A DNA stretch of 64,000 bases from Patescibacteria group bacterium (lineage in GTDB: Bacteria > Patescibacteriota > Patescibacteriia > GWA2-46-9), in NCBI GenBank assembly GCA_041660005.1, contig JBAZXG010000002.1:24356-88355 (forward strand). Reading direction: 5' to 3'. A program made the position numbers and the translations under genes. A model generated the notes under the pieces. It worked only from the letters and a program-made list of their open reading frames with translations, was not told the origin of the DNA and made no database searches. This document shows positions 1 through 64,000 of the stretch, piece after piece; positions within the stretch are counted from its first letter, which is position 1, and each line of letters begins with the position of its first letter.

Positions 1-115
1 TGCGTACGCACAAAATGGTGTAATTTGATACTTACGTAGCTCTGTCGCACTCCCTTTTTCAGTTCGCTCGGTGACAGATAAAGGGCTTCGGGGCTTTCTA
101 TGGGGTTAATACCAT

Positions 116-1660
116 TTATTTATTTTGCTGCAAACAGACGTACTGATAAACAAACTGGTTCAGCTGATGGAAGCACTCGGCATCAAGTGGTGTGGCGAGT
201 AGCTTTGGCGAAGAAACATAAACATAGGGTGCAATTGGATAGCGGTTCATGAGGGCTTGGCGGCGCACTGATTCTGACGTAGTCCAAAATTCAAACCACT
301 CATCATAGTTCCATTTATCTCTAAATAACCCCGGGGCAATTACGTCGTGTCCGCTCCAGCCCCATACCCATGGGGCGTCATTCGAGGAAACCACCATAAC
401 AGGAACTTGCTTATCAAGTGTCTGCAATTGACGAACTGACTGAAGGAAACTCTCGGTAATGGTATTACCGCGAAAAAGTATTACCAAAGCCCACGGGATA
501 AAAAACATCGGCAAAAAAATTAAAGAGACGATGCGAGATGAAGAAGTTTTTAATTGTGTCAAAATTTTTCCTGCAGCAAATCCTGCATAAAAAATCACAC
601 TGAGATCAAGAAAAATTAATGTCCGCTTATAAAAAGGTAACTGAAAAATAATAAAAATAATGCTAGCTACCCCCAACCAAAAAAGTGGTTGGTGAAAACG
701 TTTTTTACTGTAATACGCCCCAGCTAAAGCTAGGGGCAACAAAAACGCATTTACAATTAAGTAAGTATTTACCGAAATAAATTGACCTTCGCGAACAGCA
801 AAGTAGTCTGGAGCACTCGTTCCTAAAATGAGGATACGCTCTAAAATAAACAATGCTTCTCTTTGCCACCACAAAAAACCAATCGCCACTGGAGCTATGG
901 CAAGTAATATCCAACGGCGATATTGAGGATACATACACCAGAGAGTTGGAAATACTGAGAGCAAAAGAAAAACGCCAGTGGTGCGGTGGCTCACCAGTAT
1001 GAATAGGGCGGGCAAAATTGCCCAGGCAGATTTTTTATAAAGGGCTACGTACGTAAGGAGTAAAAGCGCAAGAGCAAAAAATTGTTTCCAAAGGAAAAAT
1101 TGATATGCGGACGCTTGGGTGAATGATAGTGCAAATAAAATTAAGGTGACGCTCGCCACTGTTGCGCCGTACTCTTTGCGACTTAAAACAAAGAGTCCTA
1201 GTCCAGTCAGCGCAAAAAGACCGGCCATGCTGCCGTACAATATAAAATCTACCGGCAGTCTGCTGAGACTTAATAAATCGAGAAACACACGCGAGCCAAT
1301 GGCGCTACTCGGCAGAAGTAAAGCGGGCGGTCGAGGAAAGGTCAACGTCGGCTGCTCTAAATAATGCTTATAGAAACCAACGTCATAGCCAAAATAAATT
1401 TCTCCTGACCTGAAAAGCGGAGTGAATGCGCTCGTAATAAGCAAAATAATACCAAGAGCAAAAAGACAATTTTTTAACGTTGGTGCTACCTCGATTTTTC
1501 CTTCGCTAAACTTTTTATGCATCAAACCCAAGGTGCCACCACCAAGGAGCACCACCAACGATAACGGCCACGGAGTGAAAAAAGCGACCAGCGCCGAACT
1601 CATGGCGATGCTATAGCTGACGACTGGGAGTTTATCAATGGCTGCGAGAAATTTATGCAT
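116..1660 (-). CDS. GT-C fold membrane glycosyltransferase (GT39/ArnT/PMT-like), about 12 TM helices
   Basis: 514 aa ORF, multiple hydrophobic helices followed by a C-terminal soluble domain; typical architecture of dolichyl/undecaprenyl-phosphate sugar dependent glycosyltransferases. Confidence 0.6.
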   Translation of the reverse strand: MHKFLAAIDKLPVVSYSIAMSSALVAFFTPWPLSLVVLLGGGTLGLMHKKFSEGKIEVAPTLKNCLFALGIILLITSAFTPLFRSGEIYFGYDVGFYKHYLEQPTLTFPRPPALLLPSSAIGSRVFLDLLSLSRLPVDFILYGSMAGLFALTGLGLFVLSRKEYGATVASVTLILFALSFTQASAYQFFLWKQFFALALLLLTYVALYKKSAWAILPALFILVSHRTTGVFLLLSVFPTLWCMYPQYRRWILLAIAPVAIGFLWWQREALFILERILILGTSAPDYFAVREGQFISVNTYLIVNAFLLPLALAGAYYSKKRFHQPLFWLGVASIIFIIFQLPFYKRTLIFLDLSVIFYAGFAAGKILTQLKTSSSRIVSLIFLPMFFIPWALVILFRGNTITESFLQSVRQLQTLDKQVPVMVVSSNDAPWVWGWSGHDVIAPGLFRDKWNYDEWFEFWTTSESVRRQALMNRYPIAPYVYVSSPKLLATPLDAECFHQLNQFVYQYVCLQQNK

Positions 1661-1850
1661 GATTCTAAGTATAGACGCGAAATGTTTTGAATACTAATGT
1701 ACACCTTATCAAAAAATCCTTTAACTCTAAGCAACGCCGTTGACAGCTTAGCTCGTGTCAAATAACATGCGACCATCATCTTTAGAACAAAGGTGACCCA
1801 AGTTCGCCGGGGTATGGCGACCACCGCTCGTTAACAAAGGGCTACAGAAC

Positions 1851-2171
1851 ATGAAAAAGTTCAGAACGCAAATCAGCCGCAATGCAAAACGCGGATTGTT
1901 GTGTGGGCTGTTCCTCATGCTCTCTATGTTCGCCCTTTCAGGGTGGGTGGACGCTATAGAAGCACGGAATAGCATCATGCCAGGGCTCAAGCAGTCAGGA
2001 GCTTGGGCGCTCTTCACTCTTGCTGCGTCGTCTGGCGCGTTAGGAGTAGGGCTCGGACTGGTAGAAAGCTGCATGGTTGAGCCGACTTCGAGAGTCACGG
2101 TGGCACTCATGGCTTGCTCGGCGATCTTCGCTGCAGTGGGTGACTGGCTTTACAGAATCAACGTCATCTAG
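1851..2171 (+). CDS. small membrane protein, paralog A of the downstream gene (GC-rich islet)
   Basis: 106 aa; N-terminus MKKFRTQISRNAKRGLL..TM resembles next ORF (TTTQIGRNAKHGVLLVLLL); GC well above flanks. Confidence 0.35.
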   Translation: MKKFRTQISRNAKRGLLCGLFLMLSMFALSGWVDAIEARNSIMPGLKQSGAWALFTLAASSGALGVGLGLVESCMVEPTSRVTVALMACSAIFAAVGDWLYRINVI

Positions 2172-2502
2172 CAACGGCTATCGTAGCGGTAGTAAAAGGG
2201 GTGCAATGGATATGACAAGCTACAAAACAACAACCCAAATAGGGCGCAACGCCAAACACGGAGTACTGCTAGTGCTGCTCCTCACTGGCACTGCGTTTGC
2301 AGTCTCGGAGTTGCTGTCTCTCTCGCCACCGCTGACAGAGGACGCGAAGACGATAGCCGCCGTCGCGCTCAGCTGCGGACTCGTAGGTGCTGTCAACGCG
2401 ACGGTGCTGCGAAAATTCTCACTCAGCTCCACTTTGCTGGCGGGAGCTGGGGCACTACTGTCCTCAATCGATTACTGGGTGAATGTTTTCAACGCTCCCT
2501 GA
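2077..2502 (+). CDS. small membrane protein, paralog B (likely true start near 2209, MDMTSYK...)
   Basis: 141 aa ORF with internal Met start followed by TM helices; paralogous to 1851..2171. Confidence 0.35.
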   Translation: MSRLRESRWHSWLARRSSLQWVTGFTESTSSSNGYRSGSKRGAMDMTSYKTTTQIGRNAKHGVLLVLLLTGTAFAVSELLSLSPPLTEDAKTIAAVALSCGLVGAVNATVLRKFSLSSTLLAGAGALLSSIDYWVNVFNAP

Positions 2503-2733
2503 TTACCGACCCGTGCCTAAACCCCGCACCTCGCGGGGCAATGGCCGAATGAACACGAAAGGCCCTTGCTGTCTCACCAACAGTCCGGGCCTTCGTTCTT
2601 TTTAGAAATGACGAAGGGCGGGTCGATCAGCGTTGCTGACCAATCCCGCCCTTCTCGTCGGTGTTACTCCTCCTTCTTGTGTGAGACGTGCGACCACCGT
2701 ATCGCTACGTCAACTCCCCTCCTGTTCTTCTCG

Positions 2734-3099
2734 TTACTTTGGAGCGGCTATCAACCACTTGCCGCAGAAATGCACTGGTGACTCCATCGAACGGAACATG
2801 AGTCGCGTACCGCTCTTCTCGTCGTCCAGTATCACCCACTGAGGGTGCCCGACCACCTTACGCACCGACCCGCGGCACGAGGGGTGGTGAATATTGCGAT
2901 AGACTTCGCACGGACCACTGGCCTGACATGTCGTCGGGACCGGAACGATATCAGCAACGACAAAGGGGCCGTCGCCGTACCGGGTGGGAGCATCGAACGT
3001 CTCGTCGTCTCTTGCCTTTTTGCTCCAGATGACTCGCTGCCCCTTTGTGAAGATCTCAACTGTTTCCTGCGTCATCGATCCGTCCTCCTGTTGAAGCAT
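2734..3099 (-). CDS. hypothetical protein (second gene of a 2-gene GC-rich operon; probable start at 3075 overlapping upstream stop as ATGA)
   Basis: 121 aa ORF; ATGA start/stop overlap with 3072..3317; no recognisable motif. Confidence 0.4.
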   Translation of the reverse strand: MLQQEDGSMTQETVEIFTKGQRVIWSKKARDDETFDAPTRYGDGPFVVADIVPVPTTCQASGPCEVYRNIHHPSCRGSVRKVVGHPQWVILDDEKSGTRLMFRSMESPVHFCGKWLIAAPK

Positions 3100-3317
3100 C
3101 GGGTTGGGGAGAGAACGGACTTGCTAGCTGCCGCTCTCTCGAGTTTCTGTTTCTCATACTGCGAGAGCCGCTCGAGTTCGACACCGTACGTACCGGACCA
3201 GGCTCTCCACCAAGCGAGGTGATCACCACGCGTCTCCTCGAACACTCTCGCTGCCACGCAATCAGCCGCGTACATGGCGCGGGCCATGAGTTGCTCGGTT
3301 GTTCGTGAATCAGCCAA
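3072..3317 (-). CDS. hypothetical protein (first gene of GC-rich 2-gene operon)
   Basis: 81 aa ORF, GC-rich, translationally coupled to downstream ORF. Confidence 0.4.
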   Translation of the reverse strand: MADSRTTEQLMARAMYAADCVAARVFEETRGDHLAWWRAWSGTYGVELERLSQYEKQKLERAAASKSVLSPTRCFNRRTDR

Positions 3318-3517
3318 ATGAACTCCCTCCGAAGTGAACCAACCTATTCGAAGTTGGGTTGTGAGAGAAATGCTTTCTTCAAGCTATTCCTCTGAATTTG
3401 TGAAAATGCCATCAGAAATGCGAACTAACATTTTTATCATAATAACGAGCAGGGGTCAATTGCAGTGTATAAAAAGAAACAAAATACAGCCTTCATAAAA
3501 AGGAGCTCAATTACATT

Positions 3518-3566
3518 GCCATCCACGTCAAAAATACAAAATCCCGCCGAAAGCGGGAGTTGTATT
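3518..3566 (+). repeat. 49 nt repeat containing hairpin CCCGC-CGAAA-GCGGG; second copy at 4109..4157 where it forms the terminator beside tRNA-Lys
   Basis: identical 49-mer gccatccacgtcaaaaatacaaaatcccgccgaaagcgggagttgtatt at both sites. Confidence 0.8.
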
Positions 3567-3940
3567 CTAGTGATGCCCTTCGACCCATTCAACTTCTTTC
3601 AGGGTCGCCCTGAGAATAATCGAATGGGCGACAAGCCCAGGGCATTCAACTCACAAAATACTTGGTTTACCATGAGTCCTTCATTGCCTTAGGATAAACG
3701 AGCGAAGCGATTTATGGTGAGTTCGTCGAACCAGTCGAACGGTGGGTGGGCTCCCCTCAACGGGGACTTCTTCATTTGATAACTAGACTATGGTGAGTCG
3801 TGGGAATTATTTTTACTCCGACCTGCCCGACGGCAAGGCGGGCAAAAAGCCGGCGACCGAAGGAAGTGCTTGTGGTACTCGATTCCCTTCAATAAACGCA
3901 TAAGTAAACAAATAACCCCCATACGGGGGTTCTTGTTTAC

Positions 3941-3959
3941 TGGTGGGTCGGCTGGGAAT
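3941..3959 (-). repeat. direct copy of the 3' terminal 19 nt of tRNA-Lys (att-like), start of a ~170 nt family-2 element (3941..4108)
   Basis: tggtgggtcggctgggaat identical to 4160..4178 (3' end of tRNA-Lys incl. CCA). Confidence 0.8.
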
Positions 3960-4120
3960 TCCGCCGCACTTCGTCTTCAGCAGTACGACTCAGTGCTCTG
4001 TCCGGGGCAGCGCTGCATGCTCGATTGACTCGCATCCATCGGCGTTCGGGGTATTCGTGATTGCTTCCGCAATCACTCAGCCCTCACTGCTGCCCGTTCG
4101 ATTCCCTGGCCATCCACGTC

Positions 4121-4160
4121 AAAAATACAAAATCCCGCCGAAAGCGGGAGTTGTATTTTT
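4121..4160. terminator. hairpin (CCCGC/GCGGG, GAAA-type loop) flanked by A-run/T-run; bidirectional intrinsic terminator between family-2 element and tRNA-Lys
   Basis: aaaaatacaaaatcccgccgaaagcgggagttgtattttt seen directly. Confidence 0.6.
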
Positions 4161-4235
4161 GGTGGGTCGGCTGGGAATCGAACCCAGAACCTTATCCTTA
4201 AGAGGGATCTGCTCTACCAATTGAGCTACCGACCC
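4160..4235 (-). tRNA. tRNA-Lys (anticodon CTT)
   Basis: manual fold: GGGTCGG acceptor, anticodon loop CT-CTT-AA, TTCGATT T-loop, CCA encoded. Confidence 0.85.
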
Positions 4236-4295
4236 GGGTGGCAAATGGCCTATGGCAAATTGCAAATGGCGACTCGGGAAAATTTTCTACCTGCA

Positions 4296-4367
4296 AGTGA
4301 AAAAATTATGAGTACGTCAGCCATAGAACTTTGTTCGCTGACGCACGGAATAATTTTTGAACGACCT
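4296..4367. repeat. REP/MITE-like imperfect long hairpin repeat (family 4); other copies 12673..12744 and partial 12504..12536
   Basis: agtgaaaaaattatgagtacgtcRgccRtagaactttgttcgctgacgcacggaataatttttgaacgacct; nested inverted repeats aaaaattat/ataattttt and cgtcagc/gctgacg; the six-frame ORFs covering it (4221..4436, 12565..12768) just translate the repeat. Confidence 0.7.
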
Positions 4368-4395
4368 CTGCTTGAGGGAAAGTCCGCCACCGTTA

Positions 4396-4480
4396 AAACT
4401 ATGGCGGACAGCCCTTTCTCAAAACGTCTGGCGTAAGCCAGCCGCCGTTGAAACTATGGCTGGCTCGCCAGCCGTAACTT
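4396..4480. repeat. family-3 repeat: two tandem hairpins with conserved loop CCGTTRAAACTAT; second copy 31129..31212
   Basis: 85 nt about 90% identical between the tRNA-Arg and tRNA-Ala loci; both followed by agtgaaggc then a tRNA 3' end sequence. Confidence 0.7.
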
Positions 4481-4490
4481 TAGTGAAGGC

Positions 4491-4566
4491 TGGTGCCTCC
4501 AGAGGGAATCGAACCCCCATTCCTGGTTCCGAAGACCAGTGCTCTATCCGTTGAGCTATAGAGGCC
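4491..4566 (-). tRNA. tRNA-Arg (anticodon TCG)
   Basis: manual fold: GGCCTCT acceptor, anticodon loop CT-TCG-GA, TTCGATT T-loop, CCA encoded. Confidence 0.85.
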
Positions 4567-4685
4567 AAAAAACGTACTATTGTACGCTGAGGCAAAAGTG
4601 TAAACTGTTTTTTTTATTCTGTACACCCTAACCTTTCAACGAACTAAAAAACAAGCTACCACCCAAAAACGAAGACCTGCGTAGA

Positions 4686-5726
4686 CTATAATGTTTCTGG
4701 GTTTGTCATGTAGCGTTTCGCAACGTCCGGTGCAACCACACCTTCTTTCACGAGGCGTGCAATGTCGCGATCCAATGGTTGCATTCCTTCTGCCTTGCCG
4801 GTTTCAATAGCGGTCCTCAACTGCGCAACTTTATTGTCTCGAATGAGCGAACCAACGGCTGGAGTCGCCATCATGATTTCGCGGGCAGCCACACGCCCTC
4901 CACCCACCTTCGGCAATAGTCGCTGCGACACAACGCCGCGGAGGGTCATAGAAATTTGCATGCGCACCTGATCTTGCTGATGCGACGGAAAAGTATCAAT
5001 GATGCGGTCAACAGCCTGCGCCGCACTGAACGTATGCAACGTTGCCAGAACCAGGTGTCCGGTTTCAGCGACCGTAATGGCAGTACCGATAGTTTCCAAA
5101 TCGCGCATTTCCCCAACCATGATGACATTGGGGTCCTGACGGAGCACGTGCTTTAAACCTTCTGAAAACGAAAGCATATCACTGCCAAGCTCACGCTGAA
5201 TGATCATGCTCTTCTTTGGAGTAAAAATAAACTCAACCGGGTCTTCCAGGGTGACAATGTTACAAGCTCGTTCAATGTTAATAAGTTCAATCATGGCGGC
5301 TAGCGACGTGGATTTTCCGTGGCCGGTGGGTCCGGTCATGAGAATAAGCCCTTGATCAAGCCGTGCTAGATTGTACATGACCTCTGGCATCCCCAGTTCT
5401 TCCATGCTCGGAAGAGTAGCCGGAATGACACGGGCAACAAGACCAACTAAACCCTTTTCCCAAAAAAGGTTCACCCGAAAACGACCGGCACCACTGACTG
5501 AATAAGCAAAATCAAGTTCTCTTTCTTTAACAAACTTTGCTTTCTCTGGTGCACTAATCATGCTGAGCGCCGCCTCTTCGACATCTTTGGCTGTAAGCAC
5601 AGCACCCTTCAGCGGAACCAACTCGCCGTCTACCCGCACCGTTGGAGCATAGCCAACGGCTAAATGGAGATCCGACGCTTTGGCGGCGACGGCATCTTTA
5701 AGAAGAGTGTCCACAGAAATTGCCAT
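4686..5726 (-). CDS. pilT: type IV pilus retraction/twitching ATPase PilT
   Basis: 346 aa, Walker A GPTGHGKST, PilT/GspE family order of motifs, typical PilT length. Confidence 0.85.
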   Translation of the reverse strand: MAISVDTLLKDAVAAKASDLHLAVGYAPTVRVDGELVPLKGAVLTAKDVEEAALSMISAPEKAKFVKERELDFAYSVSGAGRFRVNLFWEKGLVGLVARVIPATLPSMEELGMPEVMYNLARLDQGLILMTGPTGHGKSTSLAAMIELINIERACNIVTLEDPVEFIFTPKKSMIIQRELGSDMLSFSEGLKHVLRQDPNVIMVGEMRDLETIGTAITVAETGHLVLATLHTFSAAQAVDRIIDTFPSHQQDQVRMQISMTLRGVVSQRLLPKVGGGRVAAREIMMATPAVGSLIRDNKVAQLRTAIETGKAEGMQPLDRDIARLVKEGVVAPDVAKRYMTNPETL

Positions 5727-5735
5727 AGGATTATA

Positions 5736-6428
5736 TTACCACGACTTAACTTTAAGCGCTGCTCGAGCCGCCGACTCCTCACCCTCTTGCTTACTGGCGC
5801 CTTTCCCTTCTGCCACGAGATCACTACCTAGAAAAATGCCAATCGTAAAAATCTTGGCGTGATCCGGACCTGTTTCTGAAAGCACTCGGTAGTTCGGCGT
5901 AATGCCAACTTTCTCCTGCGCCGCCTCTTGGAAAGCACTTTTTGGATCACGGTACAGTTCATATTCTAAAATATGAGGTAGCCGAGGCAGTAACACTCGC
6001 TGGATGAAATTTTCGGCAACCGAAAAGCCTTGATCAATGTACATAGCACCAACGATCGCCTCAAAGGCGTTGGCTAAAATGTATGTTCTGGCTTTGGTAT
6101 TTGTCTCTTTCGCTTCGCCTCGTGATAAATAAAGATAATCACGCAGATGAAGTTCGTTCGCAACCTCACCGAGCATTTTTGTATTCACCAAGCTCGCTCG
6201 CCAATTCGTCAGATCCCCCTCTGGGTTCTGATAATTACGATACAAAAATTCGGTTACCACGAGCTCCAAAACAGCGTCTCCTAAAAACTCCAACCGCTCG
6301 TTGTTACCGTGTGGAAACTCCGGATTTTCGTTAAGGTACGAACGATGCACCAGCGCTTGCTCTAAAAGCTCTTTGTTCACAAAGGTAACGCCGAGGTGCT
6401 CTTCGATTTCAAAAAGATTGTGCGTCAT
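5736..6428 (-). CDS. rnc: ribonuclease III
   Basis: ERLEFLGDAVLEL signature motif, C-terminal dsRBD, 230 aa. Confidence 0.9.
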   Translation of the reverse strand: MTHNLFEIEEHLGVTFVNKELLEQALVHRSYLNENPEFPHGNNERLEFLGDAVLELVVTEFLYRNYQNPEGDLTNWRASLVNTKMLGEVANELHLRDYLYLSRGEAKETNTKARTYILANAFEAIVGAMYIDQGFSVAENFIQRVLLPRLPHILEYELYRDPKSAFQEAAQEKVGITPNYRVLSETGPDHAKIFTIGIFLGSDLVAEGKGASKQEGEESAARAALKVKSW

Positions 6429-6916
6429 GTGTTCGATGATTGATTAGATGTCTCTACGGAACTGCTTTCGTCGATGCCAGTGATGTCCTTATAAATTGCA
6501 CCGAGAACACCATTCACGAAACGACCAGAAGATTCTCCACCAAACGCTTTAGCGAGTTCGATTGCTTCGTTAATGGCAACTTTTGCCGGCACTTCGCGCG
6601 CGATTGCTAACTCAAAAATACCCAAGCGCAGAATGTTACGGTCAACGACGGTGATTTGATCGATCGGCCACTCCGGCGCGTACTTTCTTATATACGGATC
6701 AATTTCAGCAATATGCTCAACAATGCCGTCGACGAGTCGAAAAGAAAACTCTTGATCTTCGCTCCCTTGAGCAAACTCTTTAAGGTTATTGACGACAAGC
6801 GCTCGAGCAAGCGAACGCATCTCGTCAGACGAACGCCCGAGAGAGAGCGGATTGTTAAAATCGAGCTCGTAGAGCGTTTGCATGGCAACCGTCCGAGCGA
6901 GATGGCGGTTCGACAT
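6425..6916 (-). CDS. nusB: transcription antitermination factor NusB
   Basis: 163 aa, N-terminal ARTVAMQTLYELDF motif typical of NusB; overlaps rnc start. Confidence 0.8.
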   Translation of the reverse strand: MSNRHLARTVAMQTLYELDFNNPLSLGRSSDEMRSLARALVVNNLKEFAQGSEDQEFSFRLVDGIVEHIAEIDPYIRKYAPEWPIDQITVVDRNILRLGIFELAIAREVPAKVAINEAIELAKAFGGESSGRFVNGVLGAIYKDITGIDESSSVETSNQSSNT

Positions 6917-6928
6917 GCTGTAAGCTGC

Positions 6929-7174
6929 TTACTCCGCGTCCTTTTTGGCGCGGGTAGTTGCGACCGTTTTCTTCTTGGCGCTTCTGGCCTGACGAACTGA
7001 AGCCGCTGGTAGAACTTGACGACCACGGTACGTGCCGCACACCAAACATGCAGTGTGGGGTAGTTTTTTCTTGCCGCACTTATCACAGGTCGACAGCGTC
7101 ATTCGCTTAAGGGCATTATGCGACTGACGGCGACGTTTATGCGATGATGTACGGCGTTGCGCTGGTACAGACAT
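6929..7174 (-). CDS. rpmF: 50S ribosomal protein L32 (bL32) with extended basic C-terminus
   Basis: SVPAQRRTSSHKRRRQSH...CDKCGKKKLPHTACLVCGTYRGRQV zinc-ribbon L32 signature. Confidence 0.8.
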   Translation of the reverse strand: MSVPAQRRTSSHKRRRQSHNALKRMTLSTCDKCGKKKLPHTACLVCGTYRGRQVLPAASVRQARSAKKKTVATTRAKKDAE

Positions 7175-7208
7175 AGACTAAATAATAGTTAATAAACGTT
7201 ACAGCATC

Positions 7209-9707
7209 TTACCCGACCAGCGTCACAGAAGCAACCCTATCCTCTGGGTTCTTCAAGCGCATGAGGCGAACACCCTGCGTTACGCGACCGAGTAAGCTGA
7301 CTGATTTATAAGGAATACGGATAACTTGGCCAGCAGTTGAGATGACAATAATGTCCGGCATCTGTTCTTCGTCTGGCACTAAAGCGGCGCCGCCAATCAA
7401 TGGACCGGTCTTTTTGGTGACATCCGCAGCTTTGACGCCGCTTCCACCACGACCCTGCACCTTATGCTGCGCGAGCTTTGTTCGTTTACCAAAACCATAC
7501 TCACTTACCAGAATGAGTTCGTGCGCGTTGGCAGACTTACCGGCCGGCAGTACCTGCATGAGCACCACTGCATCATTGCTCTTGAGGCGAATGCCAAGAA
7601 CGCCGGCAGCAGACCGACCCATGGCACGCACGTTCTTTTCTTTGAAACGAATCGACTGACCCGCTTTGGTTACAAATAATATTTCATCCTGTCCGGTTGA
7701 TGGATGCACCCAGCGCAACGTGTCGTCCTTACGCAAGCGAATGGCAATGAGACCGGACCGGCGCACCGCACTGAATTGCTCAAAGGGCACTTTTTTAATA
7801 ACACCCCGAATAGTACCCATCACGAGGTAGGTATAGGCGGTTCGGCCCGTAACCGGTAGCACCGCGGTAACACTTTCTTCTGGAGCAAGTTGCAAGAAGT
7901 TGACGATGGCTTGACCCTTCGCTGTACGAGAAGAAACCGGAACTTCATAGGCCTTCAATTGGAAGACGCGTCCGGTCGTCGTGAAGAAGAGCAAATCAGC
8001 ATGCGTCGTTGTCGATACGAGGTGCGCAACAAAATCATCTTCTTTTGTCGTAAGACCAATAACACCCTTACCGCCGCGCGCTTGTGTGCGGAAACTGTCG
8101 GGCGGCAAACGTTTAATGTAGCCGCCGCTCGTTACTGCAACGACCGTTGCTTCGTCAGGAATCAAATCTTCTGAGGTGAACTCACCAACCGGACCTTTGA
8201 CCACAACCGTGCGGCGCGGTGAAGCGAAGCGTTCTTTCAAGTCGAGTAATTCAGTAGTCACCACGGCGCGAATTTTTTTCTGTGATGCCAAGAGAATTGA
8301 AAGTTCTTTCATGATTTGACGCTTCTCTTTTAGTTCATCTTCAATTTTCAATCGCTCCAAGTTCGCCAATTGCTGAAGGCGCATTTCCAAAATAGCAACG
8401 GCCTGGCGCTCAGAAAGTTTGAACTTCTGCATAAGCCCAAGCCGCGCTTCGTCTTTATCGGACGATTTTTTGATGAGCTTAATAACCGCATCGATGTTGT
8501 CCTCGGCAATCTTTAATCCTTCCAATATGTGTGCACGTTCTTTTGCTTTTTCCAGTTCATACTCTGCGCGGCGGCGCACAATGACCTCACGATGCTTGAC
8601 GTACTCTTCTAAAATTGTTTTAAGATTCAAAACGCGCGGCTGCTCTCCGTTGACGAGCGCCAGCATGTTTAGGTGAAACGTCTGCTGCAACTCGGTGTGT
8701 TTAAAGAGTTGGTTCAGCACCTTCTTGGGGTAGCTGTCTTTTTTGAGTTCAATCACCACCCGCACGCCAGATTTGTCTGATTCATCGCGGAGATCACGAA
8801 TGCCTTCTATTTTTTTATCCTGCACGAGGTTAGCAATGTGCTCCACAAGCGTGGCTTTGTTCACCTGGTACGGAATCTCTGTAACGATGATGCGGAACGC
8901 ACCGTTCTTTTCTTCTTCAATTTCCGCTTTGGCGCGCGTAACAATTGAACCGCGGCCGGTGCCGTAGGCCTCACGCACCGCTTTGGCGTCATAGATGGTA
9001 CCGCCGGTCGGGTAATCTGGTCCGGGAATAAAGCCAATGAGATCTTCAACCGTGGCTTCAGGATGCTCAATTAAATAAACCGTAGCGTCAATGACCTCAC
9101 CAAGATTGTGTGGTGGAATGGACGTTGCCATACCAACGGCAATACCCGCAGTACCGTTGACGAGCAGGTTAGGAACCTTGGCAGGCAAAACCAACGGCTC
9201 TTCATGCGTGCCATCATAGTTCGGCACATAGGTAACCGTGTTCTTTTCGAGATCAGCAAGAATTTCCTCGGCAATAGGGGACAATTTCGCTTCCGTATAA
9301 CGCATGGCAGCCGCACTATCGCCATCCATCGAACCAAAGTTACCTTGCCCAATAATGAGCGGCTCGCGCATGGAGAAAGGTTGCGCCAAACGAACCAGCG
9401 CTTCATACAACGCGCTGTCGCCATGGGGGTGGTATTTACCCATCACTTCACCGACGACTGTTGCGGATTTTCTTGTTTTACCGCTAGCGCGAAGTCCGGT
9501 CTGGTTCATGGCAAACAAAATACGGCGCTGCACGGGTTTCAAACCGTCGCGCACATCGGGAAGCGCCCGCGAAACAATGACTGACATCGCATAGTCAATG
9601 TAGGACTGTTCCATTTCAGCAACCAACCCGCGCTGCTCCACCTGGCCAACGTCTTTGACAATGGTGATTTCCCCTTCTGCTTTTTTCTTCTCCTGGTCTT
9701 TTTTCAT
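7209..9707 (-). CDS. gyrA: DNA gyrase subunit A
   Basis: 832 aa; [11 protein letters not shown] active-site Tyr region, [14 protein letters not shown], GyrA-box-like QARGGKG in C-terminal beta-pinwheel. Confidence 0.9.
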
Positions 9708-9715
9708 AAACGTAT

Positions 9716-10288
9716 CTATGGCTGTACGGGTAATGACTTCGGTGCAGTGTTCTCTATTACTTTCTGTTTCAATACATCGAGTTCTTCTGGTGTCAGTGGC
9801 TCCGCGCTTGCAGTATTGTTCGGCGCTACCTCAGGCGAAGCTGACGGCACGGGTATATCCTTGATCTGGCTCACCGTACTTTTGAATAACGATGAAAGAT
9901 CATTCGTGGCCTTCATAAGTTCTTGTGGTGGTTGGACACTCGGCACAACCAAGGAGTAGCGAAGCGACCATGCCCACCCAAACACAATCAAAAACATCAT
10001 ACCAGAAACTGCTGCCCACAGCGCCAACTTCCGATTCTCCTGCTTTGTGGTATTCACTGAAAAAGAACCAGTACTATACGTAGGCAATGATTCTGACGGT
10101 AGCGTCCCAACGACCGCAGTTTCAGAGTCAACTACTGTAACAATGTTTTCATCTACTGCCGCGTCTTTTTCAATGACCGCTTTTTTAGCTCGCGCCGGAC
10201 GCACCAAATCAACCGCAGTTTTTCGCGGGCGAGTCGTTCGTTTTTTCGGCACCTTAGGCGTCGAGGATGACAAGCTTGGTTTCGTCAT
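9716..10288 (-). CDS. hypothetical single-pass membrane protein with Lys-rich N-terminus and low-complexity C-terminus
   Basis: 190 aa, one TM helix ([20 protein letters not shown]). Confidence 0.4.
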
Positions 10289-10856
10289 TGGGAAGATCTT
10301 TCTTGGTCACGACAAATTTTTTGAGATGCTCCACGGTTGCCTGACCAAGTTCTTTCGCAAAGGTACCAACCGGTTCCAGTTTTGGGGCAGACTCTTCTTT
10401 GAAATGCATAGGAATAATAATGCGCGGCTCGATTTTGTTCACAACCGCCGCTGCTTCGCTTGAGCTAAGTACTTCACCGCCACCAACCGGCACAAACAGA
10501 ATATCTACCCCCTCCAAAAGCTCTGCCGCTGTTTCATCAAGCTCTTTTTGATTACCAAGATGTCCGATATGCACACCATCGACGACCATTCGAAAGACGG
10601 TTTCTCTATTCGCTCCTGATGCTTGCCCTTCAACTAAAACCTCTTTTACTTCGTACTCCCCCGGCGTTTCAATAATGAATGCATTATCCTTTAAAAAATC
10701 TCTTTCTTTCTCGGGGTAGGAACGTAACAGCAGCAAAAGGTCGGCCGCCACTTTGGGCATACGATTGCCTTTTGAACCTTCAAAAGGATCGACGACAACG
10801 GTCGCCGATTTCCCCTCAATTTTAAAACAATTCTGGCCGAGCCAGGTGATAGTCAT
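10254..10856 (-). CDS. MBL-fold metal-dependent hydrolase (UPF0173 family)
   Basis: 200 aa, motif pattern of UPF0173 beta-lactamase-fold hydrolases (HIGHLG, VPVGGG). Confidence 0.7.
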   Translation of the reverse strand: MTITWLGQNCFKIEGKSATVVVDPFEGSKGNRMPKVAADLLLLLRSYPEKERDFLKDNAFIIETPGEYEVKEVLVEGQASGANRETVFRMVVDGVHIGHLGNQKELDETAAELLEGVDILFVPVGGGEVLSSSEAAAVVNKIEPRIIIPMHFKEESAPKLEPVGTFAKELGQATVEHLKKFVVTKKDLPNDETKLVILDA

Positions 10857-11144
10857 AGATAAATGGTATTAACCCCAGGGCAAAGCCCTTGACTCCTCAA
10901 TCCGCCAGTTGGCGGATTGATAGAGGTAGCGCGGCAAGGCCGCGGGGTATTAAACCCTTTGATGCCTGCGTCGCTCGAAAATGCACATTGCTACGTGCAC
11001 TTTACTCGCTATCCTCAGCAATAAAATCTGATGTCTTTAACTCGCTTATTTTAGCACAAAATTGCGGTCTGTGAAAGTCGTAAAATTTGGATTTATTTGG
11101 GGGAGGTGCCGGCGCGGGAAACGTCGACACCACCCCCAAAGGTC

Positions 11145-11516
11145 TTACTCGATGCTCTCGCTCTGGGCGAGCTCCTCGAGCGCGGCTCGACGAATCGGGT
11201 CTTCGCCCATTTGATGGAGCGCCGCGAGGAACTCCTCAAAAGTGGGCTTCAGCCACGAGACGAGAACTTTGAGACTGGTCCGCTTCTCGTTGGTCTTGGC
11301 GATCCAACCGCCGGTCCTTACAAACTCGCGCTCGATCCTGGATCGAGCCTCATCTTCGGTCATCTGCCCGAGGCATCGGGTGAGTAGGCCTTCTGCGGTG
11401 ACGGCATGAAGGCAATAACCTCCTCCACAACCCCGACGCTTCTGGTAAATGAACCGAACACTGCCGATGTTGACCGGCGTTACAGCCACTGCGGCTGCTT
11501 CTGCATTTCTTACCAT
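11145..11516 (-). CDS. hypothetical protein, GC-rich (possible horizontally acquired)
   Basis: 123 aa ORF, codon-consistent, GC much higher than neighbours, flanked by GC-rich hairpins. Confidence 0.35.
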   Translation of the reverse strand: MVRNAEAAAVAVTPVNIGSVRFIYQKRRGCGGGYCLHAVTAEGLLTRCLGQMTEDEARSRIEREFVRTGGWIAKTNEKRTSLKVLVSWLKPTFEEFLAALHQMGEDPIRRAALEELAQSESIE

Positions 11517-11742
11517 TCAGAGACTCCTCTTCCTCTTTATCCTCTTATCCGAACTGACTTGGGATGCTTGCTTGTGCGGCAAGCTGCGACCCTCCTTCCC
11601 AATTAGAATGCACAGACTCTACAATAAAACACATAAAAAAGCAAGCCTGCCGAGACGTCGGGACTTTCTTTCGTGGTGAACGAAGTCAATTACCCCGCCC
11701 CAAAGGGGACGGGGTATGCGCCTGAATGCTATCACTCCCTTT

Positions 11743-12444
11743 TTACAAATTTCGTTCAATCAAACGAACTAACTCTGGATTTCGAGCGACAAACTTCTGC
11801 ACGAGCATATGAAAAAAACCTCGCGTTGCGGCTTCCTTTCTTAAATACAGTAACCCAAATAATGCCGTTAGCATGGCACCAAGAAAATCATTGATGATGT
11901 CCCACATGGTGTCTCGTAAACTACCATGTTGCATCATCGAACCAATCACACTATCGGTAGAGAATTCAAATATTTCCCAAAGCGCACCAATAGCCAACCC
12001 GAAAGTGCAGGAAAAAATTGCGATGAGGTACGGTTTTGCTATCAGCCGGCCAGAAACCCATAAGGTATAAAGAATAATAAAGCCGGCGAAACCGAAGAAG
12101 ACACCAGACAGCGAGTGCAGTAGCACATCCCACCACCAAAACCGCGCGTAAAAATTTGCCCCGTCGCCAAGAAAAGTAGCGGCGTATACAAAACCAATAA
12201 GCCCTAATTCAAATTCAATAGGTAAGTGGATGCGAACATTTCGGCTGATAAATGCCGGCAGCAAGGTAAGGAAATAGGCCAGCGAAGAAATGAAAAGAAT
12301 GTGCCAGTACCCTCGCCACAATGTATAGCCAATGGCGATTACTAGGGAGGTTTGCAAGATGAGCGACAGAATATATTGAATGCGCTCGGCGACGGTCAAT
12401 TGGTTATGGTATTGCATAGGAAGATACATTATACATTCCAACAA
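11743..12444 (-). CDS. polytopic membrane protein (YjdF/DUF2238-like)
   Basis: 233 aa with about 6 TM helices, FWWWD motif. Confidence 0.45.
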   Translation of the reverse strand: MLECIMYLPMQYHNQLTVAERIQYILSLILQTSLVIAIGYTLWRGYWHILFISSLAYFLTLLPAFISRNVRIHLPIEFELGLIGFVYAATFLGDGANFYARFWWWDVLLHSLSGVFFGFAGFIILYTLWVSGRLIAKPYLIAIFSCTFGLAIGALWEIFEFSTDSVIGSMMQHGSLRDTMWDIINDFLGAMLTALFGLLYLRKEAATRGFFHMLVQKFVARNPELVRLIERNL

Positions 12445-12798
12445 CCTTAAAATGAAAGCGTAGCAAGGCGCGGCTAGTTACCACAACACCCAAGGAACCT
12501 GCGAGTGAAAAAATTATGAGTACGTCGGCCGTAGAATCCCGACGCCATCATTGTTAATACGTCAATGAATCGGGATCCCGACTTCTCGTCGGGACTTCTG
12601 GGTAGCTTTCCTGTTTCTACTATTTGCAATATGCTATTTGCTATTCCTGTTTTCCTTAACGTCTTGCTCGCGAGTGAAAAAATTATGAGTACGTCGGCCG
12701 TAGAACTTTGTTCGCTGACGCACGGAATAATTTTTGAACGACCTCATGCTGAGGGAAAGGAATATTAAGGAAAACCGGGCGGTTTTCCTTAAAGTCTT

Positions 12799-12814
12799 GC
12801 CGGAGGAGGGACTC
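12799..12814 (-). repeat. direct copy of 16 nt of the tRNA-Leu 3' end (lacks CCA), start of family-1 element (12799..12940)
   Basis: gccggaggagggactc identical to 12975..12990 in tRNA-Leu. Confidence 0.75.
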
Positions 12815-12941
12815 CGCTTCGCTAGAACCCTCGTCGCTACGCTCCTCTCTGACACCTTGCGGTTTCAGTACTTCCACTGCGGGAAACCTCCCGGTTTCCC
12901 GACCCCATCCCCGGGTTCGAGTCCTGCTCCAAATACCAAAA

Positions 12942-12970
12942 AGTCCCCGACGAAATCGTCAGGGACTTTT
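12942..12970. terminator. hairpin AGTCCC..GGGACT plus T-run between family-1 element and tRNA-Leu
   Basis: aagtccccgacgaaatcgtcagggactttttg. Confidence 0.55.
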
Positions 12971-13057
12971 TGGTGCCGGAGGAGGGACTCGAACCCTCAA
13001 GCCCTTGCGGGCACAGGGTCCTAAACCCTGCGTGTATACCAGTTCCACCACCCCGGC
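12971..13057 (-). tRNA. tRNA-Leu (anticodon TAG), class II with long variable arm
   Basis: manual fold: GCCGGGG acceptor, anticodon loop TT-TAG-GA, variable arm GCCCGCAAGGGC, TTCGAGT T-loop, CCA encoded. Confidence 0.85.
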
Positions 13058-13154
13058 TCACGAAGCATCAGTATATCCTGACGCTCAAAAGACGACAATT
13101 ATTTTTCGTTATTAAAAAAGTGTATACTGAAAAGATTAATTTTTTAACAAAACT

Positions 13155-16046
13155 ATGGGCAGAGCAACGCTTTTTGTTCCGATCACCGTTCTTTTTGTTT
13201 CGCTTTTCGTTTCAGGACCAACCAGAGCAGCAGCCGTTGACCACATTGTTATTTCAAAAATACAAACCGCAGGGGTGAGCACCAAAGATGAATTTATCGA
13301 TCTCTACAACCCTACTGACGCTCCTGTTTCGCTTATTGGCTGGCGACTTAGCAAACAAACAGCAAGCGGCACCTCTTCAAACCTCCTCACCACCTTTCCC
13401 GACATAACACTGGCATCGCACGCAACTCTGCGAATTGCGCACCCAGACTACGCAGGGAGTACTCCTGCTGACGCAACTTATACAACACAAAACTCCATTG
13501 CGGCAGACAACACCGTTACGCTCTATGGCGACGCTGGCATCACCATTATTGACCGCGTCGGTTTTGGCAGCGCTACCATATATGAAGGCGCTGCAACCGT
13601 AAACCCTACGGACGGAGCACAAATTGAACGCCACTTTGTAAACGGAGCAATAGTTGACACTGACAATAATGCAGCGGACTTTGAACTTTCTACCACCGCA
13701 CCACCCGAAACTCAACCAACCCCCGAACCAGCGCCGACTTTGAACGGGAGTCCAGCAAACACCTCCGGTGGGAGCGGCATGCCAATAGTTGACGTAGGAA
13801 CGGTGCGCATCAATGAATTTGTGTCTGACCCGGCAGACAATGATGTTGAATGGATCGAGCTCTACAACACTAGGACCACTGATGTACCCATTGATGGTTG
13901 GACCATAGAAGACGGCTCAGGACAGGCAACGAAACTGTCTGGAATAATTTCGGCGAACGGATTTTTTATCGTAAGCCAACCCAAAGGTCAACTCAATAAT
14001 AGTGGTGACGCCATCACCCTCAAAGCCACATCCGGGAACATTGTTGACGCTATTGCTTACGGGGACTGGAAAAATAATAAAGACAACGCACCGAGCGCCA
14101 ACGACCCGAATGCAGTGGCGCGATCAAAAGATGGCCTCTCAACTGGCAACGATGCAGTAGATTTTGCTCTTACCACAACTCCAACGAAAGGGGTCAGTAA
14201 TACCATTGGATCACCATCAGCAACAACACCAACGGAGACAACAGCAACGGGTTTGATATTAAACGAACTATTCCCGAATCCACTTGGTAGTGATGAGGGA
14301 GAATTCGTTGAGCTCCTGAACACCGCGACAAAACCCATTGACGTTGCGGGCTGGGAACTGGCAACCGCAGACGGACAGCACTATTGGATAGAGCAAGCTG
14401 ATTTTGCCGCTACACTACTCCAACCAAACACGTATTTTATTATCCCAAAAACAATATCGGGGCTCACTATGAAAAACCAGGGCGGAGACATGGTGCGCCT
14501 CATTGCTCCCGGCAAAACCCGGGCAAGCGACACCGCACCGTATAGTGAAGATGCGCTTGAAAATGAAAGTTATAGTTTGACGTCAAATGGCTGGCTCTGG
14601 AGTAAAAATCCAACTCCTGGGGCAAGTAACAGTGTTGTTCAAAAAGACAAACCGCCAGTACCTATCCTGTATGTACCAAGAGAAGCGGCACTTTTTGAAG
14701 CGGTGGTGCTGAGCGCTGAAGACAGTTTTGATCCAGAACGTGAACCACTGACGTACGCTTGGTCTCTAGGAGACGGCTCGAATGCCACGGGCGAAATCGT
14801 CGTGTACACCTTTCCGCACGCTGGCGTTTTTCCAATTACGCTTACCGTGAGCGATGACCATGATAACCAACAAAAAATAGAACGAAATATTGCCATCGGC
14901 ACTATAACCACTTCCACTGGACGAGTCGCTGGCGCGCATGCAAGCACTACTGCGGTTAAAATAAACGAACTTTTGCCAAACCCCAATACAAATGAAGACG
15001 AATGGATAGAGCTCTACAACGACAGCATGGTCGATGTTTCTCTCGCTGGATGGAGTATAGAAGACGCGAGCAGTAAGCGCTTCACTTTTTCAAGTAATGC
15101 TACAATGCCTGCTTTTTCCTATTTAGTCATTCCTAAAACCCAAACACACATTGCTTTAAACAACGATAAAGATACGCTAACGCTTTCAACTCCTGAAGGC
15201 GACGAAGCTGATACAGTCAGCTACGCTAAAAGTTTCAGTGGCTCCTCTTTGGCGCGCAACACAGACAGTGGCTGGCAGTGGACAAGCGATCCAACGCCAG
15301 GCAGTGAAAACACCATAGAAGCAACCGCAAACATACTGACCGCCGGCAACCTGACGGTTGCAGGAACCGTACTTGCAGAACCAGGAACGATTGGCGCGCA
15401 CACGCTGTACCTCGCGCGCATTGGCGCAAGCAGCGGCATAGAGCAACTGCGCGTAGATCTTGACCCCAGCATTGAAACATCCTTTGAACGGGGGGACGAA
15501 TTTCAAATGAGCGGGACACTGCGTACCGTCGCCAGTGAACCACGATTACAAGTTACCGACGAAGCCGCAATTTCCTTGATTGGTCACGACGAAACGTCCA
15601 TAGTACCCATATCCTACACAGCTGATGCCACAAAACTCGGCGTCCTCATGAGTGCGAGTGGAACCGTCGGCAAAGGAAACAGTAATGGCTTCATCTTAGA
15701 GCTGCCCCAAGACGAAACGGTACGCATCATTATGCCAATCGGCGTAACACCAAAGCGTCCGTATGCTATCGGCAGTTCTCTCACGGTAAATGGCATACTC
15801 AGCACAACAAGCGCAGGCTTCCGGCTTCTGGTACGCGACGCCAATGATCTCATCCCTGAAACACCGGCACCAGCAGCGACACTAACCTCAAGCGTTCCAA
15901 CGACCACAGCGAAACCGTGGTCAGAAAATTATCTCATGGTAAGTGCACTGGGATGCTTGTTCATTGCGGGTGCTCTTGCCTACCGTTGGTGGCGCAGCTC
16001 TCCCGCATTGCCATTCGACATCATCGACGAAGAAGAAACAGTCTAA
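13155..16046 (+). CDS. large surface protein with four lamin-tail domains (LTD), a PKD domain and a C-terminal TM anchor
   Basis: 963 aa; signal peptide; four repeats of INEF/LNEL..P.P....DEWIELYN...V...GW LTD signature; PKD-like DPEREPLTYAWSLGDGS; C-terminal hydrophobic anchor + RWWRSS. Confidence 0.8.
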   Translation: MGRATLFVPITVLFVSLFVSGPTRAAAVDHIVISKIQTAGVSTKDEFIDLYNPTDAPVSLIGWRLSKQTASGTSSNLLTTFPDITLASHATLRIAHPDYAGSTPADATYTTQNSIAADNTVTLYGDAGITIIDRVGFGSATIYEGAATVNPTDGAQIERHFVNGAIVDTDNNAADFELSTTAPPETQPTPEPAPTLNGSPANTSGGSGMPIVDVGTVRINEFVSDPADNDVEWIELYNTRTTDVPIDGWTIEDGSGQATKLSGIISANGFFIVSQPKGQLNNSGDAITLKATSGNIVDAIAYGDWKNNKDNAPSANDPNAVARSKDGLSTGNDAVDFALTTTPTKGVSNTIGSPSATTPTETTATGLILNELFPNPLGSDEGEFVELLNTATKPIDVAGWELATADGQHYWIEQADFAATLLQPNTYFIIPKTISGLTMKNQGGDMVRLIAPGKTRASDTAPYSEDALENESYSLTSNGWLWSKNPTPGASNSVVQKDKPPVPILYVPREAALFEAVVLSAEDSFDPEREPLTYAWSLGDGSNATGEIVVYTFPHAGVFPITLTVSDDHDNQQKIERNIAIGTITTSTGRVAGAHASTTAVKINELLPNPNTNEDEWIELYNDSMVDVSLAGWSIEDASSKRFTFSSNATMPAFSYLVIPKTQTHIALNNDKDTLTLSTPEGDEADTVSYAKSFSGSSLARNTDSGWQWTSDPTPGSENTIEATANILTAGNLTVAGTVLAEPGTIGAHTLYLARIGASSGIEQLRVDLDPSIETSFERGDEFQMSGTLRTVASEPRLQVTDEAAISLIGHDETSIVPISYTADATKLGVLMSASGTVGKGNSNGFILELPQDETVRIIMPIGVTPKRPYAIGSSLTVNGILSTTSAGFRLLVRDANDLIPETPAPAATLTSSVPTTTAKPWSENYLMVSALGCLFIAGALAYRWWRSSPALPFDIIDEEETV

Positions 16047-16085
16047 CCTAGCTTCACGTAGGCAAAATTTGGTACACTACAAAGT

Positions 16086-16946
16086 ATGCAACGGATCACA
16101 AAAGCAGTTATACCGGCGGCTGGGTTTGGCACCCGGTTCCTCCCGGCCACAAAAGCCCAACCGAAAGAAATGCTGACGCTCGTGGATAAACCGGTCATCC
16201 AATACGTTGTGGAAGAAGCGGTTGCTTCAGGCATTAAAGACATTATTATCATTACCGGACAGAGTAAGCGTGCCATAGAAGACCACTTCGACCGTAACCT
16301 AGAGCTTGAATCACGTCTGCGCCGGGAAGGTAAGCGCCGCGCTTTGAAAGAAATTCAGCGCCTGGCTCACCTTGCCAACTTTATCTATATTCGTCAGCCC
16401 GAACCTTTGGGTGACGGACACGCAGTACTCGAGGCCTACAGTCTTTTGAAAAACGAACCGTTCGCCATGCTCTATGGCGACGAAATCATTCAGAGTGATT
16501 CTCCGTGCCTCGCAGAAGTGATTAAAGTGTATGAAGAATTTTTGGCGCCTGTGATTACGGTCACCAAAGTGCCGCGTGATCACGTAACGCGCTTTGGTAT
16601 CATTGGTGGTGAGCAAATTCGCCCAAACCTGCATCGCGTAACGAAATTTATCGAAAAACCATCGCTTGCTAACGCACCGTCCCGTTTGGCTAATATCGGC
16701 AGAGCCATTATCACGCCTGGCCTTTTGAAAGTTCTGCGCGGCATTAAAGTTAAGCCAGGAAAAGAGCTGCGCGTGGCGGACGCCTTTGAACCCTATCGTA
16801 AAAAACATCCGCTCTATGCCTACACGCACAGCGGTACGCGACTTGATTGCGGTGACCAAATTGGATTTTTAAAAGCGACGGTCGAAATGGGGCTCATGCA
16901 CGCCGAACTGAAAGCACCGTTTCGCCAATATCTTAAAAAAGTATGA
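16086..16946 (+). CDS. galU: UTP--glucose-1-phosphate uridylyltransferase
   Basis: AVIPAAGFGTRFLPATKAQPKEML N-terminal signature, 286 aa. Confidence 0.85.
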   Translation: MQRITKAVIPAAGFGTRFLPATKAQPKEMLTLVDKPVIQYVVEEAVASGIKDIIIITGQSKRAIEDHFDRNLELESRLRREGKRRALKEIQRLAHLANFIYIRQPEPLGDGHAVLEAYSLLKNEPFAMLYGDEIIQSDSPCLAEVIKVYEEFLAPVITVTKVPRDHVTRFGIIGGEQIRPNLHRVTKFIEKPSLANAPSRLANIGRAIITPGLLKVLRGIKVKPGKELRVADAFEPYRKKHPLYAYTHSGTRLDCGDQIGFLKATVEMGLMHAELKAPFRQYLKKV

Positions 16947-18310
16947 TGAAAAGGTTACGCACTCTACTTCCCTTACTGCTTCTGTTGTTGGCGCTCCCTG
17001 CCGTTGGGCTCGGGTGTCAACAACGCACTGCTCCAAAACCAGTGACGTTACAATACTGGCGTGTCTTCGATTCAGAAGACACCATGAAAGACATTATTGC
17101 CGCTTACCATAAATTACACCCCTACGTTAGCATAGAATACAAAAAGCTTCGGTTTGAGGAGTACGAACAGCTGATGCTAGAAGCGCTGGCAGAAGACCGA
17201 GGGCCTGATCTGTTTTCAATCCACAACACCTGGATTGGAAAGTATCAATCAAAAATTGCCCCACTACCAGCAACCACAACCGTTGCCGAAGCAACCACAA
17301 CTGGTGACAACCCCGTCTACGCCACTAAGACAACTGCCACTGCCACGGTATCGAATATCCGCCAGGCATTCATTGATGCGGTTGGTAAAGACGTCATCCG
17401 AAAAGATACTGACAAGAAAGAAAAAATCTACGGTCTTCCTCTGGGCGTTGATACACTGGCACTTTTCTATAACCGCGACATCTTAAATAGCGCCGGTATT
17501 GCAACCCCTCCCGAGGACTGGACGCAATTCCTGGCAGCCGTTTCCCGCATTACAAAACTTAGCGAAGCGGGCCAAATTGTGGTGGCAGGAGCATCGCTCG
17601 GAACTGCCAGCAACGTTCCACGTTTTTCCGATATTCTCTCCCTCCTTATGATGCAAAACGGGGCAAACATGACTGATGATAACGGCTACGCCACGTTTCA
17701 ACTCGTTCCCTCGCAATTCCCTAATAAATCATTTGTACCCGGACTTGAGGCGTTACGCTTCTATACCGACTTTGCGAATCCAACAAAAGAAGCCTATACC
17801 TGGAACAAGGAAATGCCCGATGGTCTTGAGGCGTTCTTGAGTGGACGCACAGCGTTTTTTTTCGGCTACAGCTACCAAATCCCCACTATTCGCTCACGTG
17901 CACCACAGTTGAACTGGGACATTGCTCCTGTACCGCAAGCTGATGCAGTGAACAACCGGGTCAACTTTGCAAATTACTGGATAGAGACTGTTTCAAAGAA
18001 ATCAACGAAACAAGATATCGCTTGGGACTTTTTGCAATTCGCCGCGCGAGCAGAGCAGGACCGCTCGTACCTGGCGGCTTCCGGCAAACCACCCGCACTG
18101 CGCTCACTCATCGACGAACAAAAGGGTGACCCCATGCGCGAACCTTTTGCCTCTGAGCTCCTGACTTCCCGCAGCTGGTACCGTGGCGTTGATCCGGCAG
18201 CAGCTGAGTCAGCTCTTGGTGATCTCATTACCGCAGTTGTTGATGGCACCACCGACTTAAAAAATGCCGTAGGAAACGCCGTGGAACGTATTAACCAAAC
18301 CATTAAGTAG
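16943..18310 (+). CDS. ABC transporter extracellular solute-binding lipoprotein (family 1, sugar-type)
   Basis: 455 aa, lipobox LGC, SBP_bac_1-like composition; start overlaps galU stop. Confidence 0.7.
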   Translation: MMKRLRTLLPLLLLLLALPAVGLGCQQRTAPKPVTLQYWRVFDSEDTMKDIIAAYHKLHPYVSIEYKKLRFEEYEQLMLEALAEDRGPDLFSIHNTWIGKYQSKIAPLPATTTVAEATTTGDNPVYATKTTATATVSNIRQAFIDAVGKDVIRKDTDKKEKIYGLPLGVDTLALFYNRDILNSAGIATPPEDWTQFLAAVSRITKLSEAGQIVVAGASLGTASNVPRFSDILSLLMMQNGANMTDDNGYATFQLVPSQFPNKSFVPGLEALRFYTDFANPTKEAYTWNKEMPDGLEAFLSGRTAFFFGYSYQIPTIRSRAPQLNWDIAPVPQADAVNNRVNFANYWIETVSKKSTKQDIAWDFLQFAARAEQDRSYLAASGKPPALRSLIDEQKGDPMREPFASELLTSRSWYRGVDPAAAESALGDLITAVVDGTTDLKNAVGNAVERINQTIK

Positions 18311-18315
18311 CTAAT

Positions 18316-18750
18316 ATGCACAAAGTTCGCGGTCATTTTTTGTTCGGTACGGCAATACTCAGTATGCTCATGCTACCAATTTTAGTTAGCGCAGCTGGCC
18401 TTATTCCAGCCAACTGTACCGCGATCGGCGCATCAAACTGTGGCCTGCTTGATTTCCTTCAACTCGGCAACAATATCTATGAGTGGCTCTTTGGTATTCT
18501 CGGCAGCGTAACGCTCGTCATTTTTATGTATGGTGGGCTCGTTTGGCTCACTTCGGCAGGCAATGCGCAGCGCGTCGAGCAGGGAAAAAAAATCTTTGAA
18601 GGCGCGCTCATCGGCTTAGCTCTTATTTTTAGTTCCTGGCTCATTGTGAATTTTGTTGTCACCGCACTAACGGGAGGAGATTTGGAGAAACCAGCTACGA
18701 TCTTCAATCGTCCTGCGCTCGAAGCACCAGCAACACTCCCTACGCAATAG
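18316..18750 (+). CDS. VirB2/TrbC-like (T4SS-type) pilin paralog 1
   Basis: signal peptide, TM helix, loop motif YGGLVWLTSAGNAQRVEQGKK, second TM; family motif GG..WMTA.GNEE. Confidence 0.65.
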   Translation: MHKVRGHFLFGTAILSMLMLPILVSAAGLIPANCTAIGASNCGLLDFLQLGNNIYEWLFGILGSVTLVIFMYGGLVWLTSAGNAQRVEQGKKIFEGALIGLALIFSSWLIVNFVVTALTGGDLEKPATIFNRPALEAPATLPTQ

Positions 18751-18857
18751 GTTCTGCATTGACCTTTTTGTCATTCACCCTTATGCTAATAACAGCAGAA
18801 TTATATCGTAGCTGCCAACCCTTAGCTCCCACCGGGAGATCGAGAGGAGGTGATACC

Positions 18858-19250
18858 ATGAAGAAACAACTCATCAAACGACTCGCAGCAACAGGCGTCG
18901 CCATCGGCATGATGGCGCCTTTGGTTGCTTTTGCTCAGGGCAGTGACCTCAACAACTCCCTTGATCTTAATAACATCGGCAATGAACTCGGTCTCAGCCA
19001 AGAGACGAACGTTAAAATTGTCGTAGCAAGAATTATTCGCGTCCTCCTCGGCTTCCTCGGTATCGTCGCAGTATTAATCGTACTTTACGGCGGATTCCAA
19101 TGGATGACTGCAGCAGGTAACGAAGAACGCGTTTCATCCGCTCGCGCCACTTTAACGGCTGGCCTTATCGGTCTCGTTATTATTTTGAGCGCTTACGCTA
19201 TCGCTAGCTACATCATCACCACGATTCTCGACGTCACTTCGGCAAACTAA
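18858..19250 (+). CDS. VirB2/TrbC-like pilin paralog 2 (ORF track 18759..19250; start set at MKKQLIKRL after RBS GAGGAGG)
   Basis: YGGFQWMTAAGNEERVSSAR loop motif between two hydrophobic helices. Confidence 0.65.
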   Translation: MKKQLIKRLAATGVAIGMMAPLVAFAQGSDLNNSLDLNNIGNELGLSQETNVKIVVARIIRVLLGFLGIVAVLIVLYGGFQWMTAAGNEERVSSARATLTAGLIGLVIILSAYAIASYIITTILDVTSAN

Positions 19251-19329
19251 TAGTTCATTGAGTAACTAGAGAGTTAGCTACACCCCTCGCCTTTTTGGGC
19301 AGAGGGGTGTAGTATTATGTACATAAAAC

Positions 19330-19731
19330 ATGTCCTGGTCAGCACGCACAACTCTTCGAGCCCTGTCGCTTACCTTACTGTTGGCTACTGTTTTAGTCGC
19401 CGTACCGATCTTTGCCCAAACGTCAGATCCTTCGTACGGACTTAACAAAACAGCAACAGAAGCTAAACTGAACGTCAGTCAAAATTTAAATCAAGTCATC
19501 GGTGGCATCATTAAAACGACGCTCAGTATTGCGGCCATACTGTTTATGATTACCATCCTTGGTGCCGGTCAAATGTGGTTGGCCTCAGAAGGTAACGAAG
19601 AAAAAATAGAAAAGGCGCGTGGCATTATTTTTAACGCGGCAGTGGGTTTTATGATTACCTTTGGCGCCTACCTCGGCACTGATTTTATATTAAACGCAGT
19701 TTTCTCAGCAGTTGGCATTGGCAGTAAGTAA
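19330..19731 (+). CDS. VirB2/TrbC-like pilin paralog 3
   Basis: GAGQMWLASEGNEEKIEKAR motif. Confidence 0.65.
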   Translation: MSWSARTTLRALSLTLLLATVLVAVPIFAQTSDPSYGLNKTATEAKLNVSQNLNQVIGGIIKTTLSIAAILFMITILGAGQMWLASEGNEEKIEKARGIIFNAAVGFMITFGAYLGTDFILNAVFSAVGIGSK

Positions 19732-20162
19732 TGGAAAATATGAACAAAGGATTCTCTCTCGCATTTGTTACAGTAACTTCGCTCGTTTTTATTATTGCGG
19801 GCATTCAACCGTATGCGGTCAATGCAAGCGGTCCAAGTGGTCTTTCTAACCTCGTTAAAAATAGTTTCCAAGAAGCCGGCAACGCCGCAGGGCTCAAACC
19901 TAGTACTAACGACTTGTCAGTACTTGATCTCTTTGGTCTCTATGTGGCCGTAGCCCTTGGCTTCATTGGGGTTCTATTCCTTGTACAAGTAGTGCATGGC
20001 GGCATTCTATGGATGAGCGCCGGTGGCAATGAAGAACAGATTACGCACGCACGGAAAAAAATTCTAAACGCAGGCATAGGAGCAGCTATTGTTTTTGCCT
20101 GCTTCGTCTTTACCGTTTTCATTATGACGCAAATCGCAACCACGGTTGGGGTACAATTTTAA
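19731..20162 (+). CDS. VirB2/TrbC-like pilin paralog 4
   Basis: HGGILWMSAGGNEEQITHAR motif. Confidence 0.65.
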   Translation: MENMNKGFSLAFVTVTSLVFIIAGIQPYAVNASGPSGLSNLVKNSFQEAGNAAGLKPSTNDLSVLDLFGLYVAVALGFIGVLFLVQVVHGGILWMSAGGNEEQITHARKKILNAGIGAAIVFACFVFTVFIMTQIATTVGVQF

Positions 20163-20619
20163 TATGCAAAATTCTTCAAAATTCTTAACAGCGACCGCAC
20201 TCTGCTTGCTGCTCTTTGCCCCACTGGCAACCGCGCAGGCCACCACTGGTTTCCGTTCATCCTGTGACACGAATCAAATTCAAGGGTTTGGCGCAGGGTT
20301 AAGACGTGTGGCATGCGACGCTGGTCTCATATCTTCAGCTGAGGGTGGGGACTCAATCAACGAAGACACTATTATTCAAATTTTTGGGAGTGTTATAAGC
20401 TTGGTTTTTGGCTTTGTTGGAGTTGTCTTTGCGGTTTTGACCATCTATGGTGGCTACCTCTGGATGACGGCTCGCGGCAATGAAGAGCAGGTGCAGCAGT
20501 CGCAAAACTACATTCGTAACTCAGTCATTGGTATCATTATTGTGCTCGCTGCTTTCTCTATCACCCAGTTTATTATTGCGCGTCTTATTTCCGCGGTTTC
20601 CCAAACATCAGTATTATGA
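20146..20619 (+). CDS. VirB2/TrbC-like pilin paralog 5
   Basis: YGGYLWMTARGNEEQVQQSQ motif. Confidence 0.65.
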   Translation: MGYNFNMQNSSKFLTATALCLLLFAPLATAQATTGFRSSCDTNQIQGFGAGLRRVACDAGLISSAEGGDSINEDTIIQIFGSVISLVFGFVGVVFAVLTIYGGYLWMTARGNEEQVQQSQNYIRNSVIGIIIVLAAFSITQFIIARLISAVSQTSVL

Positions 20620-21029
20620 AATCACCTTCCTTGTGGAAAAGCATTGTTAACGCAGCAATCTTACTTTCCTTGCCAGCTGCTGCGGCTGCTGACACCAACA
20701 GTTCTTCTGGTTTTGAAGCAGTGCAACATAACCTCGGAGTTCTTCAAACCTTTGTCATTGGCGACCAAACACCGCAAACACCACAAGAGATTATTGCTCG
20801 CGTCATAGGCATTGCCCTTGGCCTCATTGGCATCGTCTTCGTTATTCTCATGATCTACGGTGGATACCTTTGGATGACCGCTCGCGGCAATGAAGAGCAG
20901 GTCAACAAAGCGCGAGATTTAATTATTCAATCAATTATTGGTGCTGTTATTGTCTTTCTCGCCTATTTTGTCACCGCCTTCGTCGTACAACGAGTAGGAG
21001 AAGCGGTCTTTGAACCAATTTTCTATTAA
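20616..21029 (+). CDS. VirB2/TrbC-like pilin paralog 6
   Basis: YGGYLWMTARGNEEQVNKAR motif, 18 nt identical to paralog 5 over the loop. Confidence 0.65.
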   Translation: MKSPSLWKSIVNAAILLSLPAAAAADTNSSSGFEAVQHNLGVLQTFVIGDQTPQTPQEIIARVIGIALGLIGIVFVILMIYGGYLWMTARGNEEQVNKARDLIIQSIIGAVIVFLAYFVTAFVVQRVGEAVFEPIFY

Positions 21030-21447
21030 TCATATGAGCATGAAAAAACTAGTAGCGAGCTCTCTTCTCTTTTTCGTGCTCATGGCAACAGGGGTCTCTT
21101 TTGCTTCAGCTGCTGTTGCACCACTGGACGAAATTTATCATAACTTGGGGCCGATTGCTAACACCTACGGACAGAGCTCTCTCCTGGACTCCCAAAACAC
21201 GCAACACGCACTAGTAGTGCGAGTTGCTCGAGTTATTAATGTCGCTCTTTCACTTCTCGGAATCATTTTTTTAGTACTCACCATCTACGCTGGTGCACGT
21301 TGGATGACGGCTCGAGGTAATGACGAACTAGTAACAACGGCTCGGGATACCTTACTCAATGCCCTTATTGGACTTGTTATTATTTTTGCCTCTTACGCCT
21401 TTACTACCTACCTGGTAACAAAAATTCTACAGGGAACAATTGGATAA
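21010..21447 (+). CDS. VirB2/TrbC-like pilin paralog 7
   Basis: YAGARWMTARGNDELVTTAR motif. Confidence 0.65.
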   Translation: MNQFSINHMSMKKLVASSLLFFVLMATGVSFASAAVAPLDEIYHNLGPIANTYGQSSLLDSQNTQHALVVRVARVINVALSLLGIIFLVLTIYAGARWMTARGNDELVTTARDTLLNALIGLVIIFASYAFTTYLVTKILQGTIG

Positions 21448-21455
21448 TAAGCCCT

Positions 21456-21492
21456 CAAATGCTTCGACAATAAACGCCTCACCAAGGTGTTT
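21456..21492. terminator. bidirectional intrinsic terminator between pilin array (+) and GT2 gene (-)
   Basis: aataaacgcctcaccaaggtgtttattttattttt hairpin + T-run. Confidence 0.55.
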
Positions 21493-21495
21493 ATT

Positions 21496-22248
21496 TTATT
21501 TTTGGATCTGACACCTTAACCTACGTAAACGAGGTCGTAAAAGTAGGAGTTCACGAGTATACTCTACGCTTGTACGTACAATAGGAAGTGTACTTACTGA
21601 TACTCCGACTTTCCTCTCTTCCCAAATCACCGGCACCTCAGCAATTTTTTCCTTGGTGGCCTCCGCGATGAGTAACAACTCTGAATCAAAAAACCACTGC
21701 ATACTCTTAACTTGCGGCAACAGTCTGTCCCGAGCTTGACGGGTTACTGCTTTAAAACCACAAGGTAAATCAGTAAGTTTGGTGCCAACCAACAATTGTG
21801 AAAGGAGATGGTAAGACCGAGAAATAAACTGTCGAAACAAACTTCGATGCGCGATACTGTTTGGCAAAAATCGGGAACCAACTACCACAGTTGCTCCTTT
21901 TACAAAGGCGTCGAGTGCCTTAGGCAGCGCCTCTGCAAGGTCCGCAGAAAGATCAGCGTCTGTGAAAAAATAAATATCAGCAACTGCTGCTTCCCACCCA
22001 GCGGACAGAGCTGCACCTTTACCAGCAGTCGGCAACTGAAGCAATGAAACATTGGATAACCGCCGACTTGCCGCCAGTACCAAGGATGACGACCCGTCCG
22101 TGGAGCCATTGTCAACAATAATGATTTTCCAGTTCTGTTTAAAAACATCACCACAAATTGCATGGGCTTTATGAATACTCTCAACAATAATACCCGCTTC
22201 GTTATAAGCAGGTAACACAAGAACAACCGTGGGACATTCGTTCATCAT
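21496..22248 (-). CDS. GT2 family glycosyltransferase (polyprenyl-phosphate sugar synthase-like)
   Basis: 250 aa; VVLPAYNE, IIVDNGSTDGS, DAD motif region of GT-A fold. Confidence 0.75.
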   Translation of the reverse strand: MMNECPTVVLVLPAYNEAGIIVESIHKAHAICGDVFKQNWKIIIVDNGSTDGSSSLVLAASRRLSNVSLLQLPTAGKGAALSAGWEAAVADIYFFTDADLSADLAEALPKALDAFVKGATVVVGSRFLPNSIAHRSLFRQFISRSYHLLSQLLVGTKLTDLPCGFKAVTRQARDRLLPQVKSMQWFFDSELLLIAEATKEKIAEVPVIWEERKVGVSVSTLPIVRTSVEYTRELLLLRPRLRRLRCQIQK

Positions 22249-23822
22249 AAAGGAAGAGAGAAAATAGCTCCATCGCTATCAGTATAGCGCAACCGGTAAC
22301 CAGACCGACGGAGCGCGGAAACAAGTTTTTGAGACTGATCTCTAGCGCTAATAACCAGAATGTTTGAATGTATCTCTTGCATCAAAGTCTTTAGTGGAGC
22401 GGCATCACCCTCTACTAAATTTTTCCTTGCCTCAATTACTTCAGACGCGTTTGGTAAAAACCGAGCATCCAGCCCCCACAGATATCGTACATTTTGATTA
22501 TAATAGAACAGCTGCGGAAACTCATCCCAGCGCAGATTGAAGATCAAATCTCCGGGTTCACCAACAACAGAAAGATGTTCAGCTACTGACTTGAGTGTCT
22601 GCACAGGGGAACTCGCACGAAACACCTCATAGGTCTGATAGTCATTGACAAAAAAGTAGCCACCAACGGTAACGCCAAGCAAGTAAAGCAACAAAAAAGT
22701 GGCGGTCGTTTCACGTCGGAAATTTTGCTTCATGCTCTCAAAGAGCGCTCTCCAAACACCGAGCTCTGAGAGGTAGGCTGCCCATAGACTGACTGATAAA
22801 AAACCCAACGGGACTAAATACTCAACGTAACGGCGAGAGAGCATAGTTGCAATCAAAAAAAGTACGGCCATACCAGTTGTCAAAAAACGCAAACGTCCCG
22901 AAGAGCCGACCTGACTGCCCTGAAACAACCTTTTTGGCTCTACTGATAGTGCAAAAAAACCAACCAACAAAACTACAAGAAAGGCCATGACTAAAGGCAA
23001 GATGCGAGGAAAAAGCATCGCAGGGTCTAAGGACGACCACTCTTGACCGGCCGCTGCGTTGCCGCCCGGCGCCAAAGCAATTTCAACAACCTGATACCAA
23101 TAAAAAACGACGTTCTGAGGGAACCAAGGATTTACGACAAGGCCAACCAAACTACCTGCACTAGCCGCAAAAAAACCATTAAACATTTCCCGGCTCAGTT
23201 TTTTCTCCAAGCATACTCGAACGGGCACAATGATCAAACTTGTCACCCAAAGAAGCGGCCAACCCCCATATGCCCAGACATACAATGCAGAAATGAAAAA
23301 AAGTCGCCACTGTCGGCGTTCAACCAATGCAGAGAGCCCTAAAAGATAAAAAATAAGAGACAAAGAAAGCGCTTTAACGAGATTCAGCCGAAAGAGAAAG
23401 GGCGCTGTTATGAATGCTAGTATCGTCCACCAAAAAGCACCCGGCACACGATAGCGACGTAAAACTTCGTAATAGACAACCATTGAAAGTGAAGCGAGGA
23501 GCGCTGTAGTGACCTTTATACCAGTCAGTCCACCAAGCGCCACAAATGGTGCCTCAAAAACATGCAGCAAAAAATGATGGTCGGCAAAGGACTGAGCCAG
23601 TACGGTTAGTGGCAGCCAGGTAAAATGACGTACTACCTCGCCGTGGCTTATCTGCGAGGCAAGTGCGGCATGGTAGTAAACATCTGGATCAGGAAAACCA
23701 TGGCCCCAACTAAGTAGAGCAGCAACACCGCTAACAATACTGACTAATGACGTAACAGCAAGTGCATGTCTCGAGCGAGCACCAAGCGCGCTCACGTGAA
23801 GAGCAGACAGACCGCGCTGCAT
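22245..23822 (-). CDS. polytopic membrane protein with C-terminal soluble domain (GT-C-like glycosyltransferase candidate)
   Basis: 525 aa, >10 TM helices then about 130 aa soluble domain; translationally coupled to GT2 gene. Confidence 0.45.
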   Translation of the reverse strand: MQRGLSALHVSALGARSRHALAVTSLVSIVSGVAALLSWGHGFPDPDVYYHAALASQISHGEVVRHFTWLPLTVLAQSFADHHFLLHVFEAPFVALGGLTGIKVTTALLASLSMVVYYEVLRRYRVPGAFWWTILAFITAPFLFRLNLVKALSLSLIFYLLGLSALVERRQWRLFFISALYVWAYGGWPLLWVTSLIIVPVRVCLEKKLSREMFNGFFAASAGSLVGLVVNPWFPQNVVFYWYQVVEIALAPGGNAAAGQEWSSLDPAMLFPRILPLVMAFLVVLLVGFFALSVEPKRLFQGSQVGSSGRLRFLTTGMAVLFLIATMLSRRYVEYLVPLGFLSVSLWAAYLSELGVWRALFESMKQNFRRETTATFLLLYLLGVTVGGYFFVNDYQTYEVFRASSPVQTLKSVAEHLSVVGEPGDLIFNLRWDEFPQLFYYNQNVRYLWGLDARFLPNASEVIEARKNLVEGDAAPLKTLMQEIHSNILVISARDQSQKLVSALRRSGYRLRYTDSDGAIFSLPL

Positions 23823-23854
23823 AACAACACTCGAATTGTTCTTCTCAAGAAACG

Positions 23855-25852
23855 CTAACTCAAAATGAACGCAACAACGAGTAATGCAACAATATTCAAG
23901 ACTTTAATCATGGGATTAATGGCCGGACCAGCAGTATCCTTATAAGGGTCGCCCACCGTGTCCCCGGTAACCGCAGCTTGGTGCGCAGGAGAACCTTTGC
24001 CACCATATGCTCCCGATTCAATGTATTTTTTAGCATTATCCCATGCGCCGCCACCAGTCGTCATGGAAATGGCGACAAAAATACCCGTAATAATTGCTCC
24101 AATAAGTAGCCCGCCGAGCGCTTCAGCTCCCAAAGCAAAACCAACAACGATTGGCGCGAGCACCGCAAGAAGTGCAGGAGGAATCATTCTCCGAATAGCT
24201 TCTTTGGTGACAATATCAACCGCCTTGCCGTAGTCAGGCTTGCCGCTGCCATCCATGATTCCTGGAATTTCTCTAAACTGCCGGCGCACCTCTTCAACAA
24301 CGCTACCAGCAGCAACGCCGACCGCTTGCATAGCTAGCGCTGCAAACCAAAATGTTACGAGGCCACCGAGAAATAATCCGGCAATGACTGCAGGCGTACT
24401 CAGCGAAAAGTCGAGAAGCGAACCCGTTTGTTCAACGGCATGCAGGTAGTCACCAAAAAGCACCAACGTTGCTAACCCAGCAGAGCCAATGGCATACGCT
24501 TTCGTAACTGCTTTCGTGGTATTGCCAACAGCATCCAAAGGATCGGTAACCTGACGTACTGACTCTGGTAGGTGGGCCATTTCAGCGATACCTCCCGCGT
24601 TGTCCGTAATGGGACCATAGGCATCAATCGTCACAATGATACCAGTTAGGGAAAGCATGGCCATTGCGGCAACGGCGATTCCCAAAAGACCCGAAAGATA
24701 ATTCGCAAACAGTATGCCAAGTACAATCACAATCACGGGTGCAGCCGTTGCCCGCATCGATAAAGCGAGTCCAGCAATAATATTCGTGCCATGACCGCCA
24801 ACTGAAGCGGCAGCAAGATCTTTCACTGGACGATGTGCAGTGCTGGTGTAGTACTCAGTGATATAAATAAGAGCGCCGGTCACCGCCAGACCAATAAGCG
24901 CAGAGAGAAAAACTGCTTTAACCGAAAGCCCTGGAATACCAGCGAGCATGCGATCCGTCACGGGCCAGAATCCAATGGCTGCTAAGATGCCGGAAATAAT
25001 CAACCCGTGATAGAGCGCCGCCATAATACGGGTCCCCTTCAAGGTAATGAACCAAGTTCCAATAATTGAAGCAACAATAGCCACAGCGCCGAGCGCCAAC
25101 GGGTAAAGCACGACTGCCGGATACCCAGGGTAAAGCAGTGTCGCGAGTAGCATTGTTGCAATTGAAGTAACCGCATAGGTTTCAAACAGGTCAGCTGCCA
25201 TACCCGCGCAGTCTCCTACATTATCCCCGACGTTGTCGGCAATGACCGCAGGGTTTCTCGGATCATCTTCAGGAATACCTGCTTCGAGTTTACCAACAAG
25301 GTCCGCACCAACGTCCGCAGCCTTGGTAAAAATACCGCCGCCGAGTCTGGCAAAAATAGAAATTAAACTACCACCAAAGGCAAGACCCAAAAGCGCATGC
25401 ACGTCGCCACTTATTAAATAGAAACCAGCCACACCAAGAAGACCTAACCCCACAACCAAAAACCCAGTAACCGCACCGCCACGAACGGCTACCTGGAACG
25501 CTTCGGACAACCCCTTTTTTGCGGCTTCAGTTGTGCGCACATTTGCTTTTACCGAAATACGCATGCCCGTATAACCAGCAAGCGCAGAAAGGAATGCTCC
25601 AACAGCAAAACCGACAGCGGTCAGCCAGGAAATAAAAAGGCCAATAAGCAAGAAGATAGGAATCGCCACAACAAGCACACTCGTATACTGCCGTTTCAAG
25701 TACGCACGCGCACCTTCTTCAATAGCACGAGCAATCACTTGCATCTGTTCGTCGCCCGGAGAAAGTTTCAAAAGCCAACGAATAAGAAAGAGCCCATATA
25801 ACACTGCAGCAGCACCGGCGAACAATGCAAACAAAATAGTAGATGAAATCAT
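23855..25852 (-). CDS. hppA: membrane-bound H+/Na+-translocating pyrophosphatase
   Basis: 665 aa; [18 protein letters not shown] and [26 protein letters not shown] signatures. Confidence 0.9.
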
Positions 25853-25883
25853 AAATGCAAACGGGTTAATAAATGACGAACGT

Positions 25884-27173
25884 CTATGATGTTTTTTCTT
25901 CTGCTGAACTTTGTTCTACTGGCGCATCTTTTGACCCCGCCTCGTCGGGTAGACCACTTTCGATAATGGGCTCTGCAACATCTTCTTCATCATACACCCC
26001 GGGAATGATTACTGGCTCATCGTCAGACTCTGTAATTTCTTGCAACTCTCCCTCTTCAGATCGAATATCAATACGCCAGCCGGTCAACTTGGCGGCCAAT
26101 CGGACATTCTGTCCGCCCTTACCAATGGCTAAGGACAACTGATCTTCAGCAACGGTCGCAACAGCCGTGTGGGCTTCTTCGTCTACCTCAAGCGTCAAAA
26201 CTTTCGCTGGCGAAAGAGCGTTAGAAATGTAACGAATAGGGTCTTCGCTAAACTCAATGATATCAATTTTTTCGCCACCGAGCTCGCCAATAATCGTCTG
26301 CACACGCGTTCCCCGCTGTCCAACACATGAACCAATTGGATCAACATTGGGGTCCACCGCCGCCACCGAAACCTTGGAGCGGGAACCAGCTTCTCGCGCC
26401 AGTCCTTTTATCTCAATAAGCCCATTGGCAATTTCAGGAATTTCCATAGCAAAAACCTGCCGAACAACTTCAGGGTGCGAACGTGAAAGTAAAATTTCCG
26501 GTCCTTTTGAAGTCTCGTTAACACTCATCAAATAAACGCGCAGTCGGTCTCCTGGATTGTAGTGCTCACGGGGAATCTGCTCTTCAAAAGGAAGAACCCC
26601 TGTGCCGCGACCAAGTTCCATAATCACCGATCGACCGTCACGGCGCTGCACCGTAGCAGTCAGCACCTGACGCACTCTGTCTTTGTACGCCTCGAAGACG
26701 TTAGCATGTTCTGCCTCTCTAATCTTTTGAATAATGACCTGCTTTGCCGTTTGCGCCGCCATTCTTCCGTATTCACCTGGCACAGAAAGCTCGCTACGAA
26801 TTTCTTCACCAACCTCTGCACTTGATTTAAATTCCTGAGCTTGGGAAAGACCGATATGCAACTTGGGATTGTAACGCAGCTCTTCCTCTCCTTCGGGTTC
26901 AGTAATAGCACCAGAGGCGTCTGCCTCCGCATCCGACCGTGCCTCTGCCGCTTCTATTAAAGCATTATCAACGACGATTTTTACGTCATAGACATGCGTC
27001 TCGCCGGTCTCCAGGTCAAATGTGACTTTAATATTCTGATTTTTTTCTCCAAAATCTTTTCGATAGGCAGCCGCTAGCGCCGCTTCAATAGTGTTTACAA
27101 TTGATGCGACTGTTAAGCCCTTTTCTTCGGCAATCTGCTCAACTGCCGCTTTAATTGATGACGCTATCGCCAT
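25884..27173 (-). CDS. nusA: transcription termination/antitermination factor NusA with acidic C-terminal tail
   Basis: 429 aa; N-terminal NusA domain, S1 and tandem KH regions ([16 protein letters not shown]), acidic tail. Confidence 0.85.
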
Positions 27174-27253
27174 GTTGATAATCCTTTAAGCCCGTGTGGG
27201 GCAAATAAAAAACTCATTCTGATGGAATGAGGTCTGTCAAAAGTCTAGCGCAT

Positions 27254-27655
27254 CTATGAAAGAAACGCAAGCCGACCGTTCCCCACGGCACGAAAATGTT
27301 TCACCCGAGGTTTTGTCCCTTCACTAAAGTAAACTGAGACGACATCGATACGCGCATGAGCAACTTCCCGATGCTCTGCCACATAACGGGCAAGTGCCTG
27401 TTCAAGATTATGGAGCTTGCGGGTGGTTACTGCTTCTTCTGGCGTGCCATAGGCACTGCCCGTACGTGCTTTTACCTCAACGAAGACGAGGTCTTTACCG
27501 TCGCGCGCTATAATATCAACTTCATGATGTCCCAGACGTGCGTTCTTTTCTAAAATAGAGAAGCGTCGATACACCAAATACTGACACGCTAACTCCTCAC
27601 CTTGTCGACCAACCTTACTCTTTCCCTCCATAAAAATTTGAAAGAGCCTGTTCAA
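27254..27655 (-). CDS. yraN: YraN family (UPF0102) endonuclease
   Basis: 133 aa; GEELACQYL...HHEVDIIARDGKDLVFVEVKAR motif. Confidence 0.7.
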   Translation of the reverse strand: MNRLFQIFMEGKSKVGRQGEELACQYLVYRRFSILEKNARLGHHEVDIIARDGKDLVFVEVKARTGSAYGTPEEAVTTRKLHNLEQALARYVAEHREVAHARIDVVSVYFSEGTKPRVKHFRAVGNGRLAFLS

Positions 27656-27804
27656 AATTTCGTGGTACCCGTTCTGAAAATGCAGGTTTTTGAGCGAAAA
27701 ACAATACGAGGGACGTACCGTAATGGTGTTACGGTAAGTGCGAGACGAAGTTTTGCAGCCAAAAACATAGCATTTTAAGGATGGGGGAAGGTGTTGAACG
27801 GGCT

Positions 27805-28212
27805 CTAGGGCAGATACTTTCTTCGACGGCGGTCGTCTGCTTCAAGGGTAGCTTTGGCCGGAACGTCACGCCAAGCCAAAAAACCAAGGTAAGCGCTCCA
27901 GGCGAGCAGTAACAAAACCCACAGCACTATCCAATAACGCGCAGAAAACCAGGGTGTCTGCTCCTGCCGAAAAAACAACAGGATAAAAGCAAATACGCCG
28001 AACGTTACTGCAGCCGCACCAACGCGTTGCCACCACTTCACCCATGCTGGCAAAAAATCCTTGCGATAATGTGACCAAATACGAAGCATAATACCGCCAA
28101 CGATCATGATAATACCAATGGCTATCCAAGCCCTCAGAAAACCACTACTGAGCGGCCTCGGAAAATTCATAAAAAGATAGCTGGGCGAAGCAAACTTCAA
28201 AATATCAATCAT
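27805..28212 (-). CDS. hypothetical membrane protein
   Basis: 135 aa, 3 predicted TM helices, Trp-rich. Confidence 0.4.
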   Translation of the reverse strand: MIDILKFASPSYLFMNFPRPLSSGFLRAWIAIGIIMIVGGIMLRIWSHYRKDFLPAWVKWWQRVGAAAVTFGVFAFILLFFRQEQTPWFSARYWIVLWVLLLLAWSAYLGFLAWRDVPAKATLEADDRRRRKYLP

Positions 28213-28258
28213 AGAGACAAGTTAGTGAATGATGCTTACTAATAGTATAGCAAGTTTT

Positions 28259-28912
28259 TTAGAGAAGACTGAAGGATCGGCGATGTATGGGGCTTGCGCC
28301 TAGACGGCGGATAGCACGACGATGTTCAACCGTTCCGTAACCAACATGTTGGCAAAAACCGTAACCGGGGTAGCGTTTATCCATTTGCACCATTAAAGCA
28401 TCGCGATACACCTTGGCAATGACAGAAGCGGCGGCAATAACGCGCACTTCGCGATCTCCCCCACGTACTCCTTCGATGGTACAAGTGAAACCATCGAGAG
28501 AGAAATAATCTGCCAATACATAGTTCGGCTGCGGCAAAAGCTGCTTCAGCGCCCGCATAAATGCTAGGTCGTTGGCGGCGGCAATACCTAACGTATCAAT
28601 CTCTTTCGGCGACACAGATCCAAAAGCATAGGAGAGTGCATGTTGGGTGATATGGATAGCGAAACGTTCACGTTGTTTTGCGCTGAGTGCTTTTGAGTCT
28701 TTCAACCCTGGAAGTTTTACGTGGGGACGCAAAATTAATCCTGCGGCAACAAGTGGTCCAGCGAGCGCTCCCCTCCCCACTTCATCGATACCAGCAATAA
28801 GCGCGTACCCTTGTTGCCGACGGTACGACTCGACGTAACGAAAATGGTGAGTACGGCGTCGCATCGTCAATTCACAAATTCTGGAACCTCGTAATGCCAC
28901 CCAGGCTGCCAA
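28259..28912 (-). CDS. rnhB: ribonuclease HII
   Basis: AGIDEVGRGALAGPLVAAGLIL and DSKALSAKQRE motifs. Confidence 0.85.
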   Translation of the reverse strand: MAAWVALRGSRICELTMRRRTHHFRYVESYRRQQGYALIAGIDEVGRGALAGPLVAAGLILRPHVKLPGLKDSKALSAKQRERFAIHITQHALSYAFGSVSPKEIDTLGIAAANDLAFMRALKQLLPQPNYVLADYFSLDGFTCTIEGVRGGDREVRVIAAASVIAKVYRDALMVQMDKRYPGYGFCQHVGYGTVEHRRAIRRLGASPIHRRSFSLL

Positions 28913-29412
28913 CGAAAAGGTGCCGCAACAACTTTAGCCAGACTCTTATGATTCAATACCTGCTCAAGCCCATACTGAGTTGCCCGGTGTCCAATGACGA
29001 GAATTGTTTTGTCCTGGTGCCGCAGCACTACATCTTTCAAAAACGCTTTTACATTTTCTGTTGTCTCAAGATAGCTCTGTCCGCCAGGGAACGGCCTCTC
29101 TATACGATTCATTTTTTCATGCTCAATCACTACACTTGAAAATCGTGTCATAGTGCCGTAATCGCACTCATTCAATCGTGCGTCCGTAAGCAAAGGCACA
29201 TTGCTACCTTCAAAAGCAAGGTATCCCGTTTCATAAGAACGTCGCAATGCAGAGCAATAGACAGCAACGAGCTTAACGTCTCGATAGCGTTCTCCTAATT
29301 CTTGCGCTTGCCGCTCGCCAGCGGCTGAAAGTTTTGGATCAGAGCAACCGGAAGCAATATCCTGTTCGTTATCTGTACTCGTTGAGTGCGTTTCAAAAAT
29401 TAATTCCACCAT
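28867..29412 (-). CDS. histidine phosphatase family protein (phosphoglycerate mutase-like), divergent
   Basis: 181 aa; fold-consistent motifs (ETHSTS instead of RHGE, CSALRRSYETG); weak. Confidence 0.5.
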   Translation of the reverse strand: MVELIFETHSTSTDNEQDIASGCSDPKLSAAGERQAQELGERYRDVKLVAVYCSALRRSYETGYLAFEGSNVPLLTDARLNECDYGTMTRFSSVVIEHEKMNRIERPFPGGQSYLETTENVKAFLKDVVLRHQDKTILVIGHRATQYGLEQVLNHKSLAKVVAAPFRWQPGWHYEVPEFVN

Positions 29413-29444
29413 ACACCATTAGCAACCGCACTCCCCTTTTTGAA

Positions 29445-29771
29445 TTAACGAATAAGTGCGTCTAATTTTTTACTAAGAGCATCTTCTGATTGCACGCCAA
29501 CAATCTGGTCTTGCACCTTGCCGCCCTTAAAAAGGAGAATGGTCGGAATGCTCATGATGTTAAAGCTGCCTGCTGTTGTTTGGTTCTCGTCAACATTTAA
29601 TTTTCCAATTTTGATTGGCTTACCTTCGTATTCGTGTGCCAATTTTTCAATGATTGGTCCCATGACGCGACACGGTCCGCACCAAGGTGCCCAAAAATCA
29701 ACGAGCACAGGAACGGGCGATTGCAGCACTTCTGCTGGGAAGTTCTGGTCATTTAATAGTATTTCGGCCAT
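29445..29771 (-). CDS. trxA: thioredoxin
   Basis: WAPWCGPCR active site, 108 aa. Confidence 0.9.
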   Translation of the reverse strand: MAEILLNDQNFPAEVLQSPVPVLVDFWAPWCGPCRVMGPIIEKLAHEYEGKPIKIGKLNVDENQTTAGSFNIMSIPTILLFKGGKVQDQIVGVQSEDALSKKLDALIR

Positions 29772-29794
29772 AAAATGTATTAATTGATAAATAA

Positions 29795-30136
29795 CTAATA
29801 TAACCTTCCGCCAATTACCGCCTGGTCAATGTCTGGAACAATAAGTATACACTCACCCGATTGATCTGGCACGCCGAGCGTCAAAACCTCTGAAATAAAG
29901 GGTCCAATTTGCTTGTTTGGGAAGTTAACAACAGCCAAAGCCAGCTTTCCGATAAGCTCCTGCTTAGTGTAATGGGCGCATAGTCTCGCACTCGACATTT
30001 TCGTACCAATAGATTCACCAAAATCTATCTTCAATTTGTACGCTGGTATTTTTGCTTCAGGAAAATCTTCCACCGCAACAATTTTTCCAACGCGAATATC
30101 AAGTGCTGTAAATTCGTTGTAAGATGCCATAAACAA
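29795..30136 (-). CDS. tRNA-binding protein (CsaA/EMAP OB-fold domain)
   Basis: 113 aa; ALDIRVGKIV OB-fold tRNA-binding motif. Confidence 0.65.
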   Translation of the reverse strand: MFMASYNEFTALDIRVGKIVAVEDFPEAKIPAYKLKIDFGESIGTKMSSARLCAHYTKQELIGKLALAVVNFPNKQIGPFISEVLTLGVPDQSGECILIVPDIDQAVIGGRLY

Positions 30137-30174
30137 ACGGTTAGTCGCGCTTTTAATTAAACGCTAATAATGAG

Positions 30175-30618
30175 TTAACGGTTGCGTCGAACCTTCAAAT
30201 ACTCCTCTACTCCCGTCAGCCATCCACCTTCAAAGTACTTTGCAGGATCAAACGTGTCGATTGAAACCCAGAGCATTTCTATATGCAGATCAGAAAGGTG
30301 AATGATTCCACTTTTCAAAACTCCGGCATACCCAAGAGCAAAGATTCGCACGGTGGGTAAACCGGGCACTTGCTCAACTCTTTGGTGTCGCATAAAAACT
30401 TTTGCTTCACCAATCTCGTACTGAATCTCGTCCCCCAATTCCTCCAACATCTTCCTCTTAATGACCTCGTCCAGAGAAACGGTGAATTCATCCTTTCTTA
30501 TTCTGCCGCCGGGTAAATCCCAATCACCAAATTTATCGCGAAGGATAAGTAGTTTGCCGTCCTTTTCTAAGAAGACCTTAACGGCAACAAAGTAGGTATC
30601 TTTTTGTTCAACGCTCAT
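30175..30618 (-). CDS. NUDIX hydrolase
   Basis: Nudix box GGRIRKDEFTVSLDEVIKRKMLEELG. Confidence 0.75.
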   Translation of the reverse strand: MSVEQKDTYFVAVKVFLEKDGKLLILRDKFGDWDLPGGRIRKDEFTVSLDEVIKRKMLEELGDEIQYEIGEAKVFMRHQRVEQVPGLPTVRIFALGYAGVLKSGIIHLSDLHIEMLWVSIDTFDPAKYFEGGWLTGVEEYLKVRRNR

Positions 30619-31075
30619 TGTATAACTTATGTTTCAAAAGTGCGTGTGCTCGCGTCAAAAAAAGTGCGGCATTCCCCCACACAAACGGTAGCCATGCCGG
30701 AAAACCCAAGACATTATAATTCTTGTAACTCCAAATTCCATACTGAATAGCCAGAGACTCTGACAGCGGACCAAGTACGAAAGCAATGATATATAAATAG
30801 AATGCGGCCCTGTTTCTCTCAACGGCAAGCATGAGCAAACTAATTATGCTAAGAAGAAAAACAAGTACAATAGTATTCCTCCACAAGAACAAAACAAACA
30901 AAATTGTAACAACTGCTAGAATAAAATTGATCAGCGATTTTTTCCGTTCGCTATACATAGACAATGTAATAATGAATGACTTGCCATTTGTCCTTCGGCT
31001 ATCTGTGGTCGCTTCCCTCGGTGAGACACCTCGGGATCTTCGACAGGATATTTCGACCGAGAAAGAACTAACCAT
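30608..31075 (-). CDS. hypothetical membrane protein
   Basis: 155 aa, 4 TM helices. Confidence 0.4.
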   Translation of the reverse strand: MVSSFSVEISCRRSRGVSPREATTDSRRTNGKSFIITLSMYSERKKSLINFILAVVTILFVLFLWRNTIVLVFLLSIISLLMLAVERNRAAFYLYIIAFVLGPLSESLAIQYGIWSYKNYNVLGFPAWLPFVWGNAALFLTRAHALLKHKLYNER

Positions 31076-31128
31076 AAACTATTCGTCCGCCGTCGTTAAC
31101 CACCTACGCTAAGGCTTCGGCGGTCAAG

Positions 31129-31212
31129 AACTATGGCGGACAGCCTCAACTCAAAACGTCTGGCGTAAGCCAGCCGCCGTTGGAACTGTGGCTGGCTCGC
31201 CAGCCGTAACTT
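31129..31212. repeat. family-3 double-hairpin repeat (second copy, see 4396..4480)
   Basis: aactatggcggacagcc...gccgtaactt about 90% identical to the copy beside tRNA-Arg. Confidence 0.7.
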
Positions 31213-31262
31213 GCCACCTCCGCCAAAGTAGCCAAAGGCTACGGCGGCTGGATAGTGAAGGC

Positions 31263-31282
31263 TGGTGGACCTGGGGGGAATC
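31263..31282 (-). repeat. direct copy of the 3' terminal 20 nt of tRNA-Ala (incl. CCA), start of family-1 element (31263..31410)
   Basis: tggtggacctggggggaatc identical to 31460..31479. Confidence 0.8.
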
Positions 31283-31420
31283 CGTCACTCCGCCCGTCGG
31301 CGGAGCTCCTAGAACCTGTCGCTTCGCTCTTTCAAACCCATCGGTTTGAATAATTCCGCCGCAGGGAAACTCCCGTTTCCCCGACCCCTTTCCCGTGTTC
31401 GATTCCCTCGCAGTATATCA

Positions 31421-31460
31421 AAAAATAAATTAGCTGGCATATAGCCAGCAATTTATTTTT
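31421..31460. terminator. bidirectional terminator hairpin GCTGGCatatAGCCAGC flanked by A/T runs
   Basis: aaaaataaattagctggcatatagccagcaatttattttt. Confidence 0.6.
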
Positions 31461-31533
31461 GGTGGACCTGGGGGGAATCGAACCCCCGACTAATCCATGC
31501 CATGGATTCGTGTTACCGCTATACCACAGGCCC
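31460..31533 (-). tRNA. tRNA-Ala (anticodon GGC), G3:U70 present
   Basis: manual fold: GGGCCTG acceptor with G3:T70, anticodon loop AT-GGC-AT, TTCGATT T-loop, CCA encoded. Confidence 0.75.
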
Positions 31534-31817
31534 TTGCACGTATTTCTCATTGATCACCTCGCAAATGAGAGTCAGCTCATTATACACATCCGCTGAATAA
31601 TAATCTATACACAAAACTTTATAAATTGTTTGGTCTGCATTGTAAAGTTATTATAACAGAAGTTTGACAAAAGATTAAATTTGTTATGTATACTATATAA
31701 TATAACACTATCACTATAAAAAAGCAATAGTAATCATCCAAGTTATTACTAATAAACATACGTATTATTCATTTTTTACCAATGAATTCAGTGTTTTTTC
31801 AGTTTTTGACTAAAAAT

Positions 31818-31831
31818 GTTCCACGTGGAAC
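31818..31831. promoter_or_regulatory. perfect 14 bp palindrome GTTCCACGTGGAAC (operator-like) in AT-rich leader
   Basis: exact palindrome; identical copy 128 bp downstream. Confidence 0.5.
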
Positions 31832-31945
31832 AGATTTTTGGCTAAATTAACTGGGAGTGCGCCTCAAGATACTCTTCGTGTCCAAAGTCCCGTGCGGACA
31901 AATATAAGAAACTTCATGAAAGCAAGGACAAATTTTAGTTTTTTT

Positions 31946-31959
31946 GTTCCACGTGGAAC
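31946..31959. promoter_or_regulatory. second copy of palindrome GTTCCACGTGGAAC upstream of ABC exporter gene
   Basis: exact repeat of 31818..31831; third identical 14-mer lies inside livG at 37727..37740. Confidence 0.5.
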
Positions 31960-32103
31960 ATCTATAGAAATAATAAATCGATAGTTTTAACCATTTTTAC
32001 TAGTAAATATTGATTTTTTTTATAAATTATTCTATAATCGAATTTCCAGGCAGCGTCGAATCAACCAAGTTGAGCTTTAACGTCAGTGTGAACATACGAT
32101 TAT

Positions 32104-33867
32104 ATGAAAAAGGAAATTCGGGGAACAAACAGAGAAATAGGAAGGATTTTCTGGCAACACAGTGCACGCTATAAAAAAGTCGTTGCGCTTGGTCTTACCA
32201 GTATTCTCATCTATAACCTGGCTAGCTTAACCGCACCTTGGTTTTATAGAGCTTTTTTCAATACATTAGCTGCACATCCGGCTGACGCGGTCTCTCAATT
32301 GTCAATAATACTGCTTAAAATACTGGGACTTTACATCATTTCCGTCGTTTTTCGGAGAGTTTCTGCGTTTTCAAACATCTATTGGCAGGCGAAAATTATG
32401 GGCGACCTTTCGCAAACAAGTGAGGCATACATGCTGCAGCATTCGCACCAGTTTTTCATGAATAACTTCGCAGGCTCCTTGGTGCGTAAAGTAAACAAAT
32501 TTTCCCGTGCCTTTGAAGATATAAGTGATAAAATTGTCTTCAACTTTTTACCACTCGTTATTTCTATTTGTGTCATTTTGCCCGTCCTGTTCTCAAGAAG
32601 TATAATTTTGGGCACAGTTTTAACCCTATGGATCACGGTATTTGTTCTTTTGAGCTACCTTTTTGCTCGATGGAAGCAAAAATATGACATAGAACGAAGC
32701 GAAAAGGACTCTGAGGCAACCGGGGTACTCGCTGATATCATCGGCAACAGTTCAACGGTTGAGCTATTCGCTGGGCACAAAAACGAAGAAAACCGCTACA
32801 AAAAAGTTACTGATGAACTCACTGCTATTAGACGTTATTCGTGGGCGCTTAACGAAAAAATGGATGCCGTACATGCAATATTGGCAACATTTACCGAAAT
32901 CGGAGTTATGTATGTGGCTATTAGACTTTGGCAACGAGGGCTTTTAACCCTTGGAGATTTTGCGCTTATACAGTCTTATCTCATTGTACTTATTAACCGC
33001 ATTTGGGATCTCGGAAGCATTATTCGACGATTCTATGAGGGCATGGCAGACGCTGCAGAAATGGTCGGTATTCTTAAGACACCCCATGGCATTCAAGATA
33101 GAAGAAACGCGAAGCCAATAAAGATATTAAAAGGGAAGCTAGAGTTCCAGGATGTAGGTTTTAGCTATCGACAAACGCGAACAATACTGCACAACTTCAA
33201 TCTCACCATTAAACCAGGAGAGCATGTTGCTTTTGTTGGACCGTCTGGGGCTGGAAAAACCACAATCACGAAGCTTATTCTCCGACTTTATGACATAGAT
33301 CAAGGGCGTATTCTCGTTGATGAACAAAACATTGCGGAAGTTACACAAGAAAGTCTGCGGCAACAAATTGCCATGGTGCCTCAGGAACCAATGTTGTTTC
33401 ACCGAACGCTCGCTGAAAATATTCGCTATGGTCGGCCGGGGGCAAGCGATGAAGAGGTAATCGAAGCATCAAAAAAAGCGCATTGCCATGATTTTATTTT
33501 AGAGCTACCGCGTGAGTACGGAACGTATGTTGGAGAGCGAGGCGTTAAGTTGTCTGGCGGCGAACGCCAGCGCGTGGCGATAGCCCGCGCCATCCTGAAA
33601 GACGCGCCGATACTTTTGCTCGACGAGGCAACTTCTTCTCTGGACTCCGAGTCTGAGGCACTCATTCAAGATGCGTTAAAAACACTCATGCAGCACCGAA
33701 CGACAGTCGTGGTCGCTCACCGTCTTTCAACTATCATGCAGATGGATAGAATTGTCGTGGTTGATCAAGGGCAGGTGGTTGACTCAGGGACGCACACTGA
33801 ACTTTTGCAAAGAGAGGGTATATATAAAAAGTTGTGGGATATTCAGGCAGGCGGTTTTATTCCGTAA
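32104..33867 (+). CDS. ABC exporter, fused permease/ATP-binding (ABCB/MsbA-like)
   Basis: 587 aa; 6 TM N-terminal domain; Walker A GPSGAGKTT, signature LSGGERQR, Walker B LLLDEATS. Confidence 0.85.
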   Translation: MKKEIRGTNREIGRIFWQHSARYKKVVALGLTSILIYNLASLTAPWFYRAFFNTLAAHPADAVSQLSIILLKILGLYIISVVFRRVSAFSNIYWQAKIMGDLSQTSEAYMLQHSHQFFMNNFAGSLVRKVNKFSRAFEDISDKIVFNFLPLVISICVILPVLFSRSIILGTVLTLWITVFVLLSYLFARWKQKYDIERSEKDSEATGVLADIIGNSSTVELFAGHKNEENRYKKVTDELTAIRRYSWALNEKMDAVHAILATFTEIGVMYVAIRLWQRGLLTLGDFALIQSYLIVLINRIWDLGSIIRRFYEGMADAAEMVGILKTPHGIQDRRNAKPIKILKGKLEFQDVGFSYRQTRTILHNFNLTIKPGEHVAFVGPSGAGKTTITKLILRLYDIDQGRILVDEQNIAEVTQESLRQQIAMVPQEPMLFHRTLAENIRYGRPGASDEEVIEASKKAHCHDFILELPREYGTYVGERGVKLSGGERQRVAIARAILKDAPILLLDEATSSLDSESEALIQDALKTLMQHRTTVVVAHRLSTIMQMDRIVVVDQGQVVDSGTHTELLQREGIYKKLWDIQAGGFIP

Positions 33868-34050
33868 ATTATTTGATCCGCCACGTACACAGGCGGCTTT
33901 ATACCTTAATAATTTTTTGTACTGCCAGGTGAACAGGCTGGTGGATTTATTTTTCGACAACTCCTTGCGTCGCCGAGCAAACCATTGCTTTACCCACAAA
34001 AGCTATTTCCACGAGCTTGTTTACATGCTCATAATTGATTCAATCGTTGT

Positions 34051-34076
34051 GCTTCCATGTACTAGTACATGGAAGC
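34051..34076. promoter_or_regulatory. perfect 26 bp palindrome GCTTCCATGTACTAGTACATGGAAGC about 45 bp upstream of a TTGACA box; core GTACTAGTAC recurs at 34661..34671 before the paralogous gene
   Basis: seen directly; same relative position upstream of both mini-genes. Confidence 0.5.
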
Positions 34077-34193
34077 ATATACGAAACATCTATTTATACA
34101 AGCATAATATACATATAATTGACAACATTAAACTGCGTTGGTTAACTACCAATGTCTACAACGTAGAAATGCTCACAATGCTGGAGGTGCAAC

Positions 34194-34535
34194 GTGATAC
34201 TTTTTCTTAGGCCCCAGGAATGTTCCGTTCAGAATCCTTGTGCTGAACCGCTGACGGCCGATCCTCGGTTTCCGGTTCTGGTTCAGTACGAGATGCTACA
34301 CGGAGGGTGCCGTGGTTCAGTCGAAGCACTGGAAGATGGCCATACCGGCTACCGCCTGAAGTGCATGAAGTGCGGAGAGCAGGTAACGATTTCCCCGCAA
34401 ACGGTCCTTGACGACATCTTCCGCTCTGTCGTGATACGCCAGAATTACTGGAAAGGGGGCGACACGACAGTCTTCCCGTGGACATGGGAACTGGTGATGG
34501 CGACGATACAGATCGCCGACGAGCTGAAGCCCTAG
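34194..34535 (+). CDS. small zinc-ribbon-like protein, paralog 1 (GTG start after GGAGG)
   Basis: 113 aa; H-x3-C ... C-x2-C pattern (HGGC...CMKCG) shared with 34796..35107; GC-rich vs AT-rich flanks. Confidence 0.5.
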   Translation: MILFLRPQECSVQNPCAEPLTADPRFPVLVQYEMLHGGCRGSVEALEDGHTGYRLKCMKCGEQVTISPQTVLDDIFRSVVIRQNYWKGGDTTVFPWTWELVMATIQIADELKP

Positions 34536-34582
34536 CGTCGACCACACAAGCCGATCTAGCCACAAAGAGGGACCGAGGACAG

Positions 34583-34616
34583 AAGCCGGGCACGCACCAT
34601 GCGTCGCCCGGCTTCC
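34583..34616 (+). terminator. hairpin GAAGCCGGGC..GCCCGGCTTC followed by T-rich tract; near-identical copy at 35141..35174 after the paralog
   Basis: 10 bp stem, duplicated with one mismatch. Confidence 0.55.
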
Positions 34617-34795
34617 TCTTATTTATAAGAGTACTCATCACTTTAGTGCCCGTGTTTCCTTGTACTAGTACGTAGATATTAGAAAAGCTCAACTTTTAGG
34701 TAAAACAACTACTGTATCGTTGACAGAATAGAGTTTAACTGTTTAGCTATCGCTATTCGCACTAGCGAAAAGACTGACGAAGGAGGAACGTCACG

Positions 34796-35107
34796 ATGAT
34801 GATTGGTGTAATGATTGATGACTTCGCTGGCCCTCAGCATACGGAACAAGGAGCGAACTTGAAAGTGCACCATCTCGCTCAGCTCCTCTACCTACATGTC
34901 CCGTGTATGAAACCGGTGCGGCTTAGGAAGGAAGGGGGCAACTACCGATTCGTCTGCGAAGATTGTGGGGCAAACGAGGCCACTATACGGCAGGTCAACC
35001 TGCAAGAGGCCCTCAAAATCGTCCTGCGTTGCAAGCTGTACTACAGGGACGAAAAACATAAACTCCTAATGCTGGAGCTGCCATACGACGAAGGAGTGGG
35101 TTCCTAA
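34796..35107 (+). CDS. small zinc-ribbon-like protein, paralog 2
   Basis: 103 aa; strong RBS GAAGGAGG; HVPC...CEDCG motif; homologous core YxxLHxxC...GYRxxCxxCG..TI. Confidence 0.55.
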   Translation: MMIGVMIDDFAGPQHTEQGANLKVHHLAQLLYLHVPCMKPVRLRKEGGNYRFVCEDCGANEATIRQVNLQEALKIVLRCKLYYRDEKHKLLMLELPYDEGVGS

Positions 35108-35140
35108 AGAGAGACCCGACAGCGAAGGCGCAGAAGCACA

Positions 35141-35174
35141 GAAGCCGGGCACGCACCATGCGTCGCTCGGCTTC
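35141..35174 (+). terminator. duplicate of the 34583..34616 terminator hairpin
   Basis: gaagccgggcacgcaccatgcgtcgctcggcttc + T-rich tail. Confidence 0.55.
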
Positions 35175-35192
35175 CTCACTTTTCAAATTACA

Positions 35193-36374
35193 CTAGCGGG
35201 CTAACTGGTAGAGAACTTCGTAAACTGCGCTCGCAAAAAAAATGCCAATAATGAGAGCGTAGTGAACCTTACCAAAAGGCAGAAATGTTTGACCGCCTGG
35301 ATTCTTTTTTCGCATGGTGCGCATCATAAACATGATAAAAATAGCGTCAACCGCAATAAAAAGACCACCGACAAGGGCGATCAGGTTTATGAAATTCTCA
35401 GCACCGTACATAAACGGAATAATCGGCACGAGCATTGCCAAAGCCCAAGCAGAAAGCGGACTCATTTTAACATCAAATACATAGAGCTCTTTCAAATCGT
35501 AACCAATAGCCAAATACGAAGTAAACACCGCCAATAGTCCCATGGCAGCACCAAACTGCACAACACCTACGCCAAGCGTTGGCACAAGTCCGGAAATGGC
35601 ATCGACACTAACAGATGTGCCGGACGCCATCAGCACCCCAATACCAAATATGATGCTTACGAAAAAGGGGATAGCACTACCTACCACAATGGCTTCGCGC
35701 AAGTGAAATCTATTTTTGCGCGCACCATGAAAAATCTGGTACACGTCAGGAATAATAGTGTAGCCAGTGAGCGAAAAAACAATAACGGCAAAAACAAAGA
35801 ATGGATCCGTTGGCGTAATTGCTAAATGAACAAAACTGCCACGTGTGGCAGCAGCAATGGCTATGGCGAGCAATGCACCAACAAGGGGAATCGTCAAAAT
35901 TAAGTCGATCTCGCCAATCTGTGTTGCCTTGCCGATAAGCAGAGCACCGCAGACAATAAAAAAAACGAGCGTCCATAGAGCAATGGAACCGCCGAAAAGT
36001 TGGCTCAAAAAAATGCCCGCCAAGAGCGCGTAACCAACGAGGATGCCGTTCAATGTCAAAATCTGGTTGACTGATTCAAACCTTCCCGCAAAAGACCCAA
36101 GATAATGCCGAACGTAACCCGGTAGGCGGTGACGGCCTGGCGTGTTCACCACGACTTCACCATACGCAAGCTGAACAGAAATAACCGCAAAAAAAGCGAC
36201 CACACTAAAAAGGAGCGACCAACGCAAACCAGAAACTCCCATGGCAAAGGGGAGCGCAAAAAGTCCTGATCCTAAAATCATACCACTCATGAGACCAACC
36301 GCCGACCAAAAATTTTTTCCTGTCTCTTTCATATACTTAATCAAAAGCGCCGACAAAAACTTTACGAAGTACAT
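35193..36374 (-). CDS. amino acid permease-like polytopic membrane transporter
   Basis: 393 aa, about 11 TM helices, N-terminal pattern typical of amino acid/aromatic amino acid permeases; adjacent to liv operon. Confidence 0.55.
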   Translation of the reverse strand: MYFVKFLSALLIKYMKETGKNFWSAVGLMSGMILGSGLFALPFAMGVSGLRWSLLFSVVAFFAVISVQLAYGEVVVNTPGRHRLPGYVRHYLGSFAGRFESVNQILTLNGILVGYALLAGIFLSQLFGGSIALWTLVFFIVCGALLIGKATQIGEIDLILTIPLVGALLAIAIAAATRGSFVHLAITPTDPFFVFAVIVFSLTGYTIIPDVYQIFHGARKNRFHLREAIVVGSAIPFFVSIIFGIGVLMASGTSVSVDAISGLVPTLGVGVVQFGAAMGLLAVFTSYLAIGYDLKELYVFDVKMSPLSAWALAMLVPIIPFMYGAENFINLIALVGGLFIAVDAIFIMFMMRTMRKKNPGGQTFLPFGKVHYALIIGIFFASAVYEVLYQLAR

Positions 36375-37056
36375 TACTGTTTTTTAGATTAACGGTGTCG
36401 TCGTCAGCAATGACTGCTCCGTCAACCATGATAATACCACGATTTGCGATATCTAAAACACTACGGATATTATGTTCGACGATCAACACCGTTAAACCAA
36501 AGCGCTCTTTAATTTGAGCAATGGTGGCAAACGTATCTTTTACTAATTTCGGTGAAAGACCGAGAGATGGTTCATCGAGAAACAGAACGCGAGGAATATT
36601 AACAAGTGCTCGAGCAATTGCCAACATTTGCTGTTCACCGCCAGAGAGACTGAAGGCATAGCCATTGCTCTTTTTCTTGAGAACGGGAAAGGTTTCGTAC
36701 ATCGCTTCAATATTTTTCTGGATGCGCTCTTCGTCGTGCAGATGATATGCACCGAGTCGCAAGTTTTCAGCAACGGTCAAAAGCCCAAAATTAATTCGTC
36801 CCTGCGGCACAAATCCCAGCCCGTGCTCTGCACGACAATGCGTGGGTGTTGTTGTTATTTCATTACCCAAAAAGGTAACGCTGCCGTTAGTAATGGAAGT
36901 CAACCCATAGAGCGCTTTCAACAATGTTGATTTACCTGCGCCATTCGGACCCATTAAAACAGTGATGCTGCCTTCTTTCAACTCAAAAGAAACATCTTGC
37001 AAAACTGGAATGTCGCCGTAACCAGCACTTAGATTTGATACCGTAAGCATACTCAT
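36337..37056 (-). CDS. livF: branched-chain amino acid ABC transporter ATP-binding protein LivF
   Basis: Walker A GPNGAGKST, signature LSGGEQQM, 239 aa. Confidence 0.85.
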   Translation of the reverse strand: MSMLTVSNLSAGYGDIPVLQDVSFELKEGSITVLMGPNGAGKSTLLKALYGLTSITNGSVTFLGNEITTTPTHCRAEHGLGFVPQGRINFGLLTVAENLRLGAYHLHDEERIQKNIEAMYETFPVLKKKSNGYAFSLSGGEQQMLAIARALVNIPRVLFLDEPSLGLSPKLVKDTFATIAQIKERFGLTVLIVEHNIRSVLDIANRGIIMVDGAVIADDDTVNLKNSNVLRKVFVGAFD

Positions 37057-37802
37057 AGACCGAGATACGCTTCTAAAACGCGCTCATCACGCAACGCAGT
37101 GTCTGGATGACCAGCTACTAAAACACGACCGGCATCCATGACAACGACATGATCGGCTAAGCGTTTTACAAAACCCATGTCGTGCTCCACGATGAGCATC
37201 GTCTCAACGGAATCAGACCCGGAGGTGGGGGACGCTTTCATGGCAAGCAAGAGCGACTCAATTTCCTGCTGGACAACGGCGTTCACGCCAGCAACTGGTT
37301 CATCGAGCAGCAACAGGTGGTGCGGCTTCAATGTGGCCATGGCAAGTTGCAACAACTTGCGCTGACCATAACTCAAATCAGCGACTAGTGTAGTAAGCGG
37401 TTTTTTTAGTTGAAACCGTTCAAGATGCGCGGAAAAAAAATCGTGATCAATTGGTGGATGGCGCCAAACGTTTTTTAGGAGGTTCATATCATCGTTATCT
37501 TTGGCCATGAGCAGATGATCAATAATGGTCAGGTTACGGAAAAGTCGCACCTGTTGGAATGTTCTGCTGATACCGGCATTTGCAACAACGTGCGACGGCT
37601 TATTCGTCAAATTTTGCTCACCCAAAAAAACATGGCCAGTGTCGAGCTTGATGAGACCCGTAATGATATCAAACACCGTCGTTTTACCGGCACCATTGGG
37701 GCCAATAAGCGCCGTTACTGTTCCTGGTTCCACGTGGAACGTACAGCCCGTAACGGCCGCAACGCCGCCAAAATGTTTTGAAACATTCTCAACGCGCAGC
37801 AT
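37053..37802 (-). CDS. livG: branched-chain amino acid ABC transporter ATP-binding protein LivG
   Basis: Walker A GPNGAGKTT, signature LSYGQRK, 249 aa. Confidence 0.85.
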   Translation of the reverse strand: MLRVENVSKHFGGVAAVTGCTFHVEPGTVTALIGPNGAGKTTVFDIITGLIKLDTGHVFLGEQNLTNKPSHVVANAGISRTFQQVRLFRNLTIIDHLLMAKDNDDMNLLKNVWRHPPIDHDFFSAHLERFQLKKPLTTLVADLSYGQRKLLQLAMATLKPHHLLLLDEPVAGVNAVVQQEIESLLLAMKASPTSGSDSVETMLIVEHDMGFVKRLADHVVVMDAGRVLVAGHPDTALRDERVLEAYLGL

Positions 37803-37804
37803 AT

Positions 37805-38671
37805 TTATTCAAGCGTAACAGTACCAAAAAGACCGCGAGGTCTATACATCAGCACTAAGAGAAGAATGACGGCATAGAGTAGCTGGCGAGCTGGCCCCAA
37901 AACCGATGAAGGTAAAGAAACAAAACGCAGTAGCTCAGGAAGCAAAACAAGGAGAACGACCGCACTGACCGTACCGCGCAAAGAAGCTAAGCCACCGACA
38001 ACCACAACAGAAACAATAAAGATGACCTCCGATATGTCATAGCCCGACGGGTCGATATAGCTAATGTAGTGGGCGCCGATACTGCCTGCGATACCTGCCA
38101 AAAAAGCGGCGAGGGCAAGACTCTCCATTTTTAAACGCAAAACATTTTTTCCAAGCATTGCCACACCGCGCTCGTCATCACGAACTGCGCCGAGCAGTAT
38201 GCCGTAACGAGAAGTGGTGAGACGGTGGAGAAAAAAAAGAACGAGTGCTGCCATCACGATAGAGAATGCGAGAAAGTCAAAACGACTTGTGATGACAAAA
38301 CCAAAAACGGCTGGGCGAGGGATGCCAGGAATGCCGAGCGGTCCACGGGTAAGACTGAGCCAATTCAAAAAAATAGAGTGAAGAACGAGGCCAAATCCTA
38401 ATGTGGCAAGCGCAAGGTAATCTCCTTTCGTTTTTTTTGTTATGAGAATAAGCAAAGGGGCAAACAGCGCAGCCAAACAACCAGAGGCAAGGAACGCGAT
38501 CGGGAAAGGGACGCCAGCAAGCGTCAGCAGAGCTGAGGTATACGCACCAATACCAAAAAAAGCTATGTGTCCTAAATTAAGAAGACCGGTAAAACCAAAG
38601 GATAAATTCAGACCAGCAGCCAACACAATATCAACGGCAATAAGAACAAGAAGGTGGTTAAGGTACGGCAT
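37805..38671 (-). CDS. livM: branched-chain amino acid ABC transporter permease LivM
   Basis: 288 aa polytopic permease, operon context. Confidence 0.8.
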   Translation of the reverse strand: MPYLNHLLVLIAVDIVLAAGLNLSFGFTGLLNLGHIAFFGIGAYTSALLTLAGVPFPIAFLASGCLAALFAPLLILITKKTKGDYLALATLGFGLVLHSIFLNWLSLTRGPLGIPGIPRPAVFGFVITSRFDFLAFSIVMAALVLFFLHRLTTSRYGILLGAVRDDERGVAMLGKNVLRLKMESLALAAFLAGIAGSIGAHYISYIDPSGYDISEVIFIVSVVVVGGLASLRGTVSAVVLLVLLPELLRFVSLPSSVLGPARQLLYAVILLLVLMYRPRGLFGTVTLE

Positions 38672-38674
38672 AGT

Positions 38675-39595
38675 TTATTCGCGCACTCCTTTGGTAACGC
38701 CGAGAATCCCAATGGGACGAATAACAAGAAAAATAATAAGAAGACCAAAAACAATGGCATCTTTGTAACCACTCGGTAAGAACCAGGCGCCGAAGTTTTC
38801 CATTAACCCAACGAAATAGCTGCCAAGAATGGCTCCGGGAAGCGACGTTATGCCGCCAATCACAGCGCCACTAAACCCTTTGATGACAAGCTTTGTCGCC
38901 ATAAAAGGCGTAGCATTTTGTTCAAGCACAATAAAAACGGCGGCTATTCCCGCAAGAGCAGAGCCCAAAATGAAACTTAGCTCCTGCACTCGTTCGGTGT
39001 TGATGCCACTGATGCGTGCAAGTTCTGAATGGTCAGCCACTGCACGAATGGTAATGCCGATTTTTGAATAGCGCATCAATACCCAAAATAAAATTAAAAA
39101 AAGCACCGACAAAAGTACAATAGAAATTTGCAATGGTGTTACGGCCGCACCCAACAAGTTAACACCCTTCTCGGTCACAAAATAATTGATTGATTTCACG
39201 TTTGAGCCAAAAGAAAGAATGATACTATTTTCGAAAAAAAACAGAAGCGCCAAACCAGCAATTAACAGAATAGAACTTGAAGCCCCGCGACGTACTAATG
39301 GACGGTACACAACCCGATACGTTGCAAGACCAGCCAAGGTGGCAACGGCAACGGCAAAGATCGCTGCTAGAAAAAGGGGGAGATTAAACTTAGTGAACCC
39401 ACACCATAATGCATAAGCGCCGACCGTCACTATGCTGCCATGTGCAAAATGCATAAAACGGTTGGTGTTGTAGATCAACGAAAAACCCGCTGCCACTAAA
39501 GCGTAAATTGATCCGGCTATGAGCCCGTTAGCTATAATTTGTGCAACATCCATACAGCAAGAAGAGTAGCAACGAAAACCGCCCCGGCGCAACAC
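38675..39595 (-). CDS. livH: branched-chain amino acid ABC transporter permease LivH
   Basis: 306 aa polytopic permease, operon context. Confidence 0.8.
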   Translation of the reverse strand: MLRRGGFRCYSSCCMDVAQIIANGLIAGSIYALVAAGFSLIYNTNRFMHFAHGSIVTVGAYALWCGFTKFNLPLFLAAIFAVAVATLAGLATYRVVYRPLVRRGASSSILLIAGLALLFFFENSIILSFGSNVKSINYFVTEKGVNLLGAAVTPLQISIVLLSVLFLILFWVLMRYSKIGITIRAVADHSELARISGINTERVQELSFILGSALAGIAAVFIVLEQNATPFMATKLVIKGFSGAVIGGITSLPGAILGSYFVGLMENFGAWFLPSGYKDAIVFGLLIIFLVIRPIGILGVTKGVRE

Positions 39596-39628
39596 CGGAG
39601 CGGTCTTGGTTTCGAACTTTACCTTTGG

Positions 39629-40735
39629 TTACTTAGCAGGAACAAAAGCGCCGTTCTTCACAACAAGCACATCGTAGCCACCAGCGACGTCGCCATGTTC
39701 ATCAAAAGAAATGTGTCCCGACGCACCTTCGAAAGATAACTTGTGGAGAGCATCGGCAATCTCTTTTCCGGTTCTGGCGCCACCGAGAATAGCAAGGTTC
39801 ACTGCGCGCATAGCGTCATACCCTTGTGCTGCAAACGGACCTGGGTCAGCACCGTTGTTTTCAGCACGATGACGATCGATAAATCCGCTTGTTCCTGAGC
39901 TCACCGAAGAAACGATTAATCCTTCAGAAACATTACCGGCGGCGGTAACATCTGGACTCTTCAACCCCTCTGAGCCAAACAGCGATACCTTCACCCCAAG
40001 TTCCTTGATCTGTTTCAAAGCAGCAACCGCAGTTTCGGGGTTATTCACAATGAGATAAACAGCGTCTGGATTGGCATCGCGAACTTTTGTTACCTGCGTG
40101 CGGACATCCGTATCGTCTCGACCGAACGTCTCACTGGCAACAACTTCACCGCCAAGTTCTTTAAACTTCGCACTCAGCACGTCATTAAATCCAATACCAT
40201 ACTCTTCATTGCTATAGAGAACGGCTAACTTGCGGAATCCTTTGTTGTAAACAAGCTCAGCACCATACGAACCTTGTAGTGTGTCAGATGGTACCGTACG
40301 AAAAATGTATCTACCAGCTTCGGAAAGTTTTGGGCTTGTTGACGCTGGACTGATGAGTACGGTTTCGTCCTGATTAGCAATTGGCGCAGCAGCGAGCGTG
40401 GCACCGGAACAAACCTCACCAATAATTGCTGAAACGTGATCGACTGAAATCAGTTTTGTAACGGCATTCACGGCGTCTGCACCCTCACACTTGGTATCTT
40501 CATAAATGAGCTCAACCGTGCCAGCATTTACTTCCTTGGCAGCCATTTCGACTCCTCGCTTAATACTTTCACCATAGCTTGCCGCTGCCCCAGACAATGG
40601 ACCAATCCAACCAATTTTCACCGGACCGGTAGCGACGGGCTCTTCAACCCTTTGCTGCTGGTAGATAGTAAAAGCAGACCATGCTAAAACGACGACCACA
40701 ATGACACCAATAAGATACTTCGTTGTATTATTCAT
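39629..40735 (-). CDS. livJ: branched-chain amino acid ABC transporter substrate-binding protein (LivJ/K-like)
   Basis: 368 aa, N-terminal TM/signal anchor, Peripla_BP_6-like. Confidence 0.8.
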   Translation of the reverse strand: MNNTTKYLIGVIVVVVLAWSAFTIYQQQRVEEPVATGPVKIGWIGPLSGAAASYGESIKRGVEMAAKEVNAGTVELIYEDTKCEGADAVNAVTKLISVDHVSAIIGEVCSGATLAAAPIANQDETVLISPASTSPKLSEAGRYIFRTVPSDTLQGSYGAELVYNKGFRKLAVLYSNEEYGIGFNDVLSAKFKELGGEVVASETFGRDDTDVRTQVTKVRDANPDAVYLIVNNPETAVAALKQIKELGVKVSLFGSEGLKSPDVTAAGNVSEGLIVSSVSSGTSGFIDRHRAENNGADPGPFAAQGYDAMRAVNLAILGGARTGKEIADALHKLSFEGASGHISFDEHGDVAGGYDVLVVKNGAFVPAK

Positions 40736-40799
40736 ATAAACAATAAATGGTAAATGACCTATTTATGATAGCAAATGCGGCCCAAAGAACAAAATGGGA

Positions 40800-41210
40800 C
40801 TAATTACTTTTCTCAAAAAAAATTAACACCTCTATTATCCACTCACCTCGCAGCTTACCCTTCATGCTTTGAATTTCTTCGGAGGTAAACCACTGAACAT
40901 CCAATAACTGATCTTCTGGAATATGTAAATCTCCACCGACTATTTTTGCCTCAAAAATATGCTTTGGTGGATCTGTCGCCAGGTTCTGAAAAATATCAAT
41001 TTTTCTAACTAGGGCAACATCAAAGCCCGTTTCCTCCTTCGCTTCTTTGATTGCTGTTTCCTCTATGGTATCTCCGGCGTCAACTCGACCAGCAGGAAAA
41101 TTCCAAAGCCCATATACTTTGGGCTTTTTTTCCTGTACCAACAAGTACTTACCATCCTGTTTAACAACAACGCCCGCAACGACTGATACTTTTTGAATTT
41201 CTTTTTCCAT
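40800..41210 (-). CDS. NUDIX hydrolase
   Basis: Nudix box GRVDAGDTIEETAIKEAKEETG. Confidence 0.75.
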   Translation of the reverse strand: MEKEIQKVSVVAGVVVKQDGKYLLVQEKKPKVYGLWNFPAGRVDAGDTIEETAIKEAKEETGFDVALVRKIDIFQNLATDPPKHIFEAKIVGGDLHIPEDQLLDVQWFTSEEIQSMKGKLRGEWIIEVLIFFEKSN

Positions 41211-41220
41211 AATTTACTTC

Positions 41221-41778
41221 CTATAACTCGCTTACCACCTTCACGACGTCCTCAACCGGTTTACGAATACGCGGACGTTTTTCTTTCTCTTGCACAACTG
41301 GGTCTAAACTTTCTAGTGTGCCTTCGTAGCCAATAGCAACTACGACCACCGGAGCTTCCTCAGGAGACATTCCTAACACGCGGTGTAATACTTCTTCTTT
41401 AAAACCGGCCATTTGATGAGCGCGCAACCCCTGATGCTCGGCTTCAACAACGAGACTCATCACGGACAAAGCGACATCATAGGCGCCATACTCTCTTGAT
41501 TCCGATTTATGGTCGAGCGAAGTGTCGCGCGTCACCGCAAGTATGAGCGGCGCCTTGAGTGCCCACTGGTTTCCAGTATTTAGTGCTTCAGAAAGTTTTT
41601 CCCGTGCGCTGCCAACAACAGCATAATAATGCCAGTCTTGTTTGTTGGAAAAACTTGGCGCCCACTGCGCGGCAGCCCAAAGCGCATCGAGTTTCTCTGG
41701 CTCAATTTTTTGCTCCAAAAATGCACGAACGGATTTGCGCTGATTTAGTTCTTTTAAAATGGGCTTATCGGTGTTCAT
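41221..41778 (-). CDS. nitroreductase family protein
   Basis: 185 aa; RKSVRAF N-terminal motif and fold-typical spacing. Confidence 0.7.
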   Translation of the reverse strand: MNTDKPILKELNQRKSVRAFLEQKIEPEKLDALWAAAQWAPSFSNKQDWHYYAVVGSAREKLSEALNTGNQWALKAPLILAVTRDTSLDHKSESREYGAYDVALSVMSLVVEAEHQGLRAHQMAGFKEEVLHRVLGMSPEEAPVVVVAIGYEGTLESLDPVVQEKEKRPRIRKPVEDVVKVVSEL

Positions 41779-41793
41779 TTGAGGCAGAAATAC

Positions 41794-42084
41794 TTAGTGG
41801 CCGTGTTGCTTTTCTAAGCTTAATAACTTTTCAGTTTTCCTTTTATAAAGATACTGAACGCCATCCTTTTTTTCCAACTCGGTTTGTCCTAAGACTAAAA
41901 CAACTTCGTACAAGCCACTCGCAGTGGCTTGCTCGGCTCTCTTGCACGCATCTTGAAACTGTTCAGGAATAGTATGATGAAACGAATACAGAGATTCCCA
42001 CCCCTCTGATTCTAACTCAGCAATCGTTTTGTCGGTTGTTCGGCAGGGCATGACGTCTAACTGCTTTCTGATTTCGGAGTCCAT
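41794..42084 (-). CDS. hypothetical protein
   Basis: 96 aa ORF. Confidence 0.4.
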   Translation of the reverse strand: MDSEIRKQLDVMPCRTTDKTIAELESEGWESLYSFHHTIPEQFQDACKRAEQATASGLYEVVLVLGQTELEKKDGVQYLYKRKTEKLLSLEKQHGH

Positions 42085-42155
42085 AGTTTTAATGACTAAT
42101 TACAAATTCAATAACGCGATAAATAGCGATTGAGTTGTTTGATATCTACTAAACG

Positions 42156-42221
42156 CTCTCCTCTATAGTATAGGTGTTTCAAACTGTTTTGCCAGATAAT
42201 GATTTATGCACGTGGGTCGGG
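42156..42221. repeat. about 65 bp promoter-bearing direct repeat, copy 1 (copy 2 at 42504..42566; rearranged partial copy at 44196..44240)
   Basis: ctctatagtataggYgtttcaaactgttWtgccagataaYgattta...ggtcgggg about 88% identical. Confidence 0.65.
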
Positions 42222-42527
42222 GCCAGAATTTTTTCGGTAGAGAAAATACTGAATGAGGGTAATACCCCACATGACGATTCCTACTGCAAAAGAAATAAGT
42301 GGAAGATAGGCACCCGTTGCTGTGAAAAAACCAATTTGGGAAGCATAAAACCCTAACGCAATGAATATAGTAAGGAGGGGCTGTCCCGAACGTTTTTCAC
42401 GATAGTTTTTTGTAATTTGTGCGGGTATTCCAACCAATACCAAAGCGAGTGAGAAAATGCTGACCAAAATACTCAAAAGAAAGGTAAGATTCATAGAATA
42501 ATTCTCTCTATAGTATAGGCGTTTCAA
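42204..42527 (-). CDS. small membrane protein (probable true start at 42494, MNLTF...)
   Basis: 3 TM helices; flanked on both sides by the 65 bp direct repeat. Confidence 0.45.
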   Translation of the reverse strand: MKRLYYRENYSMNLTFLLSILVSIFSLALVLVGIPAQITKNYREKRSGQPLLTIFIALGFYASQIGFFTATGAYLPLISFAVGIVMWGITLIQYFLYRKNSGPDPRA

Positions 42528-42566
42528 ACTGTTATGCCAGATAACGATTTAGGTATGTTGGTCGGG
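42504..42566. repeat. 65 bp promoter-bearing direct repeat, copy 2
   Basis: see 42156..42221. Confidence 0.65.
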
Positions 42567-42628
42567 GGTTGGCGATTCAAATTTTAGTTTATTTGACTAC
42601 GCACGACTCAGCATTACGGACATCACTT

Positions 42629-43378
42629 CTAATCTTCGACTTTCTTCGTCGAGAGCACAAATCCACTATCTTCACGAGTTTGATACCCTAGTTTTTCGGT
42701 ACTCGCTACTAATCGGCCGAGGTCTGTAGGATCTTCGGGTACCAACCGAGAGAATATCAGCGAACAAGCATTATCTTTGGCAACGCGCTCGGCGATCAAT
42801 AGTAACTGTTTGCCTGCTCCTTGTCCTTGCAAAGGAGGCGCCACGTATCTATCGGCGATATACAAATACTTTTTTCTTGACCCGTCTTTCAAGACCAAGT
42901 TGAAAATTTTGAGATTTATGAAACAGTGATGATTCTCACTGCCAATATTCACGAGGTGTGCGATGGACTTTTCATAATCAATAGTTGTAGCACTTATGGC
43001 GTTATCTATAGATATAGCATCGGAATAGTTACTAATTTCATTGGCTCTTGCTTGAAGAGCCAGATTCTTACCACTAAGACGTAATCTGTATTCTTCTTGA
43101 ATAAACGGTTTTGTTTTACCGCTATCGCCAATCAATCGCCGATCTCCTAGTCCTCTAAGTGCTTCCTGCAGCAATTGACGATATCTATTTTTTAGTGGAC
43201 CTGGCTCAACCTCTGCTACTTTGGCTTCGAGAAGTTCAATTAATTTTGTTCCTTCACCCTCGTTTAAATTTTCGAGTACCGACCTTTCTGGTCTCTCCGG
43301 ATTTTCTAAATTTTCGTCAAACCATACTTCTGGCGACGACCATTCTCTTTCAAGTCTATTTCTTTCCATTTCAGACAT
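42629..43378 (-). CDS. GNAT family N-acetyltransferase with N-terminal extension of unknown function
   Basis: C-terminal LQGQGAGKQLL (Q/RxxGxG/A acetyl-CoA motif). Confidence 0.55.
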   Translation of the reverse strand: MSEMERNRLEREWSSPEVWFDENLENPERPERSVLENLNEGEGTKLIELLEAKVAEVEPGPLKNRYRQLLQEALRGLGDRRLIGDSGKTKPFIQEEYRLRLSGKNLALQARANEISNYSDAISIDNAISATTIDYEKSIAHLVNIGSENHHCFINLKIFNLVLKDGSRKKYLYIADRYVAPPLQGQGAGKQLLLIAERVAKDNACSLIFSRLVPEDPTDLGRLVASTEKLGYQTREDSGFVLSTKKVED

Positions 43379-43515
43379 ACATCTTGAATGTTTTCCTTTA
43401 AACTATATTTTCATGAGGGCAAATGGGGCGCTCGATAAAAAACATGGAATTCCTTTTAGGAACTAACTGACTTTTCGGTGGTCACGACTACGTCTTGACC
43501 TATTTTATTGATGTC

Positions 43516-43702
43516 GGAGAGGGAGGGATGCTTCGCTTGTGGAACCCGTCGCTACGCTCTTTCAAACCCAGTTGCTTGGCGCGACACTTACTGATCTTTG
43601 ATTTTGCTGTTGATGTCAGTTTGAATAATTCCGCCACGGGAAACTCCCGTTTCCCAGCCTGTCCGCCTTCGGCGGAACCCCTTCCCGGGGTTCGAATCCC
43701 TA
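43516..43702 (-). repeat. family-1 element (copy A) beginning with a 14 nt copy of the tRNA-Ser 3' end (43516..43529); marks the left border of the island
   Basis: ggagagggagggat matches 58195..58208 of tRNA-Ser; body shares cgctctttcaaaccca..gtttgaataattccgccRcgggaaactcccgtttccc..ggttcgaatccct with the Ala and Leu loci; contains a 50 nt insertion in the P1 loop. Confidence 0.7.
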
Positions 43703-43926
43703 CCAACTATTCTAAGTGGTCTGTGCATTACCCTACAAGAGAGGAGGATTCGCCTACAAGTCGCCTCGCCTTCCGGCTTGGCGCTCGCAGGCCGCCCCTC
43801 GCGGTCTTGCTCGCCCAATTGCGTCGCAAGACATCGCTGCGGTCTTCGAATCCCTCACGCGAGCAAAGCAGTTTGCTCGCTCCTCTCCTCGGCGTTTTTA
43901 TCTTTGATATTTTAAGGAAACTCCTC

Positions 43927-44150
43927 GGAGAGGGAGGGATTTCCGCGTTCCTCGTCGCCAGCATAGCGACTCGTCGCTCTGTCCGGGGCAGCGCTGAAAG
44001 CTGCGCCCGCTCACTTTCATCGGCGCTCGCTTCATTCGCTTTGTCTTCCGCCAAAACTCATGGCTCGCTGCTGCCCGTTCGAATCCCTCTCCATCTTACC
44101 AAAAATGAGCTGTGCCGCCCACGCACACGTGGGCACCACAGCTCATTCGG
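43927..44150 (-). repeat. family-2 element (copy B) beginning with a second 14 nt copy of the tRNA-Ser 3' end (43927..43940), followed by a long hairpin
   Basis: body shares ctctgtccggggcagcgctg...catcggcg...ctgctgcccgttcgaatccct with the element next to tRNA-Lys; 11 bp stem hairpin aatgagctgtg/cacagctcatt at about 44103..44149. Confidence 0.7.
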
Positions 44151-44412
44151 TGTGTCGCGGTCTAGAACCGCCCCATCGCTAGTATTGTAAGGGGTTTCAA
44201 GGGGTTTGGCGATTCAGCGTTTTTAACCGTCTCGGTCGGGGTCTGCTTGAGAAGAGCGAAGCTGAATGCCAAAAAATGCCAAATATTTTCACCTGCCATA
44301 TTATATACAAATAGCGTACTCCTGCTCAGGATACGCCTATTACTGTTATTAAATGCGGATTAGCACCCTCCTCTCTCATTGAGCGCACCACAGACTTTTG
44401 GCATTTGACGAA

Positions 44413-44892
44413 TCAGATCACTCGGCACTCCATTAGGTGACGACAGAGCGCTTCTTTGCTCACTAAGTATTTTTTTGCCAAAAATTCAAGATCGGGATTT
44501 CGTGAGAAGTCTCCTCTAATAAACGCGAGCGGTATCAGGAGCTCGGCTCCAAATTGATAGGCTTCCCGTTCTGCATTACTGTCAGGGTTTTGCCCACAGA
44601 CGTGCCCCATAAGGAAGTGTCCAATCTCGTGAGCAATCGTGAGTCGCCGCCGTACCCAGGCCGGCGTTGGGTTGAAGCCAATCGTCGGCTGACCATCGAT
44701 CATGAGAAGTGCACCATCAACGGTTTCAAACTCAACGCGCATGATATCAAGGCCACGCTGTGCCTTGAGGTGATTAATGACCTTCCACAGCGAGACCGGA
44801 ATTTCATTCACCCCGGAATCTTTAAAGAGCTTTCTGGCGAGTTTCCTCGCCCCACCTACATTCGGACCAAGCTGTACGTCATCATTTTCCAC
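44413..44892 (-). CDS. ImmA/IrrE family metallo-endopeptidase
   Basis: HEIGHFLMGH (HEXXH) motif, 159 aa, downstream of and overlapping XRE gene. Confidence 0.75.
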   Translation of the reverse strand: MENDDVQLGPNVGGARKLARKLFKDSGVNEIPVSLWKVINHLKAQRGLDIMRVEFETVDGALLMIDGQPTIGFNPTPAWVRRRLTIAHEIGHFLMGHVCGQNPDSNAEREAYQFGAELLIPLAFIRGDFSRNPDLEFLAKKYLVSKEALCRHLMECRVI

Positions 44893-45211
44893 GGCGTTTT
44901 TTAGCTAGCTCGATGAAGCGTAGGAGAGCTTCCTTGTCTTTGGCCGTCAGGTCCTTATCAGCCCTGAGAGCAACTTTGATATCCACGGGGCGACTCTCTT
45001 GCCCAAGGAAGTAGGCAATGTCTCGATGCAACGCTTTAGCAGCTTTGTGTAGGTCTTCGGATCTGAGTTTGCGTTCTCCCGCCTCAATAAGCGAAATGGC
45101 TGTAGCTGACTCATAGTCCAAGGCCTTTGCTAATTGCGCCTGAGACAGTCCGGCCGCTTCACGCGCGGCCCGCAAACGAGCCCCAATTTGAACATTCACC
45201 TCATCTTTCAT
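44882..45211 (-). CDS. XRE family HTH transcriptional regulator (ImmR-like)
   Basis: LRAAREAAGLSQAQLAKAL HTH. Confidence 0.75.
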   Translation of the reverse strand: MKDEVNVQIGARLRAAREAAGLSQAQLAKALDYESATAISLIEAGERKLRSEDLHKAAKALHRDIAYFLGQESRPVDIKVALRADKDLTAKDKEALLRFIELAKKRRGK

Positions 45212-45328
45212 ATTGATATTCTAAATCAATCAGAATGATTTGACAAGGAATTTGCCACTTTGCTAAACTAGATATATCATTATGTTTATATGGATTAGAC
45301 AGCCCTTACCCTACCTAACAACTCCCTT

Positions 45329-46591
45329 ATGAAAATTGAACATGTCAACGTAGGCGATCTTAAACCCTCAGTCTACAATCCCAGAAAGTGGGATGAGAAA
45401 ATTATCGCGGATATGACCGAGAGCATCAAGCGGTTCGGTCTGTGCGATCCCCTGATTGTGAATGGTGCCCCCGACAGAAAGAATATCGTAATTGGTGGCC
45501 ATCTGCGCCTGAAGGTTGCGACCAGCCTCGGATTCACCGAGGTGCCAGTCGTTTATCTGAACATTCCAGAGATTGAGCGTGAGCAGGAACTCAACCTTCG
45601 TCTCAATAAAAATCTCGGTAATTGGGACGACGAGCTTCTAAAGGCGTTCGACATGAACCTTCTGCTTGATGTCGGATTCACCCCCGACGAACTGAACTTC
45701 CACTTCGATGACGTCCTCGACGTGAGCGACGACGGATTCAACGTCAAGGAGGAACTTGCCAAAATCACAACGCCGGAGAGTAGGCCGGGCGACCTCTACG
45801 AACTTGGACAACATCGACTGCTCTGTGGCGACGCGCTCGATCTCAATAATATCACAAAGCTAATGGGCAACGAGAAAGCGCATATGATCTTCTGCGATCC
45901 GCCGTACAACATCGGTCTTGACTACAGGAATGGCATCGGCACAGCTGGAAAGTACACCACGGACAAGCTCGTAAACGATAATAAAAGCATAAAAGATTAC
46001 GAGCAGTTTATCGAACAATCCTTACAAAACGCCTTGGCCGCAAGTCGTGACGACGTCCATGTCTTCTACTGGTGCGATGAAAAAAATGTCTGGCTTTTGC
46101 AACAACTCTACCAGAAGCACGGCATCACGAACCGGCGGCTGTGCCTCTGGGTGAAAAACAATTTCGATCCTACACCGCAGGTTGCCTTTAACAAGGTTAT
46201 TGAACCATGCGTCTATGGCACCCGCGGCAAACCCGCACTTAACTCTAGCATTAAGAACCTGTCGGAAATCATGAACCAAGATGTGAACTCTATTGGTATG
46301 TACGACGACCTCATGAGCATCGTCCAGCTCTGGCTCGTGAAGCGCGACAACACCGCCGACTATGAGCACCCCACTCAAAAGCCAATCACTCTAAATGAGA
46401 AGCCGATGAAGCGCTGCAGTGCACCTGGAGAAATCGTACTCGACTTCTTCGGCGGAAGCGGATCGACACTCATTGCTGCCGAGCAGTTGAAACGCCGCGC
46501 TTTCCTCGTTGAGCTCGATCCCATATTTTGCGATCTCATTATTCGACGCTATGAACACTTCACCGGCAACCACGCCAAAAGAATCCAATAA
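45329..46591 (+). CDS. ParB-like nuclease domain fused to beta-class DNA methyltransferase (N6-adenine or N4-cytosine)
   Basis: N-terminal ParB/Srx fold (IVIGGHLRLKVA); motif IV DPPYNIG then motif I FFGGSGSTLIAAEQLKRRAFLVE at C-terminus (IV before I = beta class). Confidence 0.8.
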   Translation: MKIEHVNVGDLKPSVYNPRKWDEKIIADMTESIKRFGLCDPLIVNGAPDRKNIVIGGHLRLKVATSLGFTEVPVVYLNIPEIEREQELNLRLNKNLGNWDDELLKAFDMNLLLDVGFTPDELNFHFDDVLDVSDDGFNVKEELAKITTPESRPGDLYELGQHRLLCGDALDLNNITKLMGNEKAHMIFCDPPYNIGLDYRNGIGTAGKYTTDKLVNDNKSIKDYEQFIEQSLQNALAASRDDVHVFYWCDEKNVWLLQQLYQKHGITNRRLCLWVKNNFDPTPQVAFNKVIEPCVYGTRGKPALNSSIKNLSEIMNQDVNSIGMYDDLMSIVQLWLVKRDNTADYEHPTQKPITLNEKPMKRCSAPGEIVLDFFGGSGSTLIAAEQLKRRAFLVELDPIFCDLIIRRYEHFTGNHAKRIQ

Positions 46592-47333
46592 TCCCTCCGA
46601 CGGCCTATGGCGGCTCGGCAGTCACCGCCTTCTTCGCGGAGACGCCACAAAGAAGGCGGATGTGGACAGGCTCATCAACGGCGACAAAGTGACGCTGCTT
46701 TTAACCGATCCTCCGTACGGTGTTGGGTACGTTGAAGGCAAGCAAGAATTCTTGAAAACAATTCACCGAGGAAACAAATCAAAAAAATTTACTGCCATCC
46801 AAGGAGACGGTGTGGGGGATGACTACTACGACTTCTCACGAAAATGGCTGGAAACGGTTCGGCCTCACTTCAAGGACAAAAATGCATTTTATATTTTTAA
46901 CGGAGACGCGAAGCTCAGAGAGTTCCTGAACGCCCTGCACGACACGGGATACACAAAGTCGGCACTCCTCATCTGGCTGAAGAACCATCTCGTCGTCGGC
47001 CGAAAAGATTTTCACCCGCAGCACGAGCTCATCGCCTACGGCTGGTACGGCAGACACGCGTTTTTCGGCAACAAGGATAGGACGACACTCTTCTACCCCA
47101 AACCGAGCAGCAGCAAGCTCCACCCCACCATGAAGCCACCCGCACTTCTGCGACGCCTCATCTATCACAGCACCAAGCCGGGAGATATCGTCCTGGATTT
47201 ATTTGGTGGTTCCGGATCGACTTTGATCGCCTGCGAGCAGCTAGGCAGACGATGCTTCATGATGGAATGCGACACCTCGTACTGCGCCACCATCGTCGAA
47301 CGATGGCAGAAACTCACCAAGGGAAAAGCATAA
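46509..47333 (+). CDS. beta-class DNA methyltransferase (second, stand-alone; start probably internal Met)
   Basis: motif IV LLTDPPYGVGY, motif I LDLFGGSGSTLIACEQLGRRCFMMEC; overlaps upstream MTase in another frame. Confidence 0.8.
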   Translation: MSSIPYFAISLFDAMNTSPATTPKESNNPSDGLWRLGSHRLLRGDATKKADVDRLINGDKVTLLLTDPPYGVGYVEGKQEFLKTIHRGNKSKKFTAIQGDGVGDDYYDFSRKWLETVRPHFKDKNAFYIFNGDAKLREFLNALHDTGYTKSALLIWLKNHLVVGRKDFHPQHELIAYGWYGRHAFFGNKDRTTLFYPKPSSSKLHPTMKPPALLRRLIYHSTKPGDIVLDLFGGSGSTLIACEQLGRRCFMMECDTSYCATIVERWQKLTKGKA

Positions 47334-47749
47334 CCCTGTCCTCATGTATCACGTCTATGGAAAGTACGGAGGCCGAACATTCGAAAACCATATCAGTGTA
47401 CAAGAAACAAGAATTCGAGGCCTACGTGCTGTGGCGATCGATGCCGTCAATCCTGCGTGGCCAGCCGAGGCACGTCATCGAAAAACTTGGCATCGACGAC
47501 GAGATTGCTATGTCGCTCCTCGACATCAAGAACCAGACCGAGTTCGCCAAGCGGTATGGCATCAAGGATCTCGGGACCCTGACAGACTGGAACAAACGAA
47601 TCGATGAGATGGGCGGACTCATGCGCTACATCAACGCCTGGGCCAAGCGCCTGACTCCGAACGTTATCTCAGCCCTGTACCGCGAGGCCACGAAGAGCGG
47701 ACGGGCCGCCGAGGTCAAAGCCTGGATGGAAATTATTGAAGGGATGTAA
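47252..47749 (+). CDS. putative HTH DNA-binding protein (terminase-small-subunit/Nu1-like helix-turn-helix); probable start at 47360
   Basis: EFAKRYGIKDLGTLTDWNKR resembles wHTH of phage small terminase/Nu1; weak. Confidence 0.3.
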   Translation: MLHDGMRHLVLRHHRRTMAETHQGKSITLSSCITSMESTEAEHSKTISVYKKQEFEAYVLWRSMPSILRGQPRHVIEKLGIDDEIAMSLLDIKNQTEFAKRYGIKDLGTLTDWNKRIDEMGGLMRYINAWAKRLTPNVISALYREATKSGRAAEVKAWMEIIEGM

Positions 47750-47754
47750 ACAAT

Positions 47755-47973
47755 ATGGAGATTGAAGAAAAAAATCTACGGAAAACACTCAGCATAGAAG
47801 AAGCGGCGGGCATTTTGTCTGACACGCTCCGCGATGTGGCCGAGCGCAAGACTACAGTGCGGCGGGCGCTGGTAATGTCGCGCCTGGCGTTGGCACTCTC
47901 CAGAGTACTCGAAATTGCCGACCTCAAAGCTCGCGTCGAGTTTTTAGAGCAAATGTTAAAGAAACGACGCTAA
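47755..47973 (+). CDS. small coiled-coil hypothetical protein
   Basis: 72 aa ORF tightly packed between neighbours. Confidence 0.3.
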   Translation: MEIEEKNLRKTLSIEEAAGILSDTLRDVAERKTTVRRALVMSRLALALSRVLEIADLKARVEFLEQMLKKRR

Positions 47974-47974
47974 T

Positions 47975-49816
47975 ATGGCCAACCTCTCCACCGCTCTGCG
48001 GACCGGGAACCTGACCGCACGCGAACGGTTCCTGCTCCTCATCCAAAACGACATCCAGCGCATGAAGACGGGAAAAGATATCCTGACGACGGCCGACAAA
48101 GCCGCGCTCGAGAATTGGCAAGCTAAAAATAACGTCGAAGCGTCTGAGTGGAACCGCCTGAACGAGGGGTGGAAACACACTGGACGCATGGACATTGAAG
48201 TTGAGTTCGCCTACCAGGAAGCGAACGCCGCACATCTCGCCAAGCTGCCAATCATCATTGAGCTCCTCACCTACCGGGCTGATCGAGAGATGAGCCGCTG
48301 TATCAATGTCCTGAAGCGATTGAAAAAAGTAAACCCAAAAGAAGCGAGCGTGATCATCGCCAAGCAGAAAGCCGCCAAACTCAAAGAAGGCATAGACGTC
48401 GAGTACGCGGTTTACCGGTTGGCCTTCGAGCGCCTCACTCCGGCAGAACAACAGCAAATGAAAGAGCTCTACGGCGACGTTGAAACTGACCATCAGTACC
48501 TCGACCAAGAGGAGGTTATCGCCAATCTGTACGGCAACCAAACCGAGCTCACCCCCGAGGCAAAAGATAAGCTCGCCACGCTGGTAGCCGAACGGAGCTA
48601 TAACGCATTTGCCAAAGAACATCAACTCTTCCATTACTTCGCCTGCATCCCGCTTGCTGAGGTGGCCCGATACTTCATCGCGCTAAAAAATATCATCCTG
48701 CCAAGCGAATCATCGCCTGCAGACGGAAAGGAAAAGGACCCATTCGCCGATCTCAATCAGTGCAACGAGTTGGCTGAAGCATTACAAACGTACGCGACGA
48801 CGCACCACACCACGGTCGAGAAGCTGCTCACGGAAGCGTGCCGCGTCTGGCTCGATGACGGCCTTCTTGAAACTTACACGCCGCTCGTCACGAGCAACAA
48901 TGCCGCGCTTTTTGAGCGGTGGCTCGCGGCCAAAATTGAAGCCAAGACGGTTATAACTCAACACGTTAGTGCTGGTGAACTCATGCTGCGCCATCGTACG
49001 GAGGAAGAAACAAGAAAGGAAAAGCTCTTGAGCAAAGACAGCTACGACCGTGAGTTAGCCACGGCACAAGCAGTACTTGAGGAGATCGGACGGGAGGCGA
49101 CAATCAAAGGAGAGCTTGATGAAAAATCAGCCTTCGAGACGTTCGCCGATCAGGTCATTACTGGCGAGAGTCTCTACGCATTCCCGGGCGACTACGAATT
49201 TGTGAAAAGCTTCAAGGAGCGAGCCGACATATACGACCCCAACCTCGGCATTGTCTACGCGGACGATGATCCAAACCACGCAGGCGAGCACTTGGACCAG
49301 GAACTCCTCATCTGCGACATAACCGACAGCGGCGACGCGAGCGTCTTTAGCCGCTACGGCATGGCGATATCGCTACTCGCAAACATCTTCGATAAAAAAA
49401 TGTTTTTTGAGGAGGTTGCCGAGGACGGAAAACTATTCCTTCACTTCAAGGATTCGCAGATTGAGGAGGCGTTCCGGGCAAGACAACAAAACCTCGTCGA
49501 TGGCTACGCCAAACTCCTCGCCTATCAAGCGGTGTTTAGCAAAGTGGCCGCCATCTACGAGGCCGACCTTGCCTACCACGTCACGGAACGGCTGACGGGG
49601 TTACGCGAAAATATTACCCAGCACAACGAGGCAGTTCAGCAAGCGACGAACCTCGGCGAACGGCTGCACCGAAAAGCAAAGTACGACTTCTTCCGGAGAC
49701 GTGACCGGCTATACTTGAAAGAGGATCTTGTTATAAATATCGATACGATCAAGCCTGACCAAGCAACCATGAAAGAGCACGAAGCGAAGTTGAAAAGGAT
49801 TTTTGGGAACTTCTAA
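47975..49816 (+). CDS. large hypothetical alpha-helical protein (island cargo)
   Basis: 613 aa, no P-loop or known motif recognised. Confidence 0.5.
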   Translation: MANLSTALRTGNLTARERFLLLIQNDIQRMKTGKDILTTADKAALENWQAKNNVEASEWNRLNEGWKHTGRMDIEVEFAYQEANAAHLAKLPIIIELLTYRADREMSRCINVLKRLKKVNPKEASVIIAKQKAAKLKEGIDVEYAVYRLAFERLTPAEQQQMKELYGDVETDHQYLDQEEVIANLYGNQTELTPEAKDKLATLVAERSYNAFAKEHQLFHYFACIPLAEVARYFIALKNIILPSESSPADGKEKDPFADLNQCNELAEALQTYATTHHTTVEKLLTEACRVWLDDGLLETYTPLVTSNNAALFERWLAAKIEAKTVITQHVSAGELMLRHRTEEETRKEKLLSKDSYDRELATAQAVLEEIGREATIKGELDEKSAFETFADQVITGESLYAFPGDYEFVKSFKERADIYDPNLGIVYADDDPNHAGEHLDQELLICDITDSGDASVFSRYGMAISLLANIFDKKMFFEEVAEDGKLFLHFKDSQIEEAFRARQQNLVDGYAKLLAYQAVFSKVAAIYEADLAYHVTERLTGLRENITQHNEAVQQATNLGERLHRKAKYDFFRRRDRLYLKEDLVINIDTIKPDQATMKEHEAKLKRIFGNF

Positions 49817-50029
49817 CTCATTAGTCTACCCGGACCACCTCGAGACCGGACCCAAATTGGTCAACGCCGATAAGGTTTTTGAAGCCTATTTATGATTATT
49901 GAAACAACGTACCCTAAGCACCCTGAAATATAATCTCCCAAACATTAATACCCACATAAGGTGTACGGAGAAAATAGACCACAGAAACGAAGTGTATTCC
50001 GTCCTCCACTTTCCATATTTCAGAACTTT

Positions 50030-51116
<1,087 letters not shown>

Positions 51117-51122
<6 letters not shown>

Positions 51123-51485
51123 ACATCCCCTATAACTAAAGTGCAGCAAGAAATACCGATTGTGCAAAAACTCTACGATCTCTACAAAACCTTCTACGGC
51201 TTCGCCGTGCTTTTTCCGAAGAAAGATAAGTACACACTCGGCGCAAAGTGTGAACAGTACATAATCAACACACTGGAATTGATACTGGCAGCAAGTGCAG
51301 TTACTCCGGCAGAGAAGCTTGGTCTACTACGTCAAGCAAACGTAAAGTTCGATACGCTTAAGGTATTTCTTCGATTATCCCGTGAGATTGGAGCAATCGA
51401 CGCGAAAAAATATCTTGTCCTCCAGAGAGAAATTCAAGAAATTGGTCGCATGCTTGGCGGCTGGCAACGGTCGCTCAGTGCATAA
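51117..51485 (+). CDS. avd: DGR accessory variability determinant Avd (four-helix-bundle protein)
   Basis: 122 aa; KLYDLYKTFYGFAVLFPKKDKYTLG...EIGRMLGGWQRS resembles Bordetella phage bAvd (..EVGRILGSWIAR) and the four-helix-bundle family; start ATG overlaps RT start in palindrome ATGCAT. Confidence 0.75.
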
Positions 51486-51544
51486 TCAACATCGGGGACC
51501 TGTAAGAACAGAATCCCCGAGCCAACTGCTATCGTAGACACAAT

Positions 51545-51663
51545 CCGAGGAAGGACACTCCACCAGAGTAGTTGTCGTTCGCATTCGCAAGATTCGTCCT
51601 GTTGTCGAACTCGAGCTTATCGTCGTTCGGGTTCAGGTAGAGCGAGTACTCAGCGGACTGCCA
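51545..51663 (-). repeat. DGR template repeat (TR)
   Basis: 119 nt about 89% identical to 52085..52203; 12 of 13 differences are at TR adenines (coding strand). Confidence 0.85.
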
Positions 51664-51965
51664 GAATATACCATTCCCCACCGATATGCACCGGCCCTCG
51701 GCCAGAGTTTCCTCTAGCTCCGAGCCTGAATTTTATTCGGTTCATTAGAGAACCCTAGAAAATGGTACGTAGTGTCTACGTGCTCTGCATACGCTCTGGC
51801 AATCAAGTATTTCCTTACCTGACAACTACCAGACTCTGATACATTGATGAGCATGAAGGATTTCGGCGGCCGTGATTAGATGAAGCCAACCACGGTACAT
51901 GAGCCTAATCTCAAAAGCAGTGTAGCATCAGTTCTCGTTTGTTGAAAAATTTTGAAAAAGGAAAA

Positions 51966-51990
51966 GCGGCATGACTGGAAATCATGCCGC
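51966..51990 (-). terminator. terminator hairpin for the DGR target gene (GCGGCATGA/TCATGCCGC), T-run on minus strand
   Basis: 9 bp stem, followed on minus strand by ttttcctttttcaaaattttt. Confidence 0.55.
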
Positions 51991-52080
51991 TGTCCGTAGG
52001 AGGGATCCGGAAGAAAACCGGAAGACCAAAAACCGAAATCCTTGGTCCAAGGTTCAAACTTCCGAAACCCGAAGTCCACA

Positions 52081-52983
52081 CTACCCGAGGAAGGACACCC
52101 CACCAGAGGAGTCGTCGCACGCATGCGCAAGAGCCGTCCTGTTGTCGAACTCGAGCTCCTCGTCGTGCGGGAGCAGGTAGAGCGAGTACTCAGCGGACTG
52201 CCACTGGTAGGCGGAGAGGTCGATCACCGGGGTGTTGTTGTCCCGGCAGATGACCTCTGGCCACATGATGGCTGAGAGGATGGCGTTGAAGCCGTTGAGG
52301 ATGAACCCCTCCGGCAACGTCGCCATCTGCTCACGCTGGGCGTGCACCGAGAATCCCTGCGTTGCACAAGGCAGCTCGATCGTGGCGATCGGACCTTCCT
52401 TGGCGCGAACGAGGAGAAGATCGAGCCGACTCTCCGGCACGACCGTCACTTGCCCTTCGAGCTGACCCCGACGGTGGTTGGTAAAACCACGACCAGGGAA
52501 CTCGGCCTTGTACGCACGCTCGAGCGCCGAGAGAAGAAACTCGAGCATCTGGCCGTGGTCGTGGACAACCATCTGCGGAACGATGATTGGCAGGTGCACA
52601 CCCATCCCGACGTTCACCACCGAGGAATCGTCGAGGATGACCATGAGACGGCCGACCTCGTCCTCGAACCAAGCCGCGTCGGGCAACACGATGTTGCCTT
52701 CGAAGGCGTGATCCATGCGCTCGCGACGAGCTGCGTAGTCAATGACCTCCGGCTGGAGCAGATGGTACGCGCGATTGGCGTCGCAGACCTTGGCCTTGAT
52801 GCCACGAGGTGGAATACGCCGACCGTGACGATCGAAGAACATCGAGATGACCTCTTCGATCGTTACCTTGGCACCGGCCAAGATTGCGTTCACGGCTCCG
52901 AGCCCGTCGCCGCCGTAGACGCATCCCAGCAGATCGATGAGCTTCTCGTTCTGATTCCCTGTCAAAGATCCGTACTTTGCCAT
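52081..52983 (-). CDS. DGR variable (target) protein; VR occupies the last about 40 codons
   Basis: 300 aa, GC-rich; C-terminus ...QSAEYSLYLLPHDEELEFDNRTALAHACDDSSGGVSFLG aligned to TR-encoded ...QSAEYSLYLNPNDDKLEFDNRTNLANANDNYSGGVSFLG (Asn AAC/AAT codons diversified). Confidence 0.8.
   Translation of the reverse strand: MAKYGSLTGNQNEKLIDLLGCVYGGDGLGAVNAILAGAKVTIEEVISMFFDRHGRRIPPRGIKAKVCDANRAYHLLQPEVIDYAARRERMDHAFEGNIVLPDAAWFEDEVGRLMVILDDSSVVNVGMGVHLPIIVPQMVVHDHGQMLEFLLSALERAYKAEFPGRGFTNHRRGQLEGQVTVVPESRLDLLLVRAKEGPIATIELPCATQGFSVHAQREQMATLPEGFILNGFNAILSAIMWPEVICRDNNTPVIDLSAYQWQSAEYSLYLLPHDEELEFDNRTALAHACDDSSGGVSFLG
52085..52203 (-). repeat. DGR variable repeat (VR) at the 3' end of the target gene
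   Basis: see TR; adenine-specific substitution pattern. Confidence 0.85.
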
Positions 52984-53402
52984 TGCTGGCCTCCGTTATC
53001 AGGCATCATGTGCCCGATGTCTTTAGCCAATTCCCTTGGCCGTTGGGGTCTTTTCCTCTACAGGATCAATCTAGAAATACTAGGGAAAAGACATTGCAAT
53101 GTAGCAGAAATGACAGGAAAAGTCAATGACTTTCGGGTGAATATTTAAATGGTTGATTCAATACAATCTGCTTGCACATATCACAATAAATAAAGGCATC
53201 AATAACTCCTAAAGTATAACCACCAAAAATCAGCCGGATGTAAAACATCAATACCCAGGCTTTCGCCTGGGTATTGATCCTAATGTGTATTCTGTGGGAA
53301 CGATGCTTCTCGATGCTCGTTCTTAACGTGATTGAAAATCCGGTGCCGTTTATTGGGTTCGTATAACCTATCCCACGCTAAGTCGGACAAATGCAGCAAC
53401 AC

Positions 53403-53867
53403 TTACCGCTCAAGAATTTGTTTCTTCTTGGCCTGAAATTCTACTTCCGTTAAGACACCCTTATCTCGAAGATCAGCATATTTCGCCAGCTCATCAACGC
53501 CACTAACCGCTGAACCTCCTCCTCGAATCTGGGCTATTCTTGCTTCGATAAGCTCTCTGACTTTTGCAGAGCGTTCATTGTTGTTATTGGTGATATGGAA
53601 GTTAATACTATTTTCGTCAGTGGCGGACTGAAAAAGACCGCTCTTTGCCTCTGAACCACCAACCAAGGTTAGCTGGAGATAGCCGGCAGTCATACCTGCT
53701 TTTTTGAGTTGCACGGCGACAATGGAGCTATAGGGAATTGTTTTTTCGCCTCGCAGCATCATACCGCCAAGGAGGAAACCCTTTACCCCTCGCTTTATAA
53801 CGACGCCAACATCGGTGAGGATAAGCGTTCCGTTATAGCCGCGAAATTCTTCTATTGATTCGTTCAT
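53403..53867 (-). CDS. DUF4429 (PH-like) domain protein with C-terminal SHOCT domain
   Basis: C-terminal LAKYADLRDKGVLTEVEFQAKKKQIL SHOCT motif. Confidence 0.55.
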   Translation of the reverse strand: MNESIEEFRGYNGTLILTDVGVVIKRGVKGFLLGGMMLRGEKTIPYSSIVAVQLKKAGMTAGYLQLTLVGGSEAKSGLFQSATDENSINFHITNNNNERSAKVRELIEARIAQIRGGGSAVSGVDELAKYADLRDKGVLTEVEFQAKKKQILER

Positions 53868-53878
53868 AAAAGAGTGTG

Positions 53879-54895
53879 TTATTTCTCCCAGGTTGTGCCG
53901 TCGGTAAAATGAACATGGTATGGCTCAACCTCGATCTTCGACGTGGTGTCGTGACCAAAGAGACTCCACGCATCCGAACCTGTTTTGCTGGGAGCAATAA
54001 GAGAACCTTGGCTAAGACCATTGAAGACGTTATCTCCCAGAAAGCTGGCGGGCTCCCCAAAACTGTTAAACATCCTGATATGCAGCTTGTATGCGTCGAT
54101 GGTTTTGTCTGACACATTCTTAATCGTCACATTCGCTTGAGGCATACCAATGATGTCTTTGGTAACACTGCTTTTCACAATCTCGAGAGGAATTGGTTCT
54201 TGTGCGATTGTTGCGGCTGATGGCTTAGACGAAACTACTGGCGTTGTTGTCGCCGTAGATGAATCTAATTTATTTGTGCTAGTTGATGAAGCAGCGGCTA
54301 CAATCACCAGAACAACCAAGACCGCGACCGTGATTGCAGTCTTATGCCGCGTTATGTTTTCCTCCCACTTACTTAAGTGGGGTTGTGCCAGTGGTTCTCC
54401 TTCCATACGATGCGTGTATCGAGAAGCAAGGAGGTGCATAATAATACCGCCGGACAACCCAACAACAAACCCTAGTCCAACCGCTAATGTCCCGCCTATC
54501 GCCGTACCAATAGCTGCGCCAGCTTGCGCTGCCCCGCTCGTGTTCCTCACCGCCGCCGCGCCGACATGAAACATTATAGCGAGTGCAGAGATGGGCAGAA
54601 GAAAGAAGCCAATCTCTGTGGCCCGAAACAAATCCTTCAGTACTTTATTCTTGTTCGTATCCGACCACACATGCAGAATTAGCAGAGCCCAAAAAATTAT
54701 AAACCCGAGACCCATGGCTCGGTTTCCAGACATCCACGCCCAATTTTGAGTAAATACAGCGGCAGGAAGGAGAGTGGCCAATATCTTCGTTGGCAAGAAT
54801 CGATTCTTCGATTGAGGAGTGTGTTGCTCCATAAAAATAAAGAATAAAAAAATAAGCACCTCGGGTATGACGAGACGCTTTGGGTATATACACAA
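53879..54895 (-). CDS. membrane protein with 5-6 TM helices and C-terminal extracytoplasmic domain, hypothetical
   Basis: 338 aa. Confidence 0.45.
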   Translation of the reverse strand: MCIYPKRLVIPEVLIFLFFIFMEQHTPQSKNRFLPTKILATLLPAAVFTQNWAWMSGNRAMGLGFIIFWALLILHVWSDTNKNKVLKDLFRATEIGFFLLPISALAIMFHVGAAAVRNTSGAAQAGAAIGTAIGGTLAVGLGFVVGLSGGIIMHLLASRYTHRMEGEPLAQPHLSKWEENITRHKTAITVAVLVVLVIVAAASSTSTNKLDSSTATTTPVVSSKPSAATIAQEPIPLEIVKSSVTKDIIGMPQANVTIKNVSDKTIDAYKLHIRMFNSFGEPASFLGDNVFNGLSQGSLIAPSKTGSDAWSLFGHDTTSKIEVEPYHVHFTDGTTWEK

Positions 54896-55085
54896 AGCCC
54901 CCCGCCAGCGATAGCCTTACGGCTACCCATACCCGTTTCCAGGTATGACCGGTAAGGGTGCTCTGACGAGGAGCCCTTTATTCCTTACCGGTTTTCGGCC
55001 ATGCCCAGAGCGAACTCTGAGTTTAGGCCATACTCAAATTGTGCTCACATGGTAGCAGGGAAACCCCTATAAATAAAGGGTCTTT

Positions 55086-56540
55086 ATGGGGACTTACCTA
55101 CAAGTTACCTACAGCTCGTTTAGGGACTTTTTGCGGATTCCAGTGATTCTAGCCGCTCTGGACTCCCTAGAGGGGTTGCGTCATCAATGTGGCTATATGA
55201 ACCACGGTAATACAACGGGGCCGGACGGAGCGGACGCCCCAACCAAGGAACAACCGCTCCCTATTAACGTGCGGTACTGCCTGTACGCAAGGAAAAGTAC
55301 CGAATCGGAGGAACGCCAGATCCTCTCCATTGATTCGCAGATTAAAGAGATGCTGGAATTGGCTGAGCGGGAGGGGTTGGAGGTAGCCGAGATAAGGCGC
55401 GAGAGCCACTCGGCTAAGAGTTCTGGTGCGAGAAAGGTGTTCAACGAAATCCTCGTTGACATTAGAGGGGGCCGCTTCAATGGACTTCTAACCTGGGCTC
55501 CAGATAGGCTTGCGCGTAATGCGGGTGACCTAGGGTCGTTAGTTGACCTTATTGACCAGAAAACGCTTATTGAAATACGCACGTTCAGCCAACGGTTCAC
55601 GAACAACCCGAATGAGAAATTCCTCCTCATGATTCTCGGCAGCCAGGCAAAGCTCGAGAACGATAACCGTGGCATTAATGTCAAGCGCGGTATGAAGACC
55701 CGCTGCGAAATGGGACTACGGCCGAACGTCGCACCGACCGGATACTTGAATGAGAAACGGACGGATAAAAAGTGCCACGCTATCGTTGACCCCGAACGTG
55801 GGCCCATCATCAAACAAATGTTTGAGAAAGTAGCGAACGAACACTGGTCAGGACGGAAGCTCTACCACTGGTTGAAGTTCGAGTTGAACTTTAAGACCAA
55901 AGGAAATAAAAACTTGTCGCTCTCCAATATTTACATCATCATCAATAATCCCTTCTACTACGGTGTCTTCGAATTCCCGCGAGGCAGCGGTAACTGGTAT
56001 ACCGGAATCCATACGCCACTAGTCGCGAAGGAGCTCTACGACCAAGCCCATACCCAGTTAAAGCGTGACCGCATTGTCCGAGCTGAGATTAAAGAATTCG
56101 CCTTCACGAAGCTCCTAGCCTGTGGCGATTGCGGGTCTGGAATCTCGGCTGACGAGAAGTACAAGCATCTCAAAGATGGCACCATGGCACGGTATGTGTA
56201 CTACGGCTGCACGCGAGCAAGAAACCTGCACTGCAAAGGTGGATACATCCGCGAGGAGGAACTGATCAATCAAATGATTGCCATCATTGATCAGCTCGAC
56301 ATCAACGAGATTGGCATGCGGTACAAGTTTGACGAAGAGATGGCAAGGCTCGCCAAGTTCCAAAAGAACTTCTACGGCGCAGCTGGCGGCACCGCACCTA
56401 AACTTGAGAACGTGGACTTGAAGGGCTACGCCAAATACTTACTGCGCGAGGGCAGCGTCATTGAAAAACGTGAACTCATGGCCTGCATCAAAAGCAAGCT
56501 CGTGCTGACGCGGAAAGTGTTGACGCTGCAAACACAGTAA
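55086..56540 (+). CDS. large serine recombinase/integrase (start probably at internal Met about 55197)
   Basis: resolvase catalytic domain YARKSTESEERQILSIDSQ, recombinase domain, zinc ribbon CGDCGS...YYGCTRARNLHCKGG, C-terminal coiled coil. Confidence 0.8.
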   Translation: MGTYLQVTYSSFRDFLRIPVILAALDSLEGLRHQCGYMNHGNTTGPDGADAPTKEQPLPINVRYCLYARKSTESEERQILSIDSQIKEMLELAEREGLEVAEIRRESHSAKSSGARKVFNEILVDIRGGRFNGLLTWAPDRLARNAGDLGSLVDLIDQKTLIEIRTFSQRFTNNPNEKFLLMILGSQAKLENDNRGINVKRGMKTRCEMGLRPNVAPTGYLNEKRTDKKCHAIVDPERGPIIKQMFEKVANEHWSGRKLYHWLKFELNFKTKGNKNLSLSNIYIIINNPFYYGVFEFPRGSGNWYTGIHTPLVAKELYDQAHTQLKRDRIVRAEIKEFAFTKLLACGDCGSGISADEKYKHLKDGTMARYVYYGCTRARNLHCKGGYIREEELINQMIAIIDQLDINEIGMRYKFDEEMARLAKFQKNFYGAAGGTAPKLENVDLKGYAKYLLREGSVIEKRELMACIKSKLVLTRKVLTLQTQ

Positions 56541-56573
56541 GACCACCTTCGTCAGCCAGACTGTCTATTGATA

Positions 56574-58019
56574 TTATCCCCAAATTGAATTGATAACGTC
56601 TGTACCGAGAAAATCTGCTAATTGCCCCTCTGGTTTTTTATCTCCAATACACTTAGCTACCCGTTGGGTCCAGGGAACATTTTTCGAGCTGAGTATTTGT
56701 GATAATTGCAAAATTACATCTTTAATATCAGCATTTTTTCTGTCCCAGGAATCACATTGATCCAATTGAGTCTTTTTCTCTCCATAATTTTGGCTTTCTT
56801 CTTTAACTTTTGTCTTCGCCGCTTCCCAATTCTCAAAACCGAGCGACGTCAAGACTTCATCGGATAGAAAAAGATTCTCGCTTTCGCGACATTCTAGTTT
56901 GACATACTTTATATTTGTCTGTGGATTGTTCGCGTCAGCAACCGGAAGGGTTTGATCACCATCAAGTAGCGCAAAGCCAACGGCTTTGGTTTGGTCTGTC
57001 CTTAGGCTGGCAAATATTTTTTCCAGTGTTTTTTGATACCGCTTAACTTCGTCCGCCCCACTACAAGGAATAACCGCCAGCTTCACATTGTTATATCTTG
57101 GCACTTGACTCCAAATTTTATTGTCATCATCTCCCTCTACCAATAATAACGGCGCACTGAACAGGGGCCCCATGAGAGCATGCCCGCCGAGACACGTTGA
57201 GAGCTCCTGCAAAATTTTGTCGAACTGTACCGCTTTCTGTTCGCTGACAGAGTTATTGAGATAGATGACACTTGTCCTCTCACCGCCATGATAGCCGAGT
57301 GCCGACAGAAGAGTGGTACTATGAGAGGCGATAATCATTTGCACCTTATATTTACTCAAAAGTTGTACCAAAAAATGGCCGAGGTGCTGTTGTAGATCGG
57401 GATGTAAGTGTGTGTCTGGTTCGTCAATCAGAAGAACTCGTTCGCTCTGATTATCCAACTCCCATATCGCGCAAATCGTCAACAAATCCAATGCGAGAGT
57501 CAGTATTTCTGCTTCGCCACTGCTTAATGTATTGACGCTTGAAACGCGATCATCGCCGTGAATCCGCCTGAATTCATAAGGAGGGTTTTCTCCTGTAATG
57601 GAGAACTGAAAGTCAGGAAGTAGAACCTGTAAAAAATTTTCAATATCCCCAAGATCGACTGAGCTGGCAGTCGCTCGTCCGGCAACATTTCCAATTTTAA
57701 TTAATAAGGCTTGTATCCGCGAGACTGCTTCCTGACGGTAAGTAGACGACAAATTTTGCTGTCGACGGTTTGCTCTACCGGGGGCCGTTAGTTCTTCCTG
57801 CGTTATTCCAACTTCGTGCGTGATGTCTCCAGCTCTTTCGGGGGAAGTATAGTGATAGACGTTCTGATTACTATTTCGTAAAGTACGCAACAACTGACTC
57901 TTGCCAGAACCGTTTTTCCCAAACAAAATTGTTATCTCATTTAAGTCCTTGAGTTCCCACTGATTTCCGCCAAGATAGTCAGGTCTTATTATATTCAATT
58001 CTTGAAAATATTTTGCCAT
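56574..58019 (-). CDS. OLD-family ABC-type ATPase fused to TOPRIM/DUF4435-like nuclease domain (PARIS/AriAB- or OLD-like defence candidate)
   Basis: Walker A GKNGSGKSQ, LLIDEPDTHLHPDL (DEP..HLHP hallmark), H-loop ASHS; C-terminal LLLVEGDDDNKIW ... GFALLDGD TOPRIM-like acidic motifs. Confidence 0.65.
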   Translation of the reverse strand: MAKYFQELNIIRPDYLGGNQWELKDLNEITILFGKNGSGKSQLLRTLRNSNQNVYHYTSPERAGDITHEVGITQEELTAPGRANRRQQNLSSTYRQEAVSRIQALLIKIGNVAGRATASSVDLGDIENFLQVLLPDFQFSITGENPPYEFRRIHGDDRVSSVNTLSSGEAEILTLALDLLTICAIWELDNQSERVLLIDEPDTHLHPDLQQHLGHFLVQLLSKYKVQMIIASHSTTLLSALGYHGGERTSVIYLNNSVSEQKAVQFDKILQELSTCLGGHALMGPLFSAPLLLVEGDDDNKIWSQVPRYNNVKLAVIPCSGADEVKRYQKTLEKIFASLRTDQTKAVGFALLDGDQTLPVADANNPQTNIKYVKLECRESENLFLSDEVLTSLGFENWEAAKTKVKEESQNYGEKKTQLDQCDSWDRKNADIKDVILQLSQILSSKNVPWTQRVAKCIGDKKPEGQLADFLGTDVINSIWG

Positions 58020-58189
58020 ATATAAATTTAAGAACAGGTCTATCTTAGCTCAAATCTCACAATAAACAAAAAAGACCGGGTGACCGGTCGTTTTTGTTTT
58101 GGTATGCCAATAACATGCAGTAGCGTGGGGGAACCGTCTCGGTCGCGCTGACCTATCGACTGACTCGGTCCCTCGATACTAAATGTTGT

Positions 58190-58279
58190 TGGCGGAGAGG
58201 GAGGGATTCGAACCCTCGAGGCCCTTGCGGGCCTACCGCTTTTCGAGAGCGGCACCTTCAACCACTCGGCCACCTCTCC
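58190..58279 (-). tRNA. tRNA-Ser (anticodon CGA), class II
   Basis: manual fold: GGAGAGG acceptor, GCCGAGTGGTTGAAGG D-arm, anticodon loop CT-CGA-AA, long variable arm GGCCCGCAAGGGCC, TTCGAAT, discriminator G, CCA. Confidence 0.85.
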
Positions 58280-58377
58280 ATATTTCTCGGCAAAGCCTCG
58301 GTCAAAAAATTGAGGCCTCTGGTTGCCGGGGCGGTCTTTTACCGCCCGTTTAATCCTGCGCCACTCGGATTAAACCC

Positions 58378-58394
58378 ACTCGGCCACCTCTCCA
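58378..58394 (-). repeat. 17 nt direct copy of the tRNA-Ser 5' end (GGAGAGGTGGCCGAGT..) about 100 bp upstream of the gene
   Basis: actcggccacctctcca identical to 58264..58280. Confidence 0.7.
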
Positions 58395-58522
58395 TAGATT
58401 GGCTATTTTGTTTTGCTCACCTTTTTTTATCCGTCCGGGTAGCGCTTTTTCAACTACCTCCAAACAATAAAGTATTCGCACGCTACCACGCTCTTCTATA
58501 GTCGACAAGAGCGATGCGCTGT

Positions 58523-60145
58523 TTAATTCAATGGGCGCAATCGAATGCCAACAACTCCAAGGTAATTCTCGTCTTCTTCGCTATACCGCTCTCGCAGTAC
58601 TGCCATACCATGCTCATGGTTATCAAAGCCAAGCTCTGCTGGATGAAACGCTGCTAGAAGCTCTGTGAAACTTGGTCGTGGTGTTACCTCAATAACTTCT
58701 GCGCGCATGCACTCATAGGTATTATGGTGCGGATAACAGAGTAGGAGATCGCCAACTTGAATATCGCGTTGTTGTCGGTCGAAAAGTCTCGCCTCAACAC
58801 GCTTCAGCCCACGCATCAGCTGGTTATACGATTCGCTGCCGACATTCAAGACATGCACTCGACGACTCTCCAGAAGTGGGATTGCCATAATAACCCAAAA
58901 AAGAATTGAAAGGTCGTTTTTAAAATAGGGAACATCAACAAGACCATGAACGAGGAGCGCCACCATCGCTGCCATAGCGGCAATGCTTAATGCCTGCCCG
59001 CGTCGCTGCCACGCCGTGTGAAAGAAAGCGCCGAGCAACCAGACAAATACCAAGAGACCAGCAACCCCAAGTTCGGTCCAGGCGTTCAAGAATACATTGT
59101 GAGGGTAGAGAAAAATTTCTAACTTATAAGGTGACACGTCATGTCGCCATTCTTGATGATAGGGAACAAGCGCACTTTGGTAACCCGCGAGTCCAGACCC
59201 AACAATAGGATGGTCGCGAAGGAGTGCCAGGGTTTCTTGCCAAACAACAATGCGCATTTTCCCTGAAGGGGAGTGCAGTGTTACTTGGTTGAGCAAGGCC
59301 ACCCGTGTTGGTGGTACGACAAAAATAGCAATCAAAGCTAGGGTAGCAACCCCAACAAGTATGACACGACGGCTCCCTGTGAGCGCCAAGAAAGCGCCAA
59401 AAAGAATACCCACCACAACACCGACCCAGGCGCCTTTGGTCACGGAGAAAACAATTGCTACGAGACCAAACAAAAACACTACCATCAACCACAAAAGTCG
59501 TGACCCGTGTTTGGCGCTATAGAGCACCCAGGTGCCGTAAAGAGCAATGACTGGCGCTAAAAATAAACCAACGGCATTCGGATAAGAAAAGAAGCTCGTT
59601 ACCTTGAACGACTCGGCGAGCGCATACGGTTCAGGAATAAAAAGACCCGTCACTTTTTGAAACCAGGCACCAAGTGCTATAGCAAGGGCTGCAATGCCGA
59701 GGGCATAGACTGGCCAGTGACGCTCTGGCGTGCCCCGAAATTCAACAACAAAAATAGCAAAAACAAGTAACGGCTCAATAAAATATGCTTTCCAAATGCC
59801 GAGCGCACTAAATAGGTTAGGGGAAATAACAACGCTTACCGTTGCAACAAGTAGCCAAAGGAGAATCGGAAAAAAATAGGGGCGAAACGGATTACTCTCT
59901 GACAAAGCTAACGATGGTCGCGGTAAAGGCAATCCCTGATGCTCTTGGTACTTCAAGAAAAACCATGTAATGGCAACCGTCCAAATACTCACCTCGAGCA
60001 AAGTAAACGGAACCCCAAACACAGTGAACCGAATAAGGTAGGATGGTAATAAAACAATTAAAAGCGAGAGTGCTAAACGCGCCGAGCGATAGGTTAGATA
60101 GGCAAAGAAAAAAATGTAGAGCGTAAGAAGTAACGGCATGGTCAT
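58523..60145 (-). CDS. O-antigen ligase/polymerase-like (Wzy_C) polytopic membrane protein with C-terminal ASCH (PUA-like) domain
   Basis: 540 aa; 10-12 TM helices with large periplasmic loop typical of Wzy_C; C-terminal about 110 aa soluble domain resembling ASCH. Confidence 0.55.
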   Translation of the reverse strand: MTMPLLLTLYIFFFAYLTYRSARLALSLLIVLLPSYLIRFTVFGVPFTLLEVSIWTVAITWFFLKYQEHQGLPLPRPSLALSESNPFRPYFFPILLWLLVATVSVVISPNLFSALGIWKAYFIEPLLVFAIFVVEFRGTPERHWPVYALGIAALAIALGAWFQKVTGLFIPEPYALAESFKVTSFFSYPNAVGLFLAPVIALYGTWVLYSAKHGSRLLWLMVVFLFGLVAIVFSVTKGAWVGVVVGILFGAFLALTGSRRVILVGVATLALIAIFVVPPTRVALLNQVTLHSPSGKMRIVVWQETLALLRDHPIVGSGLAGYQSALVPYHQEWRHDVSPYKLEIFLYPHNVFLNAWTELGVAGLLVFVWLLGAFFHTAWQRRGQALSIAAMAAMVALLVHGLVDVPYFKNDLSILFWVIMAIPLLESRRVHVLNVGSESYNQLMRGLKRVEARLFDRQQRDIQVGDLLLCYPHHNTYECMRAEVIEVTPRPSFTELLAAFHPAELGFDNHEHGMAVLRERYSEEDENYLGVVGIRLRPLN

Positions 60146-60241
60146 AACAACAGTATAGCGCGATGAAATAATGAGCGGTAGTGAAAACCCGGCGAGCTTA
60201 AAATAACTAGACTAGACGGCTTTATAGAAAACTTCGCACAC

Positions 60242-61837
60242 CTAATTATTCTCTGCTTTAGAAAAAATTTCTATCAGCAGTTTTCGTGGCGTTGGGTCAA
60301 TTGCCAAGAGTACGGCAGCATAAATCACAACCGCCAGTGGAATTGTCAGAATGACTGAAAAATTTATTGCGAGCCAGAGAAATAGCGCCATTACAATTGT
60401 TGCAAGAAGAGACGGAAGAAGTGGAGCAAGAGTAAAAAAAGAATTAATCCGTCGTCTGAGATAGTAGTAAAGGAGCACTGCGATAAGTAATTCCACTGCA
60501 ACCGTAACCGCTGCCGCACCGATAGCGCCGGCAACGGGAATGACTACAAGATAGGCAACGAGACTGAACGCCGCAGCAAGTGCATACGCCCACAGTACCG
60601 AGCGCTGCTCATTAATGGCAACGATAATATGCCCAAAAAATGTACCAACAAAAATAATTGCGGTTGCTACACCAAGGAGACGCAGAACATCGCCGCCTTG
60701 CGCGGTAAAGTCTGAACCAAAAAGCGCAACGACCTTTGGCGCTGTAATCGCTAGGCCAACCGCCAAGGGAAGAGCAATAGACACGATGGCGGTAAAAGAT
60801 TCAGCTACGGTACGACGAAAATCTTCATAGCGTTTATTTGCCCAGGCAGTGGTGAGTATGGGCAAAAGAAGACCGGCAAACATGGTCGGGAAAGTAACGA
60901 GCACTTCCAACACGCGATACATGGCGCCATACACACCTACCTCGGTTTCGGAACGTACAAAAGAGAGAATGAGCGTGTCTGCTTTGAGGTACACCAGGTT
61001 AAAAACAACACCAAGCGCAATCGGCCAAGAACGATGCCAAATGAGTTTCCAGTACTCGGGTTCAAAAGCAATGCGAACTTTTACAACGTTATGGCTAAGT
61101 AAAGCGGCGAGCGCAAGATTAAGGAGACTGCCAACCGTTACCCCAATAACGATGAACAAAATACCGCGCTCTTGCGTGACCGCGAAGAGAACAAAGCCAA
61201 GAAGCGTCGTGCGTCCAAGCAACTCACCGGCAACCGAACGCCACATGGTAAGTGCTTGCTGGAAAAAACCGGTAAACACCTGCAGAAGCGCCACGAATAA
61301 AAATGACAAGGTCAAAATGACGACGCCTGCTTTCACTGTTGTTGAATAAGGAAAAAGCCAAATGACGAGCGGTGCAGCCATTAAAATAGCGGCGCTCGTT
61401 ACGAGCCGAAACCCCAAGAGGTTGGCAAAGATGCGTTCTTTCTCGTTCGCCCGCTCGGCAAAGAGCTGTGAACTGACCAACACCAGGCCGAGATCTGCGG
61501 CCACACCAAAAAATTGCAGGTAGGCGGTCATGATAGTGTACGAACCAAACCCTGCAGCTCCCAAATAATTGGTCATGGCGAGCACTGTTCCCCAACCCAA
61601 AATGACGCTTAGAATTTTTCCGAGCGTTTGAATGATTGTATTACGAGTTAAAGCCCGACGCTCAAGCATGACTAGTGGGGTTGACAGAAAGGATGCGCTG
61701 TGATAGGGTGATCTGTTTCGAGGAAGCGGAACTGCATCCACGACAAGCGTGGAATTCAGTGCTGGAGGAGTTCTCGGTGTGTCCCACTTAGGTCTTCCCC
61801 GCGCAGGATTCCTTGGATGCAGTTCCCCTTCTTCCAA
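60242..61837 (-). CDS. polysaccharide biosynthesis protein / Wzx-type flippase (MOP superfamily)
   Basis: 531 aa, about 14 TM helices. Confidence 0.7.
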   Translation of the reverse strand: MEEGELHPRNPARGRPKWDTPRTPPALNSTLVVDAVPLPRNRSPYHSASFLSTPLVMLERRALTRNTIIQTLGKILSVILGWGTVLAMTNYLGAAGFGSYTIMTAYLQFFGVAADLGLVLVSSQLFAERANEKERIFANLLGFRLVTSAAILMAAPLVIWLFPYSTTVKAGVVILTLSFLFVALLQVFTGFFQQALTMWRSVAGELLGRTTLLGFVLFAVTQERGILFIVIGVTVGSLLNLALAALLSHNVVKVRIAFEPEYWKLIWHRSWPIALGVVFNLVYLKADTLILSFVRSETEVGVYGAMYRVLEVLVTFPTMFAGLLLPILTTAWANKRYEDFRRTVAESFTAIVSIALPLAVGLAITAPKVVALFGSDFTAQGGDVLRLLGVATAIIFVGTFFGHIIVAINEQRSVLWAYALAAAFSLVAYLVVIPVAGAIGAAAVTVAVELLIAVLLYYYLRRRINSFFTLAPLLPSLLATIVMALFLWLAINFSVILTIPLAVVIYAAVLLAIDPTPRKLLIEIFSKAENN

Positions 61838-61868
61838 ACAGCCCCGACGTAATGTCGGGGTTATTTGT

Positions 61869-62090
61869 TTATTCGCTTTGTAAAATTTCGTTCAATAATT
61901 TTCGTGTCTGCTCACGCTCGTCATCTTTAGCGTCGTCCTCTGAACGCAAACTCAGAGCAATGGTACTACCTTCTTTGGCGCCAAAAGGTAAGTCAGCACT
62001 GCGCCAACGAACTTCTTGCCCATCATCGGTTTTCAGAATGGCGACATCTCCCTCTAGTCGATCAACAATAACCTTGCGTGTTGTTGGCAT
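61869..62090 (-). CDS. small protein, DUF3006-like
   Basis: 73 aa, VIVDRLEGDVAILKTDDG pattern. Confidence 0.4.
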   Translation of the reverse strand: MPTTRKVIVDRLEGDVAILKTDDGQEVRWRSADLPFGAKEGSTIALSLRSEDDAKDDEREQTRKLLNEILQSE

Positions 62091-62093
62091 ATA

Positions 62094-62549
62094 TTATAGT
62101 GCATCAATTTCTCGCACCGAAACCGACGTAGGTTCGCTGCGTTTTATTATAATAGTGAGGACTCCATTTTTCATTATCGCTTCAGCGCTATCCGCCTGAA
62201 CGGGCATCGGCAGCACGACTGACCGAGAAAAAGCGCCCCAATGACATTCCTGCAAGACGTAGTGACGGTTTGTTTCGGTGTGCTCTTCGTTGCGCCGACC
62301 ACGAATCGTTAAGAGATCATTATGTAACGCCACGCTAATATCTTCCGGACGAACACCAGCCACAACCGTGCGTACCACAACATTCGTGTCAGTAACATAA
62401 ACATCTAACGATAACTCACCCTCTTGCTCAACCCAGTTACCAGCATTTGCCACCTGGAGAATATCAGCACCTTGCCAGGTTGCTTCTGCGTCATCAGCTA
62501 TCGGTATAGAGAGATTTTTTGTTGGTTTTGTATTTTTGAATAGTGCCAT
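62094..62549 (-). CDS. Hsp20/alpha-crystallin family small heat shock protein
   Basis: 151 aa alpha-crystallin domain (LDVYVTDTNVVVRTVVAGVRPEDISVALHNDLLTIRGRR). Confidence 0.8.
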   Translation of the reverse strand: MALFKNTKPTKNLSIPIADDAEATWQGADILQVANAGNWVEQEGELSLDVYVTDTNVVVRTVVAGVRPEDISVALHNDLLTIRGRRNEEHTETNRHYVLQECHWGAFSRSVVLPMPVQADSAEAIMKNGVLTIIIKRSEPTSVSVREIDAL

Positions 62550-62603
62550 ACTGTTTAATTCGTTATGACTAGTATAGAAGAGGAGACAACGTGGGGCAAG
62601 CTC

Positions 62604-63716
62604 TTAGTCGTTACCAAAGGTTACCGCACCGTCCCGACTCATAGAGGCAATCTCGACCCAGACCGGACCGCGAGCAAAAGCGAACGGCAAACCGTTGGCA
62701 TCAAGGTACTTGGTGGGGCTTCCCGCACTACTCTTTTCCCAGCTACCAGAAAATGCTTGTCCGTCTCGGAAAAACCAGGCCTTCCCTTTGCCCACAGTGC
62801 CTACTGTCACCGCGTCGGGGACTGCTGCGCGAGGTGCTGGTGTTATCTTTGTAATTTCGGCAACGATCGTGGCGGCACGAATAACTTCGGCGTTTTCGCG
62901 GTCGGTCGCCTGAACCCCGTCGATGAAACGCGCATAACGCTTGCGTTCACTATCCCAGCGCCACAGCACCCCATAACTTGGCACAGAAAAATCAACCCGG
63001 ACAACTTGTGCTGGTTCGCCACCCTTCGGCGCTTCGTCTGAGAACGTCTGTTGATGGAGCTTAACCGTACTCTCCCAACCACGACGTGTAACAAGGTCAT
63101 CTAACTTTTCCGTCGTGGTAAAAAGATTATGCGGAGGTATCAAGCCGGACCGACGATAATACGCATAACCATTTGCAAATTCGTCTGCATTCGCAATCGT
63201 CTGCATATCAGAGAGCGCAGCAAGCGCCGCAGGACTACCGCCTGAATGTACGTACACGGCAGAAAGCTCACTCGCTAACGGCAAAAAATATTCTCGCGCT
63301 GAACGCACGGGTCCGATGACGACCTTATTGGTGCTTTGGAACACCGCCATGAGTCTCGTCACACCACCTTCAACGAGCGTCTCCCATACCCAACTTGCTT
63401 GACTGAGACCAGAAGCCGGGCGAACACTTGGAAAATTATCAACCATAATTGCATAAGGTCGTTTTACTGCCTGTGCCTCAGGAATATACTCACCCGTAAG
63501 CTCTGAACGAATCATGCCGATGGGTGGTTCTTCGACGGCTGGTGTTGGCACTATTGGGGTCGGTGGCGTTGCGGTGGTAAAAAAGATGACGTAAATAAAA
63601 ACTGCGTTTATTACCAAGACCGCCAGTGCAAGAAAAAGCCAAACATTTTTTTTGAAAAACTCTTTCACCTTTACCGTGAACCCCTTGGGAGAAGTGGAAG
63701 AGATCGCGTCAGCCAT
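62604..63716 (-). CDS. DUF3048 domain-containing secreted/membrane-anchored protein
   Basis: 370 aa; N-terminal TM anchor; VDNFPSVRPASGLSQASWVWETLVEGGVTRLMAVF matches DUF3048 N-domain. Confidence 0.6.
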   Translation of the reverse strand: MADAISSTSPKGFTVKVKEFFKKNVWLFLALAVLVINAVFIYVIFFTTATPPTPIVPTPAVEEPPIGMIRSELTGEYIPEAQAVKRPYAIMVDNFPSVRPASGLSQASWVWETLVEGGVTRLMAVFQSTNKVVIGPVRSAREYFLPLASELSAVYVHSGGSPAALAALSDMQTIANADEFANGYAYYRRSGLIPPHNLFTTTEKLDDLVTRRGWESTVKLHQQTFSDEAPKGGEPAQVVRVDFSVPSYGVLWRWDSERKRYARFIDGVQATDRENAEVIRAATIVAEITKITPAPRAAVPDAVTVGTVGKGKAWFFRDGQAFSGSWEKSSAGSPTKYLDANGLPFAFARGPVWVEIASMSRDGAVTFGND

Positions 63717-63719
63717 GGT

Positions 63720-64000
63720 TACACAATCGATGGGAGTTTTGGTAGGGGAAACTCCTCGTCAGTAACCACGCTTTGAATGCGATAGGCGCCGTGCGTTGGC
63801 GCTTCTACGTAGCCGCTCCAGGCCATGCGCGCAAGCCCGCCGCTCTCCACCCAATCAAAAAGCCATTCATTAGTGTACTGGGGGTCATTTTGTGGAACGC
63901 CGCCGCCAACAGTCTGCAGCCAACGGGCATTAAAATCTTCCTGTGACCCAAGCGGTGGCGCAATAATAATAGGAATACCCGCACCAGTATAGAATGACTG
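63720..64000 (-). CDS. 3' end of a glycosyltransferase-like gene (GT28/MGDG-synthase-like C-terminal region), runs off window
   Basis: reverse translation ...GIPIIIAPPLGSQEDFNARWL..GGGV...; partial, no start in window. Confidence 0.35.

What the first reader, a model, noticed from the sequence alone, without database searches (positions are those of the whole stretch)
56574..58019. OLD/PARIS-like single-gene defence candidate adjacent to the island integrase
A 481 aa protein combines an ABC-type ATPase with the OLD-family signatures (GKNGSGKS, DEPDTHLHP, ASHS) and a C-terminal domain with TOPRIM/DUF4435-like acidic motifs (LLVEGDDD, GFALLDGD). Fused ATPase-TOPRIM proteins of this kind act as anti-phage systems (OLD class 1, fused AriA-AriB of PARIS). 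Its position at the island edge next to the serine recombinase and tRNA is the typical location of defence cargo.
Basis: partly seen in the sequence, partly recalled or inferred. Interest (0 to 1): 0.55.

Follow-up and report, generated by a model that had tools for sequence, protein, structure and literature searches.

The report
Compact single-gene ATPase–TOPRIM defence candidate
A 481-residue protein joins an ATP-driven switch to a metal-dependent nuclease in a stripped-down relative of the OLD and PARIS anti-phage systems, carried with a serine recombinase beside a tRNA gene in a Patescibacteria genome; it is a credible but untested phage-defence gene and not a new kind of system.

The parts
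56574..58019 (-). Complete gene for the 481-aa ATPase-TOPRIM protein (stop codon 56574-56576)
   Evidence: ORF list; identical public protein P0001 and 835 homologs; full-length model pLDDT 90.5, pTM 0.83
57225..58019 (-). N-terminal ABC-type ATPase head (aa 1-265) with only a ~75-aa four-helix insertion (aa ~62-135)
   Evidence: Pfam AAA_21 9.6e-17 and AAA_15 4.1e-15; Foldseek matches to PtuA, Eco8 OLD, GajA, Rad50 and SMC heads; PDB profile hits to PtuA, AriA and TsOLD that skip their long insertions; secondary structure
57897..57920 (-). Walker A GKNGSGKS (aa 34-41; G34, N36, G39, K40 and S41 invariant)
57513..57527 (-). ABC signature LSSGE (aa 165-169; S166, G168 and E169 invariant)
57399..57437 (-). 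Walker B plus D-loop VLLIDEPDTHLHP (aa 195-207; D199, E200, P201, D202, H204, H206 and P207 invariant)
57318..57329 (-). H-loop ASHS (aa 231-234; H233 invariant)
57159..57194 (-). Inter-domain block CLGGHALMGPLF (aa 276-287), the most conserved stretch of the core family; modelled with lower confidence; absent from the distant E. coli relative
   Evidence: invariant L277, G278, G279, H280, L282, M283, G284 and F287; pLDDT dip; gap in the hhalign alignment to the E. coli protein
56865..57158 (-). TOPRIM core (aa 288-385), beta-alpha-beta-alpha-beta-beta
57123..57146 (-). TOPRIM glutamate motif LLVEGDDD (E295 invariant; D297-D299 nearly invariant); proposed equivalent of AriB E26 and D30
   Evidence: AriB residues from PMC11464382
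56955..56969 (-). DxD motif LLDGD (D353 and D355 invariant); proposed equivalent of AriB D88 and E90
   Evidence: kept as DGD in the E. coli relative
56874..56885 (-). ESEN motif (E379, E381 and N382 invariant in the core family; only E381 and N382 kept in the E. coli relative); proposed equivalent of AriB E122
56577..56864 (-). C-terminal helical bundle (aa 386-481) following the TOPRIM core, as in DUF4435/AriB
58074..58089 (-). Terminator-like hairpin between tRNA-Ser and the ATPase gene, so the gene is probably its own transcription unit
   Evidence: sequence
58190..58279 (-). tRNA-Ser(cga), 170 bp upstream of the gene on the same strand
   Evidence: ARAGORN; Rfam tRNA 58.9 bits
55086..56540 (+). 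Large serine recombinase, convergent with the ATPase gene across a 33-bp gap; likely true start ATG at 55197; catalytic-serine region intact
   Evidence: Resolvase, Recombinase and Zn_ribbon_recom domains; 64% and 57% identical to the recombinases paired with the homologs in L010 and L007; N-terminus
55173..55192 (+). 20-nt site GGGTTGCGTCATCAATGTGG just upstream of the recombinase start, identical in L010 and in 10 metagenome contigs; candidate recombinase operator or att-derived site

Best explanation
The gene encodes a self-contained ABC-ATPase-TOPRIM nuclease of the OLD/PARIS superfamily. It most likely acts as a stand-alone anti-phage (abortive-infection type) defence gene, carried with a large serine recombinase as a ~3-kb two-gene cassette placed just downstream of tRNA-Ser. 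Shown: the ATPase has all catalytic motifs intact. The C-terminal domain has an OLD/AriB-type TOPRIM fold, and its invariant acidic cluster (E295, D299, D353, D355, E381) is spaced like the two-metal site of AriB (E26, D30, D88, E90, E122). The family has a constant ~480-aa architecture, no partner gene, a patchy distribution across phyla, and neighbourhoods rich in mobile-element and defence genes. Inferred: two ATPase heads form the usual ATP-sandwich dimer and hold the TOPRIM sites inactive. An infection cue changes the ATP-binding or hydrolysis state. Because ATPase and nuclease are one chain, the nuclease is activated by a conformational change, not by release as in two-gene PARIS, and it then cuts nucleic acid by two-metal catalysis. 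I lean (about 55:45) to an RNA/tRNA target with translation arrest, as for AriB, over DNA nicking as in class 1 OLD. The C-terminal domain matches AriB/AriAB models and the AriB structure slightly better and shares its post-TOPRIM helical extension. Rough likelihoods: ATPase-TOPRIM identity about 0.9, defence role about 0.65, tRNA target about 0.35.
Confidence: 0.45

Rival explanations
1. Same protein and same defence role, but it works like a class 1 OLD nuclease: a stand-alone ATP-regulated DNA nickase or 5'-3' exonuclease that attacks replicating phage DNA (as Vc OLD does) or responds to loss of RecBCD (as P2 Old does), not a tRNA nuclease.
Against: The PADLOC Old model scores only 48.5 bits against 91.4 for AriAB and is hit by 1 of 31 isolated C-terminal domains, against 19 for AriB. 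AriB is the top Foldseek hit and no OLD chain appears among the 50 listed. The dimerisation domain inserted in the ATPase of TsOLD and GajA is absent. The family's diagnostic motifs are absent from the held part of a published OLD-family dataset.
Confidence: 0.3
2. The gene mainly serves the mobile cassette, not the host. It could act as an addiction or stabilisation module, or as a weapon against competing mobile elements, helping the serine-recombinase cassette persist, with phage defence at most a by-product.
For: The gene is tightly paired and convergent with a large serine recombinase in the window, L007 and L010 (33-bp gap in the window, a 4-nt overlap in L007), with 56-64% identical recombinases. 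Other members sit beside unrelated serine recombinases, tyrosine integrases and IS elements. Related recombinases carrying the same 20-nt upstream site lie next to other nuclease or restriction cargo.
Against: Only about 10-15% of loci have a recombinase or transposase within two genes, and the closest homologs (80-82% identical, L001, L006) have none. In L007 the recombinase has lost its catalytic N-terminus while the ATPase-TOPRIM gene stays intact, so the gene is kept after mobility is lost. No antitoxin-like partner is conserved.
Confidence: 0.12
3. It is a housekeeping DNA-repair or chromosome-maintenance ATPase (RecF/SbcC/SMC-like) or a cell-cycle nickase like the archaeal OLD-family protein Cran1, unrelated to conflict with phages.
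For: The ATPase head resembles Rad50 and SMC heads structurally, with weak SMC_N and RecF hits. Cran1 shows that an OLD-family ATPase-nickase can have a cellular role (PMC12796447).
Against: RecF scores 24.8 bits against a cut-off of 172, and SMC_N 28.6 against 40. The gene is present in only about 0.23% of species genomes and 0.5% of E. coli genomes. Identity of 42-58% between distant phyla and archaea indicates horizontal transfer, unlike the vertically inherited Cran1 clade. Its neighbourhoods are variable and rich in mobile elements.
Confidence: 0.04

Closest known systems
Merged AriAB of PARIS (OLD class 4, the two single-gene 'merged' clades; Rousset 2022; Burman/Deep 2024, PMC11464382)
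   Different: It is 481 aa, against profile lengths of about 570-694 for AriAB. The ATPase has about 80 aa where AriA has about 285 (Walker A to aa 324), so the coiled coil and the IS1/IS2 elements that build the hexamer pores and bind the trigger and AriB are missing. HMM scores are only 43-91 bits, and Pfam DUF4435 scores 16.6 bits against a cut-off of 27. Activation by release of AriB is impossible in a fused chain. The trigger and the tRNA target are untested.
Class 1 OLD nucleases (P2 Old, Thermus scotoductus OLD 6P74, Vibrio cholerae Vc OLD)
   Different: It has no dimerisation domain inserted in the ATPase and is about 50-100 aa shorter overall, yet has a longer helical region after the TOPRIM. 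The PADLOC Old and Pfam OLD-like_TOPRIM scores are weak or sub-threshold. The family's motifs were not found in the held part of a published OLD dataset.
PH0156 / DUF3226 (PDB 2P62, Pyrococcus horikoshii)
   Different: PH0156 is a stand-alone protein with no ATPase, and its function is unknown.
Other AAA_15/21 ATPase defence systems (Septu and retron PtuA, Gabija GajA, retron Eco8 OLD, AbiL, Menshen NsnB, MADS mad3)
   Same: The ATPase head is closest in sequence to PtuA among solved structures (1.6e-11) and hits all these PADLOC models at 1e-12 to 1e-18.
   Different: None of their partner genes (PtuB HNH, GajB helicase, retron RT/ncRNA, AbiLii) is conserved next to this family. The RT 5.4 kb away in the window belongs to a DGR.

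Membership tests
OLD family, class 1 | N-terminal ABC ATPase with Walker A, signature, Walker B and H-loop | tested here: met
   All motifs are present and invariant; AAA_21/AAA_15 above the Pfam cut-offs; ABC-head fold
OLD family, class 1 | C-terminal TOPRIM fold with a conserved acidic metal-binding cluster | tested here: met
OLD family, class 1 | Recognised by the OLD-like_TOPRIM Pfam model (PF20469) at its gathering score | tested here: not met
   15.6-17.2 bits against a cut-off of 23.2 for this protein; sub-threshold in 21 of 31 members, best E 1.6e-4
OLD family, class 1 | Dimerisation domain inserted into the ATPase (TsOLD, PMC10568477) | tested here: not met
   Only four short helices (aa ~62-135) lie between Walker A and the signature motif; profile alignments to TsOLD, AriA and PtuA skip their insertions
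OLD family, class 1 | Single gene in variable neighbourhoods, with no conserved partner | tested here: met
   No neighbour family occurs in more than 5 of 75 loci
OLD family, class 1 | ATP-modulated DNA nicking or 5'-3' exonuclease activity | not testable with these tools
   Requires biochemistry
PARIS (OLD class 4), merged AriAB | Fused ABC ATPase plus DUF4435 TOPRIM in one polypeptide, best matched by AriAB models | tested here: inconclusive
   AriAB PDLC02981 is the top hit (1.4e-26, 91 bits) but covers only profile positions 270-537 of 694. Isolated C-terminal domains hit AriB or AriAB at 1e-3 to 6e-7. The PADLOC and DefenseFinder pipelines with their own thresholds were not run.
PARIS (OLD class 4), merged AriAB | DUF4435 (PF14491) at the Pfam gathering score | tested here: not met
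   14.9-16.6 bits against a cut-off of 27; 17 of 31 members hit it sub-threshold
PARIS (OLD class 4), merged AriAB | AriB catalytic residues E26, D30, D88, E90 and E122 | tested here: met
   E295, D299, D353, D355 and E381 are invariant, with spacings 4/54/2/26 against 4/58/2/32 in AriB. The equivalence rests on spacing and fold; no residue-level superposition was made.
PARIS (OLD class 4), merged AriAB | AriA-type coiled coil with IS1/IS2 insertions forming the hexameric trigger-sensing scaffold | tested here: not met
   Residues 41-119 here correspond to AriA residues ~40-323; there is no coiled coil in the model
PARIS (OLD class 4), merged AriAB | Triggered by anti-restriction proteins (Ocr, Ptr); cleaves tRNA-Lys/Thr/Asn | not testable with these tools
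   Requires phage and RNA assays
Gabija GajA (OLD class 2) | Adjacent UvrD/PcrA-like helicase GajB, and a helical insert in the TOPRIM | tested here: not met
   No helicase family is among the recurrent neighbours; the window neighbours are a recombinase and a tRNA; the model shows no TOPRIM insert
Retron-associated OLD (class 3, Eco8-type) | Adjacent retron reverse transcriptase and ncRNA | tested here: not met
   NCBIfam retron Eco8 effector scores 38 bits against a cut-off of 250. The nearest RT is 5.4 kb away and belongs to a DGR with bAvd and a TR/VR pair. Only 2 of 149 neighbours in 75 loci are RTs.
RecF/SbcC/SMC repair ATPases | Match to RecF or SMC family models at the curated cut-off, and near-universal vertical distribution | tested here: not met
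   RecF 24.8 bits against 172; SMC_N 28.6 against 40; found in 428 of 185,579 species genomes

The most novel reading that the evidence does not exclude
The ~480-aa family is a minimal single-chain PARIS. A bare ABC head, with no coiled-coil scaffold, both senses a phage cue (possibly an anti-restriction protein, given the homolog placed directly after an R-M operon) and switches on an AriB-like tRNA nuclease within the same chain. In genome-reduced Patescibacteria it spreads as one of the smallest known integrative elements, a 2.6-3.1 kb cassette of serine recombinase plus one defence gene that lands beside tRNA genes.
Probability: 0.2. Interest if true: 0.6.

Novelty: new variant of a known kind. 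Interest (0 to 1): 0.4.

Why it matters
If it is active, this family would show the smallest architecture that can still couple an ABC-ATPase sensor to a TOPRIM effector. It lacks the insertion domains that carry oligomerisation and trigger recognition in OLD, Gabija and PARIS, which would bear on how these systems sense infection. It would also add a defence gene to Patescibacteria; from my own knowledge, not tested here, few defence systems are described for these bacteria. It would document a very small serine-recombinase cassette that carries defence cargo. A distant full-length relative in E. coli (WP_000868467.1, 28 of 5,426 complete genomes) makes the idea directly testable in a standard host. 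Even so, it lies inside a well-known superfamily in which many uncharacterised clades are already recognised (U1-U11 in PMC12796447). A specialist would find it useful but not surprising.

Tried and rejected
1. I looked for att-type direct repeats flanking the cassette, using repeat finder on 49000-58600 and local alignment of both flanks in the window and L007 against shuffles. Nothing exceeded chance, which is expected for serine recombinases, so the borders remain undefined.
2. I looked for synteny with an empty site. No fetched locus shares the window's flanking genes in order.
3. A sequence-profile search of the C-terminal domain against PDB found only spurious helical-bundle hits, so the TOPRIM call had to rest on fold comparison.
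5. I searched for the family's motifs and the E. coli accession in the supplements of the OLD-phylogeny paper and found none in the held text. The PARIS paper has no held supplements, so placement relative to clades U1-U11 or the merged AriAB clades could not be tested.
6. The accession WP_000868467 occurs in no paper in the library.
7. Protein searches of phage and plasmid collections gave no phage hit, and the only 'plasmid' hit is a mislabelled E. coli chromosome.
8. No second copy of the 20-nt recombinase-proximal site exists in the window.
9. I considered a retron or class 3 reading because of the nearby RT and rejected it: that RT belongs to a DGR.
10. I considered reading the invariant CLGGHALMGPLF block as part of the universal active site. 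I rejected this because the block is missing in the E. coli relative.

Full report
**Observation.** The window has an ORF at 56574-58019 on the minus strand, starting with ATG and encoding 481 aa. An identical protein is already called in a public Patescibacteria MAG, where NCBI names it 'AAA family ATPase' and IMG 'predicted ATP-dependent endonuclease...'. The neighbours are as described. tRNA-Ser(cga) lies at 58190-58279 (-), 170 bp upstream. A large serine recombinase with Resolvase, Recombinase and Zn-ribbon domains lies convergent at 55086-56540. A terminator-like hairpin at 58074-58089 separates the tRNA from the gene. The one correction is that the three ATPase motifs are typical of the whole AAA_15/21 ABC group and are not specific to OLD.

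**ATPase half.** Pfam gives AAA_21 (9.6e-17) and AAA_15 (4.1e-15), while SMC_N and RecF are far below their cut-offs. The full-length AlphaFold model is confident (pLDDT 90.5). Its Foldseek matches are ABC/SMC heads of defence ATPases (PtuA from Septu and retrons, Eco8 OLD, GajA) and of Rad50/SMC. A family profile searched against PDB sequences ranks PtuA (1.6e-11), AriA (6.6e-9), Thermus OLD (4.3e-7) and Eco8 OLD (1.1e-5). The head is unusually small. Only about 75 residues in four short helices (aa ~62-135) sit between Walker A and the signature motif. In the profile alignments, residues 41-119 here stand opposite about 285 residues of AriA and a similar stretch of PtuA, and about 80 more residues are present in TsOLD. 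Those missing segments are the dimerisation domain of OLD and GajA (PMC10568477) and the coiled coil with IS1/IS2 that builds the trigger-sensing AriA hexamer (PMC11464382).

**Catalytic residues.** In an alignment of 51 family members, E295, D353, D355, E379, E381 and N382 are invariant and D297-D299 nearly so. The spacing E295-D299-D353-D355-E381 (4/54/2/26) mirrors the AriB metal ligands E26-D30-D88-E90-E122 (4/58/2/32; PMC11464382). The domain is an OLD/AriB-type TOPRIM, though a divergent one.

**The family.** A profile search of 1.84 billion representative proteins finds 247 clusters (at 50% identity) with E <= 1e-30, nearly all 470-520 aa and aligned end to end. The compact architecture is thus a stable trait of a discrete family and not a truncation. 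For most distant members the fused AriAB model is again the best PADLOC hit, but at only 43-84 bits, and Pfam still sees no C-terminal domain in them. In one genome per species, 428 of 185,579 genomes encode a relative. These span Patescibacteria, Chloroflexota, Proteobacteria, Acidobacteriota, Planctomycetota, Nitrospirota, Bacteroidota and Verrucomicrobiota, and also Nitrosopumilales, Halobacteriales and Thermoplasmatota archaea, at 42-58% identity. That pattern indicates horizontal transfer.

**E. coli relative.** No phage record and no true plasmid carries the gene. A distant full-length relative does exist in E. coli: WP_000868467.1, annotated 'AAA family ATPase', 26% identical, hhalign probability 99.95% and E = 3.7e-38. 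It is present in 28 of 5,426 complete genomes, as a lone gene beside an IS remnant between yfgI and guaA. It keeps EGxDD, DGD and xxEN but lacks the CLGGHALMGPLF block. It matches no named PADLOC system and appears in no paper in the library.

**Genomic context.** All-against-all clustering of ORFs from about 80 loci found no conserved partner gene. Among 149 first and second neighbours from 75 loci, the commonest Pfam families are Resolvase/Recombinase (5), rve transposase (3), phage integrase (3), DNA methyltransferases (2 + 2) and reverse transcriptases (2). PADLOC recognises DRT/UG4 and retron-type RTs, type II and III methyltransferases, a phospholipase effector and several PDC candidates among the same neighbours. 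In L001-L003 an 80%-identical homolog starts 1 nt after an EcoRV-type controller, endonuclease and methyltransferase operon.

**tRNA adjacency.** This recurs across loci. L007 has tRNA-Gln 40 bp upstream of the gene and a convergent recombinase downstream, the same layout as the window. L046 has tRNA-Gly, then a tyrosine integrase, then the gene. L001 and L006 lie after tRNA-Ala. L008 and L019 have a tRNA abutting the recombinase. L045 and L054 have a tRNA within about 300 bp.

**The recombinase pair.** The window, L007 and L010 share a genuinely conserved pair, with recombinases 56-64% identical and ATPases 54-75% identical. Other loci have unrelated serine recombinases (24-33% identical), which implies independent captures. 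In L007 the recombinase has lost its catalytic N-terminus while the ATPase-TOPRIM gene is intact.

**A recombinase-linked DNA site.** A 20-nt site, GGGTTGCGTCATCAATGTGG (55173-55192), lies just upstream of the likely true recombinase start and is identical in L010. It occurs in 10 metagenome contigs. Seven of these carry a 62-72% identical recombinase but no ATPase-TOPRIM gene; one of those recombinases sits beside a type I HsdR. The recombinase lineage therefore carries varied, partly defence-related cargo, and this gene is one such cargo. I could not define the cassette borders, because no flanking repeats exceed chance, as expected for serine recombinases.

**Mechanism.** Shown: a catalytically complete ABC ATPase is fused to a TOPRIM with a complete two-metal acidic cluster; the gene stands alone; it is horizontally mobile; and it sits in mobile-element and defence-rich contexts. 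Inferred from established knowledge of ABC ATPases and of OLD, Gabija and PARIS (PMC10568477, PMC11464382, PMC12409363, PMC12392090): ATP-dependent head-to-head dimerisation holds the nuclease in check, an infection cue changes the nucleotide state, and the TOPRIM then cleaves nucleic acid and aborts infection. The two domains are one chain and the AriA scaffold is absent. Activation must therefore be conformational, not by effector release, and the sensing surface cannot be the AriA pores or the OLD dimerisation domain. The invariant and flexibly modelled CLGGHALMGPLF linker is a candidate latch, but that is speculation.

**Nuclease target.** The target is unresolved. I lean slightly to RNA/tRNA, as for AriB, because AriB/AriAB models and the AriB structure match a little better and the post-TOPRIM helical extension is shared. 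DNA nicking as in class 1 OLD is almost as likely. A purely selfish cassette-maintenance role is possible but disfavoured: most members lack a recombinase, and the gene outlives its recombinase in L007. A housekeeping role (RecF/SbcC-like or Cran1-like) is excluded in practice by the sparse, patchy distribution.

**Comparison and novelty.** By the context-based scheme of Dot et al., as summarised in PMC10568477 and PMC12796447, a lone ATPase-TOPRIM gene is 'class 1 OLD'. By model similarity it is nearest to merged AriAB (class 4). It fails defining features of both: it has no ATPase insertion or dimerisation domain, no coiled coil, and sub-threshold TOPRIM/DUF4435 scores. I therefore file it as a new, compact variant within the OLD/PARIS superfamily and not as a member of either class. 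At least 11 uncharacterised OLD-family clades are already recognised. This family's motifs were not found in the held part of that dataset, but the file may be incomplete, so I make no claim that the family is outside those clades. Interest is moderate. The finding is a solid and testable defence candidate with an instructive minimal architecture, inside a well-known kind of system.

Noticed in passing
window 50030-52983: A diversity-generating retroelement lies 3.6-6.5 kb from the finding. It comprises reverse-transcriptase ORFs (50030-50431 and 50517-51167, minus strand), a bAvd accessory gene (51024-51485, +, 1.1e-18), and a 126-nt template/variable repeat pair (51538-51663 and 52078-52203, 88% identical). 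The variable copy forms the 3' end of a GC-rich 300-aa ORF with no Pfam match (52081-52983, -). Nearly all mismatches fall at T on the + strand, which is A on the coding strand, the adenine-specific DGR signature.
   Followed up: partly
window 50537-50583: The DGR reverse-transcriptase gene is split into two ORFs at a simple-sequence tract, a C12 run followed by about 17 CT repeats as read on the minus strand. This could be a slipped-strand on/off switch for the DGR or an assembly or sequencing error.
   Followed up: no
window 58262-58282 and 58376-58396: There is an exact 21-nt duplicate of the 5' end of tRNA-Ser(cga) (CCACTCGGCCACCTCTCCATA on the + strand), lying 114 nt further upstream of the tRNA. 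Neither ARAGORN nor Rfam calls a second RNA there. It may be a tRNA fragment left by an earlier integration.
   Followed up: partly
window 55173-55192; L010 3137-3156; L087-L096: A 20-nt site, GGGTTGCGTCATCAATGTGG, lies just upstream of the serine recombinase start and is identical in L010 and in 10 metagenome contigs. In 7 of these it precedes a 62-72% identical recombinase. In L088 and L091 it lies antisense inside a 1046-aa PLD-helicase-DUF3427 gene with no recombinase nearby, which might be an unoccupied target site or a coincidence.
   Followed up: partly
L007 11452-12531 (= L004/L005): The recombinase paired with the 75%-identical homolog is 5'-truncated: a stop codon lies just before 'ESHSAK', so the catalytic-serine region is gone. 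It abuts a thioredoxin-reductase gene, while the ATPase-TOPRIM gene 40 bp after tRNA-Gln is intact. This looks like an immobilised cassette.
   Followed up: partly
L001-L003, 5860-9446: An 80%-identical homolog starts 1 nt after an EcoRV-type restriction-modification operon (HTH controller, endonuclease, Dam-class methyltransferase) that begins about 215 bp after tRNA-Ala. In L001 both the endonuclease and the methyltransferase are split into two ORFs each, whereas both are whole in L003 and L002 differs only in having a shorter methyltransferase ORF (349 vs 360 aa), suggesting decay of the R-M system in L001 while the ATPase-TOPRIM gene stays whole.
   Followed up: no
L086 12061-13530 (E. coli UPEC132, NZ_CP040456.1): A distant full-length family member in E. 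coli (WP_000868467.1, 489 aa, annotated only as 'AAA family ATPase') sits in a small islet between yfgI and guaA, next to an integrase-core pseudogene and an orphan response regulator. It is found in 28 of 5,426 complete genomes, always chromosomal, and matches no named PADLOC system.
   Followed up: partly
protein P0267 (1153 aa): One distant family member carries the ATPase-TOPRIM module (aa ~529-1010) behind an N-terminal Ulp1/RickCE-like cysteine-peptidase domain, a fusion that hints at a different sensor or effector arrangement.
   Followed up: no
window 53403-54895: Between the recombinase and the DGR lie a SHOCT/DUF4429 protein (53403-53867, -) and a 338-aa multi-pass membrane protein with a weak DUF5780-like C-terminus (53879-54895, -). 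Whether they belong to the same mobile island is unknown.
   Followed up: no
NZ_CP134663.1 (PLSDB): A 4.9-Mb E. coli record is filed in the plasmid collection as 'plasmid unnamed1'. It is evidently a chromosome, so the 'plasmid' hit is not evidence of plasmid carriage.
   Followed up: yes
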